DNA of 64,000 bases from Eutreptiella sp. 'Long Island Sound 2002' (GCA_964036045.1 OZ038379.1:21204001-21268000), one strand, 5' to 3'. Counted from the stretch's first letter, positions 1-64,000 are shown. Made by a program: numbers and translations. The notes: generated by a model from the sequence alone, not told the origin.

Positions 1-284
1 CCAAGTCATATCGGTTTTGGAGTTTTTCTGGACCATGATCTACTTGCCATGTTGCGTGTAAAGCCTATGGCACAGCGATTCTCAAGCCTATTTCCTATTG
101 AAAAAAAATGCTCAGCCTACACTACCGGCGTGTTCATTTCATTCATCCTCTTTCAAGCCACTGATCCCAAGCAAGCCATTTGCTCCCTTGGCATATTTTC
201 AATTCAAGAGCCTCCTCATATGGAAATACGAGAGAAGTTGAAATTTTTCCGTGAATTTCACAAACAAATGACATCTCTTCGTAC

Positions 285-422
285 CTTTTTCATCCCAAGC
301 ACGGTGATGCCGCCAACATGGTACAATGCATGCCTCTCCGCCCCCAGGAGTGTCAACTTTTTGTGGGTTAAAGCTATCCCCGTGCGTACGTTTGGATTCC
401 AAAGTTGTGGGGCATCGGAGAG
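285..422 (-). CDS. Possible internal exon of an unidentified gene divergent from MKS1
   Basis: Minus strand gatccag| acceptor and aaaaag|gtacga donor bracket 138 nt, phase 0-0, LSDAPQLWNPNVRTGIALTHKKLTLLGAERHALYHVGGITVLGMKK. No family recognised and no partner exon found. Confidence 0.25.
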
Positions 423-941
423 CTGGATCATGCAATGCACAAATCACCCATTCTCCAATGGAGGGCTTGTGAATGCATGTAAAAATCCTTTGGCGAGCTA
501 CTTGTCGGCTTGCGGCTTCCTCGGATATTTTTGTGCCACGTTAGAGCACACTTTCTAGGGGGGCATGTACTACTCAAGCTAAAATCGCAACACACAAGCT
601 TGTGCGAAAAAGCAACTTTCCAACCGGTGCAATCCACCAAGACCAAAATTCCAAACCCCAAAATCAGTTGTGATCTATAGAGTCCCCCAAGAGCCAAAAG
701 TGCATAGTCGTTTCTTTGGTGGCCATGCTCGCTTTGAGCCGTGCTGTCCGAGTTGTTGCCCGGATTTCGGGGGCTTCGGGTGATGTCTCTCATGTATTGT
801 ATTGCTTCGACCTTGCATTAGCATTCTTATGCTCATGGACAACAACGAGCGCACGTTTTCTCCACCGGACACTCCCGCGCAACCGAGGGATGGCATTCTT
901 CGTAGTGTTGAGTTTGTTGAGGCCTAAATGGCGACCGTGTC

Positions 942-1212
942 ATGGAAACAAGCCCCGTAGTGCAATATTACTCAAAGGACCCAATTCAAAATTTGAAAGT
1001 GTATGTAAGACTAGAGAAGGCAGATCTATCCGAAGACCGACAACTAGATGCCAACTTGTGTGCACAAAGAGTGATCGGCTGGCAGCAAAAGTTGTTGTCC
1101 CCAAAAGAGGTGATCAAGGCTTACAAGGAGGGGCCTACATCGGACGTCAAGCAACTGCTCGTAGATGCCGCCAGGGTACGAAGAAGGTGCATCCATCGAT
1201 ACCCAATTCCAG
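942..1212 (+). CDS. MKS1: MKS1 exon 1
   Basis: ATG 942; YYSKDPIQNLKVYVRLE and VIGWQQKLLS; donor ag|gtttgt at 1213 is the only nearby donor in phase 1 with the 2178 acceptor. Confidence 0.8.
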
Positions 1213-4200
1213 GTTTGTGGACTCCGTGTTCTCGTGGTGGCGACCACCATCCGTGCTAAATTGAGGGAACTATGCACACAATGGGGATCCGCGATCCGTG
1301 GCAATTGGGGGGGGATTGGGAAGTTCCGGTCGAAAACGTCACGTTTTCACGTTGCATGGCAAGACGCTCTGTGCTGTGGTTGAGGTCAAAATAAGGCGTG
1401 ACCAAGTGTGTCGTGTTCAAGTTGTTCAATTCTTGCACTGCGTAAAATTCTTCGTTTTTGGAGAGCAATGGTTGTTGGCTTTTTTGTTGCGAAGAGCACG
1501 TGGTGAATCTTTGTGTGCTTTGTTGCAAGTGACATCACCGAGTGCGCTTTGAATTTGGAAGAACACATGGCGGATCGTGTCCTCACGCTGGATCGTGTCC
1601 TCAAGCTGTTTTTGGGTGGATTTTGTGGTGTTCAAATTTCAACCCTGAAACAACTCGGCACAAGCGGTGGTTTCGTAGGTTGGATCCGCGGGAGGGCTCG
1701 GCTTGCCCCGATCCGCGCGCGCGACGGATGAGAGCGCTTTGTCCGCTCTCTTGGAGGTAAGGAGGGTATTACGGTGTATGTGAGCTAGCGTAAGCTCACG
1801 TCGACTGACGCGGTTCCGTCGGGCCTCGCTTATTTGGACACTAGCCCAAAAAGTTCGTGGCCGTGACGTGCTCTCGCTCCGTAGGGAAGTGGTGGTGGGT
1901 GGTGGAGCGCGAACATCAACACGCAGTCAAAAACGACTGCGCGCATGTCGGTTCCTTGGCGCATGGTCTTTGAAAAAAGGGGCAAGGAAAAATCCTTGGA
2001 CCGATGGCATACGGGTTGCATCCTTGGTATCATTCCCACTTGTTTGAGCTATGTCAAATGATGGAATCTTGTGGGGGTTTTCCGTGGAGCAACCATAACG
2101 TAAGCCTCCACAACGGTCCACGAAACCCGAGAACCAGTTGCCCCCTTTGGCTTCCGGTGCTATCCATGTGCTTTTAGTTGAAGAACCTCGTCCCGATCCC
2201 CATACGCCAACGGCGCCAACCGCGTCAGTGGGTGAGGCCGACCCGCAACGTTTGCCGCGGCCACGTGAGGACTTGCAAGTCAACCAACCGGGCGCCGCAA
2301 CCACCGCCACCGAGGAGGATGAGAGCCCCCTATCAGAGAGTGAGGAGACTTTGGCATTGATGGATGTGCTGCACGCAGCCTCGGTCTTCACATACTTGGG
2401 GCCAAAGGATCCTGCGGAGGTTGCACCCGCATCTTTGGGCTCAACGCACTTCGTGAGAGATTTCTTATTAAAGGTTGCATTAAAGGCACCGGTTGGCACC
2501 ATCCGATGTAATTGGATACCTAGCCATGGAGGGGGGGGGGGGCTTGTGCTGTGTCGTGTCATGGGGCCGCCACTTGGGCTGTGTCTTGGCACGGTGTGCA
2601 ATGGTTCGTGTACTAGGATGAGTGGCACTTGTGTCACCTGTATCACCTGTGCCGGCTGTGCCACCATGACACGGAGGGAAGGGGGTCATCGGGTGTGCCG
2701 GGACACGTGTCGTGACATGGGTAAGCTCCATTGCTCCTCAGCTTTGATTTTGCAATGTGGCTGCTCATGGATGTACATGAAGTCACGTTATGATCCACCA
2801 TGGTGACCCAAACCCGTCCCAAGACCGATTTTTCGGGAGATTGACAACCCTAACGGCTAAGACCCATGGGGCTCATAGGGGCCGGTGTAAGTGACACGGA
2901 GATACGATGCGAGACCCCCACCACTGGACACTTTGTAGACATCACTTTTTCTTTTTAGACCTTATCACAACCCGTCGCTGTCTCACAAGTCGCTGGGGGG
3001 TTAGACGACCGTGTTGAGCTGGCGGCCGTGCCCGCGAGCGCGATTGCAGCCCATAACGCAGTGCCGCAGACGATGCGTGTGATGGCCGCGTTAGGGAACC
3101 CCGAGGTGTGCTCTGTTGTGCCGGACTGCGTGGGGGCCACCCGCCGCGGCACCCACGTAGTCCGAAGATTCTCGAGCGCTCGGTGCGACGGTTATCCAAT
3201 CACATCCAATCTCTTCAGAATCTCTTATGATCACATCTGATCATATCCGATCATATCCGATCACATCCGGTCATATCATATCTTATCATATTTTGATCGT
3301 CCTAATTGCACCTCACCACATCCACGTTGCACGTCGACTGCTGTTGCTGTGAGTACATTGTATTTCAGGGGCTGCAATGGGACGGAGTGGAGAGGACTCT
3401 CTGCACTGTGCAGGCGTATGCGGATGGTACTTTCACTATGCAGCCCGCCCTTTCTGGAGAGGTCTTGGGCCCCCCCGTGGGCCCGAATGGTACCGTCGAC
3501 CCTACAGCACTTGAGTTCGTGTCCCCACAGGTCACTTCTTCTCCGAATCTCCATGTCGCATACGGGGAGTGCCGCATGCGAAGTGTCCAGTCAAAACATC
3601 TGGGGGGCGAATTCCAAAACACCTTGCGGAAGCAATTCCGTGCTGTTTGCTCAGAGCGTATTGTGCTGGCCCGTCTGGCTGGCCCTGCACATGCCCCCCC
3701 AGGGAAGGCCCTCCAACTCTGGGGGGTCGCCTCCCCAAGTAAATGGAACCAAGCTCAGGGTGGGCCACACCCCCACCAGCAACACCGGGCAAGCCTGGAA
3801 ATGCACCAGTACGAAGCGCAGACACAAATCGGCAGAGTCCACCGCAAATTAGCCGCCGAAAGCTTTGCGAACTCTGCAGACGGTGGACAAATGGGGCACC
3901 CATGACATCCAGGGGTTCACTGAAGTGGGGGCGGGCGGGTTGTTGCTTATGCAACTGCCTGTGTCACCTCGTGTAGCAAGGTCGTATGTGTCCAGGAGAC
4001 GTGGGTGGGGGGTCGCCGTTGCGCATACTTCCCCCATGGCGTCCACTCCCCTGCCGGCAAGCTTCACACGCAGTCAATCCCACGGCATAGGGCCGAGGTT
4101 CCGGATCACCAGGTGTGTCTTGTCCTGTCCTGCTGGTGTCAATATGTCCCCAGTCCCCGTGCTGTTTACAACCCCCATTTCGCATTTCGCGTTGCACCAG

Positions 4201-7200
4201 TTCACCCCAGTCTTTCCACTGCAGGCGTCGGAGGGCAGCATGCCAGGCCTTGATCACACCCAATTGAAACGGCACAAGCTTGTGGTGCAGAAAAGTGGGA
4301 CGCAGAGTGTCACACACTACTGGTACACCGTCGCCATTTATCACACCAACAGCCCCGGAGATGATGGTATGCACAAGCCCATGCGGGGGAGCAGGGCTGG
4401 GTTTGATGAGGGATGTCGGTGCGGTTGGGATGGCGTGGGACCTGGGGCGGCAGGCAGATGCGGAGGTTGGCCATCCGCGGTGTAAAGGCCTGGCGGCAGG
4501 AGATTTTCATCCTCATGCGCAAAGCCCCTCCAATTTCATGAACGTGTCACCTTCGTGTTGAACGTGTGGGCAGCATGCGGCGTGCAGGGTAAGCCATACA
4601 GCCGGATGATGGTTCCAGCATGCAGCCCAGGATGCCAGAACCACCCGACGCCACCTTCTGACCACAGCGGACAGACCAGGGACCGGAATAGTTCCGTATC
4701 CTAAATTCCATTGTGTGTGTCGTGCAGCTGCCTGAGGTTCGGTGGGTGTCGAAAGGGGCCCGCGTTCGTTGGTTTGAGGCTCATACCGAATGGACACACG
4801 GTGCATTCGGGACAGCGGTGCGAAAACGAGCACGCCGTTGGGGACCGCCTGCATTTGACTCGCTCCACCTTTCGGCCACCCAAGGAGACAGATTCTCCCT
4901 GACGCATGGCTGATGTTCGATGACCACCGTGTGGGCACAGGCTTTGTGCGACTAAGTGGAGCCGTTGCACTTCTTCACGGCGCAGTTAAAGAGTAAGCGC
5001 CAGACGTGGTTCATTTGTGCTGCTCATTGATCTTGTTTCGGTGCAATCGAAATTTTGCAGATGAATTACGTGCTCCGAGTCATTAAGTGCCGTTGCTCGT
5101 CGTTGTTTCACGCAGTTCGAGTGCTCTTTGCAGTGTGTCTTCCTATTGTCCATGTTCTGCATGCGCGCACGTGGTAGATCGCACCTGCTTGTCCCTGGCA
5201 TATTTTCGGTGCGTTGTCAGATGCATGACGGCCTCTCAGTTGTGAGAGCTTTGCCTCATCATCCATGCGTTTTCGTCGTGCCATTCTCCACATGTAATGA
5301 ATCGGTTTGAAGCCGTATTCAGCGCGGCGTTGGGCCCACTTGTAGACGTTCCACCTTCTCTCCACAAACATATTATCCTTGTCTGCAGACGAGACGCCGG
5401 ATGCGAATGACGCTGCGTCCCCGGATCGGATTGGACAGGAGGACAAATTCCGCAGGCTGCTGATGTCTTTCGTCGGGTCTGGGAGATCCTTTACCTCTAC
5501 ACCCACCGGAATGATGGTTGTCACGAAGCCGGAAAATCAGGTGCACGTGGTATTGACATCAGTGAGGAGGTCTGGACGCGGAGTGCACAAGGGCAGTGGG
5601 TCAAGCTGAGGTCGAGTGAAAAGCAGTCGAAGGCTGGTGATGGGGGGTTGCAGGGGAGAGCAGTCTGTGCGCTCTGTTCATCCTGCCATTTCCTCATGAC
5701 ACCCCTACCCACCAAATGACAATTTTTCGGGGTTTTGTGGCTGGTCAATAAAGGAGGCTCAGCACAACACCAGCAGCATGAGACATCCTCATGACCGACT
5801 CGTGGTGACCTCCTGGTGGACTACTCTCTGCTCGATGTTGCATGCCATTTGCAGGTTCTTTTCGCTTAGCTCTCGATGGACCGTACGCCCTAAGTTTCCA
5901 AAGCTCCATTGGCCTGTGCTTCTGTTGGCGCCTACTTCAGTGCCCAGTACCAAGTGCGCCCCGCATTTGCATCCGCCTCTACCACTGATTGGCCTTCCTG
6001 TCTTCTTGTAGCTCCTCTTTCAGCTTGGACCTTATTGTTTTAGGAGAGGTATCACTGGTTTGGCGAAGTTATGCTGGTAAGAGACTTGCACACTCCCAAC
6101 GTCGTGGTGAAGTACACGGTGGACTTGCCAGGCAATTGGGCCGTTGACGATCCCACCAACCTCAAGACGCAGACAGAGTCACTTCTTGGCAGTACCTCCC
6201 AATGTGCCCGGAAGAGGAATTACCGCAGGCCAGACGGGTTGATGATTCCACAGCATCACGTAGGTTTCCCACCCCCTCAAGTGGCTCGATTGCATTAGAT
6301 ATGGGATGAGACTGTGCATTGTTGTGGGCCCAGGCTTGTGTTGCCCGCAGCATTGCAAGACTGGGAATTTTGTCGTGGTAGACCTGACCTATTTTGCCCT
6401 TTTGCCCGGCAAACTGGTAAATTTTCCTTCAATTACGCGGTTGCTTGCCAATCGTTGGGGGCTGGACAAACCGCGCAAGCAACTGGGCATTGGCGTTTGG
6501 CCCCTTGTGAATTGGGGTGCTCGTCCTTGCTGACCGAAGTAGTTTGTAGGGAACGATAGCTTGAAGGGGGTGGGGGGTGGAACCCGTCTCCCTCCGGCTG
6601 CAACCGCTCCCGGACGCCCCGGAGTTCCCTCCAACCGTTTGCAACCACCTGGATTTGCCCCAAACCGCTTTTCAAACGGCCAAATACCGCTTGGGTCTTG
6701 AGAACCCCTTATTGGCCTCCCTTCGATTAACAAGGGCATTGCTGTCCTCGGACGATCTGTCGTTATAACACGTTCTTGTCTGCAGTCTGCATGCCTTGCT
6801 CCATTCGTGTAAGCTTGGGGAAGTGAAATATGCAGCGAAGAGCAGTTGCTTGTTATTGGGCGTCACCTCAGCGTATGTATCAGCACAAGGTCAGGACCGC
6901 AACCTTTTGCAACTTCTTGCGCAGGCCTGCCATTTGAAGTTCACCTTTTGACCAAACCTCTGTCCACGGCGTGCAATCCCCACCCCGTTCTCTATCTCGA
7001 AGTGTACACGGAACATGAATACCGACATGCGACCCTTGAGGGCTATGGATGGCTGCCTCTGCTGCCACATCCTGGCAGTCGCGAAGTGGAGGTCCCGTTG
7101 TGGCGACCAACACCCACTCTGCATGACCAGCTATCCAGCTTCTTTTTAGGTATGTTGCATCTCTTCCTGTTCGCTATTGGCTCCGAGCGGGTGTCCATCT

Positions 7201-10200
7201 GTCTGTGGTGCCCGACGTCTCTGCGCGGACCTTGCTGGTCAAATCGACGCACGTTAGTTCGTCATTAGCGAGCGTCGTCAAAGAGCGCAGCCTGGCGGGC
7301 TGCCGCTCGCCACTCCACCCGACGGAACGCTCGCCCCTCCCCACAAGCCCAGACTCTGCCCACATGAATGCACGGTGTGTCCTGCCAAAATCCAGGCACA
7401 TCAATGTGGTGCATGAGGGCGCCAGCAAGGTTTTTGTGTTGTTGGCTGACCATGCAGGAGTGCAACGGACCAGCACGCAATGGACAACCCCGTCAGGAAA
7501 TGAATGCTGTGGGCCGCACCCACTCGGAACGCATTTTGCCGTCTGGACCGGCCCGAAATATGTAATCGAAGTCCACGTCTACACTGCGCCACACCGTCGC
7601 CGTAGCACCCCCCAAGCGGCGTGCGCGCGGGGGGGTCTAATCCATCCATGAAACGGGTTTTCCACTGACAATATGACGGGCGGCAAGGTCGAGACGCCCC
7701 CTCTGGAGCCTAGCCTAAACCTTGGAAATATCAACACTTCGCCTTCAGCAGTCAAAAATATGGCTTCGGGATCCCGCATGACCCACACCTCTTCAAATAA
7801 CCCCCCCCCCTCTAGGGGACAACAATTTTGAGCAATCCGGCTGAAAAGTTGAGGTCAAATTATTCAGGGTGGATTTTCCCCATCATCAAAAAAGGGGAGG
7901 GTCCCCTCGCCCTGTGGCTCCTCAAATTCCATCCGGTGGAATGCTCGTATATGGATTGTGGGGGGGGGGGGGGGGAATGCATTAAGTATTAAGTATTAAA
8001 TAAGCAAGCAAGCTTGCAAACAACAACAACAAGCAACAGCAACACATGTCTTTTCCGTTTTGTTCATACCATACACATGCCATCGCTTCCGGCTCTACCC
8101 TACTCGGCAGCCTGGGGTGTGGGCCCCTATTTGGGAGGTGCCCTCCCGAATCTGCACAGCTAAAAACGGCCATTTTCCGCCCAAAACAGCCCAAACCCGT
8201 TCAAGACACGAAGAAAAACAATGCGACTCGCTAGTTTGCTTGTGTGAAGAGTTCTTTTCTGGCACCCACCTCCACAGGGTCTGAGAAATGGCCCAAAGAT
8301 GCCCAAGTTGACCCGAAATCTGCAGAGTTTGGCGCAAACAGCACCAAACCAAGAATGGACCGCATCTTGGGCTATGTAGCTCAAAATCCGATGTCGAGGC
8401 CCCTAGTCCACCCGCAACCCCGTTCATTAGTTGCACATTTTTTGGGAATTAAAAACGATTGTGTCCTTGAATTATCCTTCCATAGAACCATCTGGATCTT
8501 GAGTAATCCCCCCCCCCCGCGAAAAAAATTTTAAGAACACTTGCATAACATTTTCCCCAATAATGTTTTTCTGAAAATTCTGTAGCTTGCACGCATCCTG
8601 AGAGTTGGGAATCACTAGAAATCCTGAAAACAGAGGGAGGACTAAACAACAAAACTTCATGCGTATGTTTTCCCCTTGGGACTCTTACCCCACCAATTTT
8701 GGCCTTCCCTACAAGACCCATGTACTAAGGCGTGCTAGCACCTACTAGAGCAACGCACAAAACCCAAACCTGCCGGGGCCAAAAGGGTCCAACGGGGCTC
8801 TCTGGGAGCTCAAAACTGTCATTTCTCAATTTTTTTTTCCAGATGTTGCGTTTGGGGCCCAAACTCTGGATTTGGGAAGGGTACATGTGAATGCAAAACA
8901 TGGCTGAGTAGGGTAGAGCCAAAGCGTTGGAACAGAGAAAGGAAACGTCCTGTTGCTGTTTTTGTCGTTGTTTGTTGTTGGTAGCTGGATTTAAGGGGAG
9001 AGGGGCACAGTAACATTACAATCTCCAATCCACACTCTTCTCCCCACCCCATGCGGTGCCATGGAGATGGCGTGGCTATGTGCCTTTGGCCAAAGATGTG
9101 TCAAGGCATGGGCCAAAATGGGTTAAAACAGGCTCTAAATAGGCCAAAAATACGTGCTTGAGGATCCCAAGTGCCAAATATCCCTTTCGGAAAATGCATT
9201 TTTAGATGGCTTTTTGGATGTGTATTGGTCCCATACCGGTAGTGACCGATTTTCAAGGGTTTTGGGGATTTTCAGAGGGCCAAAAACGAGTCACAATGAG
9301 CTCAAAACAGGCTGAAAACACTTGTTTGACCATCTTAGTTATGAGGTTTGTTTCCTCGACGGTATGCAATAAACCCAATTTCTGTAACCTTCCTTGTTTG
9401 CTTGCGACGCACCTGCGGCACACAGAAAGAAATGACCAAAAAAAAAGGCACCAAAATTGGCCCAGAATCTATGCAATTTTGGCTGCCAGCCCCAAAACCA
9501 AGAAGATGCCGTATCTCGGGCCACATGGCTTGAAAATTTTTTTGAGGGCACCTAGTCCAGCCGAAACCCCCTTCTTGTGGTTTCCCACCCTCCAAATTGC
9601 CCAAACAGATGCCCAGACCCCCATCCCCGTGCACACTTGGTTCCAGCGAGCAGCTCGCTTGAATCCAAACTAGTTGGGGTCAAAATGGGTCCAACGGGCC
9701 CACCAGTGGTTTAAAAAAAAAAACTCTTTCCAAAAATGATCCTGGACCAATTGGGATGTTTGAGCCCGTTTGGGCTTGTCATGGCCTCAAAAAGTTGCCA
9801 AAAAACCTAAACTAGCCTTTGTTGAGGGTTTTCGGGACTTTTGATGGGCGCAAAATGGGCTCTATTCACTTGTTTAAAAAATCCCATGTGGTCTAGGATC
9901 ACTTATGAAAAAACGCACGTTTGACCCATTTTTGACCCACTTTTGGCCCCAAAATAGCCTTTTTGGCACCTTTGGAGGGCCATAACAAGCGCAAGCGAAC
10001 TCAAAACGGCCTCACACCACTTGTTTCAGCATCCCAATTGGTCTATGATCATCTCTAGAAAAAGCTTTTTTATGCCCTTGGTGGACCCAGTGGACCCATT
10101 TTGGCCCCAACTTGTGTTGAAGCTCACTGCTTGCTGAAGCCAAGTGGGCATGGGTTCAGGGGTCTAGACGTTCGTTTGGGTGATTTGGAGGGCCAGAAAC

Positions 10201-11034
10201 CACAAAAAAAATGGGTATTGCGGGTAGACTACCCCAGAATGCGATTGTGAGCCACATAGCCTGACATAGCCCAATACTCCAGAAGTAAAACATACATTTG
10301 AGCAATGAAATAAATACGGGCACTTTCATGGGTCTCATGTTGCACAGCAATGAACTCGCATGGTGCCATCTTTGACTGAAAAAGTCATGTAGTGTGAAAT
10401 GTGTGCCACTGTGCCCAGGGTTAGCCCCAACCTGCGAACGCCCATAAACAGGCAAAAGGCGGCTTTGCAGAAGGTCTGCTACCGTTTGTATGCGAGGTCA
10501 ACCAAAGGCAAGTGCAGACCTCTTTTACGTGTTCGAAATTATCACTGCATCAGATTTTCATGCTCCAAACCTTGTCAGCTATTATTATGGGAGAGGGGTG
10601 TAGTAACATGTATGCATGCACACACGTGTGCATGTTTATGTCTGCACATGTCTGCTTCGCCGCTGATGTCTGTACCTGTCATTCGCTGTTTTTCAGGAGG
10701 AAGTCCAGAGCTGGAGGATCTTCGGGACATTGCTCGTCCAGCAGATGCCAATGTATCCTTTATCAACAAACACGGCTGTCAAACGGTGTCGGGAGGTGAG
10801 GTCGTGGTGCGCGTGAACTGTGTGGCGCAGCGACACGTCACCGCCGGTGACAAGCACACCATAGCATCTTCCCGAAGTGCCCTCAGGGCCCGCAAAGAGG
10901 CCAATACCAGCAGCCACAGCCACAGAAATGACACATTGGAGTCCCAGCGGCTGCATGGCACTGCGCGCCGACGGCACAGAGCGTTGCAGGAGGAGCAGGG
11001 GGCTGGGGCTGTTGCTGGGGCTGCTCCGGATTGA
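942..11034 (+). CDS. MKS1: Meckel syndrome type 1 protein homolog (B9-C2 domain, ciliary transition zone); 9 exons, 1953 nt, 650 aa
   Basis: Exons 942-1212, 2178-2473, 2959-3105, 3369-3530, 4225-4366, 5389-5540, 6044-6263, 6925-7149, 10697-11034. All introns are GT-AG, phases are 1,0,0,0,1,0,1,1, and the total is divisible by 3. Motifs collinear with MKS1 as recalled: YYSKDPIQNLKVYVRL, VIGWQQKLLS, FTY, QTMRVMAALG, LCTVQAYADG, FGEV..VVVKYTVDLPGNW, GLPFE, PVLYLEV..LEGYGWLPL..PGSREVEVPLWRP, FFLGGSPELED, NKHGCQTVSGGEVVVRVNC, ARRR. Confidence 0.9.
2178..2473 (+). CDS. MKS1: MKS1 exon 2
   Basis: cttttag acceptor, aag|gttgca donor; Pro/acidic insert followed by SVFTYLGPKD and HFVRD. Confidence 0.75.
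2959..3105 (+). CDS. MKS1: MKS1 exon 3
   Basis: ttttctttttag acceptor, gag|gtgtgc donor; HNAVPQTMRVMAALGNPE matches the MKS1 QTMHIMADLG motif. Confidence 0.85.
3228..3275 (+). repeat. Decamer tandem repeat (gatcatatcc)n
   Basis: gatcacatct-gatcatatcc-gatcatatcc-gatcacatcc-ggtcatatc in MKS1 intron 3. Confidence 0.8.
3369..3530 (+). CDS. MKS1: MKS1 exon 4
   Basis: tatttcag acceptor, cag|gtcact donor; ERTLCTVQAYADGTFTMQP matches EHVLCTLKVDSNGVITVKP. Confidence 0.85.
4225..4366 (+). CDS. MKS1: MKS1 exon 5
   Basis: tttccactgcag acceptor, g|gtatgc donor; HYWYTV aligns with the WKYTI region; phases 0 and 1 fit both neighbours. Confidence 0.75.
5389..5540 (+). CDS. MKS1: MKS1 exon 6
   Basis: ccttgtctgcag acceptor, cag|gtgcac donor; RLLMSFVGSGRSF aligns with YLSSLVGTDF. 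Confidence 0.8.
6044..6263 (+). CDS. MKS1: MKS1 exon 7 (start of B9 domain)
   Basis: ttgttttag acceptor, tag|gtttcc donor; WFGEVMLVRDLHTPNVVVKYTVDLPGNW...LLGSTSQC. Confidence 0.88.
6925..7149 (+). CDS. MKS1: MKS1 exon 8 (B9 core)
   Basis: ttcttgcgcag acceptor, g|gtatgt donor; PVLYLEVY..LEGYGWLPL..PGSREVEVPLWRP..LSSFFLG. Confidence 0.92.
8020..10330. mobile_element. Degenerate pieces of the abundant ttttggcccc/aaaatgggtcaaaa repeat family inside MKS1 intron 8
   Basis: Shares (gcaa)n, gggctatgtagctcaaaat, aaaaatgatcct and cccattttggcccc motifs with the 52.3-53.5 and 56.3-58.9 kb elements. Termini not found; boundaries approximate. Confidence 0.6.
10697..11034 (+). CDS. MKS1: MKS1 exon 9 (terminal)
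   Basis: tttttcag acceptor; GGSPELEDL...INKHGCQTVSGGEVVVRVNCVAQ...ARRRHRALQE; TGA at 11032-11034. Confidence 0.9.
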
Positions 11035-12634
11035 GGCTGAGACTGAGATCAAGATTGATGTATGGGCAATGGTAGGCTGAGGTTTCGGCTGCAGATAAGG
11101 CAGGAGACAACATCTTTTGAACTGGTTCAGGGTGGATTCTCTTGGATCCCCTGAGCGTCGTGAGATACGTCGATGTGTATGAACAACCAACGGCTACAGT
11201 CCATCGACGCAGCGGCTGTGTGGCACTACAGCACAATAACAGAGTGCAAGTCGCAGTGTACAAATTGCGGGTGAGGTTAATTGCAGATCATGGTTCACAA
11301 TAATCTGGGCTTTCGTAGAAGCTGTTTCCATGTTAGCCCTTACTTGCCGCAAGGGAGCCACTTTTTACGGTCAGCAAACGTTCCCTCCAATAGCAGATTC
11401 TTACGAAAAGAGGGGGCAATTTGCGGGAGGAGCGTCTGGCATTGAGATGGAAACGGGCTGAAATTACACATCCGCTCAGAGATATGGGGGCACCACAAGG
11501 GGGGGAATTTGTGTTGTGCTTCCCTGCCTTCCAAGCCGCAAATAGGGGCTCCGAGGGTGGAGCTGCCATTCGCCGCTTGCGCCTCCTGTGCGGTTGTCGG
11601 AAGCATTCTCACAATATCACGTCAACCTTTTCTTTGCCGGATTTGCCGGTGTGGAGGGGGAGAAGTGTTCGTGGGTTGGCTTTTCCGGTGCCTGCCCTCA
11701 GAGCTCCCCAAAGAAGGGTCAGGGTTCAAGGCTCTGAGCTGCCCCTCTTGACCTTTCAAACTTCACAGTCGTTGGGCATACACTGTTTGGCATTTGGAAC
11801 GTTACCAACGGAAGCAGCCCTGGTAGCAGGAGGCACAGCTGAACAGACCATTTGCATGGTACGTAGCCCAATATTGATCGAATCCCGAACCCTCATGCCC
11901 CAAAACATCGAACTCGGCCGCCGGCACCGATATGTGTTATATCCCCACCGCCAAGAACATGTATGGTCATAAGGCAAACCATGAGCACTCTCCATAGAGA
12001 GGCAGGGGAGCGCGGACGCTAGAAGGCTGCGTAGATGAGCGCTAATGCAAACCATTTCTTCTCCCCCCCCCCCCTCTCGTTGCTCCAATGTGTTGGTATG
12101 TTGGTATTCCTAGTGTTTGTGATATGCATCGTGGTTGCCACAGGGTCTTCTGCCCGGTTGTTATCTTCGGAGATCTTGCATTGGTACATGGTGGGTGATG
12201 GAACATGGAACATTTACCGCTGCCTGACCTTGACCCCCGAGTTACAGGCATGCCACTAAACTGGATCATCGCACCACAAGTGCCATCACCGTTGCCCGTG
12301 CCACTTCCACTGTCACTGCCACCATCAGCAGCCCTACCACTGCCACTGCACCGTTCCTGCTATTAACAGTACCACTGCCACTGCTGCTGCCATTACTAGG
12401 AAGTGGCCTGGGAGAGAAAAGTCTCATGTGATGTGAGCCATGCCCCCCCCCCCCCCCCACGACTCTCAAGATATCAATGCCCAAATCACGCCCTCAACAA
12501 CAATGGCAAAACACTTTGGTTTCGAAGCAATGAGGTGTAAATAAAAAGAAAGGCTCCTGAGTGTCCAGTAGATATGCGTTTCAGCACGAAATGTGCCCTC
12601 TTGAACCTAACGTCAACCATGTCTACAAAGATCA

Positions 12635-12900
12635 CGGGGGGCCGACCCCTCGGGTTTGGACGCGGACTATCCCCTCCACTAATTGTTGACCAAAGGCCCC
12701 CTGGGGGGGGGGGGGGCTGGTAGGTGGGGGGTCCGGGAGGGGCTATTGGGGGGGGGGGGTCCAGGAGGGGCGATAAAGGGGGGGGGGGGCTGCCTCCAGC
12801 CAAATTCTGGCATATGGGCCAAAATTCCTCGGGGGGAGGGTGGTGTACGTCTGCATTTGTCCTCTGAACCCTCGCCGCTGAACTTTTTGCCAACTAAGCC
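12635..12900 (-). repeat. G/C-tract dispersed repeat (ggccaacagttagt family)
   Basis: Reverse complement ccccagggggcctttggtcaacaattagtggaggggatagtccgcgtccaaacccgaggggtcggccccccgtg aligns with 53925-53995 and 52105-52145. Confidence 0.65.
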
Positions 12901-14595
12901 CTACCCAATGGACACAAGTGTGTGCAAGAGGGGGGGGGGATTGCTCACTGGAGTGCGAGAGGTCCCCCCTGGCCTCAGAGCTGGCTCTGCCAGGGCAGCC
13001 CCCTGACGGGAGGTGCCCCTATTGTGGGCTGAGGATGGGCTGGCAGGAGGGATACTTGTCCAGCCGGACCAGGTCCCTCTCGCAAGCAGTGTCCCTGACA
13101 CATAAGCGCTTTGGACATTATTAGGCTCATGTTCCCATGAACCCCATCTGCCACCAGCACATGGGATTTGCTGCGACAGGCAAAGAAACAGGCCATCTTT
13201 CCAACTGATGTGAAGCTCCTTCACTGCAAACATGGAGGCCACCCACTTTGCTTCATTTCAAATCGAAACCAGCAAGAGACCACCTTCTGCCGGAGGAAGT
13301 CGCACAAGCCACACAACCCGCACAGCAACGCCACACGTTGCACCAAGACGAGGCAGGGAAGGTGGCACGAGGGTTGGTTTGTGCTTTCAAAGCAACGATT
13401 TTGACCAGTGGTTGGGAGATGAGGAACAAGCCTGCGAAGCGAGTGGCAGGCGGCAGAGTTGCAACAGCGGAGAATAATGTGGAACACGCCATGGGCAGCA
13501 CAGCAGACCCATCGTGATAGTGGGCATAGAAGCCAGTCGTCATTTGGCGTCCAAAACAAAGGGGTACAGGTGTGGTAGAGACCTGTCAAACCCAGGGTAT
13601 GTGCTCCAACCTCCTGCAACCCCCCCCCCCCAATGACCGTCAACAACCGTCAACAGCTCTCAAACGCCCTGTGCAGTTCCCTCTTCTCCTTCGCAATCCT
13701 CATCTGCTTTCACAACCTTCTTGACCCAAAAAGGCAGTTGTCTACACTCGCAACCCCCGCCAATCGCTTTTGTAACCGTCATAGCCCCTCCCGCCGCTTT
13801 GCCGCTCAGCACTAACCGCTTGTATAGCTGAGCCCCTGCCCTGCCCCTTTGCCTCAAGCAACCCCCCCCCCCAATTTTTACAGGAAATGCGGCTGTTGCT
13901 GTTTCATGGGTTGCGCACCGCAATCCGTGTGGTGTGTGTTGTGTCAGCCTCACAATTCTTTTTTGCTCGAACCAGTTTCTTGGTGTTCCGAGGGAATTTA
14001 GCCGTTCCAACGTTGCAGGGCACCATCGCCATCCACACAAAATGCGTAAGTGCACCACGTGGGCTTGGCACTTGGCGTGACCCCGCCACTTTACTGAAGC
14101 ACTCCGTCAGCCGGGGGCTTCCTCGCTGCTCTGCGGGCAGCATCCCACAGGTTGTTTCATTGGCGGTTTGTCATGGGCGTTTTCATGGGTGCACTGTGAC
14201 TCACTGCTGGTGCCACTGTTTTGTCTTTTGCCGCGCATATTACCCCCGTGTTTGTGCACGTGTGCTCAGCACGTCCTCTGGTGTGATGGCTTTGCGATCG
14301 TTGAGCAACGGGTGCTGACATTTCGATTGGGTATCTGAGGGGCATCCCAATATGAGTGTGCTGTTTGCCCTCACCGCCTTGCACGCATACCCCAAACGCA
14401 CCATTATCCCCACAGCCCCCCCTCCCCCCTCCGACCCCCTCGCTGCACACACCGAGCTATCGACTTGACCTTCAACATGGTTCCTGGCTACTGTTGTTGC
14501 TGCCTATGCCTACCCTGCAGCAGGAGAGGGGGCCTGCAGAGGCCTGGTATGCTGGCTGCCCTCTCTTGCTGGTGTGGCTAGCCTCAAGGTGGCCA

Positions 14596-15646
14596 TCATA
14601 GGCTGCCAGACATGTCTGATGAGGCTGTAAGCTCACCTACAGTGTCGGCACAAGCAAAACAAGGAAAGACTGAGCCATAAGACCTTGAACAGAGAAGAGG
14701 CTGAGAACACACAGGGCAGGGATGCCAGACGAGCACGCCAACTGCACAATGATCTGCCCAACAGGCAACACAAATGGTCATGGTGCATGCTTTGCACTGT
14801 TGGCAAACCCCTCGATAAGCACATTCGTTGCACTCTTGCTCTGTCACATTGCGACCAACCAAAAATTTGTCATAAGCAAGGGGACAGGACGGGGTGCACA
14901 GTGCATAAACTGAAGCCATGCAGCCTGTTCAAACCCATGCACAATAGCATCGCTAGACAGCCCAGACAGGGCATGAAGAATATGCTCGTAAACACGTTGA
15001 CGTATAATGGTGCTGCTCTTCTCACCAACCGTTGTAGCCACCTCAGTGGGTGTGGCGCCTGAGGCAACAAGGGATGCAATGTATTCAGTCCATACAGTGT
15101 CCAACTGGTCTTTGAGGTTTGCGATGGGCCCTAAGTCACAAGGTTGCCACATGCAGCATACTTGCAGGAATATCAAAGCAATTAATTTTATTTCCTTGCA
15201 AGGTGGGTGTGATTCTCTCATCTGAAAAATGCGCCCCATGTTTGTCCACACCCAGGTTACTGCATTTGAGACGACAATACAGTGCGGACGATTGCGAGTA
15301 CAGGGGGCCCACCTTTTTCCAAACTTCCATCCACTTCGAGATGGTGTCAGCCTCAATTGGGTGTTGCTTGTCCCCTTTCAAATTCTGGTTAAAGTACTTT
15401 GCTGCTGCTCCAACACCATGCTGTCTGCAATACTCCACTGTCTTCACTTTCTGATGGTCATCATAAGTATTACGTTGCCTACTAGCAGAAGCCACTGACG
15501 TTACAACTGCCGCCACCCACCGGTACAACAAAACACTCCATTACAACAAAGGTTGTGCATGGTCGGACAGGCAAATGTTGATTAATTTTTCCCCGCTTAA
15601 TTTTTCCCGCCCTTAATTTTTCTCCGATTGATTTTTACCTACCCAG
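14596..15646 (-). mobile_element. Internally deleted, frameshifted pogo-like (Tc1/mariner superfamily) DNA transposon
   Basis: N-terminal Brinker/CENP-B-like HTH RNTYDDHQKVKTVEYCRQHGVGAAAKYF..TISKW (15530-15330); DDE_1 C-terminal WQPCDLGPIANLKDQLDTVW...IVHGFEQA (15150-14930); Cys-rich tail after a 1-nt frameshift. One end at 15646 is followed by TA and preceded by three ttaatttttc(c) subterminal motifs. The other end was not found. Confidence 0.8.
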
Positions 15647-17518
15647 TACTGAATTGAAAGTGACTGTATGTGAGCTGATTGCATTATTTCTGTTGTCCCA
15701 ACCACCCCTGTTCAGAGACACTACGTGAGTTGGATGACAGAATGGCAGGGCAGCCAAACATACATGATAGTTGGTGGTGCGGATGAGTGTGCCAACACTG
15801 AATGATCCAAGTCATTGTTGGATAGGAGATGAGGCTGAAACAACTATGACAGAAATGAGCAGTCCCTTTTCAGATTTAAAATAACATTACAGAATATCCA
15901 ACATGACATCATGTTGCATTGTATCTGTCAATCAGAATTTGTGGTGTATGACACCATAAATCTTGTACCTGATCTTCTGTTGACCGGTTTGACAAGTTTA
16001 TCCACAACAGTTGCTTAGGTGAAGGGTTTAGCGAAAGAGGTGCAAGAGCAAGGCACTCAGAATCGTGTGGGAGGGGGTGGGGTTTTACCCTGAAAGTGCA
16101 AAGGTAGCACCCGCTGAGAGATGCATCCTCGGAAACCCACTATCCAATGAGCACAGCATGTGCCTACAAGGTAGCTTGCCCGGCAGTCACCTTGGAAACC
16201 GCACCCCAGCCGATTTCGTGCTTTGACAGCATTTCGATTTTGTCCTTTCGAAAGATGCAGTGTTGTGCTGTGGGCCTAAGTGACAGCATCTGACAATGTG
16301 ATGCTATTAGTTGCTGTATTTGTTGCCACTGAAAACCGAAAACTGGTGCAGGCAGTACTCCACTGAAGCAAAAGACACATATACTTTGAGTGCCATGCAC
16401 CATGTTGTGCTGCTTGCTGGAGCGTACTCTGTCCCAAATGAAGAGGAGTGCCCGTGGCACAAGATGTGTGTGGGATAGCCAAATTACGGCTGGCACACTT
16501 GTTTATGCTCCGTGTTCCCCTGCGCTGCAAAGCCCCAGGAAGAGGTATGGCTTATTTACCCCTATTTTCCCTTGCTCTTTAATTGTTTTTGTTTTCTATG
16601 CGGCAATGTTGGGAGGCAGAAGCCTCAGTTCCTTCGTGTCAATCATACGGTGGCAATTTGTGATGAAATCAAGAAAGTGGTGAAGAAACAGGCTAATTTG
16701 GATCTTGGTGGTGAGGGCGACAAGGATTACACCTTGTGCATGATTTGGTGTGTCGCCATTGGTATGGGTTGAAGGCGGGGAGCATGTACCATTTTGCAGT
16801 GCACAGTCTTTTTTCTTCCCACAGTTTTTTCACAGTTTTTTACCCGTTTGTTTTTTTACTTTTTTACAGTTTTTGACAAGTCTGCAAGACTGGCCGGCCA
16901 CCACAGGACCAGCTACCTAGGATGCGAGTACACTAGTGTGCTTCACTGCTCCACCGAAGTCCGCTTGCCATCCATGCATGCGTGCCACAAGCGTGCTCAT
17001 GGTGATGGTGTTTGCCCTGCGGTGCTTCGTCCCATGCTCTGCCATCCGTGCTGTGTCTCGAGGGACGGTAGCTCATAACACCAACCATACGCTCCCGATG
17101 CCCTGCAAATCGTGCGTGCTCTTTGGTAGATGTTGCGTCGCGCTCCGTGTATTGCTACAAGACACACTACACCATGCTTGCAAGTGCACCATGCTAGTAC
17201 TGTCATGACAATGTGCAGCCTTAAGCCCCCTTTGCGAGGTCTTTATTGCAGCCATTCAATCCTCAGGACACTTGCGGATAAGGACTGGCATGTGGGATTG
17301 TGGGCGGGCATAAGATGGGCTTGGCGGCGTCACAATGGTATGATACTGTATCAGCACAGTTCGGTACACGATAGGCAAGGAGTAGGCAACCCACCCATGC
17401 GGTCAAAGGCAATAGGACTTTGGATCCAACCCATGGAACATTTATGGCACCCCAAACCTGTGCCCATACCCCACTCACTGTGTGCACTCCGTGCGTCCCC
17501 AATTCCCATGTTGCAGAT

Positions 17519-20500
17519 ATGCCGCTGGCGAACCCGCGGCTGTTCCCATGCCTTGGAGACCTCGTTGTGCTCCTCCTCATGACTGTGTGGCCCATCTACA
17601 GTGAGCGGTGTTCCATGAACCCGGGTACACGACTCATGTGGTCCTTCGCATCATATGGACCAGGTGGGGGGCATGACCCGCGGCTCCTGAACACACTGCG
17701 GGGGCTCGGCGTCGCCGGTCAGCATGGCCTCGTTGTGGACGTGATGTTACACCTCACCGATGCCCTCAAAGCCCCCTTGCACATTCCTGGGCTGCGGGAG
17801 GTTCTGACCACCGTCCATCCTGCCAGCATTGGCGAGAAACTAGTGGAGCAGTGGCGCAGCCCCTACCTAAAGGCCCTGGCACAGAACCAGTATGCATGCT
17901 GCGTTCGACTCTCGCACATTGTCCACTGACGCTGGTGGCCTGGTAATGACCTCAGCACGACCAAAAACAGCTTCAGAAACCCCCAACCGTTCGACATGAA
18001 AGAATTGTTTGAATCAACATGTGAATGTTGTGAATGCTACTGACTGCAACGTGTTTCAGCGGCATTCGTTTTCAGGCGGACGACCATTCAACATCCTTCC
18101 AGGTGAGAGAAAGACAAAGAGAGGCGACACTCAGGACGCTCGAGATGTGCAATGGGTCATTTTTTTCTTCACAGAGGAGCGTGATGAGCGTGTCTGATCT
18201 TCAGGGGAACATTCGTCTCCGAAGGACCAAATTTTTGCTGCTGTTGTACACGGTTCATGGTATCAATAAGCATCAATGGCCCTTCCTTGGCACCGATCCT
18301 CCGGTTGGAGGGGGGGGGAGCTCTAGAAATCGCTCCACCTCTCATGTTCTGGTGTTTTGCCCATGCTGGAATGCGGTACTGTGCATGCAACGGTTTGGTC
18401 CCCATCCGCCCCCCCCCCATCCCTCCATGCACCCCTCCATCCATCCCTTCATACACCCCCCCCCCCTCCCGGCTTGGCCTTGTCCTTTCCCTGGGACGGG
18501 GGGGTTTTGGCACAAGGCCTCGGTATCTGATTGTTTGCCTTTGGCGGCGCCTATTGGCCTCTCACCACTCCTCATTCTGACCCTCTGTGGCCCGAACGTG
18601 TGACCAGGTGCATCCAGATGCACACTCCGAGTCCATGCCGGGTTTGCGGACTGCAGCACTGACTTGTGCGCGCCGGTGTGTGCATCTGCAGGATCATTTT
18701 CCTGACAGGGGCTTCTAACAACCACAATGATTCTTTCAGTTTTGTCCTTTCCTTCCCCTCCTTCTGCGCTCTGCACTGTTTTGGGCGAGCGCGGTCTGCC
18801 CGAGGGGGGGGGGGTAGCCGCCACCTGTGGGGTTTTTCCGTGAAAACGGGTTGGGATAAGGACTGATGCAAGTGTGTGGTGGTACCGCTTCTATGACCCA
18901 TGCTTCCCACTTTGTGCGCAATATTGAGGAGCAGAAGTGCTTGCATAAAGGGTTGGGTGCACCAGCCAAGCCTGCAGCCCAGCATGCTGCTGAGCCTGTG
19001 CCTACGCTTGCCGGGCCTGCCGCCAACCCTCCCGCCAATTCTCCTCCCGGGCCCCACGCCAGCCGTGCATTGCTCATCCCGGTGGCAGAGTTTGAGTGGG
19101 TGCAGCAATGCAAATTGAAGTGGTCCAGGCACAGGAGCATCTTTCTACACTGGGCTCTCAGTAGATGCCTATGTACAACCGGCCCCCTCATTGTGTCACG
19201 TAGTGTCTTGTCTGTTGATCACAACACAATAATGATAAATAAATCATGGTAGCAATACACATTAACTTTTCTTTGGCATTTCAAGCTCCAAAATGAGGCA
19301 AACGGCCTCGGTAGGTGTATAAACCTGCCACACAGCATTCTTTGCACGCTTCTTGTAGTGCTTTTGGGTTGACATGCGTTCGTTGGGGCGCTCCAATAGT
19401 GCAATGCCCGGCGCCCTTAACGTAAATACAGAAACCAAATCATCCATTAGATGCTCACTGCTAAAACCAACCTAGGTAGCTTTAATAAACTCGGAAAAAG
19501 TATTTCTTTGACAAATCATGCTAAATCTGGCCAGCAGACACTAAATTTATGGTGAAATTCCAAATGCGGTGGTGACGGCAACAGCCGCGGCGCCATTGGC
19601 GGCGTGGTTGCACAGCGGTTGCGATTGCACCTGCGACGTATCCGGAGCGGCACGCCCCGTCTTCATTTCGGACGGCCCTGGGCAGTCACTGTGCAGCCGC
19701 TGGGCCTCCCGTTCAAGGCGAGCACCGCACCCTCCGCCCCGTCCACACGCAAACGCTCATGCCTCCGCGGCCCTGCGCTCGTGCAGGTACGATCTGTACG
19801 GCCTCAGCGATCACGACATGGCCATCACCTACCGGACGCTGCAGGCGCTGTGCCGCGAGTTCAACCGCCTCGAGGGCACCCGCTACTTCCCGGGGGTCCT
19901 GCGGTACGAGACGCTGACCAACCGGTCCAACGCGCCGCGGTTTCTACCGGACAACTCCCTGTGCTGCAACCCGCAGATTGCGTCCGTGATCGAGACGGGG
20001 GGCCGGCGCTACATTGTGCCGTTCAACCCGTTCCAGGCCTTATTCTTTATGCCCGCCGCCGACCTCCGCCGCACGATGCAGGAGAACCGCATCCGCCTGC
20101 CGCGCGACAGGCCCAAAGAGCGCGTGGACCCGCGGGCGTACTGGGCCACGTACTGGCTGCACAACAACATAAGGGTCAAGGTACCGGCCCTCTGCCTCCC
20201 CCCTCAGTCCCCTACGACCCCCCCCCCTCCCTCCCTCAATTCCACTTACCTGTACGTCCATTGTTCGGTCCCTTCTGCCTCCAGCCTTCCGCCCCCTTGC
20301 CTCATCCCTCCTTGGTGCCCAACAAGCCTTACCCCCCCCCCCTCCATAGAGCAATAGCACTGTTGAATACGCTGAATGACCAGATGAGTGCTGGCACAAG
20401 CCGCCGGACCAGAGCGCAGGCAGTTACCCCCCCCCCCCCTGTATAAGCTACGCCCTTGTCCAAGCTACAGTAGGCGTAGGGACCGTAATAATTGTGTACG

Positions 20501-23500
20501 TAATTTAATTACGTACGAAATGTAGTGTGGCCACATAAGACATGGGTTTGTCGTCACATTTGCCAATTTCAGCATGTGGCCCCCTGCTGGTGCACCAAGA
20601 ATTTTTTTTCAGTCTGCTGCATCCCATAGGTCCTGAATTGCCAATTTCAGCACATGTGGCCTGGGCACGTGTGTGTCGGCAGTTGTCTGTGTTGCGCGCA
20701 AGCTACGCTCTTGTCCAAGCTACAGTAGGCGTAGGGACCGTAATAATTGTGTACCTTGGCGTAGCTTATACAAGGGGGGGGGTAGTAGCATTTGGACACC
20801 GCGAGCGTTTGCCTTCGCAACTGCCGCTTCACACATGCCATGGTCTACCACTGCCGTGGTCTACTGTCCTGATGCAGTGGAGCTGTTGTTCACATGCCCC
20901 AGGACAATCGGAGGCCTGGTGGCCGGCTAGGTCAGCCAGGGCGGGGTGGCGGGGGGTTGGACCGCTCCCCTGACTACTCTGCAGTCGCCACGCAAAGTTG
21001 CGGTTGAGAAGCGCCTATAAAAGTGATTTGTGGCGGTGGCCAACGGGATGGGGGCAGGCTTCAGCGGCAGTGAAGGCGACTGAAGGGCAGTTGTTCTCTT
21101 TGCAATGGAACACAAGTGTCTACTGGGGGCTATTCAGTCCATCAGCACCGTGTACCGATTGGGCCCCCCTTCTTAGTTTGGGGGGCGTGATCTGTGATGT
21201 GCAAAATGGGCAATACCTCCGGTGCAGACATCAGCTGTACCATGAACACAGCTAACCCTTGAAACGCGGATATGCAATAGACTCACACAGAGGCTATATA
21301 CATGATATTGGTGCTAGAGTCTCCCGCCAATTCTTGCTGTGGTGCAGAAGAATTGGCGCCAAATTGTTTGTGGGTGAATTGTGATCCGGAGTACGTTCAG
21401 CTAGAATGGTGGAAGTTGGTTGGAGGGCTTCTTGCCTGCGTATTGCCGTCTTGAGGTCTACTGTAGTACGCGCTTGAGCGTTTGAGGATTGGCACCAAAT
21501 TTTGCAACCGCCAAAATTTAGCCATTCCAAAATTCGGACACACCAACAAGCCGGTAACAAATGGGGGGGGGGTGAGCAATTTACGCTGTAAATTATGTAA
21601 ATTTTTGTAAATTCCGCGAAAAGTGGCGTAAATTCCCGTAAATTTTTGGAATTTCAATGTAAATTAGGGGTTTTATAGGGTTTGCTTGCTATTGCCGGCA
21701 CTTGCAAATATTTGTGAGCTAGATTTGTGTCCATTTTGGAATGTAAACTGTGTAAATGCTCCTTCCCCGTGGCAGAGTCTGCAGGGGCTATGTAGCCAAT
21801 TCGCCGAATCCGGCAAGACGAGTGAACATCCCTGCCTCGAGCTTTTCCCCGGCCCGAGAAGGAGGCATGTAGGGGCTTTCTTTCTTTCTTTGCTCTCACG
21901 TGCTTTTGCGTGCCATTCCGTGTACTTACAAATATTTGTGAACAAGATTTCTGTCCATTGTCGTATGCAAATTTTGTTGATGTCCGTTTCCTATGCCGGA
22001 GAAGACTAGGCCGAATGCGGCAAGAGGAGTGAAGATCTCCGCCTCGAGCTTTACCCCGGCTCAAGAACGAAGCATTCAGGGGCTTGAAGATCCCTGCCTC
22101 GAGCTTTGCCCCGGCTCGAGTAGGAGGCATTCAGGGGCTTTCTTTCTTTCCTTGCTTTCTTTATGTTCACCCACTTCTATTCCCCTTCCCTGTGCTAGCT
22201 TTGTCATGTAATGTGGGTGCGGAAGCAAGGCGGAGATGCCGTGTGGCAAGAATTTGCTACTCCGGCAGCCGCGCTCCGCTACACGAAGTCCGAAGGTGCC
22301 CCCTCAAATTTGCAGCAAGTGAAGATTGAGCGTGCGGCTAAGAATTCGAAAGCGCGCAATGGTTTCGAGTTCTCATTTGAAGCCCCCACCGGAGGCGTAG
22401 CTGCCAAACGACCACCCAAGCCCGCGCGAACCACGGCCCACACCCCATCGGTCGCCTCGTACGTTGAAGTGCTGAGCTCATCGTGCTGTGCAAGTTGCCG
22501 CGGCCGGTTATGCGGGGTGACGGCTACATGCTCCCAGTGTCAGCAGGGGATGCATGAGCAATGCTTCGTTGTCGTGGGTCAAACGACCGACGGGTGCAGG
22601 TGGATGAGGAGGGCGACCCGGGAGATAATCGATGGTGTTTCGCATGTACATGTCGGGGGTGTGCCAATCCTCTAGGGGACACTGACACTCAACACTACAT
22701 GCGATGTAAATGCTATGTGCATGTCACATGCATTAATGATGGTGCTTGTCTCTCCTGTGCTCGCCCCGCACCTGAGCAGGTCGCCGAACCCCGTAGAGAG
22801 GTTCGTGCATTCCACACTTTGTGGCAGTCTGGCCGCCCTTGGCTTAAGTACGAAGATGGAATGATGCATTGTGCGGCAACTATATCATCTGCGGCCTGGA
22901 AGCCCACCTGCCGAGCTGGCTGAAGAAGCGTGCTGGTTTATTGGCCGCACACCCAGCCAATCGCAGCCCCCAGTCCCCCAAAGCCGTGCTGGCACCGCCG
23001 AGGACCCCATCTTGGTGAAGGAGGAGGAGGAGGAGGAGGAGGAGGAGGAGGAGGAGGAGGAGGAGGAGGAGGGGGACGAGAGGGAGCGCAGGGATGGCTG
23101 CATGGGCAGCAGCACGATAGTTGGAAGGTGAGGGAGATGGAGGGCAGTGAGTGCCCCCCCTAAGCACTTGTGCATGTGCATGGGCATGAGCATGGGCATG
23201 TTGTGTGGGGGCATGTATACATGGATGAACTGAAATATAAACTAATCTTAACCCAATGTGTGTACCTTGATCTTTCCACCCTCATCTCTAACCCACACAC
23301 TCGAAACCAACAACATACAACCAAAAGTAACGTATGTACCCCACCCCAACCCCCCCATAGTTGTATGGCGCTAAAAGAGGGGCCGTGCGGGTATAAAAAG
23401 AAATGTTTTTAGGTATGAAGAGTTACCGAGGCCCCTAGAAAAGATTTCAAAAAAAACCCCGCACAAGGTCCAAAAAAAAAATCTTTACGGACCGAATGGT

Positions 23501-24551
23501 TGACGCAATGGGGCAGTTCGGCAAAAAAAATTTCGCAAGGCCCCCAAAAACGAAAAAAAAGAGGCCGAACAAAAAGGAGTAAAAGAAAAAGTGAAGAAGA
23601 CTCTAGTGTCAACCAAACGCCAAGTATCCATGCTCCTTTCCTAACCCTCACCCAACAACCTTTCGGCCTGTCCCTTGTTTGGAATGCACCAAAAAATCAG
23701 TTGCCCAATTGGTAGTGTTTTTGAGGGACGGGACACGTTTGTGACCCAAGCCCGGGTCCATGGTGCAATCCCCAACCCCATACCCCCCCCCCCCCACCCC
23801 CGGCAGTCCATGGGCAAACCCACCAAAAAAAAACCCTCGCTGTCGGTATATATAAGTATGTATCCACGCACATTCTTTTCTAATCCAAACACCAAACCAA
23901 TCATTTAAGACAAGGCCGAAGCAACCAACCTTCAAAACATTGAGTTCCTCTGTTTTGAGTTTTTGAGGTTGGTTGAGCTGTTGAGTGACACCGTCCGTTC
24001 TACTAATTTACACCATTTCTTGGGAATCTACGCCACTTTTCTTGGGAATTTACGCCCGTTTGGGGAAAAAATTACACCCATTTACACAACCTGGGGGCCG
24101 GGGGCCGAAACACCTGTAAACCCCCGTAAATTACCGGCTTGCACACCAAACAATCCCCTGCCCCCCGAGACCTCCCTCCTTCACTCCTTCGCTGCTGAAA
24201 CCGGTCTCTGGTTGTGCATCATCGCGGCCAACAAGTCCGTCCAGCCATCACAATTGTGCTCTGAAGGTCGTGCCGCTCGATGATTGGGAGTCGTATTTGG
24301 TGGAGCATCAGGGCGGTCGCTATTCCCATGATGTGCGCCGCCTTCTGGTGGACAGGGGGATCAACATCACCGATGTGCAAGCGATTGTGCAGTACCTGGG
24401 CTCTTCGCCCGGGCACTGGGGAGATGTGCGGGTGCTGCCCACTATTGAGGACTACGTTGCGGGGGCGGCAGCGGGACGTCGCAGCCTTGGGGCATTGGAT
24501 CCCGCGGCCTATGGACGCTACCTCAGCGAGGGCCCCGAGAAGTACAAATGA
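17519..24551 (+). CDS. Putative type II membrane glycosyltransferase (GT-A-like, uncharacterised); exons 17519-17889, 19787-20180, 24267-24551; 349 aa
   Basis: Donors ca|gtatgc and aag|gtaccg and acceptors ctcgtgcag|g and ctctgaag|g give phases 2 and 0 and 1050 nt in total. N-terminal anchor LVVLLLMTVWPIY; WSFASYG..VVDVMLH; DxD-like YDLYGLSDHD; PGVLRYE; spliced junction reads NIRVK|VVPLDDWESYLVEH. Exon 2 has strong GC3 bias. Family assignment is from memory of motif spacing. Confidence 0.7.
20427..20782. mobile_element. MITE (356 bp) with poly-C/G-initiated TIRs and TA target duplication
   Basis: TA|C13TGTATAAGCTACGCC at the left end and GGCGTAGCTTATACAAG9|TA at the right; TA at 20425-26 and 20783-84; internal ~50-bp direct repeat (gctacg..ttgtccaagctacagtaggcgtagggaccgtaataattgtgtac at ~20447 and ~20702); hairpin gtacgtaat-tta-attacgtac. 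Confidence 0.85.
21780..22160 (+). repeat. Internal direct repeats of the hAT-like element (~3 partial copies)
   Basis: gccgaat..ggcaaga.gagtgaa.atc..gcctcgagcttt.ccccggc.cgag.aggaggcat..aggggctttctttcttt recurs at ~21800, ~22010 and ~22090. Confidence 0.75.
22211..22880 (+). pseudogene. Frameshifted ORF: NUMOD1-like HTH + two PHD-like fingers + TTF-type Zn-finger start
   Basis: WQEFATPAAALRY..IERAAKNSKARNGFEFSFE (NUMOD1-like); CASC..CSQC..HEQC..WCFAC and CRGC..CKCYVHVTC..CLSC (C4HC3 spacing); one frameshift near 22595. Confidence 0.65.
23021..23071 (+). repeat. (GAG)17 microsatellite
   Basis: Direct inspection. Confidence 0.95.
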
Positions 24552-27500
24552 AGGGAGTTGCTGATGGGTCAGACAGGCTGGTCATCAAGGGCAAATGCCC
24601 CTCCCCCCCCTTCATTTTGCCTCTCTTCAAAAAGCAAAATCCTTGGAAAGGCTACACCATGGGCTGCGCGCCACCGATGGGCAACACTGGTGATCCGGAG
24701 CTCCCTGGCCCTTTGCTACATCGGTGATGGTCCCACATCGGTGATGGTGTGCACGCTGCAAACGTTACGGTCATGGGAATAGCTGAATGTGAACTTCGGG
24801 CAGAAGCCGCAACTGTCCCACTCACACCCACCAAAAAAAAAGCGTTTCCCCAGTGGCTTGGGGTGCACACAGATGTAGACAAGTTATACATGAAAAGTCA
24901 AACCAGTGCGTACACCGAAGCACCAATTGGCTCACTTACCGTGCGAATCCTAATTATTTGCGGAAATAATTAATCCCCGCCACAAGGTGACGTTTTACCG
25001 TAAAAAAATGAAACGCGAAAAAATTAATTTTCAGCTGCATGCCCTCCACAACAATGACATCCGCCAAAAAAATCGCAAAAAATTCGTTTTTGTCCCTACC
25101 CCCCCCTTCTGACTTGACCACACTTGTACTGCATGGCGCATCCTTTTTCTTTGTTGTAGGGGGAAATTATCTTATTTTTGGATTTTTTCAGTTTTGCAGA
25201 GCTGTTTTTAGTTGACTGAGTCCAAAGTTTTTTTATTTTCGCAATTTTTTTTTTGCGTTTGGCCTCCTTTTTGAGGGGGATTACGGTCCATTCATTTTGG
25301 TCCCACTGAAAAGGACCTTGGACTCTGAGATTGCAGTCCATTCCTCCACAGGCATACAAATGTGGATCAGCTGGACCCTAGCATTGCAGTCCATAGCACA
25401 GACATCATCCTGTTGTGTGGAATTGATGGGCAGCACAGTTCCCAACATTCCAACCTTCCTACAGATCCTCATCAAAGGAACCACAAATGGCTTTTGGCTA
25501 AGCCATGGCTTGACAGGCCCCACGTTACTCTCGGAGAGTGGGTGGACTTGAAAAGTGAAAAAAAAAAGTGAAGTGCTGTGGCATTCAAAACACCCACCGC
25601 AAAAGTCAGGATTCCACAAAACATTAGGATTCACACGGGACTTGGCCTTTATGGCGAACCCCCTTCCCCCCTCATGCAACGAGACCGCGTAGTTCATGCG
25701 CTTGACTCCTGAACCAGAGGTCCCAAGTACAAGTCCTAGGTTGGATGGTAAGTAGGACCACAGGGCTGTCCCGTGCGCTAAGGTGTCGGTGACCGAACGA
25801 GCTGGAAGGGACACTACAAGGGATGACGGATGATTTCACAAAGGCCTCTTGAGATCGCATGGGCAAGGGCTCCAGGATGTGGTTGGGCTTGGACAAGGGG
25901 TGGAGACCTCTGACCTGTTTTGCATTGGGTGAAGGACAGGTTGGGCAGGGGGGGGGGGGGGGGCTCGTCTAATCCGTGGGAAGCTTATGGTATGTTCAAA
26001 AGAGTGCTGTGTCTAAGGCGCGGGGGGGGGGGGCTGATTGAGGGAGCTGTATTTCTGCATTGGGCACTGCACCGCACCCTCTCCCTGGCATGCCAACCGC
26101 CTGTCGGGGAAAAGCTCCTTCTGGTGGATATCCGGCTCCTCCACCATTTGAGAATCCCCCAAAACAAAGGCAGACTCCAACACAGGCTCTGGGGTGGACA
26201 AGACATACTCCTATTTAGGTCAGTCAGTGGCTCTGTCGAGGGATCAGACAGCCTTTGCCCCCCCCCCCCCCCACAGCACTTGGGCTCCAGGGTCCCCTGA
26301 CCCTCAACGCGAACACAGAGCTGCCGGGTGCCGCCTGACCTGTGGAACTGGAGCCCACTAGCGATACCACAGGCAACCCCCTGGCACTGCCTCGAACTGC
26401 AGCGCAGCGCTGTGCATTTGTATTACGACGCAAGCTCCTGTGCTCCAGTGCACAGGGCTCTGTGCGAGGCAGCGTGGCAGCCCTTTTGAGCCCCGTGTGC
26501 CTTAGCACAGGGGCTTGCAGGTGCAATGCCGCTCTGTGCACTAGCACGCAGGTGCCAGCAGCCCCAATGCAGCTTGTGTGCCCTGTACTACAACTTTCCA
26601 CTTCCACCCCTACCCACTTCCGCTCCCCAGCTGAACAAGATCAACACTCAAAACATGGCACTGGACGCCGGTTGTGTTTCCGCGCCAGCCTGCATGGGAT
26701 CCCCCACCGACCCTGAGCCCGACCACAGCGGCTGAGGACTGCCCAGTCCAGGCACATGGCGGTGGGGGTGATGGAGCACGGGACCAAACACACTGCATGG
26801 TCCTCGGCGCTCTTGCATGATTAACCCTTATAATCCTCACATCCCTCACAGCCCTGATGATCCTCTTAACTCTCATAGTCCCCATAACCCTCATAGCACT
26901 CACAGCCCTCATAACCTCAAAGCACTCTGAGGGTTGCACAAGCCACGATTGGGGGCAAAGCAGATCTGCGGTGGTTTGCTGCAGCTCCACTGCAACGCCC
27001 CAACGCTTAATGCAATCCATATGCCTGTGTGCGCGCAGTGGTGCTGTTTCAGCCGCCCTCTGCGTACAGCAGTCAATGCTGAGCCTCATTGGGCATGCAC
27101 GTATGCTACCTCACTCTGCCTCCATGAGGCGAGCTCGTATCTCGCCCTGTTTCTGCAGGTGCGGGCAGCAACGGCCAACCTTGGGGCACTTTCAACGCCG
27201 GGTGACTGGACAATCAATCCTTGTTGATTGCTGATTATGTTTTTGAACCCCCAGACCCCTTCGAATTTCTCCATGGGCTTAATGCTGCAAAGGTGAGCCG
27301 TAGAACAGCTATTCCACTCTCACCCACACAAATGCACCACCCAAACTTCGCATTCAGTAACCGAAAACCCTTGTCCTGGTACAATTGCACGGCATTTGCG
27401 GTGGATGGCAACCTCCAAAATTCACGGTCCAGGAGTGACTGCATTGGAGCCTGTCAGCGCTGGCATGGGAGTGGCCGCACGCCACGGGGGCAGAAGTTAG

Positions 27501-29225
27501 CAGACCTTCTCAAACTTAACCCCCCCGCCCCTCCCCGTCCTGCCCGCCCCCCCACACACACTGCCCCCCAGAACTGACCTCCACCAACAAAACCAGGCCA
27601 CACAAAACACATGGCACTGGACACCGGGTGTGCCACACGGTACCCCACCAGCCGTTGTGGCACACCCCTCTTTTTGTCCTGCTATTGTGTGTGGGCGGAT
27701 TTGTCAACTCTTGTCCCGTCCACATCCCATTTCTTTTCACTTTTGTTTTGTTGAGACTGGTTGAGCTGTTGAATGGCACCATCCAAAAACCACGAAGTAT
27801 TTTTAATGATGCATTATAGCTCATACTGCATGAAAAAAACAACATTTCCAATGAAAAGGAAAAAAATTGGATTTTTTTTTTAAAAGAAAGTACTGTTTTG
27901 GGTACCTGGGTACCACTGAGTGTATCGACACCTCTTTAGCTCTGGCTTGTCACACTTTTTGCGGTTTTGTACACGCTTCTAGAAACGACTAGGGAATGCA
28001 CTGCTTCTCAAGATGGCTGCAACAGCAGAGAATCTCTCTAGTTCAGCGATGGTCGACCCTTCCACCAGTGAAGAAACCCTGTCATGCCCGCAAAAGCCTC
28101 AAGTTTCCATGCAACCAGAAGAAACCCTCCATTGTCCTCAACAGTCGTCCAGCCAGTGAAGCACCTCTACAACGCTTGACAAATCTTTTACAACCCTCCA
28201 CAACCCTTCGCAAGCCTCAATTCATTTTCCTAAAGGTTGTTTCTTAAAACAGTTTGTGGTTTTTACTTACCCTCCCCTTTGTTTTTAGTTTTTTCTCAGA
28301 TTTTTTCCATCACACTTCAAACAAGAGCTAATAGGGTGCGGTATTGGGGGTACAAAAAACGCCGTTGTTTTGTTTATCATGTCAGTTCAGTTGGTTGGTA
28401 GACTAAACCCTTGTTGCCTGAGGTGTCTAGAAGAGGCCACGGCTTGCCAAGGCACATGGAACCAAATACATGCGGTCTCTATGGTGCCTACTGTGGTAAA
28501 GACACACAGAAGAGGTCGGGTATTTCAGTTGTTTGGGCCTTCTTCACCCTCAAGTCACCTCTCTGGCCCCCAACAGGGGTCAGCTTGGAGTATTAAACTG
28601 GTGCTTACCACTTCAAATGCGCGTTTATCAGTTACAGCCACTGTACACTCATGCTGGGATTTATCCGGTGTGCGTGCTGTATAAGCAACGTGTTTTCACA
28701 TCTTTCAGCCATCTTGTGGCAACCTGTCTAGCCCGGCAAGCCCCAGTGACACACCAGTGCAGGATCCACCCAGCTCTTTGTCAGAGTGACCGGGATGAAA
28801 GCAGCAGAAGCAGGGACTGTCCCCCATGGCCAAGAAGGAAAAAACACGACTTTATGAGACAGATGACCAAAAATGGTGCACAATGGTCTGCATGTCTGAT
28901 GATGATGCATGATCATGATCATGACCCATGATGGGGGGATCCAGGTCCAAACCCGCATCACAGGTTCAGATGCTGCCCAGAAGCACTGACACCATTTTGA
29001 CTCATCATTCAGTCAGAATATCGATTGGTCACCTCAACTGATCACAACTATACACTTGGAATCGAAATCCAAATTTTGGTGATGATGGCCATCATGAACA
29101 TGAAGGGCCGTCATCACATGATGCATAATGCATGACACATGAAACATGAAATGACTCATGATTCCGATCATCCATCATCCATCTTGCGGCGCACAGAAAT
29201 CTGATCTCCTGCCGAGCCTTTGGCT

Positions 29226-29585
29226 GTAGATGTTAAGTCATGTACATGGGATGTGGGATGTGGGATATGGCATGTGGGATGTATGTAAACACACCATTCA
29301 TGAGCTACAAACTCGAAACCAACCATTGTCAACAGACATCCCACACCATCTACATGAATTAACGTCTACATCCCACATCTCAGTCCCAAAACCTCCACAT
29401 TCCACATCTCACATCCCAAAACGTCTACATCCCATGTCCTAGAAAGTCTACATCCCACATCCCAGGTCCCAGAACCTCTGCATCCCACATTTCACACCCC
29501 ACACTATGCACCCCTAAACTTCTACATCCCATAGCCCACATCCCACATCGTCCCACATACCATACTGCAGAACGTTTGCATCCCA
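29226..29585. repeat. Fold-back repeat with catcccacat subterminal motifs
   Basis: 29226-29265 gtagatgttaagtcatgtacatgg is inverted relative to 29336-29370 (20/24 identical), followed by many catcccacat units. Confidence 0.6.
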
Positions 29586-30859
29586 CTGCTAACATCATAA
29601 AACACTAGTCGCACAATGGAAGAACAAATGATTCCAAAAAAATGAAAAAAACATTGCCTCCTTGGTACCCCAAGACGTGTTTCCACCAAAACCAACCATA
29701 AAAAAACCAAAAAACACAAGAAAAACACCGGAAAACACAGACCCATGGGTGCGAGGGGGCATAAACGGTAAAACTGAACCGTATTTTCTGTGCGTAGCAC
29801 ACCACTGTTATTTCCTCAGCATTCCAGTTTGTCGTGTGCTCCGGTAGCACACTGGGATGCCTTCGGGCGTGGCAGTTTCCACTGCATTTTTGGTATCAGA
29901 TGGAGCTTATCCTCCCTGCGTGTGATGTCCGCTGCCGCACCATCTTGTGGGACAATCATAGCACTGCACAGCTCTGATCCTTGATTCTGAGAGATTTCTC
30001 CAGTGCCTTCTGATGAGCAAGCTCCGGCAGCTTATCATGGCTTGACCCAAAAAAGAAAAACAGTAAAACTGAACCATAAGCCCACCGCCTGCTCCATGAA
30101 ATGGTGCATTTGCACACATGATGGGCCGGACTGTGGCACGGAGCAGAGCATGCCCCAGCGGTGTATCTAGAGATCACACATTGATACCTGTGAACAGCAT
30201 AGTGTCCATGCCAATTGTTGCGGGTTGGACAGACGCACATGGTTTCCCCTGTTGCCCTGTGTTTGGTCGCTTGTGCACCCACAGGGGGGATTCAAGAGCA
30301 CAGCAAAATTTCCATTTTTTCCGTCTCGGAGCGCAAACAACAGCTATCGTGCTGAGCAATGCACCGTTAGCAACGTTGAGCATGGAGTCGAATGTGCTGA
30401 GCACAAGCTGCTGCAGGAGGGAGTCAAATGTGAGACCTCTGTGGTGCAGGGTCCCAGGCCTGTGGCATAGGACTATTGCACCACAAAGCCTGCAAGCTCC
30501 GAAAGGCATCTGGTGCCCCATGAGAGCATTATTGGAATACCCTAACCCACGCACAGCAGGAATGTGTCACCCCAGGTGATTTTCATGCTTCAACCCCCCT
30601 CTCCAATGTACCAAGAGGGGGACACTCTAACATGCAAGGCGAGTCGTAATACAACCCCCAAGAAGTGGGGTGGGTGTTTGGGGGAAAAAATTGGATTGGT
30701 AGGGACCATTACTTCCTTTGGAACCAATTGGTTCCAAAGGCATGAGAAGGAAACTTTTGTCAAAGGTGGCCTACCACAAAAATGTTCATGGCGGCGGATT
30801 GCGCGTTGTGCGCGCGGTGTGCACAAAGTTTGCACAAGAACATACCCAAGTTGGATAAT

Positions 30860-31250
30860 ACTTCTTATTAGCCCTAGCTATGTTGTTGTGCGTGCCATCG
30901 AAAAAGGTTACCCCGGTTTGGTAATGATGATCATTGAGCACTTTGAGCAACTGAAACCGATGCATACCCTCTCCTTACTATAGGCAAGAACCAGCTATGG
31001 TCTATTTTGGATTTGAAGGATGTGTTCTGTCAGATTACTTTGGCCAAGGATACTCCATCGTACGTAGCCAAATTGACTCCTATAGGAATCTTGCGTCCCC
31101 GATGTATGCCGCAAGGCCTGAAAACAGCCCTATACCACCAGCTATGGTCACCACTTATTGAATTAGGGGATGGGTGTGACCCGTATATCAATGACATTAT
31201 CTTTGGTACACAAAAGAAAGATGGTACGAGTGACCAGGACCTCGTCATTG
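30860..31250 (+). pseudogene. Ty3/gypsy-type reverse transcriptase fragment
   Basis: ATETDAYPLL..GKNQLWSILDLKDVFCQITL..TPIG..CMPQGLKTA..YINDIIFG; RT motifs with YIDD degraded to YIND, plus upstream stops and deletions. Confidence 0.85.
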
Positions 31251-31620
31251 TGGGCGTGTAGTTTTGGCTAGATGGGCAAGAATATTGCGAATTACCCTAA
31301 AATCCCCCCAGTTTGCCCTGTAAACTGCGTGCTGTGTGCGTGCTGTGCACACTGTGGCGTGCTGTGCGCACTGTGGCGTGCTGTGCACAAACGCCTCTCA
31401 TGATGCATGCATGTCCACCACATGTTGCTGGAATGACAGAAGGTTTGGGGGCTGTCCCGGTCCGCTTGGCCTTGGAATGGGACAGCCAGGATTTGGAACC
31501 AGTGCCGCGCAGGGACAGACACGCAGGCCTGCAACCCTTCGCCTGTGTGAGGCCCTGTTGCAACCCAACCCAACCCTCCTGACTGCTACCGTCTATTTCT
31601 CAGCATCCTCTCACCCTACG

Positions 31621-32367
31621 ATGCCCTGTACGGTGGCAAGCATCCGAGCCGAGCTCACCCCGGAGCAAAACGCGAAGTACAAAGACTATCGCATCGAGCG
31701 ATGGATCGCCCAGAAGAAAGGCAACCAGGTGGCCGTGTTGCAGGCCATCGGCAGCCAGTCCATCAACGAAGACCGCGCCAAGGCCATCCTGGCGCTCCCA
31801 AAAAGGAGACAAGCCACTGTTGCGGAGCTCGACCGCAAAGTGCTGAGCATCATCCACATCGCACTGCAGCACCAAGTGGTCGTGTACGTGAACACCCGCA
31901 ACCAGGCCGCGGCGTTCGACGAGCAGGAGGCCGGGGACGCGCTGCTGCTGTTCATGTACTATTTGCTGCATCAGATTGAGGAGCTGGAGGGGGAGGGCCA
32001 CGCGGCCCTTTACGTTGTGGACATGATGGAGGCCCCGAGCCCCAAGTTAGGCGACCTGGAGCAGCAGCTGCGCATGTTCAGCGGGATCGTCGGGCGGTCG
32101 TTCCCCGGGGTGTTCCCCGAGATCCTGCTGTGCTGCACCTGGGGCAAGTGGGCGCGGAGTGGGGTCTCGACGCTGGCGCGGGCCGCAGGGCAGAACGCGG
32201 CGTTCATTAGCCCGGCGGAGCTGATGGCGCGACTCGGGCGGGAGTCCACGCCCACTGTCGTTGGCGGCGACTACGATTTGGACGCTGGCGAACCGATCAG
32301 CGCTCTTGTCATGGGCTTTGCGGACGCGGGCAATAACGCCCAGCCGGACCAAGGTATACAGGCGTGA
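31621..32367 (+). CDS. CRAL-TRIO (Sec14-like) lipid-binding protein, intronless, 248 aa
   Basis: ATG 31621, 17 nt after a tatttctcag acceptor; YRIERWIAQKKGN (CRAL-TRIO N), LYVVDM, MF..IVGRSFPGVF..ILL, FISPAEL..LG.ESTPTVVGGDYD; strong GC3. Confidence 0.85.
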   Translation: MPCTVASIRAELTPEQNAKYKDYRIERWIAQKKGNQVAVLQAIGSQSINEDRAKAILALPKRRQATVAELDRKVLSIIHIALQHQVVVYVNTRNQAAAFDEQEAGDALLLFMYYLLHQIEELEGEGHAALYVVDMMEAPSPKLGDLEQQLRMFSGIVGRSFPGVFPEILLCCTWGKWARSGVSTLARAAGQNAAFISPAELMARLGRESTPTVVGGDYDLDAGEPISALVMGFADAGNNAQPDQGIQA

Positions 32368-32379
32368 CTCGCAGGTAAA

Positions 32380-32380
32380 C

Positions 32381-32419
<39 letters not shown>

Positions 32420-32470
32420 CGTCGTTGTTGTTGTTGTTGTCGTTGTTGTTGTTGTCGTCGTTGTTGGTGT
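32380..32470 (+). repeat. Interrupted (TTG/TCG)n microsatellite just 3' of the CRAL-TRIO stop
   Basis: Direct inspection. Confidence 0.95.
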
Positions 32471-32869
32471 TGGTGTCGCCAGCGCCTTGCATGGAGGATC
32501 ATGCCTGAAGCAGATGACTCTTTTTGGCAATGTATTTGTGTTTGGCAGCAAAGGGTGGTCATCTTTGTCCGTACCAATGTTTTGATTCAATACAAAAATC
32601 TTCATTTTGTTCGATGTAAGTCCTCGGGAAGTGGGGGAAGGTCGCAATCCTTATTGAACCAAATAAATGTAATCATGTACTTACTGTGCAATTCTGCATG
32701 AGAGGCATTTGTAATGTCAATGGCAGATACATGACGATAATAGAGACGTCCACGAATCACTGGAGTGTGTAATCTCTTCTTGCGTGCTGGGTCTGTGCCC
32801 TGTCAGGGGGGTCCTTTAGGAGGGTTTTCTTTTCTTTTTTTTTGTTAGGGACCCCCCCCGCCCCTTGTT

Positions 32870-33110
32870 CATTGTGACCCACCAACCGCCATCCGTTGAC
32901 CGCCACCCGCCGTTGGTGAACCGCCAACTGCAGTCGGTTAGCTGCCAACCGTTGTTGGTGAAGCACCAACCGCTGTCTTATGCATCAACCGCCATCCGTT
33001 CCGCGTCTCAATGAACCGCCAACCGCTGTCGATTAATTGCCGTCGGCGGTTGACCGCCAACCGCCGACGTTGAACCGCCGACTGACGTCAACCCGTAGCC
33101 AGTACAGACA
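32870..33110 (+). repeat. aaccgcc/ggcggtt-rich dispersed repeat
   Basis: Iterated caaccgcc..ccgttg motifs; related sequence at ~49170-49320 (opposite strand) and ~54655-54690. Confidence 0.6.
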
Positions 33111-33187
33111 CCACCGATACCAGTGGCAGTTTCCCCCCCCTTTTTTTCTCCTTACGGACACTCCTGTACCTTGTACGTGTCATATGC

Positions 33188-34183
33188 ATGCCCTGCTCCC
33201 GCTTCTACCAAGCTGCTGACCGGGAGGGTGTCGGCAACCCCAGCTGGGCCCGGCTGGCCACCCGAAATTTCCAAATGGAAGCCCCAGCGTGGACTTCCAC
33301 TGGGCCCGTGGGGCAGTACGCGTGCTATGCGGCCCTCGGATGCGCCGTGCTGGCAGTCCTCGTCAGCAAGTACGTCGCGACGCTGATCATCGGTGCCGCA
33401 TCCGCCTACTTGATCATGATCGTGCGCGCCGGCGGTGGATCCCAAGAGCGGGTGCTGGCGTACATTCTGCAGACGAGCTACGACGAGTGCCAGGCTCTGC
33501 TGGCGTCGGTTGACTGCGTCGGCCTGCAGGACCTCGGCACGCGCGACAATGAGAAGTTGCAGACGTCCGCCCTCGCCGTGAGCGCCGGCCTGAGCGCTCA
33601 CGAGAAGCGGCTGCTGAAGCGTTGCCTCCAGACCGTCCTCGACATGTCGACCATGGCGGAGCTGGGGCCGCGCAGCAGAGGCCCCTACGAGCAGTGGGTC
33701 CCGCTGTACCATTTCCTCGCCACAATCACTACCATCCGAGTGCCATGCGGTTGTGGCTGCGGGAAGAGCGGTCCCATGGATTGGCTCGACTCCCACTTCC
33801 AAGACGACCCGCACGCGCGTGCCACCGTGGCGTCCAGGCTCCTGATCGACGGCAATGACAGCATCTCTTTGAACGACGTGAAGCGCCCCCGCTCTGCGTC
33901 ACCCCCGCGCAAAGGGGCCCTGCTGCATCGCCGACGGCGGTCTTCTGATGGCAGACGGCGGTTGTCCGACTGTTTGCACTTTCGTTCCCACACCGATTTA
34001 GAGATCGAGCGATCGGCGTCCTCCGATTCTTCCGAACAACTGCGCAGTTCGCACAGTGCGCCAACCCCGCGATCCTCCGGGTCGGCCGGTTCAGGGACTC
34101 TCGATTCGCCCGCCGTGGATGCGAATGTGGGGCCGCCCGAGTCTCCCCTGAAGCGGGCGTTCCGCGTTTTTCACCGCAAGTAA
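33188..34183 (+). CDS. Hypothetical membrane protein (two adjacent TM helices, basic/Ser-rich C-terminus), intronless; start may be ATG 33275
   Basis: 331-aa ORF with strong GC3 bias; hydrophobic ACYAALGCAVLAVLV and VATLIIGAASAYLIMIV; a pyrimidine-rich AG at 33211-33212 favours ATG 33275. Confidence 0.75.
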   Translation: MPCSRFYQAADREGVGNPSWARLATRNFQMEAPAWTSTGPVGQYACYAALGCAVLAVLVSKYVATLIIGAASAYLIMIVRAGGGSQERVLAYILQTSYDECQALLASVDCVGLQDLGTRDNEKLQTSALAVSAGLSAHEKRLLKRCLQTVLDMSTMAELGPRSRGPYEQWVPLYHFLATITTIRVPCGCGCGKSGPMDWLDSHFQDDPHARATVASRLLIDGNDSISLNDVKRPRSASPPRKGALLHRRRRSSDGRRRLSDCLHFRSHTDLEIERSASSDSSEQLRSSHSAPTPRSSGSAGSGTLDSPAVDANVGPPESPLKRAFRVFHRK

Positions 34184-36597
34184 GCACCGTAGTTCAGCGT
34201 AGGTGCCCGGTCTGCTCCTATGCCCGAAGCAGCCGTCGTGGTTGTGGGTGAGGGTTTGTTGGGACCGCATGCCTCCCTGCCAAAAGCTAGCATCCTGTCT
34301 GGCGGCGCGACTGTCATACCGCAGGAGCGTCCGTATGCAGTGCGGCTCAGGATACGCACCGAAATTCTCAGGATCTTGTCAAAATGGGTGCCAAGCTGCG
34401 AAGATTTCTTGCCGCGCACCCACTGCATTCGGCTCTACATTGCGTGTGTCTTGTATGACGGTGTGACTGCAGTATGGGAAGGGCAGAAGCGTGGCTGCAA
34501 AGGGGTACATCTGACGGGAGCAGCGGGAGTTCGTGTTGACGTACCTACTGGTATGACTGCTGCTGAGGGTAACCTGGCTATCCGTATCAATATGCTCAGC
34601 TCTCGAGTAGAGCACCGTGGGCGTGCCAGTAGACAGAGGTGCGTTGGTCCGCAGTTCGTGGTCGCATGGCATGAGCTGGCCTCATTGTACAGTATGGCAA
34701 GAGATTCTCGGAGATTCGTGCAACAAATCTGTGTGTTGGCACCCGCCCGGCCGGTTCAAGCCCAGATCGAGACACCCATTGCGTGCATATACTGCCCTTC
34801 CACCCACCTTCATACCCATGGGGCCTCCATTCAAACACCGGCATTGCTATTTGCTTTCACAGTGCATGAGAGGAGGCGAGAGCACACCGCGCATGCTCAC
34901 GTCAATGTCCAGACCACAAGATGTACCAGCACATACGACACCATACGACGAAACAAATTACTGCCAAATGCAAGCCTCAGGTCCTCAATTTTGGGGAATC
35001 CACCATTTTTGAGAGCTTCTATTCTTGAAAGGTCCGTGTGGGCTTTGCGTTCAACACACATGCAGTGTTGCGTAGAGCGGGACTGCAAGCGACAGTTTTG
35101 TATAAAGCTTGACTGCAGCAAGGCAAAGGATTGGGTAGATCGTGGGTGTGCTATTTTAATGCTCTTGCCCTCTCCTTTCTTCTTGCTCCCAGCCTCTGCA
35201 AATGGTGGCTCGTGCTGTGGGAGTGGACCACCCTGTCACCCAGGTGGCCCGTTGGTTGCCCATTGCTCTATTGCGCTGTGTACCACCTGGTGGTGGGAGA
35301 AAGTTACAGCTTGACAGCCCCCAGCACGCACTGGTGCACCGATTGTGGCAATGCCTGTCAGACTTCTGATGGATGCGTGCGTAACACCCTGTGTTCCATT
35401 GCAGGATGTCCAGAACCACACACCACTGTTAGAACTCTGCTTCTCCCATATTGCACCATCCCCTGCTCAGCACCCCTGCAGATCTTCGCTGTGGTGATGT
35501 GGTTCCAGATGTAAAGAGGTGTCGACATGGTTGTGTACAACTGTTGCAAGGGGCGGCTACTGAAACAATTTGAATGCCTGTTTTTGAAGTCCTTCTGTTG
35601 TGCCATTCACTGCCGTTCATTTCTGGTTCATTGTTGTTATTTCCGTCTGCAGCCCTGTCAGGATGTTGCAAAATTGGGATGAAAACAGTTCTGCAACATG
35701 GATCGGGCCTCAGTTTGCAGTGCAATTTGCCATAGTAATGTTGAATGTTTCAACTGTGCACGTGCCATTGCTGACATTTGAAGGAAAATTGCTTCCAAAA
35801 GCTATTTCTGTCACCTATAATATGCATTAACCTAAATAGAGCAACCCTCCTCATGCAACTGAATTCTATCAGCATCCTCCTCACGTAAAGCATCCAGGAT
35901 TTCTCAGGGATACAAAATCCGAAACCATCGATTTACCAGCCACTATGCGACAGGTGCAATGCTGCATTTAGTTTTGTAGGTTGGTCATGGTGGTGGTGGT
36001 GGCCTTTTCCACAATGTAGCCGAGTTTTAATCTCGGGCAATCTGGAGTACCATGATGCTGGAGCTCACTGCAGATGGCAGTTGCCAATACCTGCCACACC
36101 CTACGCTGCCCTACCCAGTCTCTCATTGGTACCCAAAGTGCCTGGCACTGCAATGCACAACCAGACAGCCATGCTGCGAGGGAATCGCAGCAGATTCACA
36201 TGCCCATGGGAGGTCCGTGAAAATTCTCTGTTTGCTTCATGAAGGATGGCTGTACACCATCCGAGCTAACCAGGCGAACTAAGCACAAGCTGCAGTGTAG
36301 CCTTGCTTTCAACTCACACAAAATCGGAACATGTGTGATGCTTGGTGTCGCTTTAAGGCAGACCCTGACAAGTGGCAAAAAGAGATGAAGTGCATGTTGC
36401 ATGTTCTAAAGCATTACATCCAGATGGTACAAGACAGCATCGGGTTCCAACAAAGAGTGCCCTTGGAACTGCATCCCCCCAGTCTTTGGTGCATACAGGG
36501 TGAGTTACACATCTGCACCGAAGGGATGAATAGGAGAAACTGTGCATGATATTTGTAATATTCTCCTCCCTGAAAATAATCACAACCCAAATCTAAC

Positions 36598-36795
36598 TTA
36601 AGCAATTGCTTAACGTTAACGTTAAGCTATTAGCCTTTGTTTTTCCTCAATAGATACAGCTAAGTGTTGGAACTGACAGACTCAGGTGGGACGGGACACC
36701 ACCAAGGGTGGGCAGTCGGACACCGCGATGCCCCAAGCTACTTGCCTCTCCACAGTTGATGTTCCGTTTCGAGCCGCCATTCAGCTATCAATACT
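36598..36795. repeat. Dispersed repeat copy 1, capped by overlapping perfect palindromes
   Basis: 36640-36795 aligns at roughly 70-75% by eye with 43330-43490; palindromes TTAAGCAATTGCTTAA (36598-36613) and GCTTAACGTTAACGTTAAGC (36608-36627). Confidence 0.75.
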
Positions 36796-37649
36796 TCTAC
36801 TTGTCTTGTGTGCCGCTTGCGTTCTTGGTACATTATGCCAAACACTAGGCGTAGAAACATCGCATTTGCCATGGGCATGGACATGCCCTTCGTCGACAAT
36901 GCGGCGTATCGGCGGTGGTAGCAATGGAGAGCTGGCCCTTCTGCAACCGCAGTGGCCTTTTTGGTGCCCGAGGAACGTGGTGCTCTTGCTACAGGCCACT
37001 ATGCGCGACTCTTGCATGAAGCATTGGATATGGCTGGAGTCGATCTCTTTGCCAAGTGGGCGGCACCCATGTGGAGACTCATGAGGCACTATTGCTCCTC
37101 GTGCTCTTCGACAGGGCCACGGGGATAATCTTGGACGTCACGACTGGGGAGTGGACTACAGTGGCCCTATCACCGGTGACCGTTGAGCCTTCAATGACGC
37201 CGAATTTATTGCTAAGACCGATCTTCAGCGCCAAATTGATGAGTGCGAGCGTGGGCTCGCAAAATTGCGCGGCCCACGTGTGCTCTAGTTAACCCATGAG
37301 GCATTGACCCTCTTGGGAGGGCAAGCTCCCATGGGTTTGGTAGAGGGGCGCCGTTTTGGCGCTTCTAAGATTCGTCAAAATAGGCACAGCCAAGGTGGCC
37401 AAGGCGGCCCTGTTGGGTGGACATTGGCAGAAGATATTTGGAGGCTTTTATATTGCTGTGCCAACTCCTCTGCCCAGTCTATGCCGGCTCGCACACAAAC
37501 TGCCAAGGGCGTTGTGGTGCCTTCACGCCCCCCCCCCCCCCCCCACGGGAGTATGTTTCCGTTGTGGCCTCTTTGGTCACTAGGCGCGGGACTGTGTGTC
37601 TGCGGTGCCCTAGTTTGGACCTCAGCAACCCCAGCCGGTCCCCCCATCG

Positions 37650-38770
37650 TCTCCCCTTCGGCCGATCCAACGCAAGGACCACCTCACCTTTCACAGCCCT
37701 CCCCGGTTTGCGTGCTAACGCATGGCAGACATTGTGGCTTCTCCCATATTGGTGCACATACCTTGTACACCGCATTTAGTACGGGGTGGACCTACAATGT
37801 GTCTAGTCCGCCCCTGTACCCGTGCAGTAAATGCGGCCAATTGCAATGGTCTTGGCCGCGGACAACCCTCTTCTGTGGGCCCTACTTCAGCGCCCCCCCC
37901 CCCCCCCTGAGCCCTAGCCCCTCCCCACCCGATTAGTGGCCAAATCAGGGGGGGCTGGGGCTGTAGTGCGGGTAGTCCGCCTTCGTCCGCCCTTGCAGTT
38001 TCCGTTGCCGCATCAGGGGCGGACGCTCACGGCGGCACAACGGACGAGCCTTGGTTCCTTGGTACCGCCATCTCCGATGCAAGGGTGGTTGACCCCGTCC
38101 TCTCCGACCAAGGCATTGCCACCGCCAAAAGGGCGCGGGGTACCATTGATTCTTGAGCAAGCCTCTTGTCAGGTCTGTCCATAACTGCCACCAAGTACCC
38201 GGAACTCAACCGCTCCTAGGTATTGTCCTAGCATCCCTGATTGCTCGCGGCACAGGGTAAGAAGTCAGTCACGATGCGCGGAGTCCTCGGCGCTCTCCGA
38301 GTTTTCGAAAAACTTGCCATCATTCCACCCAGTGTTGCCCCCATGCATTGGGCTATGTCCCCGAGAGCGGATCGCAGATACGGACATCCAGCCCCGGCTC
38401 CCGTTTGGGGCACGCCTCACATGCTTGCGTTCATGTCCTCTAGGGTCAGTTCCGAGGCCGAGTTTATTACCCCCGGCATCGTTGTCCTTTTCATCTGCCA
38501 TCTCTTCTGAGTCGGTGAAATAGCCCGTGTCCGCCGCCGTGAGACTGCCACCTAACGCTGTGTATCCTTGTACCACTCCAAAGGAGCCAAGTGCTGGGTT
38601 ACAGCCTCTCTGGGAGTGTGGGGCAAATACGGGTGCAAGACTCAAGTCGAGGCCACTTCTATCGCTCCCTAGACTAGGTTCCTCTCGCAAGATTGATCGA
38701 ATATCGCAAGCGCAGCCCAGCGGAATCCCCAAGTTGGCTAGGAGACTTGTATCCAAGCACCAACGGTAGC
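37650..38770 (+). mobile_element. Degenerate DIRS/TATE-like tyrosine-recombinase retroelement relic
   Basis: Gag-like PPLYPCSKCGQLQWSW at ~37810-37855; YR-like frame LGALRVFEKL..PMHWA..DR..PVW..IVVLFICHLF*VGEIARVR (R>stop in the R-x-x-E box) followed by YHSK and LGVWG; several stops. Confidence 0.55.
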
Positions 38771-39559
38771 AGCATGCCGCAGCATGCCGCAACGCCACAT
38801 TCTGGGTGCCGTTGGTGGGGGTTTTGAAGCATGCCGTAGCATCCCGCAGCTTGCTGCAGTGGCCTGAATTTTTCATATGGCGCACTTTTTTTTGATAACA
38901 TGTCCAACCTTTGGACCCTTTGTTGCACAGAGATGCTGGACTTGGATGGTAGCTCAGTGGTATCGTCCGCGAGAAGGGCGCCCTAGCCCCCCTAGCCCCC
39001 TTGGGAGGCCCAAAATGGACCCGGTGGCCTAAGAGTTAGCAAAAATGCACACGAAATGAAATACATTACGATTCTCACACAGTGTCGGGCACCTCCGAAC
39101 GGTTGGGTATGCGGCCCAGGTGTGATCCGACAATTCGCACCGCGCCTACCTATTTGTGGGGTAGGGTTAAATAGGCTTGGGTATTTCCGGCAATGGGGAC
39201 CAAAAACCTCGGGACTGTGGGTCACCGAGGCGGTCATGGGGTTCCAATTACACCATGGGTTTGGAAATACACCATGGGGTTGGAAATACACCATGGGGTG
39301 AGTAATGCAATTGCGGGGGGGTAAAGGAAGGGGGGGGGTGATACTAGACTGGTCAGCCGCCGCAACTCGGGAGGCCCATTTGTTATGGTTTAGGTTTGGG
39401 CACACACAAGTTTGGGTTCGGGCACCATTCACTGCTTGGATTTTTCAAAGGGGAGCCGCCCCTGAAACCACTTGCCTAAACAAAAAAACGAAATGCAACT
39501 CGGCACAACGCAATTACTATGTGACCCCTGTGTTCCCGCGGGTCCCCACGGCCTTAGGC

Positions 39560-40185
39560 GGCAACCCAAAAGAGGGCGGAAATGCTATGTCACGCCTGCA
39601 TTCTCGGGGGTGCCCAACACCAAGCGCGAGGAACAAAATCAGAAGTGGCTGCCTCACCCCTGCCTTCTCGGGGGCCCAAAAAGAGGGCGGAAATGCTACG
39701 TCACCCCTACATTCTCGGGGGGTCCCCAAACAAAAGGGGACAAAATCAGAAGAGGCTGCCTCACCCCTGCCTTCTCAGGGGCCCAAAAGAGGGCGGAAAT
39801 GCTATGTCACCCCTACATTCTCGGGGGTTCCCAAACAAGGGGACAAAATCAAAAGGGGCTACCCCACCCCTACCTTCTCGGGGGCCCAAAAAGAGGGCGG
39901 AAATGCTATGTCACCCCTGCATTCTCGGGGGTCCCCAAACAAAGGGGGGCAAAATCAAAAGGGGCTGCCTCACCCCTGCCTTCTCGGGGGCCCAAAAGAG
40001 GGCGGAAATGCTATGTCACCCCTACATTCTCAGGGGTCCCCAAACAAGGGGACAAAATCAAAAGGGGCTACCCCACCCCTGCCTTCTCGGGGGCCCAAAA
40101 AGAGGGCGGAAATGCTATGTCACCCCTGCATTCTCGGGGGTCCCCAAACAAAGGGGGACAAAATCAAAAGTGGCTGCATTGGGGA
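39560..40185 (+). repeat. Satellite of ~6 dimeric 103-110 bp units (A+B subunits)
   Basis: A-unit cccaaaa(a)gagggcggaaatgc starts at 39565, 39675, 39782, 39885, 39991 and 40094; both subunits share tcacccctgc(a/c)ttctcgggg. Confidence 0.95.
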
Positions 40186-40369
40186 CAAGGACAAAACTGT
40201 GGGTATGCAGCCCAAAAGAATGCCACCAAAAAAATTTCGCACAAATGGTGTGCTTGCATCGAAAAACACCCTTAAAAAACCCCCACGGACCATTTTTGAA
40301 AAGGGGGAGGATTTTCCGAAACCCCTCATGGTATCGGATTTCTGAGAACCCCCCCCCCCCCCCTGGCCC

Positions 40370-40915
40370 ATGTTAGGGTTAGGGTGCATCAAGGTGCAAG
40401 CACTGAGTCAGCTAGACGCCATTGCGAACGAAGGACTGCAAGCAGTTGAAGCAGAACTGACCAAAATGGCCTGGGCCCGCAATCAGCAGATCTGGATCCG
40501 ACTGGACCAACCACATGGCACCAGGATGCGTTGTGAGATTGTGGACAACCATGGGGAACCACTGCAGATGAGCCATCAGGAGCTCTACTCGGTGATGGTC
40601 CAGATCAACTGGACCCTGAAGACCCAGGCTTTGGCGAACATGCAGGTCCAGTGGCGACCCAAAAGTGCAGGCAAGTGGCACCCGTTCCAGTGGGAGGCGA
40701 TCCTCCACTGTCCGACAGCAGAAGGGCATAGAGCGGTGCCCTCCTCGGTAAGCAGAACTGGCGATTGCATGCATGTGTGGCTGACAGGCCGAGCGGACCT
40801 CTTGCGACTGTTCCAAAGAACGCACTTCAGGCAGGCGGACCCGGTACCCGGGGACGCTGTGCGGTTCCTTTACACACTGCTGAACACACCCCCATGCGAA
40901 AGAAGATATGCATGA
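40370..40915 (+). other. Orphan coding-like ORF (181 aa) beginning in ttagggttagggt
   Basis: Stop-free with protein-like composition and GC3 bias; no ATG at the start and no family recognised. Confidence 0.35.
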
Positions 40916-40983
40916 CAGGGGGTGACAACAAGGAGAAGAAGAGTGAAGCGCATGGTGCCATGGTGCCATGGTGCAGATAACCC

Positions 40984-41088
40984 ATCGTCGTGGCCCAGTG
41001 GATACACCGCACCTCTTTTGTCCCGTGGAGGATGGTTCGAACCCCGGGGGGGATAGAGATGCACCAAGCAACCCGAACCCCCTTTTTT
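40984..41088 (+). ncRNA. tRNA-derived Pol III unit (SINE head or tRNA pseudogene)
   Basis: A-box TGGCCCAGTGG at 40991 and B-box GGTTCGAACCC at 41034 at tRNA spacing (43 nt); T6 run at 41083-41088; acceptor and T stems only partly pair, so this is not a functional tRNA. Confidence 0.65.
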
Positions 41089-41847
41089 GGGGCGTGGGAG
41101 AGAGGGAAAGAGACACAGAGTTAGAGAGAGAGAGGGTAGAGCACGGTGAGAAAGGAACGGAGAGGCGCAACAGTAGAGGATGAGCAGGGGAGAGCACGAG
41201 AGAATGGGAGGGAGAGAGTAGGAGAGAGACCCACAGAGCGAGAGACCGGGGCTAACCGGCGCAAAGGGAGGTGGTGGGTTCGAGCTGACCAGGGTTCGGG
41301 CTGAGCAGGGTGGGTTCGAGCAGAGCGAGGTGAAAGGGACGCCACGGAGACACGGAACAGTCAAGAAATGAAAAAGCAGGGCGCCGTAGCGCCCCTGAGC
41401 CACAGGCACAACATGTTGTCACGTGTTGCACAGCCAAAGCACGACTGGGGCGGCGAGAGTGCGGCCCATGTGAGGATGACGAAAGCAAGTAGGCATGAAT
41501 GTGTGGGCGGCATGCGCATGCATCGTGGGGAGCAGACGTGGTATGCGCCACACGCATAACAGCAATGATTTGTTGAGTTGCCTGACAGACGGAGCGCATG
41601 CTGAAATTCTGAGACGCCTTTGCGCCAACCAAGGCGCCATTGCGCCCCTAAGGATGGAGTTTGACACGACCTCACGACCTGCAGGGCAAGGGTTAGAGAC
41701 TAACCGGCACTGTGGGTGGGTGGTGGGTGCGAGCTGACCTCAATGTCCAGAGGAACAGTGCCAATGCACAACCAGCAGCCACCTGGTGTGGTACAGAACT
41801 GGTCTACGCTGCAGTGCAGCAAGCAAAACACTGAACAATGTGGTTAT

Positions 41848-41997
41848 GACCATGCGCCTGTGACACGGGGGCGTATGCGAGCCCAGTTTCCGTTGCCTCA
41901 TGGCCCTGGCCCATGTGGTGATGACCATGCGCCTGTGACACGGGGGCGTTTGCGAGCCCAGTATCCGTTGCCTCATGGCCCTGGCCCATGTGGTCGT
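41848..41997 (+). repeat. Tandem duplication, 2 x 75 bp
   Basis: gaccatgcgcctgtgacacggggg...ggccctggcccatgtggt at 41848 and 41923, nearly identical. Confidence 0.95.
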
Positions 41998-43302
41998 CTC
42001 CGCCCACCAAAGGCGGAAAAGATCATGAGTGGACAGGTATGGTACATGCTTGTGAGCAGAAAAAAATAAGTGCGGCTTGCTCAAGGTGAGTGGCCCAATG
42101 GGCACCGCAAAGAGCCTAATTTTCCGGTCGGGTAGGTACCTTCAAGCCCTCGAGAGCAGCTGGCGGCGCGCTCACGTGTGCCGCGGTAGTGGTGAGAACG
42201 GCGTTGGTGCGCAACACGGTTTTAGCTGGGCTCGAAGCTTGCACCGGGGCTGCATAGATACTCACAACCGACGGCACATCCCGGTGCTCGGGTTGATGGA
42301 GCCCGTGAGATACAAGCAGGCACCAATGGTCCCCTAGAAAATTTTGCCTCGCTGCGGCATGCTGCGGCACGCTTCAAGCTGTTGGTGGAGGGTACCATCC
42401 TTTTCCAAAACACACACAGATATCAAAAAGCAGACCAAAACAGAGTGAAACGCTTACCCTAACACCCTGCAAACTGTTGTATCAATTCAGAATTGGGCGC
42501 GTTTCTACTGCTCCTCCTCACATTTTCGTTTCTTGTCCATTTTGGTACTCACCTTGGCTGTTAGTCAGGCTAAGGTGGTCCCCAATACATTTCCCAATGG
42601 CCCACTGTAAACAGTCTGTTGTACTCCTGGTTGTCTCCTTGTTCCTTGTAGAGTTCTGTGACTCCTGAGACCCTGGGGCCTCAGTAGTGGGAGTAGCCTC
42701 AGGAGTTGACATGGAACAGAGACGCAAAAAAACAACGAAAATCTGTGGAACAGCAGAGAAGAACTGACAGGCAAGAATTTGACAAGTTTGGGTATTGAAC
42801 TCCGCGCAGCGAAAAACCCCCTTAACCCCCCCCCCTTCCAACCCCCCCCCCCGTTTTTTAAATTTGGCTCTGGGGGGGTTTTAATCAGGATATCTGATTT
42901 TTGAGACCCCCCCCCGTGACATGGGTCTTTGATAGGCCCCTCTCTTCAGCATTCCGTTGACTCCGATATTGGCCTAGCCAATCCGTGCTACACCATTTGG
43001 CCACCTCCGGGCCACCACATTCTGCCTCCTCACCCCACTTGGGCACCAAAGATGATGTGACACTTGAAACGGCGGGGCGGGGTGTTGGGAAAGCGGGGCC
43101 ACCTTTGGCATATGGTCTTTGCTCTGTCGGACCAGTGGCAACGAGGGCTGCTCTGACCTTATATATGTTAACACATGGGGGTTTTCCATTCCTTGTGTAT
43201 TTGTTGTGGAGTTGTGTGCGGCTGCCCGGGTCCGGTGTCTTGTGCAAGGGTAGTATTATGTGACGAGGTCCATCAGTGGGGGGGGGGGGGATGGACACAC
43301 AG

Positions 43303-43490
43303 AAAAGTAAAGTTAAGCATTTAACTTTACTTTTTGCCTTAGCAGATACAGCTATAGGTCGGGATTAACAGACTCAGGCGGGGCGGGACACCACCAGGGC
43401 GGATGGGTGGGTTGGACGCTGCGATACCCCAAGCCGCTTGCCTCCCCACAATTGATGTTTTGTTTTGAGCAGCCAGTCAGCTTTCAATAG
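43303..43490. repeat. Dispersed repeat copy 2, capped by a perfect 14-bp hairpin
   Basis: AAAAGTAAAGTTAA-GCAT-TTAACTTTACTTTT at 43303-43334, then homology to 36640-36795. Confidence 0.75.
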
Positions 43491-44258
43491 CCGACACACT
43501 AGCACTCTCATCACTGTCTAGCGCCAACAAATTAGGCATCAGCCGCCTAGGCGCAGTGGTTGTCTCTCTAACTAGAAAAAGAATGTGCTCCAATAGTGGT
43601 ACCAATTTGCCAAAGTCAGGGAATTGCATCCAAGAAAGAGGCTTTACTCCACTGCCTGCCACACTAGAGAGCGCCTCCCCAGTCTCCGTATATGAGCTAT
43701 GGGTCAGCGCCCAGTGCCCTGCATGCCAGGGATCTAGTGTATCACAGACTTGAGTCGCCATTTCCAAGAACTATCTTGAGTACTTGTGAACACTTCGAGT
43801 CTGCCCCCCCCCCCCCCCCAAAAGCGAGAAAGAGACCTTACTCCACTGCCATCCAGGTCCGCTCTGTTGATTTCTGTTACATCTTTGCAGTGCACTCAAG
43901 GCAATGCATCTTGAAGGTCTTCACCACCTCAGCCATCTTGCTTCCAGTTACCACATCACACCACGTGTGTCCAGTTGCCTTTTGAAGGTTGTAGCTCCTG
44001 TTAGCCACAGCCTAAATGCCGTACTGCTTGCAGTCACCTTGGGTTCAACCATCAAACAATTAGAAGGCCCCCACAAAGCAATTGCCAGGACAGGGCAGGG
44101 CAGGATGGGGCAGTGCAGGGCACAATGGTATCTGGTTGTGGTGTCTTGTTTTGGGAACTGAGTGCTCCTACTGTTCTACAGCTCTTTCCAATTGGTTGGA
44201 CAACAGCCACGGCGATGAGCTATGGCCAGCAACGTGGCCCACACTCCGCAGTGCAGGA

Positions 44259-45332
44259 ATGATGCCTGCGTCCTTGCTGGCGTTGCTCCTTTTTGCAGCG
44301 GCTCTCCCCCATGTCACGTGTGGCAGTCACTACAGCTCAACACAGATTGCGAAACGTCTAGGTGATATTACCAAAGCCACGGAGTGCCCTGATGCGACTT
44401 GGAAGGTGCAGTTCTTCAAGAGCCAGGCCATCCAGAGTCGAAAGGCCCCAGTTGTGATTTTCGACATTGGGTGCAATAAAGGGTTTGATGCCATCAGCAC
44501 CTTGCAGCTCTTCTCCCAAAACTTCAGCGTCAGTGCTGAGGTATGGGCCAACACCGCCGGGTTTCATGGATGTGGCTGGTGTCAGCAATGCCACAATCGT
44601 GTGCCCCGAGAGCCCCAGGCTTTGGCCAAGAAGGTCAAGTTGCACTGCGTGGAGCCTCTGCCTGCAAACTATGAGGCGTTGCAACGCGGCGCACGCGTCC
44701 TTCATCTGAGCGAGCAAGGCCTGCAAGTCGTGCACGGGGCGTTCACCAGCCGCCATGACGCGGAGACACGCGCTTGGAGCGCCAGCTTTCCCGTTGGGCC
44801 GGGCCTTGCGGGTGTGGAGAACTTTGGCATCGATGTCAACACTGCAGGGGGTTGGCTCTTGGCCGCCATGAAAAGGAGGAAGGGGTTGAAGAAGCATGAC
44901 AAAGTGGGTCAGAAGCTCAAGATGGCGTTTGAGGGGAACCAGAGTGTCCCGCTCCTTGTGCTCGATGACTACGTGCAGAAGTATCGGGTGAAACAGATTG
45001 ATATCCTCAGCATAGATACTGAGGGCAACGACGCCCTGGTGCTTGCAGGCGGCAACAGGACTCTGCCGAGCATGGTGCGGTATGTGGAGTTCGAGGTCCA
45101 CAAGTTTGGGGCCTGGCAGCAGCACAGCCTGTCCAGTGTCGTGCTGCGGTTGGCTGACGCTGGGTTTGTTTGCTACTGGACGGGCAAGTCGAAGCTGTGG
45201 CGGATCACGGATTATTGGCATCCCGCGTACGACAAAAAGACCCGCGGCAACGTGGGGTGCGTGCATCGTAGAGAAGCAGAGTGGCTTGGCATAATGGAGG
45301 GGTTCTTTAACAGCACGATGCACTCGCGGTGA
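44259..45332 (+). CDS. FkbM-family (Methyltransf_21) SAM-dependent methyltransferase with N-terminal signal peptide, intronless, 357 aa
   Basis: MMPASLLALLLFAAALPHVTCG signal; VIFDIGCNKG, LHCVEPLPANY, LDDYV..IDILSIDTEGNDALVLAG, YVEFEVH, LADAGFVCYW; ATG 2 nt after gtgcag. Confidence 0.9.
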   Translation: MMPASLLALLLFAAALPHVTCGSHYSSTQIAKRLGDITKATECPDATWKVQFFKSQAIQSRKAPVVIFDIGCNKGFDAISTLQLFSQNFSVSAEVWANTAGFHGCGWCQQCHNRVPREPQALAKKVKLHCVEPLPANYEALQRGARVLHLSEQGLQVVHGAFTSRHDAETRAWSASFPVGPGLAGVENFGIDVNTAGGWLLAAMKRRKGLKKHDKVGQKLKMAFEGNQSVPLLVLDDYVQKYRVKQIDILSIDTEGNDALVLAGGNRTLPSMVRYVEFEVHKFGAWQQHSLSSVVLRLADAGFVCYWTGKSKLWRITDYWHPAYDKKTRGNVGCVHRREAEWLGIMEGFFNSTMHSR

Positions 45333-46085
45333 TTCAGGAGTAGACTGGACACAGCGAAAAGGGAGGACTGAGGCTGTTTGTCAAGGAATTCGGTGCAAAC
45401 GAGGGGGGCATGCCGACAGGGCCCATGCTGGGTGCCTGTGTATGCCTCAATATTCAATGGACAATGCAGACCAGCACACTACATGAGCTGCTCAACCCCT
45501 CCTCTCCCTCGTTGAATGTTCATGCGGGGGGAGGGGGGGCAGTGCGTTGAACTGGGTTTATCCCGCATGTCACCCCAATTTTCCCGCAGTACATTTCGCA
45601 TCCACCCCACGCACCTGCTCTGCAGGGACAATGGCACAAGCAGTGGGATACACAGCAACACCCGAAAAATGTGCAATAAATTTCGCACTAAACTAAAATG
45701 TGAGGTTTCCCACAACCAAATCGACTTGTCGCGACCCCCCCCCCCCCCCGATTCTCTCTAAGTGCTTTTCAACGGACACGTGGATGTCGACGTAAAAGCC
45801 AACCATCAACAACCTCTTTGTCATCCGAATAATTCCGTCTTTCATCTGCAAACACGTCGGACATCCGGGGTTGCTATTGGAGTGAGCTGATACGCAGTAC
45901 AGCAACTTCCCTGGCTAGACTGGACAGGAAGCTCAGAGGGTCTGCTGATTGGGTTTGGAAATAGCTGAGACATGAGGTCCAACATGAGTACCAATCTGGA
46001 CCCGGATAATTTGTTGTGTCTCTCAACTCAATGCGTATTGTGCAGTTGCAGATGTTCACTCAACATGCCAACACCCCCTTAGGGT

Positions 46086-46270
46086 CAACAGTGGGACCCA
46101 GGGTTCTAGCAGCAGTAGCAGTAGCAGCAGCAGCAGCAAGCAGCAAGCAAGATGGTGCGAGATGGCCCAAAATGGTACCTCCGCCCTGGTGGCTCGGATT
46201 CTGCTGGAATTTTGGTGGCAACACCAAAATCGCACCGGGTGCATGTGGCAACTTTTTTTACGTGTTTGCA
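46086..46270 (+). mobile_element. Diverged 5' fragment related to the ATIR element family
   Basis: (gcagca/gcaa)n then gagatggcccaaaatggtacctccg..ggattctgctggaattttggtgg, similar to 56430-56495 plus 56928-56960; starts right after TTAGGGT. Confidence 0.5.
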
Positions 46271-46734
46271 AGGGCAGGACAAGATACTCCCTAGTTCATT
46301 GAAGCATTTGGTAAATGCAAGGCATCCGCAAGCCCCTAGGAATTAATGATGCCCATCCAGAAGCCCCCAATGATTAACAGCAACCATCCAGAAGTCTTCA
46401 AGCACCAGAACCAGCTGTAGTCCAAAGTGCCCCCTCCCCCTTGGTGCTCAGCATCACCACAAACCTCTGCTGATGGGGTCACGGACCCAACCCTCTCCAA
46501 CCCTCTCTTGCAGCACTGAAGCGTAACACTGTGTTACCCCATGATCCGCCCCCCCCCCCCCCTCTGCCTCTCAAATGGCTGTGTATGGCTGTGTGTAATT
46601 CACTCCAGTATTTAGGGGGGTTTTGGGTTCCTAAGGCTAGAAGCAAAAGCCATGGTCGTCTACAACGACCAACTCGGCTGACTTGTTACTTCCCACAACC
46701 TGCCCAACCCATGCGGTGACCCTAACCTCTAATA

Positions 46735-47290
46735 TGGCAATCCTGATCTTTGTCATCATCAGGATGCAGGTGTGAGTGCAAGAGTGCAACAACAGTCCCC
46801 ATGGTAATTGGGCAGGATATGTCAGTTAACAGACTGGAGCATTGTGTGCTGCATCAGAACCGAGAGTGGATAGTTGGGGGCTTGGGATTCCGGAGGTCTG
46901 ACTGGGGTGTTTAGGGCTTGTTGTTTGCAATGAAAGGGTTTGTGTTGATCCTGGTACCTGGAGTGCGCAACACACATAGGTCAATAGCTATGATGAAGGG
47001 CTTTCATTACAAGTTATGACCATTCTGAGATGCTTCAGGGGATGGAAAACAATTCATGCAGCCATGATGCCACACCACCTACTTGGGGGCGCATAGCACA
47101 CCATGGTGACGTGTGGATATGGCACTTTGAGACTTGATCCGACTGCCAACCAGGGTCTGGTGGTGTGTTATGTGATCCATTGCTGATGTGCCGTGAACAG
47201 ATAGCAATGCTGCTCTTTGTCATCATTTGGATGCAGGTGTGAGTGCAACAGTGCGACAACAGTCCCCATGGTAATTTGGCAGGGAAACGT
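46735..47290 (+). repeat. ~85-bp direct duplication (46735-46820 vs 47205-47290)
   Basis: tctttgtcatcat..ggatgcaggtgtgagtgcaa.agtgc.acaacagtccccatggtaatt is present twice. Confidence 0.8.
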
Positions 47291-50200
47291 GATGGTGGCT
47301 GGAGGGCTTGACCACAGGTATGGCAATACTGGAGCAATTATTGCCCAAACAGCTGCCAACGGCAAACGATGAAGAAAGTGAACTGTGCCGACGATTGCAC
47401 AACTGTGGTTGTGTATGAAGGATGCTTAATGGTAGGGCGTGTACTGGACAATTCAGTCCAAGTAGAGGCATACAAGTCTGATACGGAGGACTAGATAGTG
47501 ATAGCGATCAACAGAATGCTACTTATTGTTGATGACATAAATTTGATGACATGAATAAATAGATAATAGCCTGGACAGGTGTTGTCTCGATCCCTCCGTC
47601 TAACCCTATTGTTGTATCCACCATTGCACTAGTCTCCTTCTCACTTTTGCAAAGTTCCCAAGGCAGTCGTCTCCACACTACATGTATCGCGGTGCGGATG
47701 TGGATGGGGATGTTGATCGGGACGGGACGAGAATGAGGGTGCGGATGCAGGCACGGATGCGGATGGGGATGACGACAACAATGGGGCCGGAGATGCAGAT
47801 GAAGATGCGTAGTCTTACTCGCACGAGAGACAGCGCCGATTGCGTGCCCTGATTTGGCCTTGTAGAGCAAAGGCATTTTGGACTGTACGATAGCAAGGAG
47901 GAATTTACCCCTTGATCCAGAGAACAACGGGAGTTCCTGCAGGAACGAGGGTTCTGCCCAGAGGGTGTGCCCGCATTGTGGCGCTTGCCTCGGTGGTCAT
48001 GCCAGCTGCATGGCCAGTAAGCACCGCTTGTGCCGTGGCCTATGTCAGCCCCGCCGCCATTGACGCTGTGTTGCACTCACCATCCATTTTTGGGCTAAGA
48101 GAGACAGGCTCACAACAAATTCAACTGAAATCCGGGCAGGGGCTCTCTGTGAAGTCTTCCAATACCGTCCGGGGCGCACACTAAGGGGCTGGGAGTGGCA
48201 CAGGCTGGCGCACGGGCCACGGGGCGCCAAGCGGGAGGGGGGCCAGCCGGGGCGACGCCACAGTGAGCACGGTGCAGAGGAAGAGTAGTGAGTGGTCGAC
48301 CCGTGCCTGTTGTCCCAGGTAGGGCAGGGATGCAGCAGCGCGCGTGCACAACCAGCGGTACCAACCCAACGCCAACCTATGGTAGCCCAAGGCCCGAGGT
48401 TGGTGGTCCAAGGAGAGGAAGGAGCAAAAAGCGTTTGGAAGCCCCAACTTAAGGGTTTGCCTGGCCTTCAACCTGTGGCCCCTCCTTTTTGGTGGTGAAG
48501 AATTGTACAAGGGTTGAGAACGCGTGTTGGCCACATTTCTCTCTCTCTTTTTTTTTTTTGGAAACAAGGGCCAAAAATGGCCAAAAACGTCTGGCATATC
48601 TGAGGGGTGGGTTTTCGTCTTGCTGGTCTTGCGCCAACATGTTGTTCCTTCAGCCAAAAGTGAAAATCGGTAACTTCATCTGATTGCGTTAACAAAACAA
48701 AATACAGTTGCACTGCCGGTCCCTCTTCGCTCGTACCTAAGGCATTTGTGAATTTGTTTGAAGTGATTTTATTGGAGAAGGGACAGGGATGCGATGAAAT
48801 CTGCAGCACAACTGGCCAACATTCAGGGTTTATCAACTGCCATCCGCTTCATGCGCAAAGTTTCCAAAAAAAAAAGGGACAGCACTGAAGAACATTAACA
48901 AAATCAGTTCTGCTGCGGCGCCAGTTGTTAGTGGTGCTAGACCTGTGCCCAATGTTGTGCGTGGCTTTCGGATGGATTCCGACCTTCTATCAGTAGCCTG
49001 ACTACCTGAGGCCACAAGACCAGACCCAAAGCTGGCCCCCACCCATGAGGCTTCTCCTTCCCAACTGGGGGTCCAAGAATGCACATTTTGTGGAGGCAAG
49101 CTGCGCCATAGTCTTGGCATCACAGTACAGGGTGGCGTCGTTTTTTTGAAAAAGAACAGCCCCCCCCCCCCCCCTACGTGGCGGTTGGCGGTCATCCACA
49201 GGCTGTTGCTGGCCAATGGCTTGCTCTCTCGTCAATCTTCGCAAGCAAAGTGTCAACCGATGTCACTTCATTGCCAACAGCCATCAGTCAAGCATGCACC
49301 TCCGTCAGCCGTCGTTGAATGATACCTGTCCAGGAATACGCATACTGTCCTTCTGAGGTTCCCTGTTGCACTGGAAAGCCACAGGCTTTGCGTCTTCAAA
49401 GGCGTTTCGCGGCCTCATCACGTTCACAATGGTCATTTTCGTTTGAAACAGACTGACAAGTGGCAGTCCCCAATCACCAAAGTAGAAGCAAGTATTGACC
49501 ATTTTTAGGACGAGGGTTTTTGATGTTTATGTGCTCAAGACAATGGTTGTTTGAGATTTCCGGCACTGAATTTCTGTGTTTTGAGGGTCACCACGGATTA
49601 TGTTCACACTGGCACAGCTGTGAAGACCTGCTGCTGGCACTAGCCCTCTCTGCCACACATCACACCTCCTCGTGGTGCAGTTGCTGATGCCCTTACTGGA
49701 TGATTTGTCCATTCTGCACATGCATTGAAGAATGAGGCTGCCACATCTTGAACCGCAGTATTTGGTGAATGTCGGAGACAATGCGAAGGTATCCCCCTGG
49801 CATCCCTGGCGCTTGGTACGGTAGGACCAACATCCTCACCCCCTAGGCGGTCGGCCACACTTGGTTGCCCAAGTAAGCCGAGCTTGGACCTGACATGACT
49901 ATTGGCGCCAAAGGCATCTGACGGAAAATTCTCTAGATGGTGGCCCAACCCAACCCGAAAAATCCCCCTACTACACCATATAATACCTCAATTGATAGTG
50001 CGACACGGCGATGATATTGAGGAGTTGCATGTTGTGCCCCCCCCCCCCCCCGGTCCGAATAACCCAGTAGAGCCCGGGGCGCCAGTGTAGCCAGCGGAGG
50101 CGGGGTCGCGGGATGAACATGAGCTCACCTAACACTCAGCGGACGCGCCGAACATTGGCATGAAGGACAGAAGGCGATGACAGCCGCGGGGCAGGCGCGG

Positions 50201-50873
50201 CCAGAGCCTCATGCGGACACTGCAACGTGACCATATTGAAGCCCCCGTCCGAACTGAATGATTCTGGCATGAGGTCAGGATCATGCTGCCCCGTCTCCCT
50301 GGCCTTCTGGTGTAGGATATGTGCACTGGGGAAGGTAGGCAGGCCAAGATGGGAGTGGACATGCTACCGACCTCTGGATCACCTGCCCTTGCGAAGGTAC
50401 TGTAAGGTACGCTGGTGGGACTTGAATGTGATTGACGCCCCCCTCCCCCAGAAAAGAAGTCTCCCTGGCCCTGCACAGAGAGCCACGCCCCGAAACCACA
50501 GTGCCAAGCAACCCCTGCTTTTCCTCAAAATCCAACGAGGCCGATAATGTAGCGCACCGCTGATGGGTGACACTTGCTGATCCGGAACCCCCTGGCCCTG
50601 TGTTGGGTCTGGTTGGTGGTGAGCACCCTCCAAACTTCAGAGTGAGTGTACTTGCGTGACACATGTCAACACTTGCCTGACACTTCCCCCCAAACTTCAT
50701 GGTCATGGCAATGACTGAGTGTGAAGCATGGGCAAGGGGGGCTCGCCCCCCCCCCCCCTCTGTGGATGCAGACAATGAGAGACTTCATGGGGAATGGACA
50801 CACACTTTGAGACATAGCCTATGGGCCTCTTTGCGTCGCGTCTTTGAGTCGACCGTGGTACTGCGTTGCTCAG

Positions 50874-51151
50874 GGACCCCAAAGAGCCCCGAAAGGGCTT
50901 TCCAAGAGCGAGTTCCAGCGGCCGTTGTCGACCCTTCGGATGGACCGCCCGAGGGAGTCCGAACTGGAGGAGATCCGGCAGCTGCAGGATTTGGAGCTGA
51001 AGGTCAAGAGGCAGAACACCCGATTGCAAGCGCTGGAGCCTCTGCCGCTGCCGGCCCACCGCCTGGGGACCCCGATCGGGAGCGGCGACGGGAAGACCAG
51101 CACCGACCGGCTTAACAGTGGCCCAGACGGCGGAGTATTGCCGCCCAAAAA
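50874..51151 (+). CDS. Exon of an unidentified coiled-coil protein
   Basis: tgctcag acceptor, aa|gtatga donor (phase 2); ESELEEIRQLQDLELKVKRQNTRLQALEP; GC3-rich. Confidence 0.55.
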
Positions 51152-52328
51152 GTATGATGCGTATTGGCCCCGTGGCCGGACCGGGTGCGGGGTGCTGCCC
51201 CCCCCCCCCCCCCCTTCCCCGCCCACTTGCAATAGCACGACCTTGTCTGGGCACACGGCGAATCCGTCCGACCAGTGGATTTCTGACCGCAGTTTTATGG
51301 TCAAGAATACAACAGGAAATGTTTGTTAGCGGGCTGTAGTGGGGCATAGGGGCTGGGCCGTGTGTGTGTGTGTGCGGTTGTTTGTGCTCATCACAACGTT
51401 GTGCCGAAGACTGCAACAGGCTGCCGCTTGGTGTGCCCTTCAAGCAACTTCGTGTCGTACCTTGTATTGGGGGGACTGTGGCTCGGGTGACCTGCGACCT
51501 CCTCCGGCCCCCGAGGGGCGCATGGGGCGTAGCCAGGACGTGTGGTCCGTGGCGCTCTTTGGCTGAGCAGAGGGGCACAGGTGGCGCAGCACAGAGTGCT
51601 GGACCAGCGGGGGGCGTCCTGGTGGATGGAAGGTCCTGGGGTGTGCTGAGCACTTCCCTCGCCCCAGGAGCCCCTTAGTGAGCCGAGCCCCCTAGTGAGC
51701 CCGCTGCGCCTGGGACACCTCAGACGAGATGGGACCCTGAGGGCTACACCGCTCGCCGACCCCTCCTGTGTGCAGGGGGGGGGGTGGAGGACCCGCATTC
51801 GGGTCTCAGCATGTGAGTCCCCACCAGCGGCCTTGGGGCAAGGCCCCCATGCCCCGCCCGCTGGGGCCCGGAGCACTGGGCACACACAGCCCCCCCCCCT
51901 CCCCTCAGCAGCACATGACCCCCCCCCCCTGAGGGGCACAGCACGGACGGACAGCACCACTGTGCGCACGGCGGAGGTCGCCCGCCAAGACAGACGCCGG
52001 GCCGGGCACCTCCCCGAGGTGAGACCTGGTAGGCCCCTTAGCATCACCCCCCCCACGGGGGGGGCGACTCCGCGGGTCCTAGGACGCCAACTACCCCTGC
52101 CCCCCCCCCCCCCCCTAGGGGCCTTCGGCCAACAGTTAGTTGCCAAAGGTGTCGCCCTCAGGCGTCCATGGGCGCCTAAGGCGCCCGATGCTACATGAAC
52201 ACCAAAGGTGCCTTAAGGAAAATTTGGTCCAATTTGCACCCCAACACTATCCTTAAACCCAACCTTGCTTCTAACACCCACCCCCAACCCTCAGCCTACT
52301 TCTATCCCTACACCTAACCCTAACCCTA

Positions 52329-53479
52329 ATCAAGACTGAATATTGGGACCGAGCTGGTGAGGGAGGGAACATCAACTATGATTGGTCAGGGACATCAAGA
52401 ATGATTCACACATTGATGGCTCTTGACAAAGTGAAATCAGCTTGCAAGTGAACCCCATCACCACAAGGCCCACTTTCAAGGCTTTTTGGACTTCTGAGGG
52501 GCCAAAATGCCCCAAAATGGGCTTAAAATGGGCTCATTACACCCGTTTGTGCACCCCAAATGGTCTAGGATGAGGTTTGGGAAAATGCATTTTTGACCCA
52601 ATTTTGACCCATTTTTGGTCCCAAAACAGCCCATTTTCAAGGCATTTTGGGATTTTCAGAGGACGAAAATGGGCCACCACAAGCTGGAAACGGTCCAAAA
52701 ACACTTGTTTTAGCATCACACATGGTCTAGGATCATTTTTGAGAAAAGTCAACTTTTTGCCCCTACTGGACCCTGTTGACCCATTTGGGCACCCACCTGT
52801 TTGGGCTTGAGCTTGCAGCTTGCCGCAGCCCATTGGGCCTAGGTATTGGGGTTTAGGCGTCCGGTTGGGCAATTTTGAGGGGTGGAAACCACAAAAAGTG
52901 GGGGGTTGCGGGTGGAGTAGGTGCCCTAGGAATCGCATTTTGAGCCATGTAGCCAAAGATATGGCCTATTCTTGGTTTGTGGTTGTCGGCATTTGGAGCT
53001 TCTGGGGGCCTTTTTGGAACGTTTCCGGGACATATCATGGCGTTAGAGGGCCGCAAAGAGCTCGTTGACACGGGGAAGTCAAGCCGCACGTGGAGTGTAC
53101 CCACCATTTCCCTTCGTTTGGCCGTTTTGAATGTGTTCCAGAGCTTTTTTGGCCCGAAAATGGCTGCTTGTGGCCCTAAATTGCAGTTTTTGAAACTGAC
53201 GTCGGCCACTTGCGAATCCCGTTCCCGGCTGCCACCGTTGAGTTTCTCGCTCAAACTTTGTGTGATTGTACTTCACACCCATAGGTATCATCCACCAAAA
53301 TTTCAGCCAAATCTAAAGCACCACGACGGAGTTCTGATTTTTCCCCATTTCGCGCGTGCTGCTGCTTGCTTGCTGCTTGCTGCTGCTTGCTGCTGCTTGC
53401 TGCTGCTGCTAAACCTGGTAGGTCCACCCTAGACACTAAAAAGGGTTATAAAACCAAGACTGGTTCCACCAGCTCGGTG
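52329..53479 (-). mobile_element. Non-autonomous element with asymmetric TIRs, copy A (1151 bp); Helitron2/Helentron-like architecture
   Basis: Minus-strand 5' end CACCGAGCTGGTGG; inverted copy CACCAGCTCGGT ends 19 nt before the 3' end; (GCAA/GCAGCAA)n near the 5' end; flanks gggctagggt|..|tagggttagg; no TSD. Confidence 0.75.
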
Positions 53480-53699
53480 ACCCTAGCCCTAACCCTAGCC
53501 CTGGCTCTCACCCTAGGCTAGGGTCAGAGTGAGTGTTGGGGTCCAAAATGAAGAGCGATGATGTGGCAAAAGCAGCCATGAACGAAATTGGGGGGATCTT
53601 GTTCAGCCCAATCAACATGGCTGGCATGGCCAAACCAACTAGCTGCAAAGGTTAGGGTTAGGTTTATGGTGATGGTATGGTTGGAGGGAGGGCAAGGGG

Positions 53700-54010
53700 A
53701 GGTAAGGGGAGCCTGTGCCCCCCTCCCCCCCCCAACACCCCAAATCGCCCCACCTGGACCCCCCCCCCCACCACCCCGAATTCCGAATTGCCCCACTTGG
53801 ACCCCCCCCCCCCAACCGACCCTCCCGGAGCCCCCCCCCCCCCCCCCCAGCCCCTCCTATACCCCCCCCCCCTTCGCCCTCCCTGAACCCCCCCCCTCAG
53901 ATGCCCCCCCCCCCCCCCCCCCCAAGGGGCCTCCGGCCAACAGTTAGTAGAGGGGGTAGTTGGCGTCCAGAACCGAGGGGTCGCCCCCCCGTGCCCCCCC
54001 CCCCACCACC
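53700..54010 (+). repeat. Extremely C-rich repeat (G4-capable on minus strand), ggccaacagttagt family
   Basis: More than 10 runs of C6-C19; homology to 12635-12900 and 52010-52150. Confidence 0.7.
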
Positions 54011-54313
54011 CCACATACGCACACAGACAACACTCACAGGCACGGCGGTATCTCCCTCCCACCAGCGCCTCAGTGAGGTTTGGGGATCGTCAGCTGTCTA
54101 GACAGCTGTTACATCAGGCAACCGGAGGCTGAGGCCCTGTCACACCAGCAACGTAAGGTCGCACAGGCTGTGGGACCCCCCGCCTTCTGTGCAAGCTGAG
54201 ACCCCCCCCCCCCCCCCGCACAAGCACGGCCCAAGTCAGGGACCGCTGTGGTCAGACAGGGATCCCGTGCTTCAATAAGGCCATGTTTATGCACGCCCCC
54301 CCCTGGGGGGGGG

Positions 54314-54573
54314 GGTCAGGCCCCATCGCAGTAGATCCTCATGCCCCCGTTTGGGGTTGAGGATCCTGACTTCTGGCCCCTGCCGTCACGCACGGTTGTT
54401 TTGTTATACTTCGTCCCCCGAATTCAGAACATTATGTGTAGCGTCAAAGAAAGTGAATGGTTTTTGTAGCGTGCGCTCTACAGTCCCCAGACCAGACAGC
54501 CGCGCCATGCACCCAATGCGCACCCGAGTTTGTCGCGGCATGTGCTTGACTACAGATCAGGGCACGCCTTTGT
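54314..54573 (+). mobile_element. Young dispersed repeat, copy 1
   Basis: 260 bp, 2 mismatches by eye against the reverse complement of 63741-64000; hairpin gatcctca-tg-cccc-cgttt-gggg-t-tgaggatc at 54334-54365. Confidence 0.9.
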
Positions 54574-54979
54574 TCCCTGCTTGCGCTTGAACCCCCCACC
54601 CCCCCAACCCCCTCTCAAGCTGCGTCCTTCAGCAGAGCCACCAACCCCCTGCTCAGTCCAACCAACCGTTGTCCATTGATCACAAACCCCGTCTGAATCC
54701 ATCACATCGGGCCTTCACAGGTCGGGTGCATCTTTGCAACAAGAAGTATACCATAGGCCAAATACTGCCATCAAAATCTCACCATCAAAATAACTAGGAA
54801 GTCGAGGGTGCCATCGTATTGGTGCATCACAGACGACCGTCATAGTTTGCACAACTTCAGGTCTTGTGCCAGCATGGAAATTTGCCAAGTGGCGATCTAT
54901 TTCTGTTTCGCTGTAAATTGCGATGTAAATTAATTGCTTGTTTTGATGCACACGCATGTGCGCGGTGGATTTGTCTCAG

Positions 54980-55142
54980 GCAAAGAGAGCTGAACGAATT
55001 TCATGCGTTGAGATCCAAGTTGTGTCAGTTTAGTTATCAATTTGCGCAATCCAATTTTGACCGCGACATGAACGACCTGGTGACACGAGTACAAGCCCAG
55101 GAGGATGCCAAGAGAGCGGCGAGGGAAGTGACTGCAGTCAAG
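54980..55142 (+). CDS. Next exon of the same unidentified protein (may instead run to TGA 55169)
   Basis: tttgtctcag acceptor in phase 2 completes AA+G (Lys); QRELNEFHALRSKL..FAQSNFDRDMNDLVTRVQAQEDAKRAAREV; aag|gtgcc possible donor. Confidence 0.55.
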
Positions 55143-56144
55143 GTGCCTCCTGCCTCAATCTGTATTTGACAAGCGGTTTTGGGCCTTGGTTTTGGGCCCA
55201 TTGCTCCTGGTGGCGATTGTAGCCCTTGGTGATGCTTGTGGCTGTGACGGTTGTGATGCTGGTGGTGGTGGTGGTGCTGCTGCTGCTGACAGTGGCAGTG
55301 TGACCATGGCTTTCACACACCCACGGTCATCCCCTCTACGGTCACGTGTATGAACCCTTCGTCCCAAAGTCCGGCCAGGCATCAGCCCCCCGGGGTCCGC
55401 AGAATGGCAAGGGATGCATGCCTCCTTTCTGGAAGACGGCGATGAGGTCTTTGCCCAATATCGCAGCAGTTTTGAGAACCGCCTCAGCTGCAAAGGAAGG
55501 AGGTGGCGCACTCAGCTGCAGGCTGAGGCGCATGGGGGTCCCTGTTTGGGGGCCGTTTGCCCTCGAACGGGAGGTCCGAGCGCCACTCTGCCGGGACTCG
55601 GAGTGAGGGGGTTCCTGGGGGACGCAAGTGATGCATCTCAAAACAGTCACGCCCTGATCCTGTTGAGGTATGTGTTTTGGCATCAACAAATCTGCCCGTT
55701 CCCGATGCCTTCGAACGCTTGTGACCCCGCCCCTCCCCAACATGAACACACTACCACACAGTGACATCCCCATTGCATGACGAAACCCACCCATCCGCCA
55801 TTTCTCATACATGCAACTTGCTCCAGGTATATCAGGCCAGAAGCAATATTGGAGCTCTTGCTGCTTTTTGGGGCATGGCGCATCTCCTCATGAAGCGCAA
55901 TAGAAGGGTCTGATTCCCTACCAAGCTTTGGAGAGTATGTTAGCGCGCCGGGCGCGCTGGGCAATCTTTTCTCTTATCTTCCCCCAGTTCCCCCCATTTT
56001 TTGTCCCCGTGTTGGGGACACATTGTTGTTTGAAAACGGATATTTTGATGCTTCTTTCGCATCGGGGATATCGTATATTTGGATTTTCACCCACTTTCAC
56101 CATTTTTAACACTTTTTTTTGTTCATTTCCACCACAACCACTCC

Positions 56145-56343
56145 TTTCTAGGTTGATTTATCCCCACCATGGGGACCCCGGGAAGGCAAGGGTGATGTAG
56201 CCATATTGATCTCTCCCCACCATGGGGACCCCGAGAACGCAAGGTGCCCTAACCCTATCCCCTTTCATAATGGCAATGGGGTTATGGTAGTTGTGTGATG
56301 CATAGAACGCTAACCCTATCCCCTTTTATAATAGGAATGGGGT
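56145..56343 (+). repeat. 53-bp satellite followed by 61-bp telomere-motif satellite (left flank of element B)
   Basis: tccccaccatggggaccccg units, then ccctaaccctatcccctttcataatgg..ggggtta.ggtagttgtgtg units. Confidence 0.85.
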
Positions 56344-56495
56344 CACCGAGCTGGTGGAACCCGTCTTGGTTTTATAACCCTCTTTAGTGTCTAGGGTGCA
56401 CCCAACAGGTTTGGCAAGCAAGCAAGCAAGCAAGTAGCAAGCAAGCAGCAAGCATGCGTGAAATGGGAAAAAATCACAGCTCCATCGTGGTGCTT

Positions 56496-56927
56496 GTGCG
56501 CCACCGCCGCCATCCAGTGAGGGAACAAGGACAGGGCCTCTTCATGCTCGATGCACGACCGCGACACCAGCAGTGCGTGCAGCGGTGCCCTCTGAAAGGT
56601 TGCCCGCAGGTCGCCGGGGAGACCGGCAAACGGGTTCCACGGCGGACGCTGCAGGATCCTCCCTGCCGGCGGGCAGAAGGGTATGTCACCGCGCAGGAAC
56701 GCGTATACCGCCCTCCTTCGATCTTGCATCGGCAGCTGCATGATCTGGGTGAGCCGATGGTTCCTGCGGGCATACACATCTTCCCCAATCTGGACCATGT
56801 CCTCCACAAAGAGCCTGGCCTTGGCAGGGCCCCGGGACGACGCCGCTCGCACCGCAGTGAACAGCCGCTTCAGGTCCCCGGGGACGACACCCGCCATCAG
56901 GGATTCAGTCCACCTGCGGCCGTGCTC
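56496..56927 (-). pseudogene. Captured GC-rich coding fragment (432 bp) inside element B
   Basis: Absent from copy A at the aligned position (gtggtgctt|tagattt); open on the minus strand across its whole length (EHGRRWTESLMAGVVPGDL..LFVEDMVQIGEDVYARRNHRL..). Confidence 0.6.
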
Positions 56928-58172
56928 GGGATTCGGCCAAAATTTTGGTCGATGCTACCTATGGGTGTGAGGGACAACCACACAAAGTATGAGCCAAAAA
57001 CTCATTGGCGGCGGCTAGGAGTGGGCGTCGCAAGTGCCAGACCTCCATTTCAAAATCTGCAATTTAGGGCCAAAATCAGCCTTTTTTTTTTTGCCCAAAA
57101 CCGCCCTACAACGTGATGAAAATGGCCAAATGACTGGAAATAGTGGCTACTCTACACATGCAGCTAGACTTCCCCGTGCCGAAGGGCCCTCTAGGGCCCT
57201 CTAACTCCACAATATGTCCGCGAACCACCCCCAAAAGGCCCCCAAAAGCCCCAAAATTTGTGCACATTGGCCGCCGACAGCCCCAAACCAAAAACAGACC
57301 ATATCTTGGGCTACGTGGCTCAAAACGTGATTCCGAGCGCACCTAATCCACCCACAACCACCCACTTTTGGTCGTTTCCAGCCCTCAAAATTGCCCTAAC
57401 CGACGCACAGACGCCCATACTTGGCTGCGGCAAGCTGCAAGAGGTAGCCCAAAGAGGTGGGTGCCAAAATGGGTCAACAAGGTCCACCGGGTGCAAAAAA
57501 ATGACTATTTTTAGAAAATGATCTTGGACCACATGGAATGCCAAAACAAGTGTTTTTGGCGCGTTTTGAGCTCGTGGTGGCCCGTTTTGGCCCTCCTAAG
57601 ATCCCAAAATACCTTGAAAATGGGCTGTTTAAGGACAAAAAATTGGTCAAAAATGGGTCAAAAGTGTGTTTTTCCAAAATTGATCCTAGACCAGTTGGGG
57701 TGCCTAAACAAGTGGAATGAGCCCATTTTTGAGCCCATTGCAACCCATTTTGGCCCCTCCAAAGTCACAAAATGCCTTGAAAATGGGTTGTTTCGCGACC
57801 AAAAATGGGTCAAAATGGGTCAAAAATGTGGTTTTTCCAAAAATGATCCTAGGCCATTTGGGGTGCACAAATAAGTGAAACGGGCCCTTTTTGAGCCCAT
57901 TGCAACCCATTTTGGCCCCTCCAAAGTCACAAAATGCTTTGAAAATGGGTTGTTTCGCGACCAAAAATGGGTCAAAAATGGGTCAAAAATGTGGTTTTTC
58001 CAAAAATGATCCTAGACCATTTGGGGTGCGCAAATAAGTGAAATGAGCCCTTTTTGCAAGCCATTTTGGCCACTCCAAAGTCACAAAATGCCTTGAAAAT
58101 GGGCTGTTTTGGGACCAACAATTAGTCAAAAATGCATCAAAAATGTGTTTTTCCAAAGATACTTTTGGACTA

Positions 58173-58653
58173 CCGGGGGGGGGGGGGACTCCGCGGGGGG
58201 AATTATCCACGGGGAAAATTCCGTATTTCAACTCGGTGCGGAATTTTCCCCTCATTTTTCGAGGGGAGGTGCGGAATTTTCCCCATGCGGAATTTTGCCT
58301 GTGTAAGCCACCGTAGGACCCGGTTGGGTTTTTTTCTTGGCGTGATCATGCTGAATAAGGGGGCTAATGTGTGCTAGTGTCTTATCAGCAGCAAGGCGCA
58401 AGCTTGTGGGTATGCTCTGCAATATTTCCCGCCACTCGTTGTGTGCCAAAATGCCAAGGATTGTCAATGGACGCCGATCCGTGGTGCTTGAACGAAAAGA
58501 CAAGTCGCCTGCTGCCGTTCGTTGTCAATCCGGTCGTTGTTAGCTCATCCCCTTTGTTTGCAATGCACTCAAGATTTGGGACAGGTGCGGAATATTCCCC
58601 GTGCGGAATTTTCCCCTGCGGAAAAAACCCCGTACAAAATCCCCCCCCCCCGG
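58173..58653. mobile_element. MITE (481 bp) with CCG(n) TIRs and TA duplication, nested in element B
   Basis: TA|CCGGGGGGGGG..CCCCCCCCCGG|TA with TA at 58171-72 and 58654-55; subterminal gcggaat(t/a)ttcccc repeats at both ends in inverted orientation; interrupts a tandem unit of B. Confidence 0.85.
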
Positions 58654-58956
58654 TATTTCGGGTGCACAAACAAGTGGAATGAGCCCTTTTTGAGCCCATG
58701 TTGAGCAATTTTGGCCCCTCTCAATGCCGAAAGGGCCTTGAAAATGGGCCACAAATGGCTTCAAAACTGGTCAAAACCATGGTTTTCCAAAAATGATCCT
58801 AGTCCAGTTGTGGTGCCCAAACGGATGAATACAGCTCATTTTGAGCCCCGTTTGAGCCGCTCTCATCCACTTTCCAGTGCGTACCTCATTTGTCGTTGAA
58901 GTCTCCTAGACGATGTTCCTTCCCCCACCAGCTCGGTCCCAATATTCAATCCTGGC

Positions 58957-59350
58957 TAGGGTAGTTCTGTGTTATGTAGAAGCCTATCCCTATCCCCTTT
59001 CATAATGGGAATGGGGTTTGGATAGTTGTGTGTTGCATAGAACTATACCCTTTCATGATGGCTATGAGGTTAGGGTAGTTGTACAATGCGTGGAACCCTA
59101 ACTCTATCCCCTTTCTTGATGGGAATGCGGTTAGGGTCGTTGTGTGTTACATAGAACCCTAACCCTATCCCCTTTCATAATGGGAATGCAGTTAGGGGAG
59201 CTGATTTAGCTATATTGATCTCTCCCCACCCTGGGGACCCCGAGAAGGTAGGGGTGATGTAGCCATATTGATCTGTCCCCACCATGGGGACCCCGAGAAG
59301 GCATGGGTGATGTAGCCATTCCGCCCACATGTGGGCCCCCGAGACGGCAG
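58957..59350 (+). repeat. 61-bp telomere-motif satellite followed by 53-bp satellite (right flank of element B)
   Basis: gaaccctaac units at 59093 and 59154 (61 bp apart); gtgatgtagcc units at 59254 and 59307 (53 bp apart). Confidence 0.9.
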
Positions 59351-62300
59351 GGGTTAAGCAGCCAACTACCGAGTGACAAAGGAAACTGAAGTACGTACGC
59401 CGTGCACTTTTGGGGACAAATGTTAAGGAGTGCAGATCAGTTGCACCAAAGTGTGCGCGTGTTGTTGCATTTCACACAGTTTTGCATGAGGAGGCAAGTA
59501 CGGTATAAGGCTTATGGTCCATGGGACCATGTGCCGCCGCATGTTTGGGCCGTTGTTGATGACCCAAGCACTACCTCACGAGATGATTGTGAAGAAGATG
59601 GTGAAGACATTTGTGCTTTGTGTTGTCACAAACGCACCACCACAGTTTGTGGGTAGTGCAAGGAGAGGTATTGCGCTAAATGTATTGACCCTCACACTTG
59701 TGGGGACAAAGTTGTTCATGTCGCACCATAATTTTGCAATGTTTCTTTACATCGGTGACCTTCCCATGTGACAAAACACCCTATATTATTTCCTTGGAAC
59801 ACAATCCTAGGCAGGGGTTACCGTCGTGGAATGAAAATGCATGAAAGGTTCCTTGTTCAAGCGCACTTGTGCTTTGTTGTGTCATTTGAGCTCAGGGTTC
59901 CTGGGCTGGAGGGGGATTGATATTTAGTGGTATTTAGTGGTAGTAGTATTGGGATGGACGACCGGGACATTGATTTAGATGCCGGGCACGCCGGGCGCGC
60001 GCCGGGCAAATGTACCCTCTTGCACGTGAGTTGAGTGGCCTCCACCAAAAAATGCAGCAAATGCCAAAATGTGAAGAATGCTGCACATAAGGGTTTTTTG
60101 TTGGCTTCTGGCCCTTGAGACCTCCAGCCCATCCCCCCCCCCCCCCTCCAGATCACCACTACTGCCCGCCGTATTTTGGTGAGATGCCACAACCCACCAC
60201 AACATGGAATGGCGGAGGTTCAGTGATGCACAAGGACAAACCACGACGAGGCACCGAAAAACTGAGTGATGAACAATGCCGAATCATACATTCCACAAGG
60301 GTGGCCCAGTGCCATGGGAACAACAAAAGGCCATGGAAATCTTGGACTGGCACAGCACCCATTATCGGAGCAGAGTACTGTTGAGTTTAGTCCCCATGGC
60401 CAATGGTCCAAGGCACATGATTCCCAATGCAAAACCCCTCAGCACTCATTGTGTATCTTGACTGCGTTCAGTCTTGTCATCAAAAAATGATTCATGGGGC
60501 TTTGCACAGTTTGAGTGAACGGTGCTTCAACATCCCATCGTGATATTGGAAGGTGGGGCTTATTTTTTTGCTTATTTTTGGTGTCCACAAGTGTGGCCAA
60601 ACTGAAGCAGCTTTGTGGATCTTGGGCACCATCTCTATCGTGCGACCGCCACAACCACCACCACCATCAACCACTGCCACCACCATCACCAGCATCACAA
60701 CAGCGGTTGCACAAGTCTGCCCTCGGACATGGCTTGTTTTGGCATCCTGTGGTACCTCCTGTATCGAAGAGACGGCCATTGCCAATAATTTAGTTGTTCC
60801 GGAGTGTTGATCAATTGAATGGTCCAGATGCCGTGTGCTCTGTGGGTCACTGGCCGGGCACAACTGTATATCGTACCTCTTCACGGTATCTACCACGTTC
60901 CGTTTGCAGCCGACAAAGTACTTCTTCCAATAGCGGCGGATGACGTGGGCCAGGGGCTGTGCAGCGGATGACACACTTCACAGCTGGACGCCCCCAAGCG
61001 AATGCACCGCATTCTGGCATGGCACGTTGCAGACTCAGCGCCGTGGCTGTTTTACGTTCCACTTGAAAGTGCCCCATGATGCTGACACACAGAGCACGCC
61101 AGTCTTCGACAAAGCGGAGAAGGTGCCTCAGCCACAAGCAGGAGATGCATCTATTTTGAACTCCTGTACCCTCCGAAAAGCACTGGACATGGCAGGCCAG
61201 GCTGCAGCGTTGTGAAGCTCTGCCCGGGTTCACTTTCTCTTGTGGACAGAAGCCCAGGGCCCCTGCCGCCGTCACTGAAAGACGGACTGCACAAGCCACT
61301 CGTGTGGTGGGTGGAGGGCATACAGGGCGCAAAGGCAAAGCTCTTTTTCTCTGCATGAGAATCCAGCCCCCTTCTCAACCCGGTGCCGTTTGGGATGTTG
61401 ACGCCCGCTGTCGTTGAGCACCGCACTGCCGTCGACAGCCTTTGGCCTAACAGAAAATACGGAAGATGTCCTGCATGCATTGCGCGTCCTGATGGGCGGC
61501 GTGGCATGCAGTTTCCCAAACCGCTGGACTAGCTCGTGCACCTTGTGTAAATACATCACCGATTTTGTGCTCAATTGACTGTGCGGGTGTCATGTCTGTC
61601 AGGGCAGATTGAATGACCAGAACATGTTGTGTTGCACGGAACCTGACCAGAGCCCCCCCCCCCCCCCCCCACAAACACACACCATGAAGGCTGACGGCCA
61701 TGCTTCGGTCTGTGGAGCTGGGGTACCCCATATTGAGTGAGGGCACCCTGGAGGGGGCTAGACAACCCAATGTGCCGCAGTCATGTGCCTCCGCGCGAAC
61801 CGGTTCCTGAAGCTCTTGGGGGACGGCTTTGTTGAACAAGGCCAGTCTTCTGGGTAGTTCATCCGCACCGTTGGTGTGCCCGCCAGATGTGTCTGACCCA
61901 TCGTGAAAATATGTGCTTGTGTGGACCGGGTGTATGCACCGGCTCCATGCCTTTGTGCTTTGCTCACACCTGCCTTTGTTCTGACAACCCTTTCGGGGTG
62001 AACTCTTTGCCCCCCCCCCCCCCACGGAGAGTTCTGAGGGGGTCTGACGGGGGTTACACAGGGGAAGAGGGGGGCCTGAGGGGTGACACAAGGGGAAAAG
62101 CCCCCGCTTCCCCCCCAAAAAAAAGTTTCAGACAGGGAAGCAGGTGCCTGAGGGGGGTCACCCAGGGGAAGTGGGACTCTCAGGCGGGGGGATGGGGCGC
62201 CGTCAGACATGGTCCCGCTAAAGATCTCCCACTGTAGTATCCGGCCAAAAAGTGGGACCAGCACCCCACAGCTATGACTCCGGGCACTGCTGTCTCGTAG

Positions 62301-63554
62301 TGCCTCAACCTTGGTCTGCAAGTTTGGGTGTTTAGCCACTAAACTGCACTATGCCAAAATTTGTCAGATTTGCATAAAAATCGGACCTTCACACAGGAGG
62401 GCTCACCAAGTGTTTGCCAGGTGTCGTTTCTGCCTCCAACAAACACCCGTTGCCTTTGCCAATGAGAAAAATGGGAAGGGACAGAAACGGGCCAAAACCA
62501 GGTGCTCATTGACAAACAAAACATACATGTTGCCGTTCTTGCATGCCAGTCACTTGGTGCCCATGTGAATGTCGGAACGAGACGGGTTGAGCAGTGTTTC
62601 ACCAAGTTCAAAAGCCCCTTCCCAGCGCTACGTTGCCTCCACGCAGCAGGTTTGCAGTGGTTTGCAGAGGTTGGTATTTGGCGGCCAAAATGCTCCATGG
62701 CAACCCCAGTCCTCAGCACAATTTCGAAATGGGTTGGTGGAGGATGGGCGCTATACAAGTATGCCCCAGCACCGAGCCCCCAATCCAAAATGTGCCATGA
62801 TGGGATAATTCGGTGCATGGGTGTCATCCATGTCAGTTGCCAGCAGTCATAGATGAAGCTTTGTGCTCAACCTGCGCATGTGTTCGCTGGAAATTTTCTT
62901 CACCTGTATGACCCATCCCCCATGCCCCGTTTAATCCTTGTGGCTGGCAAGCGCTCTTGCAGCCCTCTCCCTTGCTGGACCTAGTGCAGCTAGTGGCTTT
63001 TGTTGCAGGTTACGACCTTTCACCGCCTTATTGGTTCAGTCTGACACTGCATTGCATGGTTTGAGGTTTCACCCGGTCTGGAACTGGAGACTGCAATAAC
63101 CCCCAGGTCCGGGTGGCATTCCTTTCCTGTCTGAACCTAACTGTGACCTGATGTTTTTTGAGTTGTGACGTATGGATTGTGCATACGCACGAGAGCGTCT
63201 TTAGGTAGACTTCAACGAAGGGCGGAGTACGGAGTTCAAGCCCCCGTACACCAGTGCACCAAGAGGGAGGAAAGGCTCGGCTTTCTTCGGCACACGCAGG
63301 GGGCAGGGGGCAGGGGGCAGGGGGCAGGGGGCAAATGCACGCACCATTGTTGGAGGGGCTTGAGTGCTGTTTTTTTTTTTGTGGATGTTGTCTTTTCCTG
63401 TATCTCGTGCAGTGAGCTGCACTATGACGTTGGGCATCCCCAACCTGCTGCAGCCTCTTGCACAGAGCTTCCTGATCCTGCCGCACTTGGTGATACATCT
63501 CCAATGCGCCCCGTGCGAGAACCCCTTATGATTTCGTGAAATAGTTTCATGACT

Positions 63555-63690
63555 CGTCATGTCGCATTACATCGCGTCATGTCACGTCAGTCACGTCACA
63601 TCACGTCACATCACGTCACACCACGTCTCATCACGTCACATCACATCATGTCACACCACGTCACACGACGTCACGTTGTATCACGTCACG
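63555..63690 (+). repeat. (TCACG/TCACA)n pentamer microsatellite
   Basis: Direct inspection. Confidence 0.9.
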
Positions 63691-63740
63691 GTTTCTGCAC
63701 ATCAGCGGGGCCTATGATTTGTCATGTCACCTCAGGCAGG

Positions 63741-64000
63741 ACAAAGGCATGCCCTGATCTGTAGTCAAGCACATGCCGCGACAAACTCGAGTGCGCATTG
63801 GGTGCATGGCGCGGCTGTCTGGTCTGGGGACTGTAGAGCGCACGCTACAAAAACCATTCACTTTCTTTGACGCTACACATAATGTTCTGAATTCGGGGGA
63901 CGAAGTATAACAAAACAACCGTGCGTGACGGCAGGGGCCAGAAGTCAGGATCCTCAACCCCAAACGGGGGCATGAGGATCTACTGCGATGGGGCCTGACC
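63741..64000 (-). mobile_element. Young dispersed repeat, copy 2 (runs off the window end)
   Basis: Reverse complement of 54314-54573 with 2 mismatches by eye. Confidence 0.9.

Follow-up and report, generated by a model that had tools for sequence, protein, structure and literature searches.

Two repeat copies, A and B, in a 64,000-nucleotide window (the whole stretch of DNA analyzed) of Eutreptiella sp. 'Long Island Sound 2002' probably belong to a high-copy, non-coding and non-autonomous rolling-circle transposon of the Helitron2/Helentron type (HINE/DINE-1-like), which is specific for GGGT^TAGGG in both strand and phase. With a Helitron-like build and a single fixed TTAGGG site, this family would represent an uncommon, target-specific form of a known class of transposon. 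The assignment is based on the observed end structure, the target rule with its fixed strand and phase, the lack of target-site duplication, a paralogous empty site, and homology to RepHel-bearing elements.

Architecture of the two copies

The features of the two copies and their flanks are as follows (positions within the window).

52290-52328, minus strand: 3' flank of A, TAGGGTTAGGGTTAGGTGTAGGGATAG.., where the telomere-like tract resumes (sequence; the same degenerate tract recurs after other copies)
52329-53479, minus strand: copy A, 1,151 bp, 'CAGTCTTGAT' 3'-end subtype (end-to-end alignment with B, matches of the termini)
52329-52360, minus strand: 3' end of A, subterminal inverted CACCAGCTCGGT plus 19-nt tail CCCAATATTCAGTCTTGAT (sequence; match with two mismatches)
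53357-53410, minus strand: 5' microsatellite of A, GCAGCAAGCA-type (Tandem Repeats Finder)
53466-53479, minus strand: 5' terminus of A, CACCGAGCTGGTGG (exact match), left arm of the asymmetric inverted repeat
53480-53516, minus strand: 5' flank of A, degenerate telomere-like tract (..GGGCTAGGGTTAGGGCTAGGGT on the element strand), within a small carrier repeat
56283-56343, plus strand: left flank of B, belonging to a 61-bp satellite unit and terminating in ..AATGGGGT, which joins with 58957 onward
56344-58956, plus strand: copy B, 2,613 bp, 'CAATCCTGG(T)' 3'-end subtype
56344-56357, plus strand: 5' terminus of B, CACCGAGCTGGTGG (exact match)
56414-56454, plus strand: 5' microsatellite of B, (GCAA)n, 10.8 copies (Tandem Repeats Finder)
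56496-56927, plus strand: foreign insert in B, 432 bp, absent from A and other copies
57581-58157, plus strand: tandem array of B, 163-nt period, 3.6 copies (Tandem Repeats Finder; alignment)
58173-58653, no strand assigned: nested MITE in B, 481 bp, poly-G/poly-C inverted ends (sequence)
58925-58956, plus strand: 3' end of B, subterminal inverted (C)CACCAGCTCGGT plus 19-nt tail CCCAATATTCAATCCTGGC (sequence and matches)
58957-59010, plus strand: right flank of B, TAGGGTAGTTCTG.., remainder of the same 61-nt satellite unit (satellite period 61 nt)

The reverse complement of A and the forward sequence of B align across both termini and the core, and the two copies are homologous from end to end. 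An earlier note on this DNA had described an identical beginning, an inverted 12-mer exactly 19 nt from the far end, a 5' microsatellite and central tandem repeats, all of which were recovered. The inverted CACCAGCTCGGT occupies 52348-52359 (minus strand) in A and 58926-58937 in B, with exactly 19 nt remaining to the element end in both cases, and the family consensus likewise contains a 12-13-nt inverted copy of the 5' terminus 19 nt from the 3' end. Upstream sequence distinguishes the A-type from the B-type subfamily, but the last ~48 nt are common to both, which points to constraint on the termini, the 3' end being fixed as ..TGGT or ..TGAT without a tail. Among the first 100 3' ends listed for chromosome C1, approximately 90 are of the A subtype. 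More than 25 other copies match the last 66 nt of B exactly; the final base of B is C, which is T in almost all other copies.

B is longer than A because it contains a 432-bp transposon fragment, the nested 481-bp MITE and extra 163-nt units (A has about 1.5 units, and the array of B resumes after the MITE and extends to about 58850). The 432-bp insert is an antisense ORF fragment of another abundant transposon; its first-look candidates (98-99% identity) number at least 1,529, and every one stops at its right edge. It matches L077:35-465, within a 554-aa ORF that has no Pfam match, and is skipped in contigs of other copies. The MITE is bounded by a TA target duplication (58171-72 and 58654-55), and the MITE-free state, in which 58170 is joined to 58654, was found in 14 contigs of other copies. 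Another copy of the family, truncated in appearance, carries an RNase H-like ORF, which was read as a nested insertion.

Folding predictions indicated a hairpin in the first 27 nt of the 5' end of A (z = -2.6 over a 70-nt stretch), the corresponding value for B being -0.3, while the last 90 nt of both copies folded no better than shuffled sequences (z ~0) and had no convincing 3' hairpin. In addition, the left end holds the heptamer TAACCCT, which is exactly complementary to the AGGGTTA found across the insertion point and is paired with CTAGGGT in a small hairpin.

Target site and distribution in the genome

Both insertions lie between ..GGGT and TAGGG.. without duplication, as had been claimed before: A is preceded by GGGCTAGGGT and followed by TAGGGTTAGGGTTAGG, and B by AATGGGGT and TAGGGTAG, respectively. 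The claim that removal of B restores the satellite consensus was also borne out, since its rejoined flanks form one intact satellite unit with no base extra or missing, in register with five neighbouring units; the repeat is therefore the target rather than a component of the transposon. The 5' flank of A belongs to a small carrier repeat (approximately 53480-53665), which is occupied at three different tract positions in nine loci; this, and the diversity of the flanks beyond the tract, likewise mark the repeat as target rather than cargo.

In the 2.28-Gb genome, the 17-mer of the 5' terminus had 8,985 exact matches and the 25-mer of the 3' terminus 7,749, numbers far above chance given that the reversed control of each had none, and the copy number in this alga is roughly 8,000-9,000. 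Exact genome-wide counts placed GGGT directly before 7,517 of the 5' termini (84%) and TAGGG directly after 5,837 of the 3' termini (75%), so the proposed GGGT^TAGGG rule holds throughout the genome and the flanks of most termini are not random. Among 48 distinct 5' flanks, T occupied position -1 in all cases and GG occupied positions -3 and -2 in 47 and 46, respectively, TAGGGT being present in 36. Among 62 distinct 3' flanks, TAGGG was present in about 52, and the +1 base was T in 53, A in six and C in three. These data agree with an insertion within TT (or T/C), and either T could be assigned to the element. Both the distinct flanks and the genome-wide counts show a left flank that is more constrained than the right. 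The G-rich strand was the top strand of the element at every junction listed, and the spacer between head-to-tail copies was a multiple of six in 25 of 29 cases. No target-site duplication was found at A, at B, or among the 48 and 62 distinct flanks, which, together with the precise paralogous empty site at B, substantiates the insertion without duplication that had been proposed.

Nearly every insertion thus uses a single position and orientation in TTAGGG-type repeats and leaves no scar. The copies are scattered over the first 23 Mb of chromosome C1, and the sequence beyond the telomere-like tract varies between them. The landing sites are mostly short, interstitial tracts of telomere-like sequence, and a small older transposon carries many of them. 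The true telomeres examined, 12 kb in all from two chromosome ends, contained no copy, which would be unexpected if any GGGTTAGGG were a target. Public read contigs yielded neither a polymorphic nor an orthologous empty site.

Relationship to RepHel Helitrons of the same genome

The same genome contains a RepHel ORF family (2,100-2,600 aa; Helitron_like_N, PIF1 and SAP domains), whose loci L075-L078 are embedded in (AT)n on both sides and which also has non-autonomous derivatives of about 1.18 kb. The core of A is 72-75% identical over approximately 800 bp to the 5' non-coding region of this family, in the same order and orientation. From its 5' terminus to the ORF, and oriented like the ORF, the RepHel family has a GCAA-type microsatellite, the homologue of the A core and the same tandem repeats, and this 5' part is common to at least 11 copies at 97% identity. 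The two families also share embedding in simple repeats and the asymmetric inverted-repeat layout, the RepHel family beginning with CTACACCCCTCTCC, which is inverted subterminally at its 3' end; they differ in these termini, in a tail of 10 nt, in the (AT)n surroundings and in the presence of a coding partner. No RepHel-encoding copy bounded by CACCGAGCTGGTGG and CACCAGCTCGGT plus 19 nt was present among the few loci read of at least 863 RepHel candidates; the Helitron loci read had other termini or no similarity. Helentrons proper have an AP-endonuclease domain in their transposase; Pfam detected no endonuclease domain in the RepHel ORF of L077/L078, which belongs to the sister family and is not a proven partner.

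Alternative explanations

Several other origins of the pattern were weighed. It is unlikely, albeit conceivable, that circular DNA carrying a telomeric unit integrates by homologous or microhomology recombination into any telomere-like tract, so that the donor, rather than an enzyme, would dictate the phase of the junction. Such circles would account for the fixed orientation and phase, the absence of target-site duplication and the head-to-tail arrays one or a few hexamers apart, and the (AT)n flanks of the sister family could be explained alike. However, the satellite unit around B has a single TTAGGG-like motif and its joined flanks have no added hexamer, whereas a circle with a telomeric unit would have added one, and B therefore counts against this origin, as do the many 5' flanks consisting of just two units beside unique DNA, the stronger constraint on the left flank and the kinship with RepHel-bearing elements. 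That the family depends on an element with a tyrosine recombinase (Crypton, DIRS or TATE-like), in which a circle recombines with the telomeric hexamer, appears very improbable. Site- and orientation-specific insertion without duplication is compatible with such a non-autonomous partnership, and Leishmania TATE elements sit in telomeric hexamers; nevertheless, no recombinase gene was seen with these termini, the left flank of B and the 3' end of the element share at most 1-3 nt, which is too short for a crossover core, and both the architecture and the internal homology point to Helitrons. The TATE-like partnership suggested in the earlier note found no support, and the insertion of B shows no duplicated hexamer core.

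A SINE-like retroelement that uses target-primed reverse transcription at telomeric repeats is no easier to credit. TRAS/SART of Bombyx, MoTeR of Magnaporthe and endonuclease-deficient Penelope-like elements are the classic telomere-repeat-specific and orientation-specific elements, and first-look candidates were more numerous for the 3' end than for the 5' end (1,814 vs. 334), but by exact matching the 5' and 3' termini are about equally frequent (8,985 and 7,749). Moreover, the 5' ends are precise, neither a poly(A) nor a simple-repeat tail is present, truncated-looking copies show unrelated sequence at variable breakpoints and were read as carrying nested insertions, and neither the subterminal inverted repeat nor the Helitron homology fits. 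It is scarcely credible that the copies are immobile by themselves and instead belong to a larger composite repeat, or to segmental duplications, with the GGGT/TAGGG flanks included. The same carrier repeat does hold many copies, and block duplications are clear at L019/L020, L026/L027, L040/L046, L050-L053 and the C20 array; yet the diversity of the flanks (48 distinct 5' and 62 distinct 3') largely refutes an invariant larger unit, and the carrier is occupied at three different positions, the satellite that holds B is unrelated, and copies are spread along the first 23 Mb of chromosome C1. The points against the Helitron reading are the lack of a terminus-matched RepHel among the loci read, of a 3' hairpin in A and B, of polymorphic or orthologous empty sites in read contigs, and of copies at the two telomeres. 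A Helentron/Helitron2-type non-autonomous family with telomere-repeat specificity, which the earlier note had offered as one of two possibilities, remains favored by the target rule, the absence of duplication and the RepHel homology.

Comparison with known systems

HINEs such as Drosophila DINE-1, whose layout was reportedly set out by Thomas et al. in 2014, share with the present family the absence of target-site duplication, a 5' terminus inverted shortly inside the 3' end, insertion between T's, a 5'-proximal microsatellite, central tandem repeats, a non-coding nature, very high abundance and a tendency to form arrays. The family differs from them in its target, which is 9-13 nt long (TTAGGGT^TAGGG) with one strand and phase as opposed to TT alone. 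It also lacks a predicted 3' hairpin, whereas Helitron2/Helentron elements are said to have hairpins at both ends (defining features as given in PMC13085455).

The telomere-repeat specificity had been thought undescribed, a view that is now outdated, as Helitrons of Paramecium aurelia have been reported to insert strand-specifically into telomeric repeats (BMC Biol 2026, PMC13085455). Telomeric repeats of one polarity lie on both sides of these telomere-capping elements and were interpreted as the insertion target rather than a piece of the transposon; strand bias is absolute and internal satellites are abundant (PMC13085455). The present family shares these features. The Paramecium elements are autonomous, located at chromosome ends and contiguous with the C-rich strand (PMC13085455), whereas the present copies are non-autonomous, number in the thousands, are interstitial and contiguous with the G-rich strand, insert at one defined nucleotide and are absent from the two telomeres examined.

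There is also a functional resemblance, not membership, to the IS200/IS605 family (e.g., IS608), in that the left flank is more constrained here too. IS608 is an HUH element that moves as a single strand in a strand-specific manner and inserts 3' of a short fixed left-flank sequence without target-site duplication. IS200/IS605 elements differ in having a Y1 transposase without helicase, a prokaryotic host and a tetranucleotide target read by a DNA guide of the element. TRAS/SART, MoTeR, Athena and Leishmania TATE likewise insert into the telomeric repeat unit at a fixed site and in a fixed orientation; their mechanisms rely on a reverse transcriptase or a recombinase, their ends have poly(A) or are variable on the 5' side, and none has the asymmetric inverted repeats or the RepHel homology of the present family.

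Proposed mechanism and implications

For the Helitron2/Helentron-type reading, we infer HUH chemistry, a single-stranded intermediate and the identity of the enzyme, which would be a RepHel protein (an HUH nuclease combined with a PIF1-type helicase) that a relative provides in trans. This protein might recognise the conserved terminal stretches (~60-100 nt on the 5' side, ~48 nt on the 3' side) and nick the top strand between T and CACC.. and between ..GGT and TAGGG. The single strand would be transferred to a TTAGGG-type repeat, entering its G-rich strand between the two T's of GGGT^TAGGG with no target duplication, and the second strand would be filled in by the host. The more constrained left flank fits an IS200/IS605-like model, where cleavage site and target are one and the same sequence, located 5' of the left end.

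A tentative and rather doubtful extension is that this euglenid holds a Helitron2-like clade in which each family is set for one simple-sequence target (a TTAGGG strand and phase here, (AT)n in the sister family), the address possibly being an exchangeable module. Such a module could be a DNA-binding domain of the transposase: the RepHel of the sister family has a SAP domain at its end, a type of domain known to bind AT-rich DNA, and by analogy the telomere family would be predicted to have one of the Myb/telobox type. Alternatively, it could be a DNA guide in the left end (TAACCCT vs. AGGGTTA). If true, such a retargetable clade would represent a eukaryotic, naturally retargetable system of single-strand DNA integration.

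Structure of the two copies

The window corresponds to C2:21,204,001-21,268,000 of the assembly, and the parts of copies A and B to which the text refers lie in it as follows.

Features of copies A and B in the window
52329-53479, minus strand, copy A
56344-58956, plus strand, copy B
56496-56927, 432 bp, antisense, part of an ORF from a different, very abundant transposon, placed after the microsatellite and before the core of B
58173-58653, 481 bp, MITE (inverted ends of poly-G/poly-C, TA duplication) nested inside a 163-nt unit of B

When A is reverse-complemented, it aligns with B as homologous sequence across the full length. Both copies start with CACCGAGCTGGTGGAAC, and in both the 3' end is formed by CACCAGCTCGGT and then a 19-nt tail (A, CCCAATATTCAGTCTTGAT; B, CCCAATATTCAATCCTGGC). 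Since the 12-13 nt preceding this tail are the reverse complement of the initial bases of the element, the asymmetric inverted repeat proposed in the earlier note is real, and its inner copy does stand 19 nt from the far end. The GCAA/GCAGCAA-type microsatellite that had been described near the 5' end is present about 70 nt inside it in both copies. The central tandem repeats were also recovered, but with a period of 163 nt instead of 162, and with about 1.5 units in A and 3.6 units plus a further part in B, where one and about four had been counted. The extra length of B relative to A consists of the additional 163-nt units, the 432-bp insert and the nested 481-bp MITE. The 432-bp fragment has at least 1,529 candidate matches in the genome, at 98-99% identity, and the corresponding ORF (554 aa or more) has no Pfam match; this fragment could represent either capture or filler DNA. 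G-run ends resembling those of the nested MITE were also seen at breakpoints of other disrupted copies of the family (locus L032).

Insertion site across the genome

Copy A is flanked by GGGCTAGGGT and TAGGGTTAGGGTTAGG, and copy B by AATGGGGT and TAGGGTAG, in both cases with the GGGT and TAGGG context that had been reported and without target site duplication. The chromosome ends of this genome carry (TTAGGG)n, so the label "telomere-type" is correct for this organism. The same context was found genome-wide: in the 2.28-Gb assembly, GGGT precedes 7,517 (84%) of the 8,985 exact matches to the 5' 17-mer CACCGAGCTGGTGGAAC, and TAGGG follows 5,837 (75%) of the 7,749 exact matches to the 3' 25-mer CTCGGTCCCAATATTCARTCYTGRT, while reversed control patterns of both termini gave no match anywhere in the genome.

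Sixty loci were read and identical flanks discarded, which left 48 distinct 5' flanks and 62 distinct 3' flanks. T occupies position -1 in all 48 of the former, G occupies -2 in 46 and -3 in 47, the hexamer TAGGGT is present in 36, and information reaches to about -14; TAGGG was found in about 52 of the 62 3' flanks, and the left flank is clearly under tighter constraint than the right. The G-rich strand is the top strand of the element in every junction listed. The junction can be written equivalently as GGGT^TAGGG with an element CACC..GGT, or as GGG^TTAGGG with an element TCACC..TGG; of the two T's, the element contributes one and the target one, and the sequence fits either assignment.

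Copies are dispersed, with about 100 across the first 23 Mb of chromosome C1, and they often form head-to-tail arrays whose period is 1,150-1,180 bp. Of 29 spacers between successive copies, 25 have a length divisible by six, including TAGGGT (10 times) and TAGGGTTAGGGT (7 times) as well as spacers of 18, 24, 30 and 72 nt.

The telomere-like repeat as target

Judging from the sequence of the junctions, the telomere-like repeat is the target of the element and not one of its parts. The satellite that hosts B has a 61-bp unit with a single GGTTAGGGTAG, and joining the two flanks of B gives one intact unit, with no base gained or lost and in register with five neighbouring units. A is inserted in a small carrier repeat with a degenerate telomere-like tract of its own. 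Among nine loci, this carrier has been filled at three different positions of the tract, and ..AGGGT precedes the element each time. For some other copies, just two hexamers separate the element from unique DNA. The earlier note would have been refuted by flanks that always travel with a larger element or duplication. The flanks are instead diverse, and GGGT/TAGGG is no fixed component of a longer duplication, although blockwise duplication was seen for some loci and arrays.

The carrier (window 53480-53665 and 52260-52328) has telomere-like tracts of opposite polarity at its ends (CCTAACCC.. versus a ..TTAGGG-like tract), and provides many landing sites of the family. Beside it lie long poly-C/poly-G runs and C-rich repeats (window 53700-54300 and 51900-52130), where the very high depth of the read contigs points to another abundant repeat.

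A sister family with an identified transposase

A search of the genome for the Helitron Rep domain gave at least 863 first-look matches belonging to several lineages. One RepHel lineage, read at two places (C13:10431000-10447999 and C11:32953000-32970999), has ORFs of 2,100-2,600 aa that contain Helitron_like_N, a PIF1-type helicase and a C-terminal SAP domain. From its 5' terminus to the ORF, and in the orientation of the ORF, this family carries a GCAA-type microsatellite, a region homologous to the core of A (72-75% identity over about 800 bp) and the same family of tandem units. At least 11 copies have this 5' part in common at 97% identity, and it is therefore integral to that Helitron. 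Its termini show no sequence relationship to those of A and B: at the 5' end stands CTACACCCCTCTCC, which recurs inverted near the 3' end as GGAGAGGGGTGTAG and is followed by a 10-nt tail, ATTRGAGGAT, and both ends adjoin (AT)n in every copy read. The (AT)n family has its own non-autonomous derivatives of about 1.18 kb at high copy number, and a protein search with the N-terminus of its RepHel matched only the same family (82-100% identity). Repeated small hairpin motifs (GGTGTACTCTTAACGGAGTTACC) occur in its 3' region. Within the window, a diverged copy on the minus strand (9185-10607) is about 70% identical to the core shared by A and B and has a CTACACCCCTCTCC-type terminus like that of the (AT)n family, and does not lie beside (AT)n.

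Because of this common layout and homologous interior, A and B belong to a sister family of the (AT)n Helitrons, which shares their architecture and differs in its ends and in its simple-repeat address. Most of the features that define Helitron2/Helentron derivatives, as summarised in PMC13085455, are found in the sequence of A and B, namely the lack of target site duplication, asymmetric inverted repeats, T^T insertion, a 5' microsatellite and central tandem repeats. The exceptions are a RepHel copy with the same termini among the loci read and a predicted 3' hairpin, no fold of the A/B 3' end being better than that of shuffled sequence. The family is real and abundant, and is a target-specific variant within a known class of transposons.

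The search for an autonomous partner covered 16-18 kb around three RepHel genes (the two loci of the (AT)n family and one of a second lineage) and 3.5 kb around 12 others, and none of these genes is bounded by CACCGAGCTGGTGG termini. Family copies without the other end within 1.5 kb were considered as longer coding elements and rejected, being disrupted by sequence read as nested insertions. The second RepHel lineage (C18:26797000-26812999) has a 2,028-aa ORF with CCCTAACCCTAA 140 nt past the stop codon and does not resemble A or B. Possibly, this lineage is a further telomere-associated Helitron whose polarity is opposite.

Alternative explanations and direct joints

A passive composite repeat is contradicted by the diversity of the flanks. 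A telomere-specific retroelement is contradicted as well, by precise 5' ends, comparable counts for the two termini and the absence of a tail; the "truncated" copies show unrelated sequence at variable breakpoints, with an RNase H-like ORF in one of them, and so are read as nested insertions. Another explanation is that a circle carrying a hexamer recombines into the tract, either by homology or through a tyrosine recombinase, which would account for the fixed phase and for the single-hexamer spacers; however, no hexamer was added at B, where the shared sequence is at most 1-3 nt.

Direct 3'-to-5' joints without a hexamer are what a circle or a rolling-circle concatemer would be expected to produce. 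There are 115 of them, almost exclusively within a single segmentally duplicated array on C20, so they amount to one or two events and constitute weak evidence. This region (C20:17.78-19.03 Mb) has arrays of 1.01-1.07-kb units with hexamer-free 3'-5' joins, and the array blocks recur about every 55-60 kb as a large higher-order or segmental duplication.

Telomeres and empty sites

No copy was found in 10 kb of pure TTAGGG repeats forming the right telomere of C11, or at the left end of C2, where the telomere (2.3 kb) and 7.7 kb of subtelomere were covered; the thousands of copies of the family lie at interstitial positions. Possible causes are telomere turnover, selection or a protective effect of telomere proteins. 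The starts of C18 and C13 lack TTAGGG, with a satellite of about 50 nt in one and a (GTTAAA)n-like repeat in the other, and hence are probably assembly ends and not chromosome ends. A joint skipping B was absent from the public-read contigs listed, which speaks neither for nor against a polymorphic empty site, and a second organism label in the public runs had identical unique DNA and therefore offered no independent orthologous site.

Proposed mechanism and choice of target

Two 3' subfamilies have in common only the terminal ~60-100 nt (5') and ~48 nt (3'). Most likely, a RepHel supplied in trans would recognise these conserved ends and nick the top strand at both junctions, and the single strand would integrate into the G-rich strand between two T's, in which case the unfilled target would be an uninterrupted GGGTTAGGG. 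In IS200/IS605 elements, the sequence 5' of the left end is both cleavage site and target; the stronger constraint on the left flank here is similar, which is a likeness in mechanism and not a sign of membership.

Two leads may explain the target address. One is a DNA-binding domain of RepHel: SAP domains bind AT-rich DNA, and the SAP domain at the end of the (AT)n-family protein predicts a telomere-binding domain in the partner of the A/B family. The other is the left end itself, where TAACCCT is the exact complement of the AGGGTTA spanning the insertion point and forms a small hairpin with CTAGGGT. Both motifs are conserved, but no more than the remainder of the first 60 nt, so that conservation cannot single them out, and no obvious counterpart of such a guide was seen in the (AT)n sister family.

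Significance

Only one report of Helitrons targeting telomeric repeats, in Paramecium (2026, PMC13085455), was found in the literature searched. Those elements are autonomous and located at chromosome ends, whereas the A/B family is non-autonomous and interstitial, and their strand polarity is opposite. Taken together, the two cases suggest that telomere-repeat targeting in Helitrons arose more than once and with opposite strand polarities. The literature search found no paper on euglenid Helitrons.

Helitrons are usually described as selecting just a dinucleotide target. The thousands of copies of the A/B family share a target of about 9-13 nt in the telomeric repeat, on one strand and in one phase, and are a large natural data set on how a long target is specified by an HUH-type transposase or its DNA ends. 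The (AT)n sister, with its homologous interior, identified RepHel and different address, is a ready comparison for the determinant of target choice. In addition, the family accounts for much of the structure of the interstitial telomere-like tracts and of the 1.1-1.2-kb tandem arrays in this genome.
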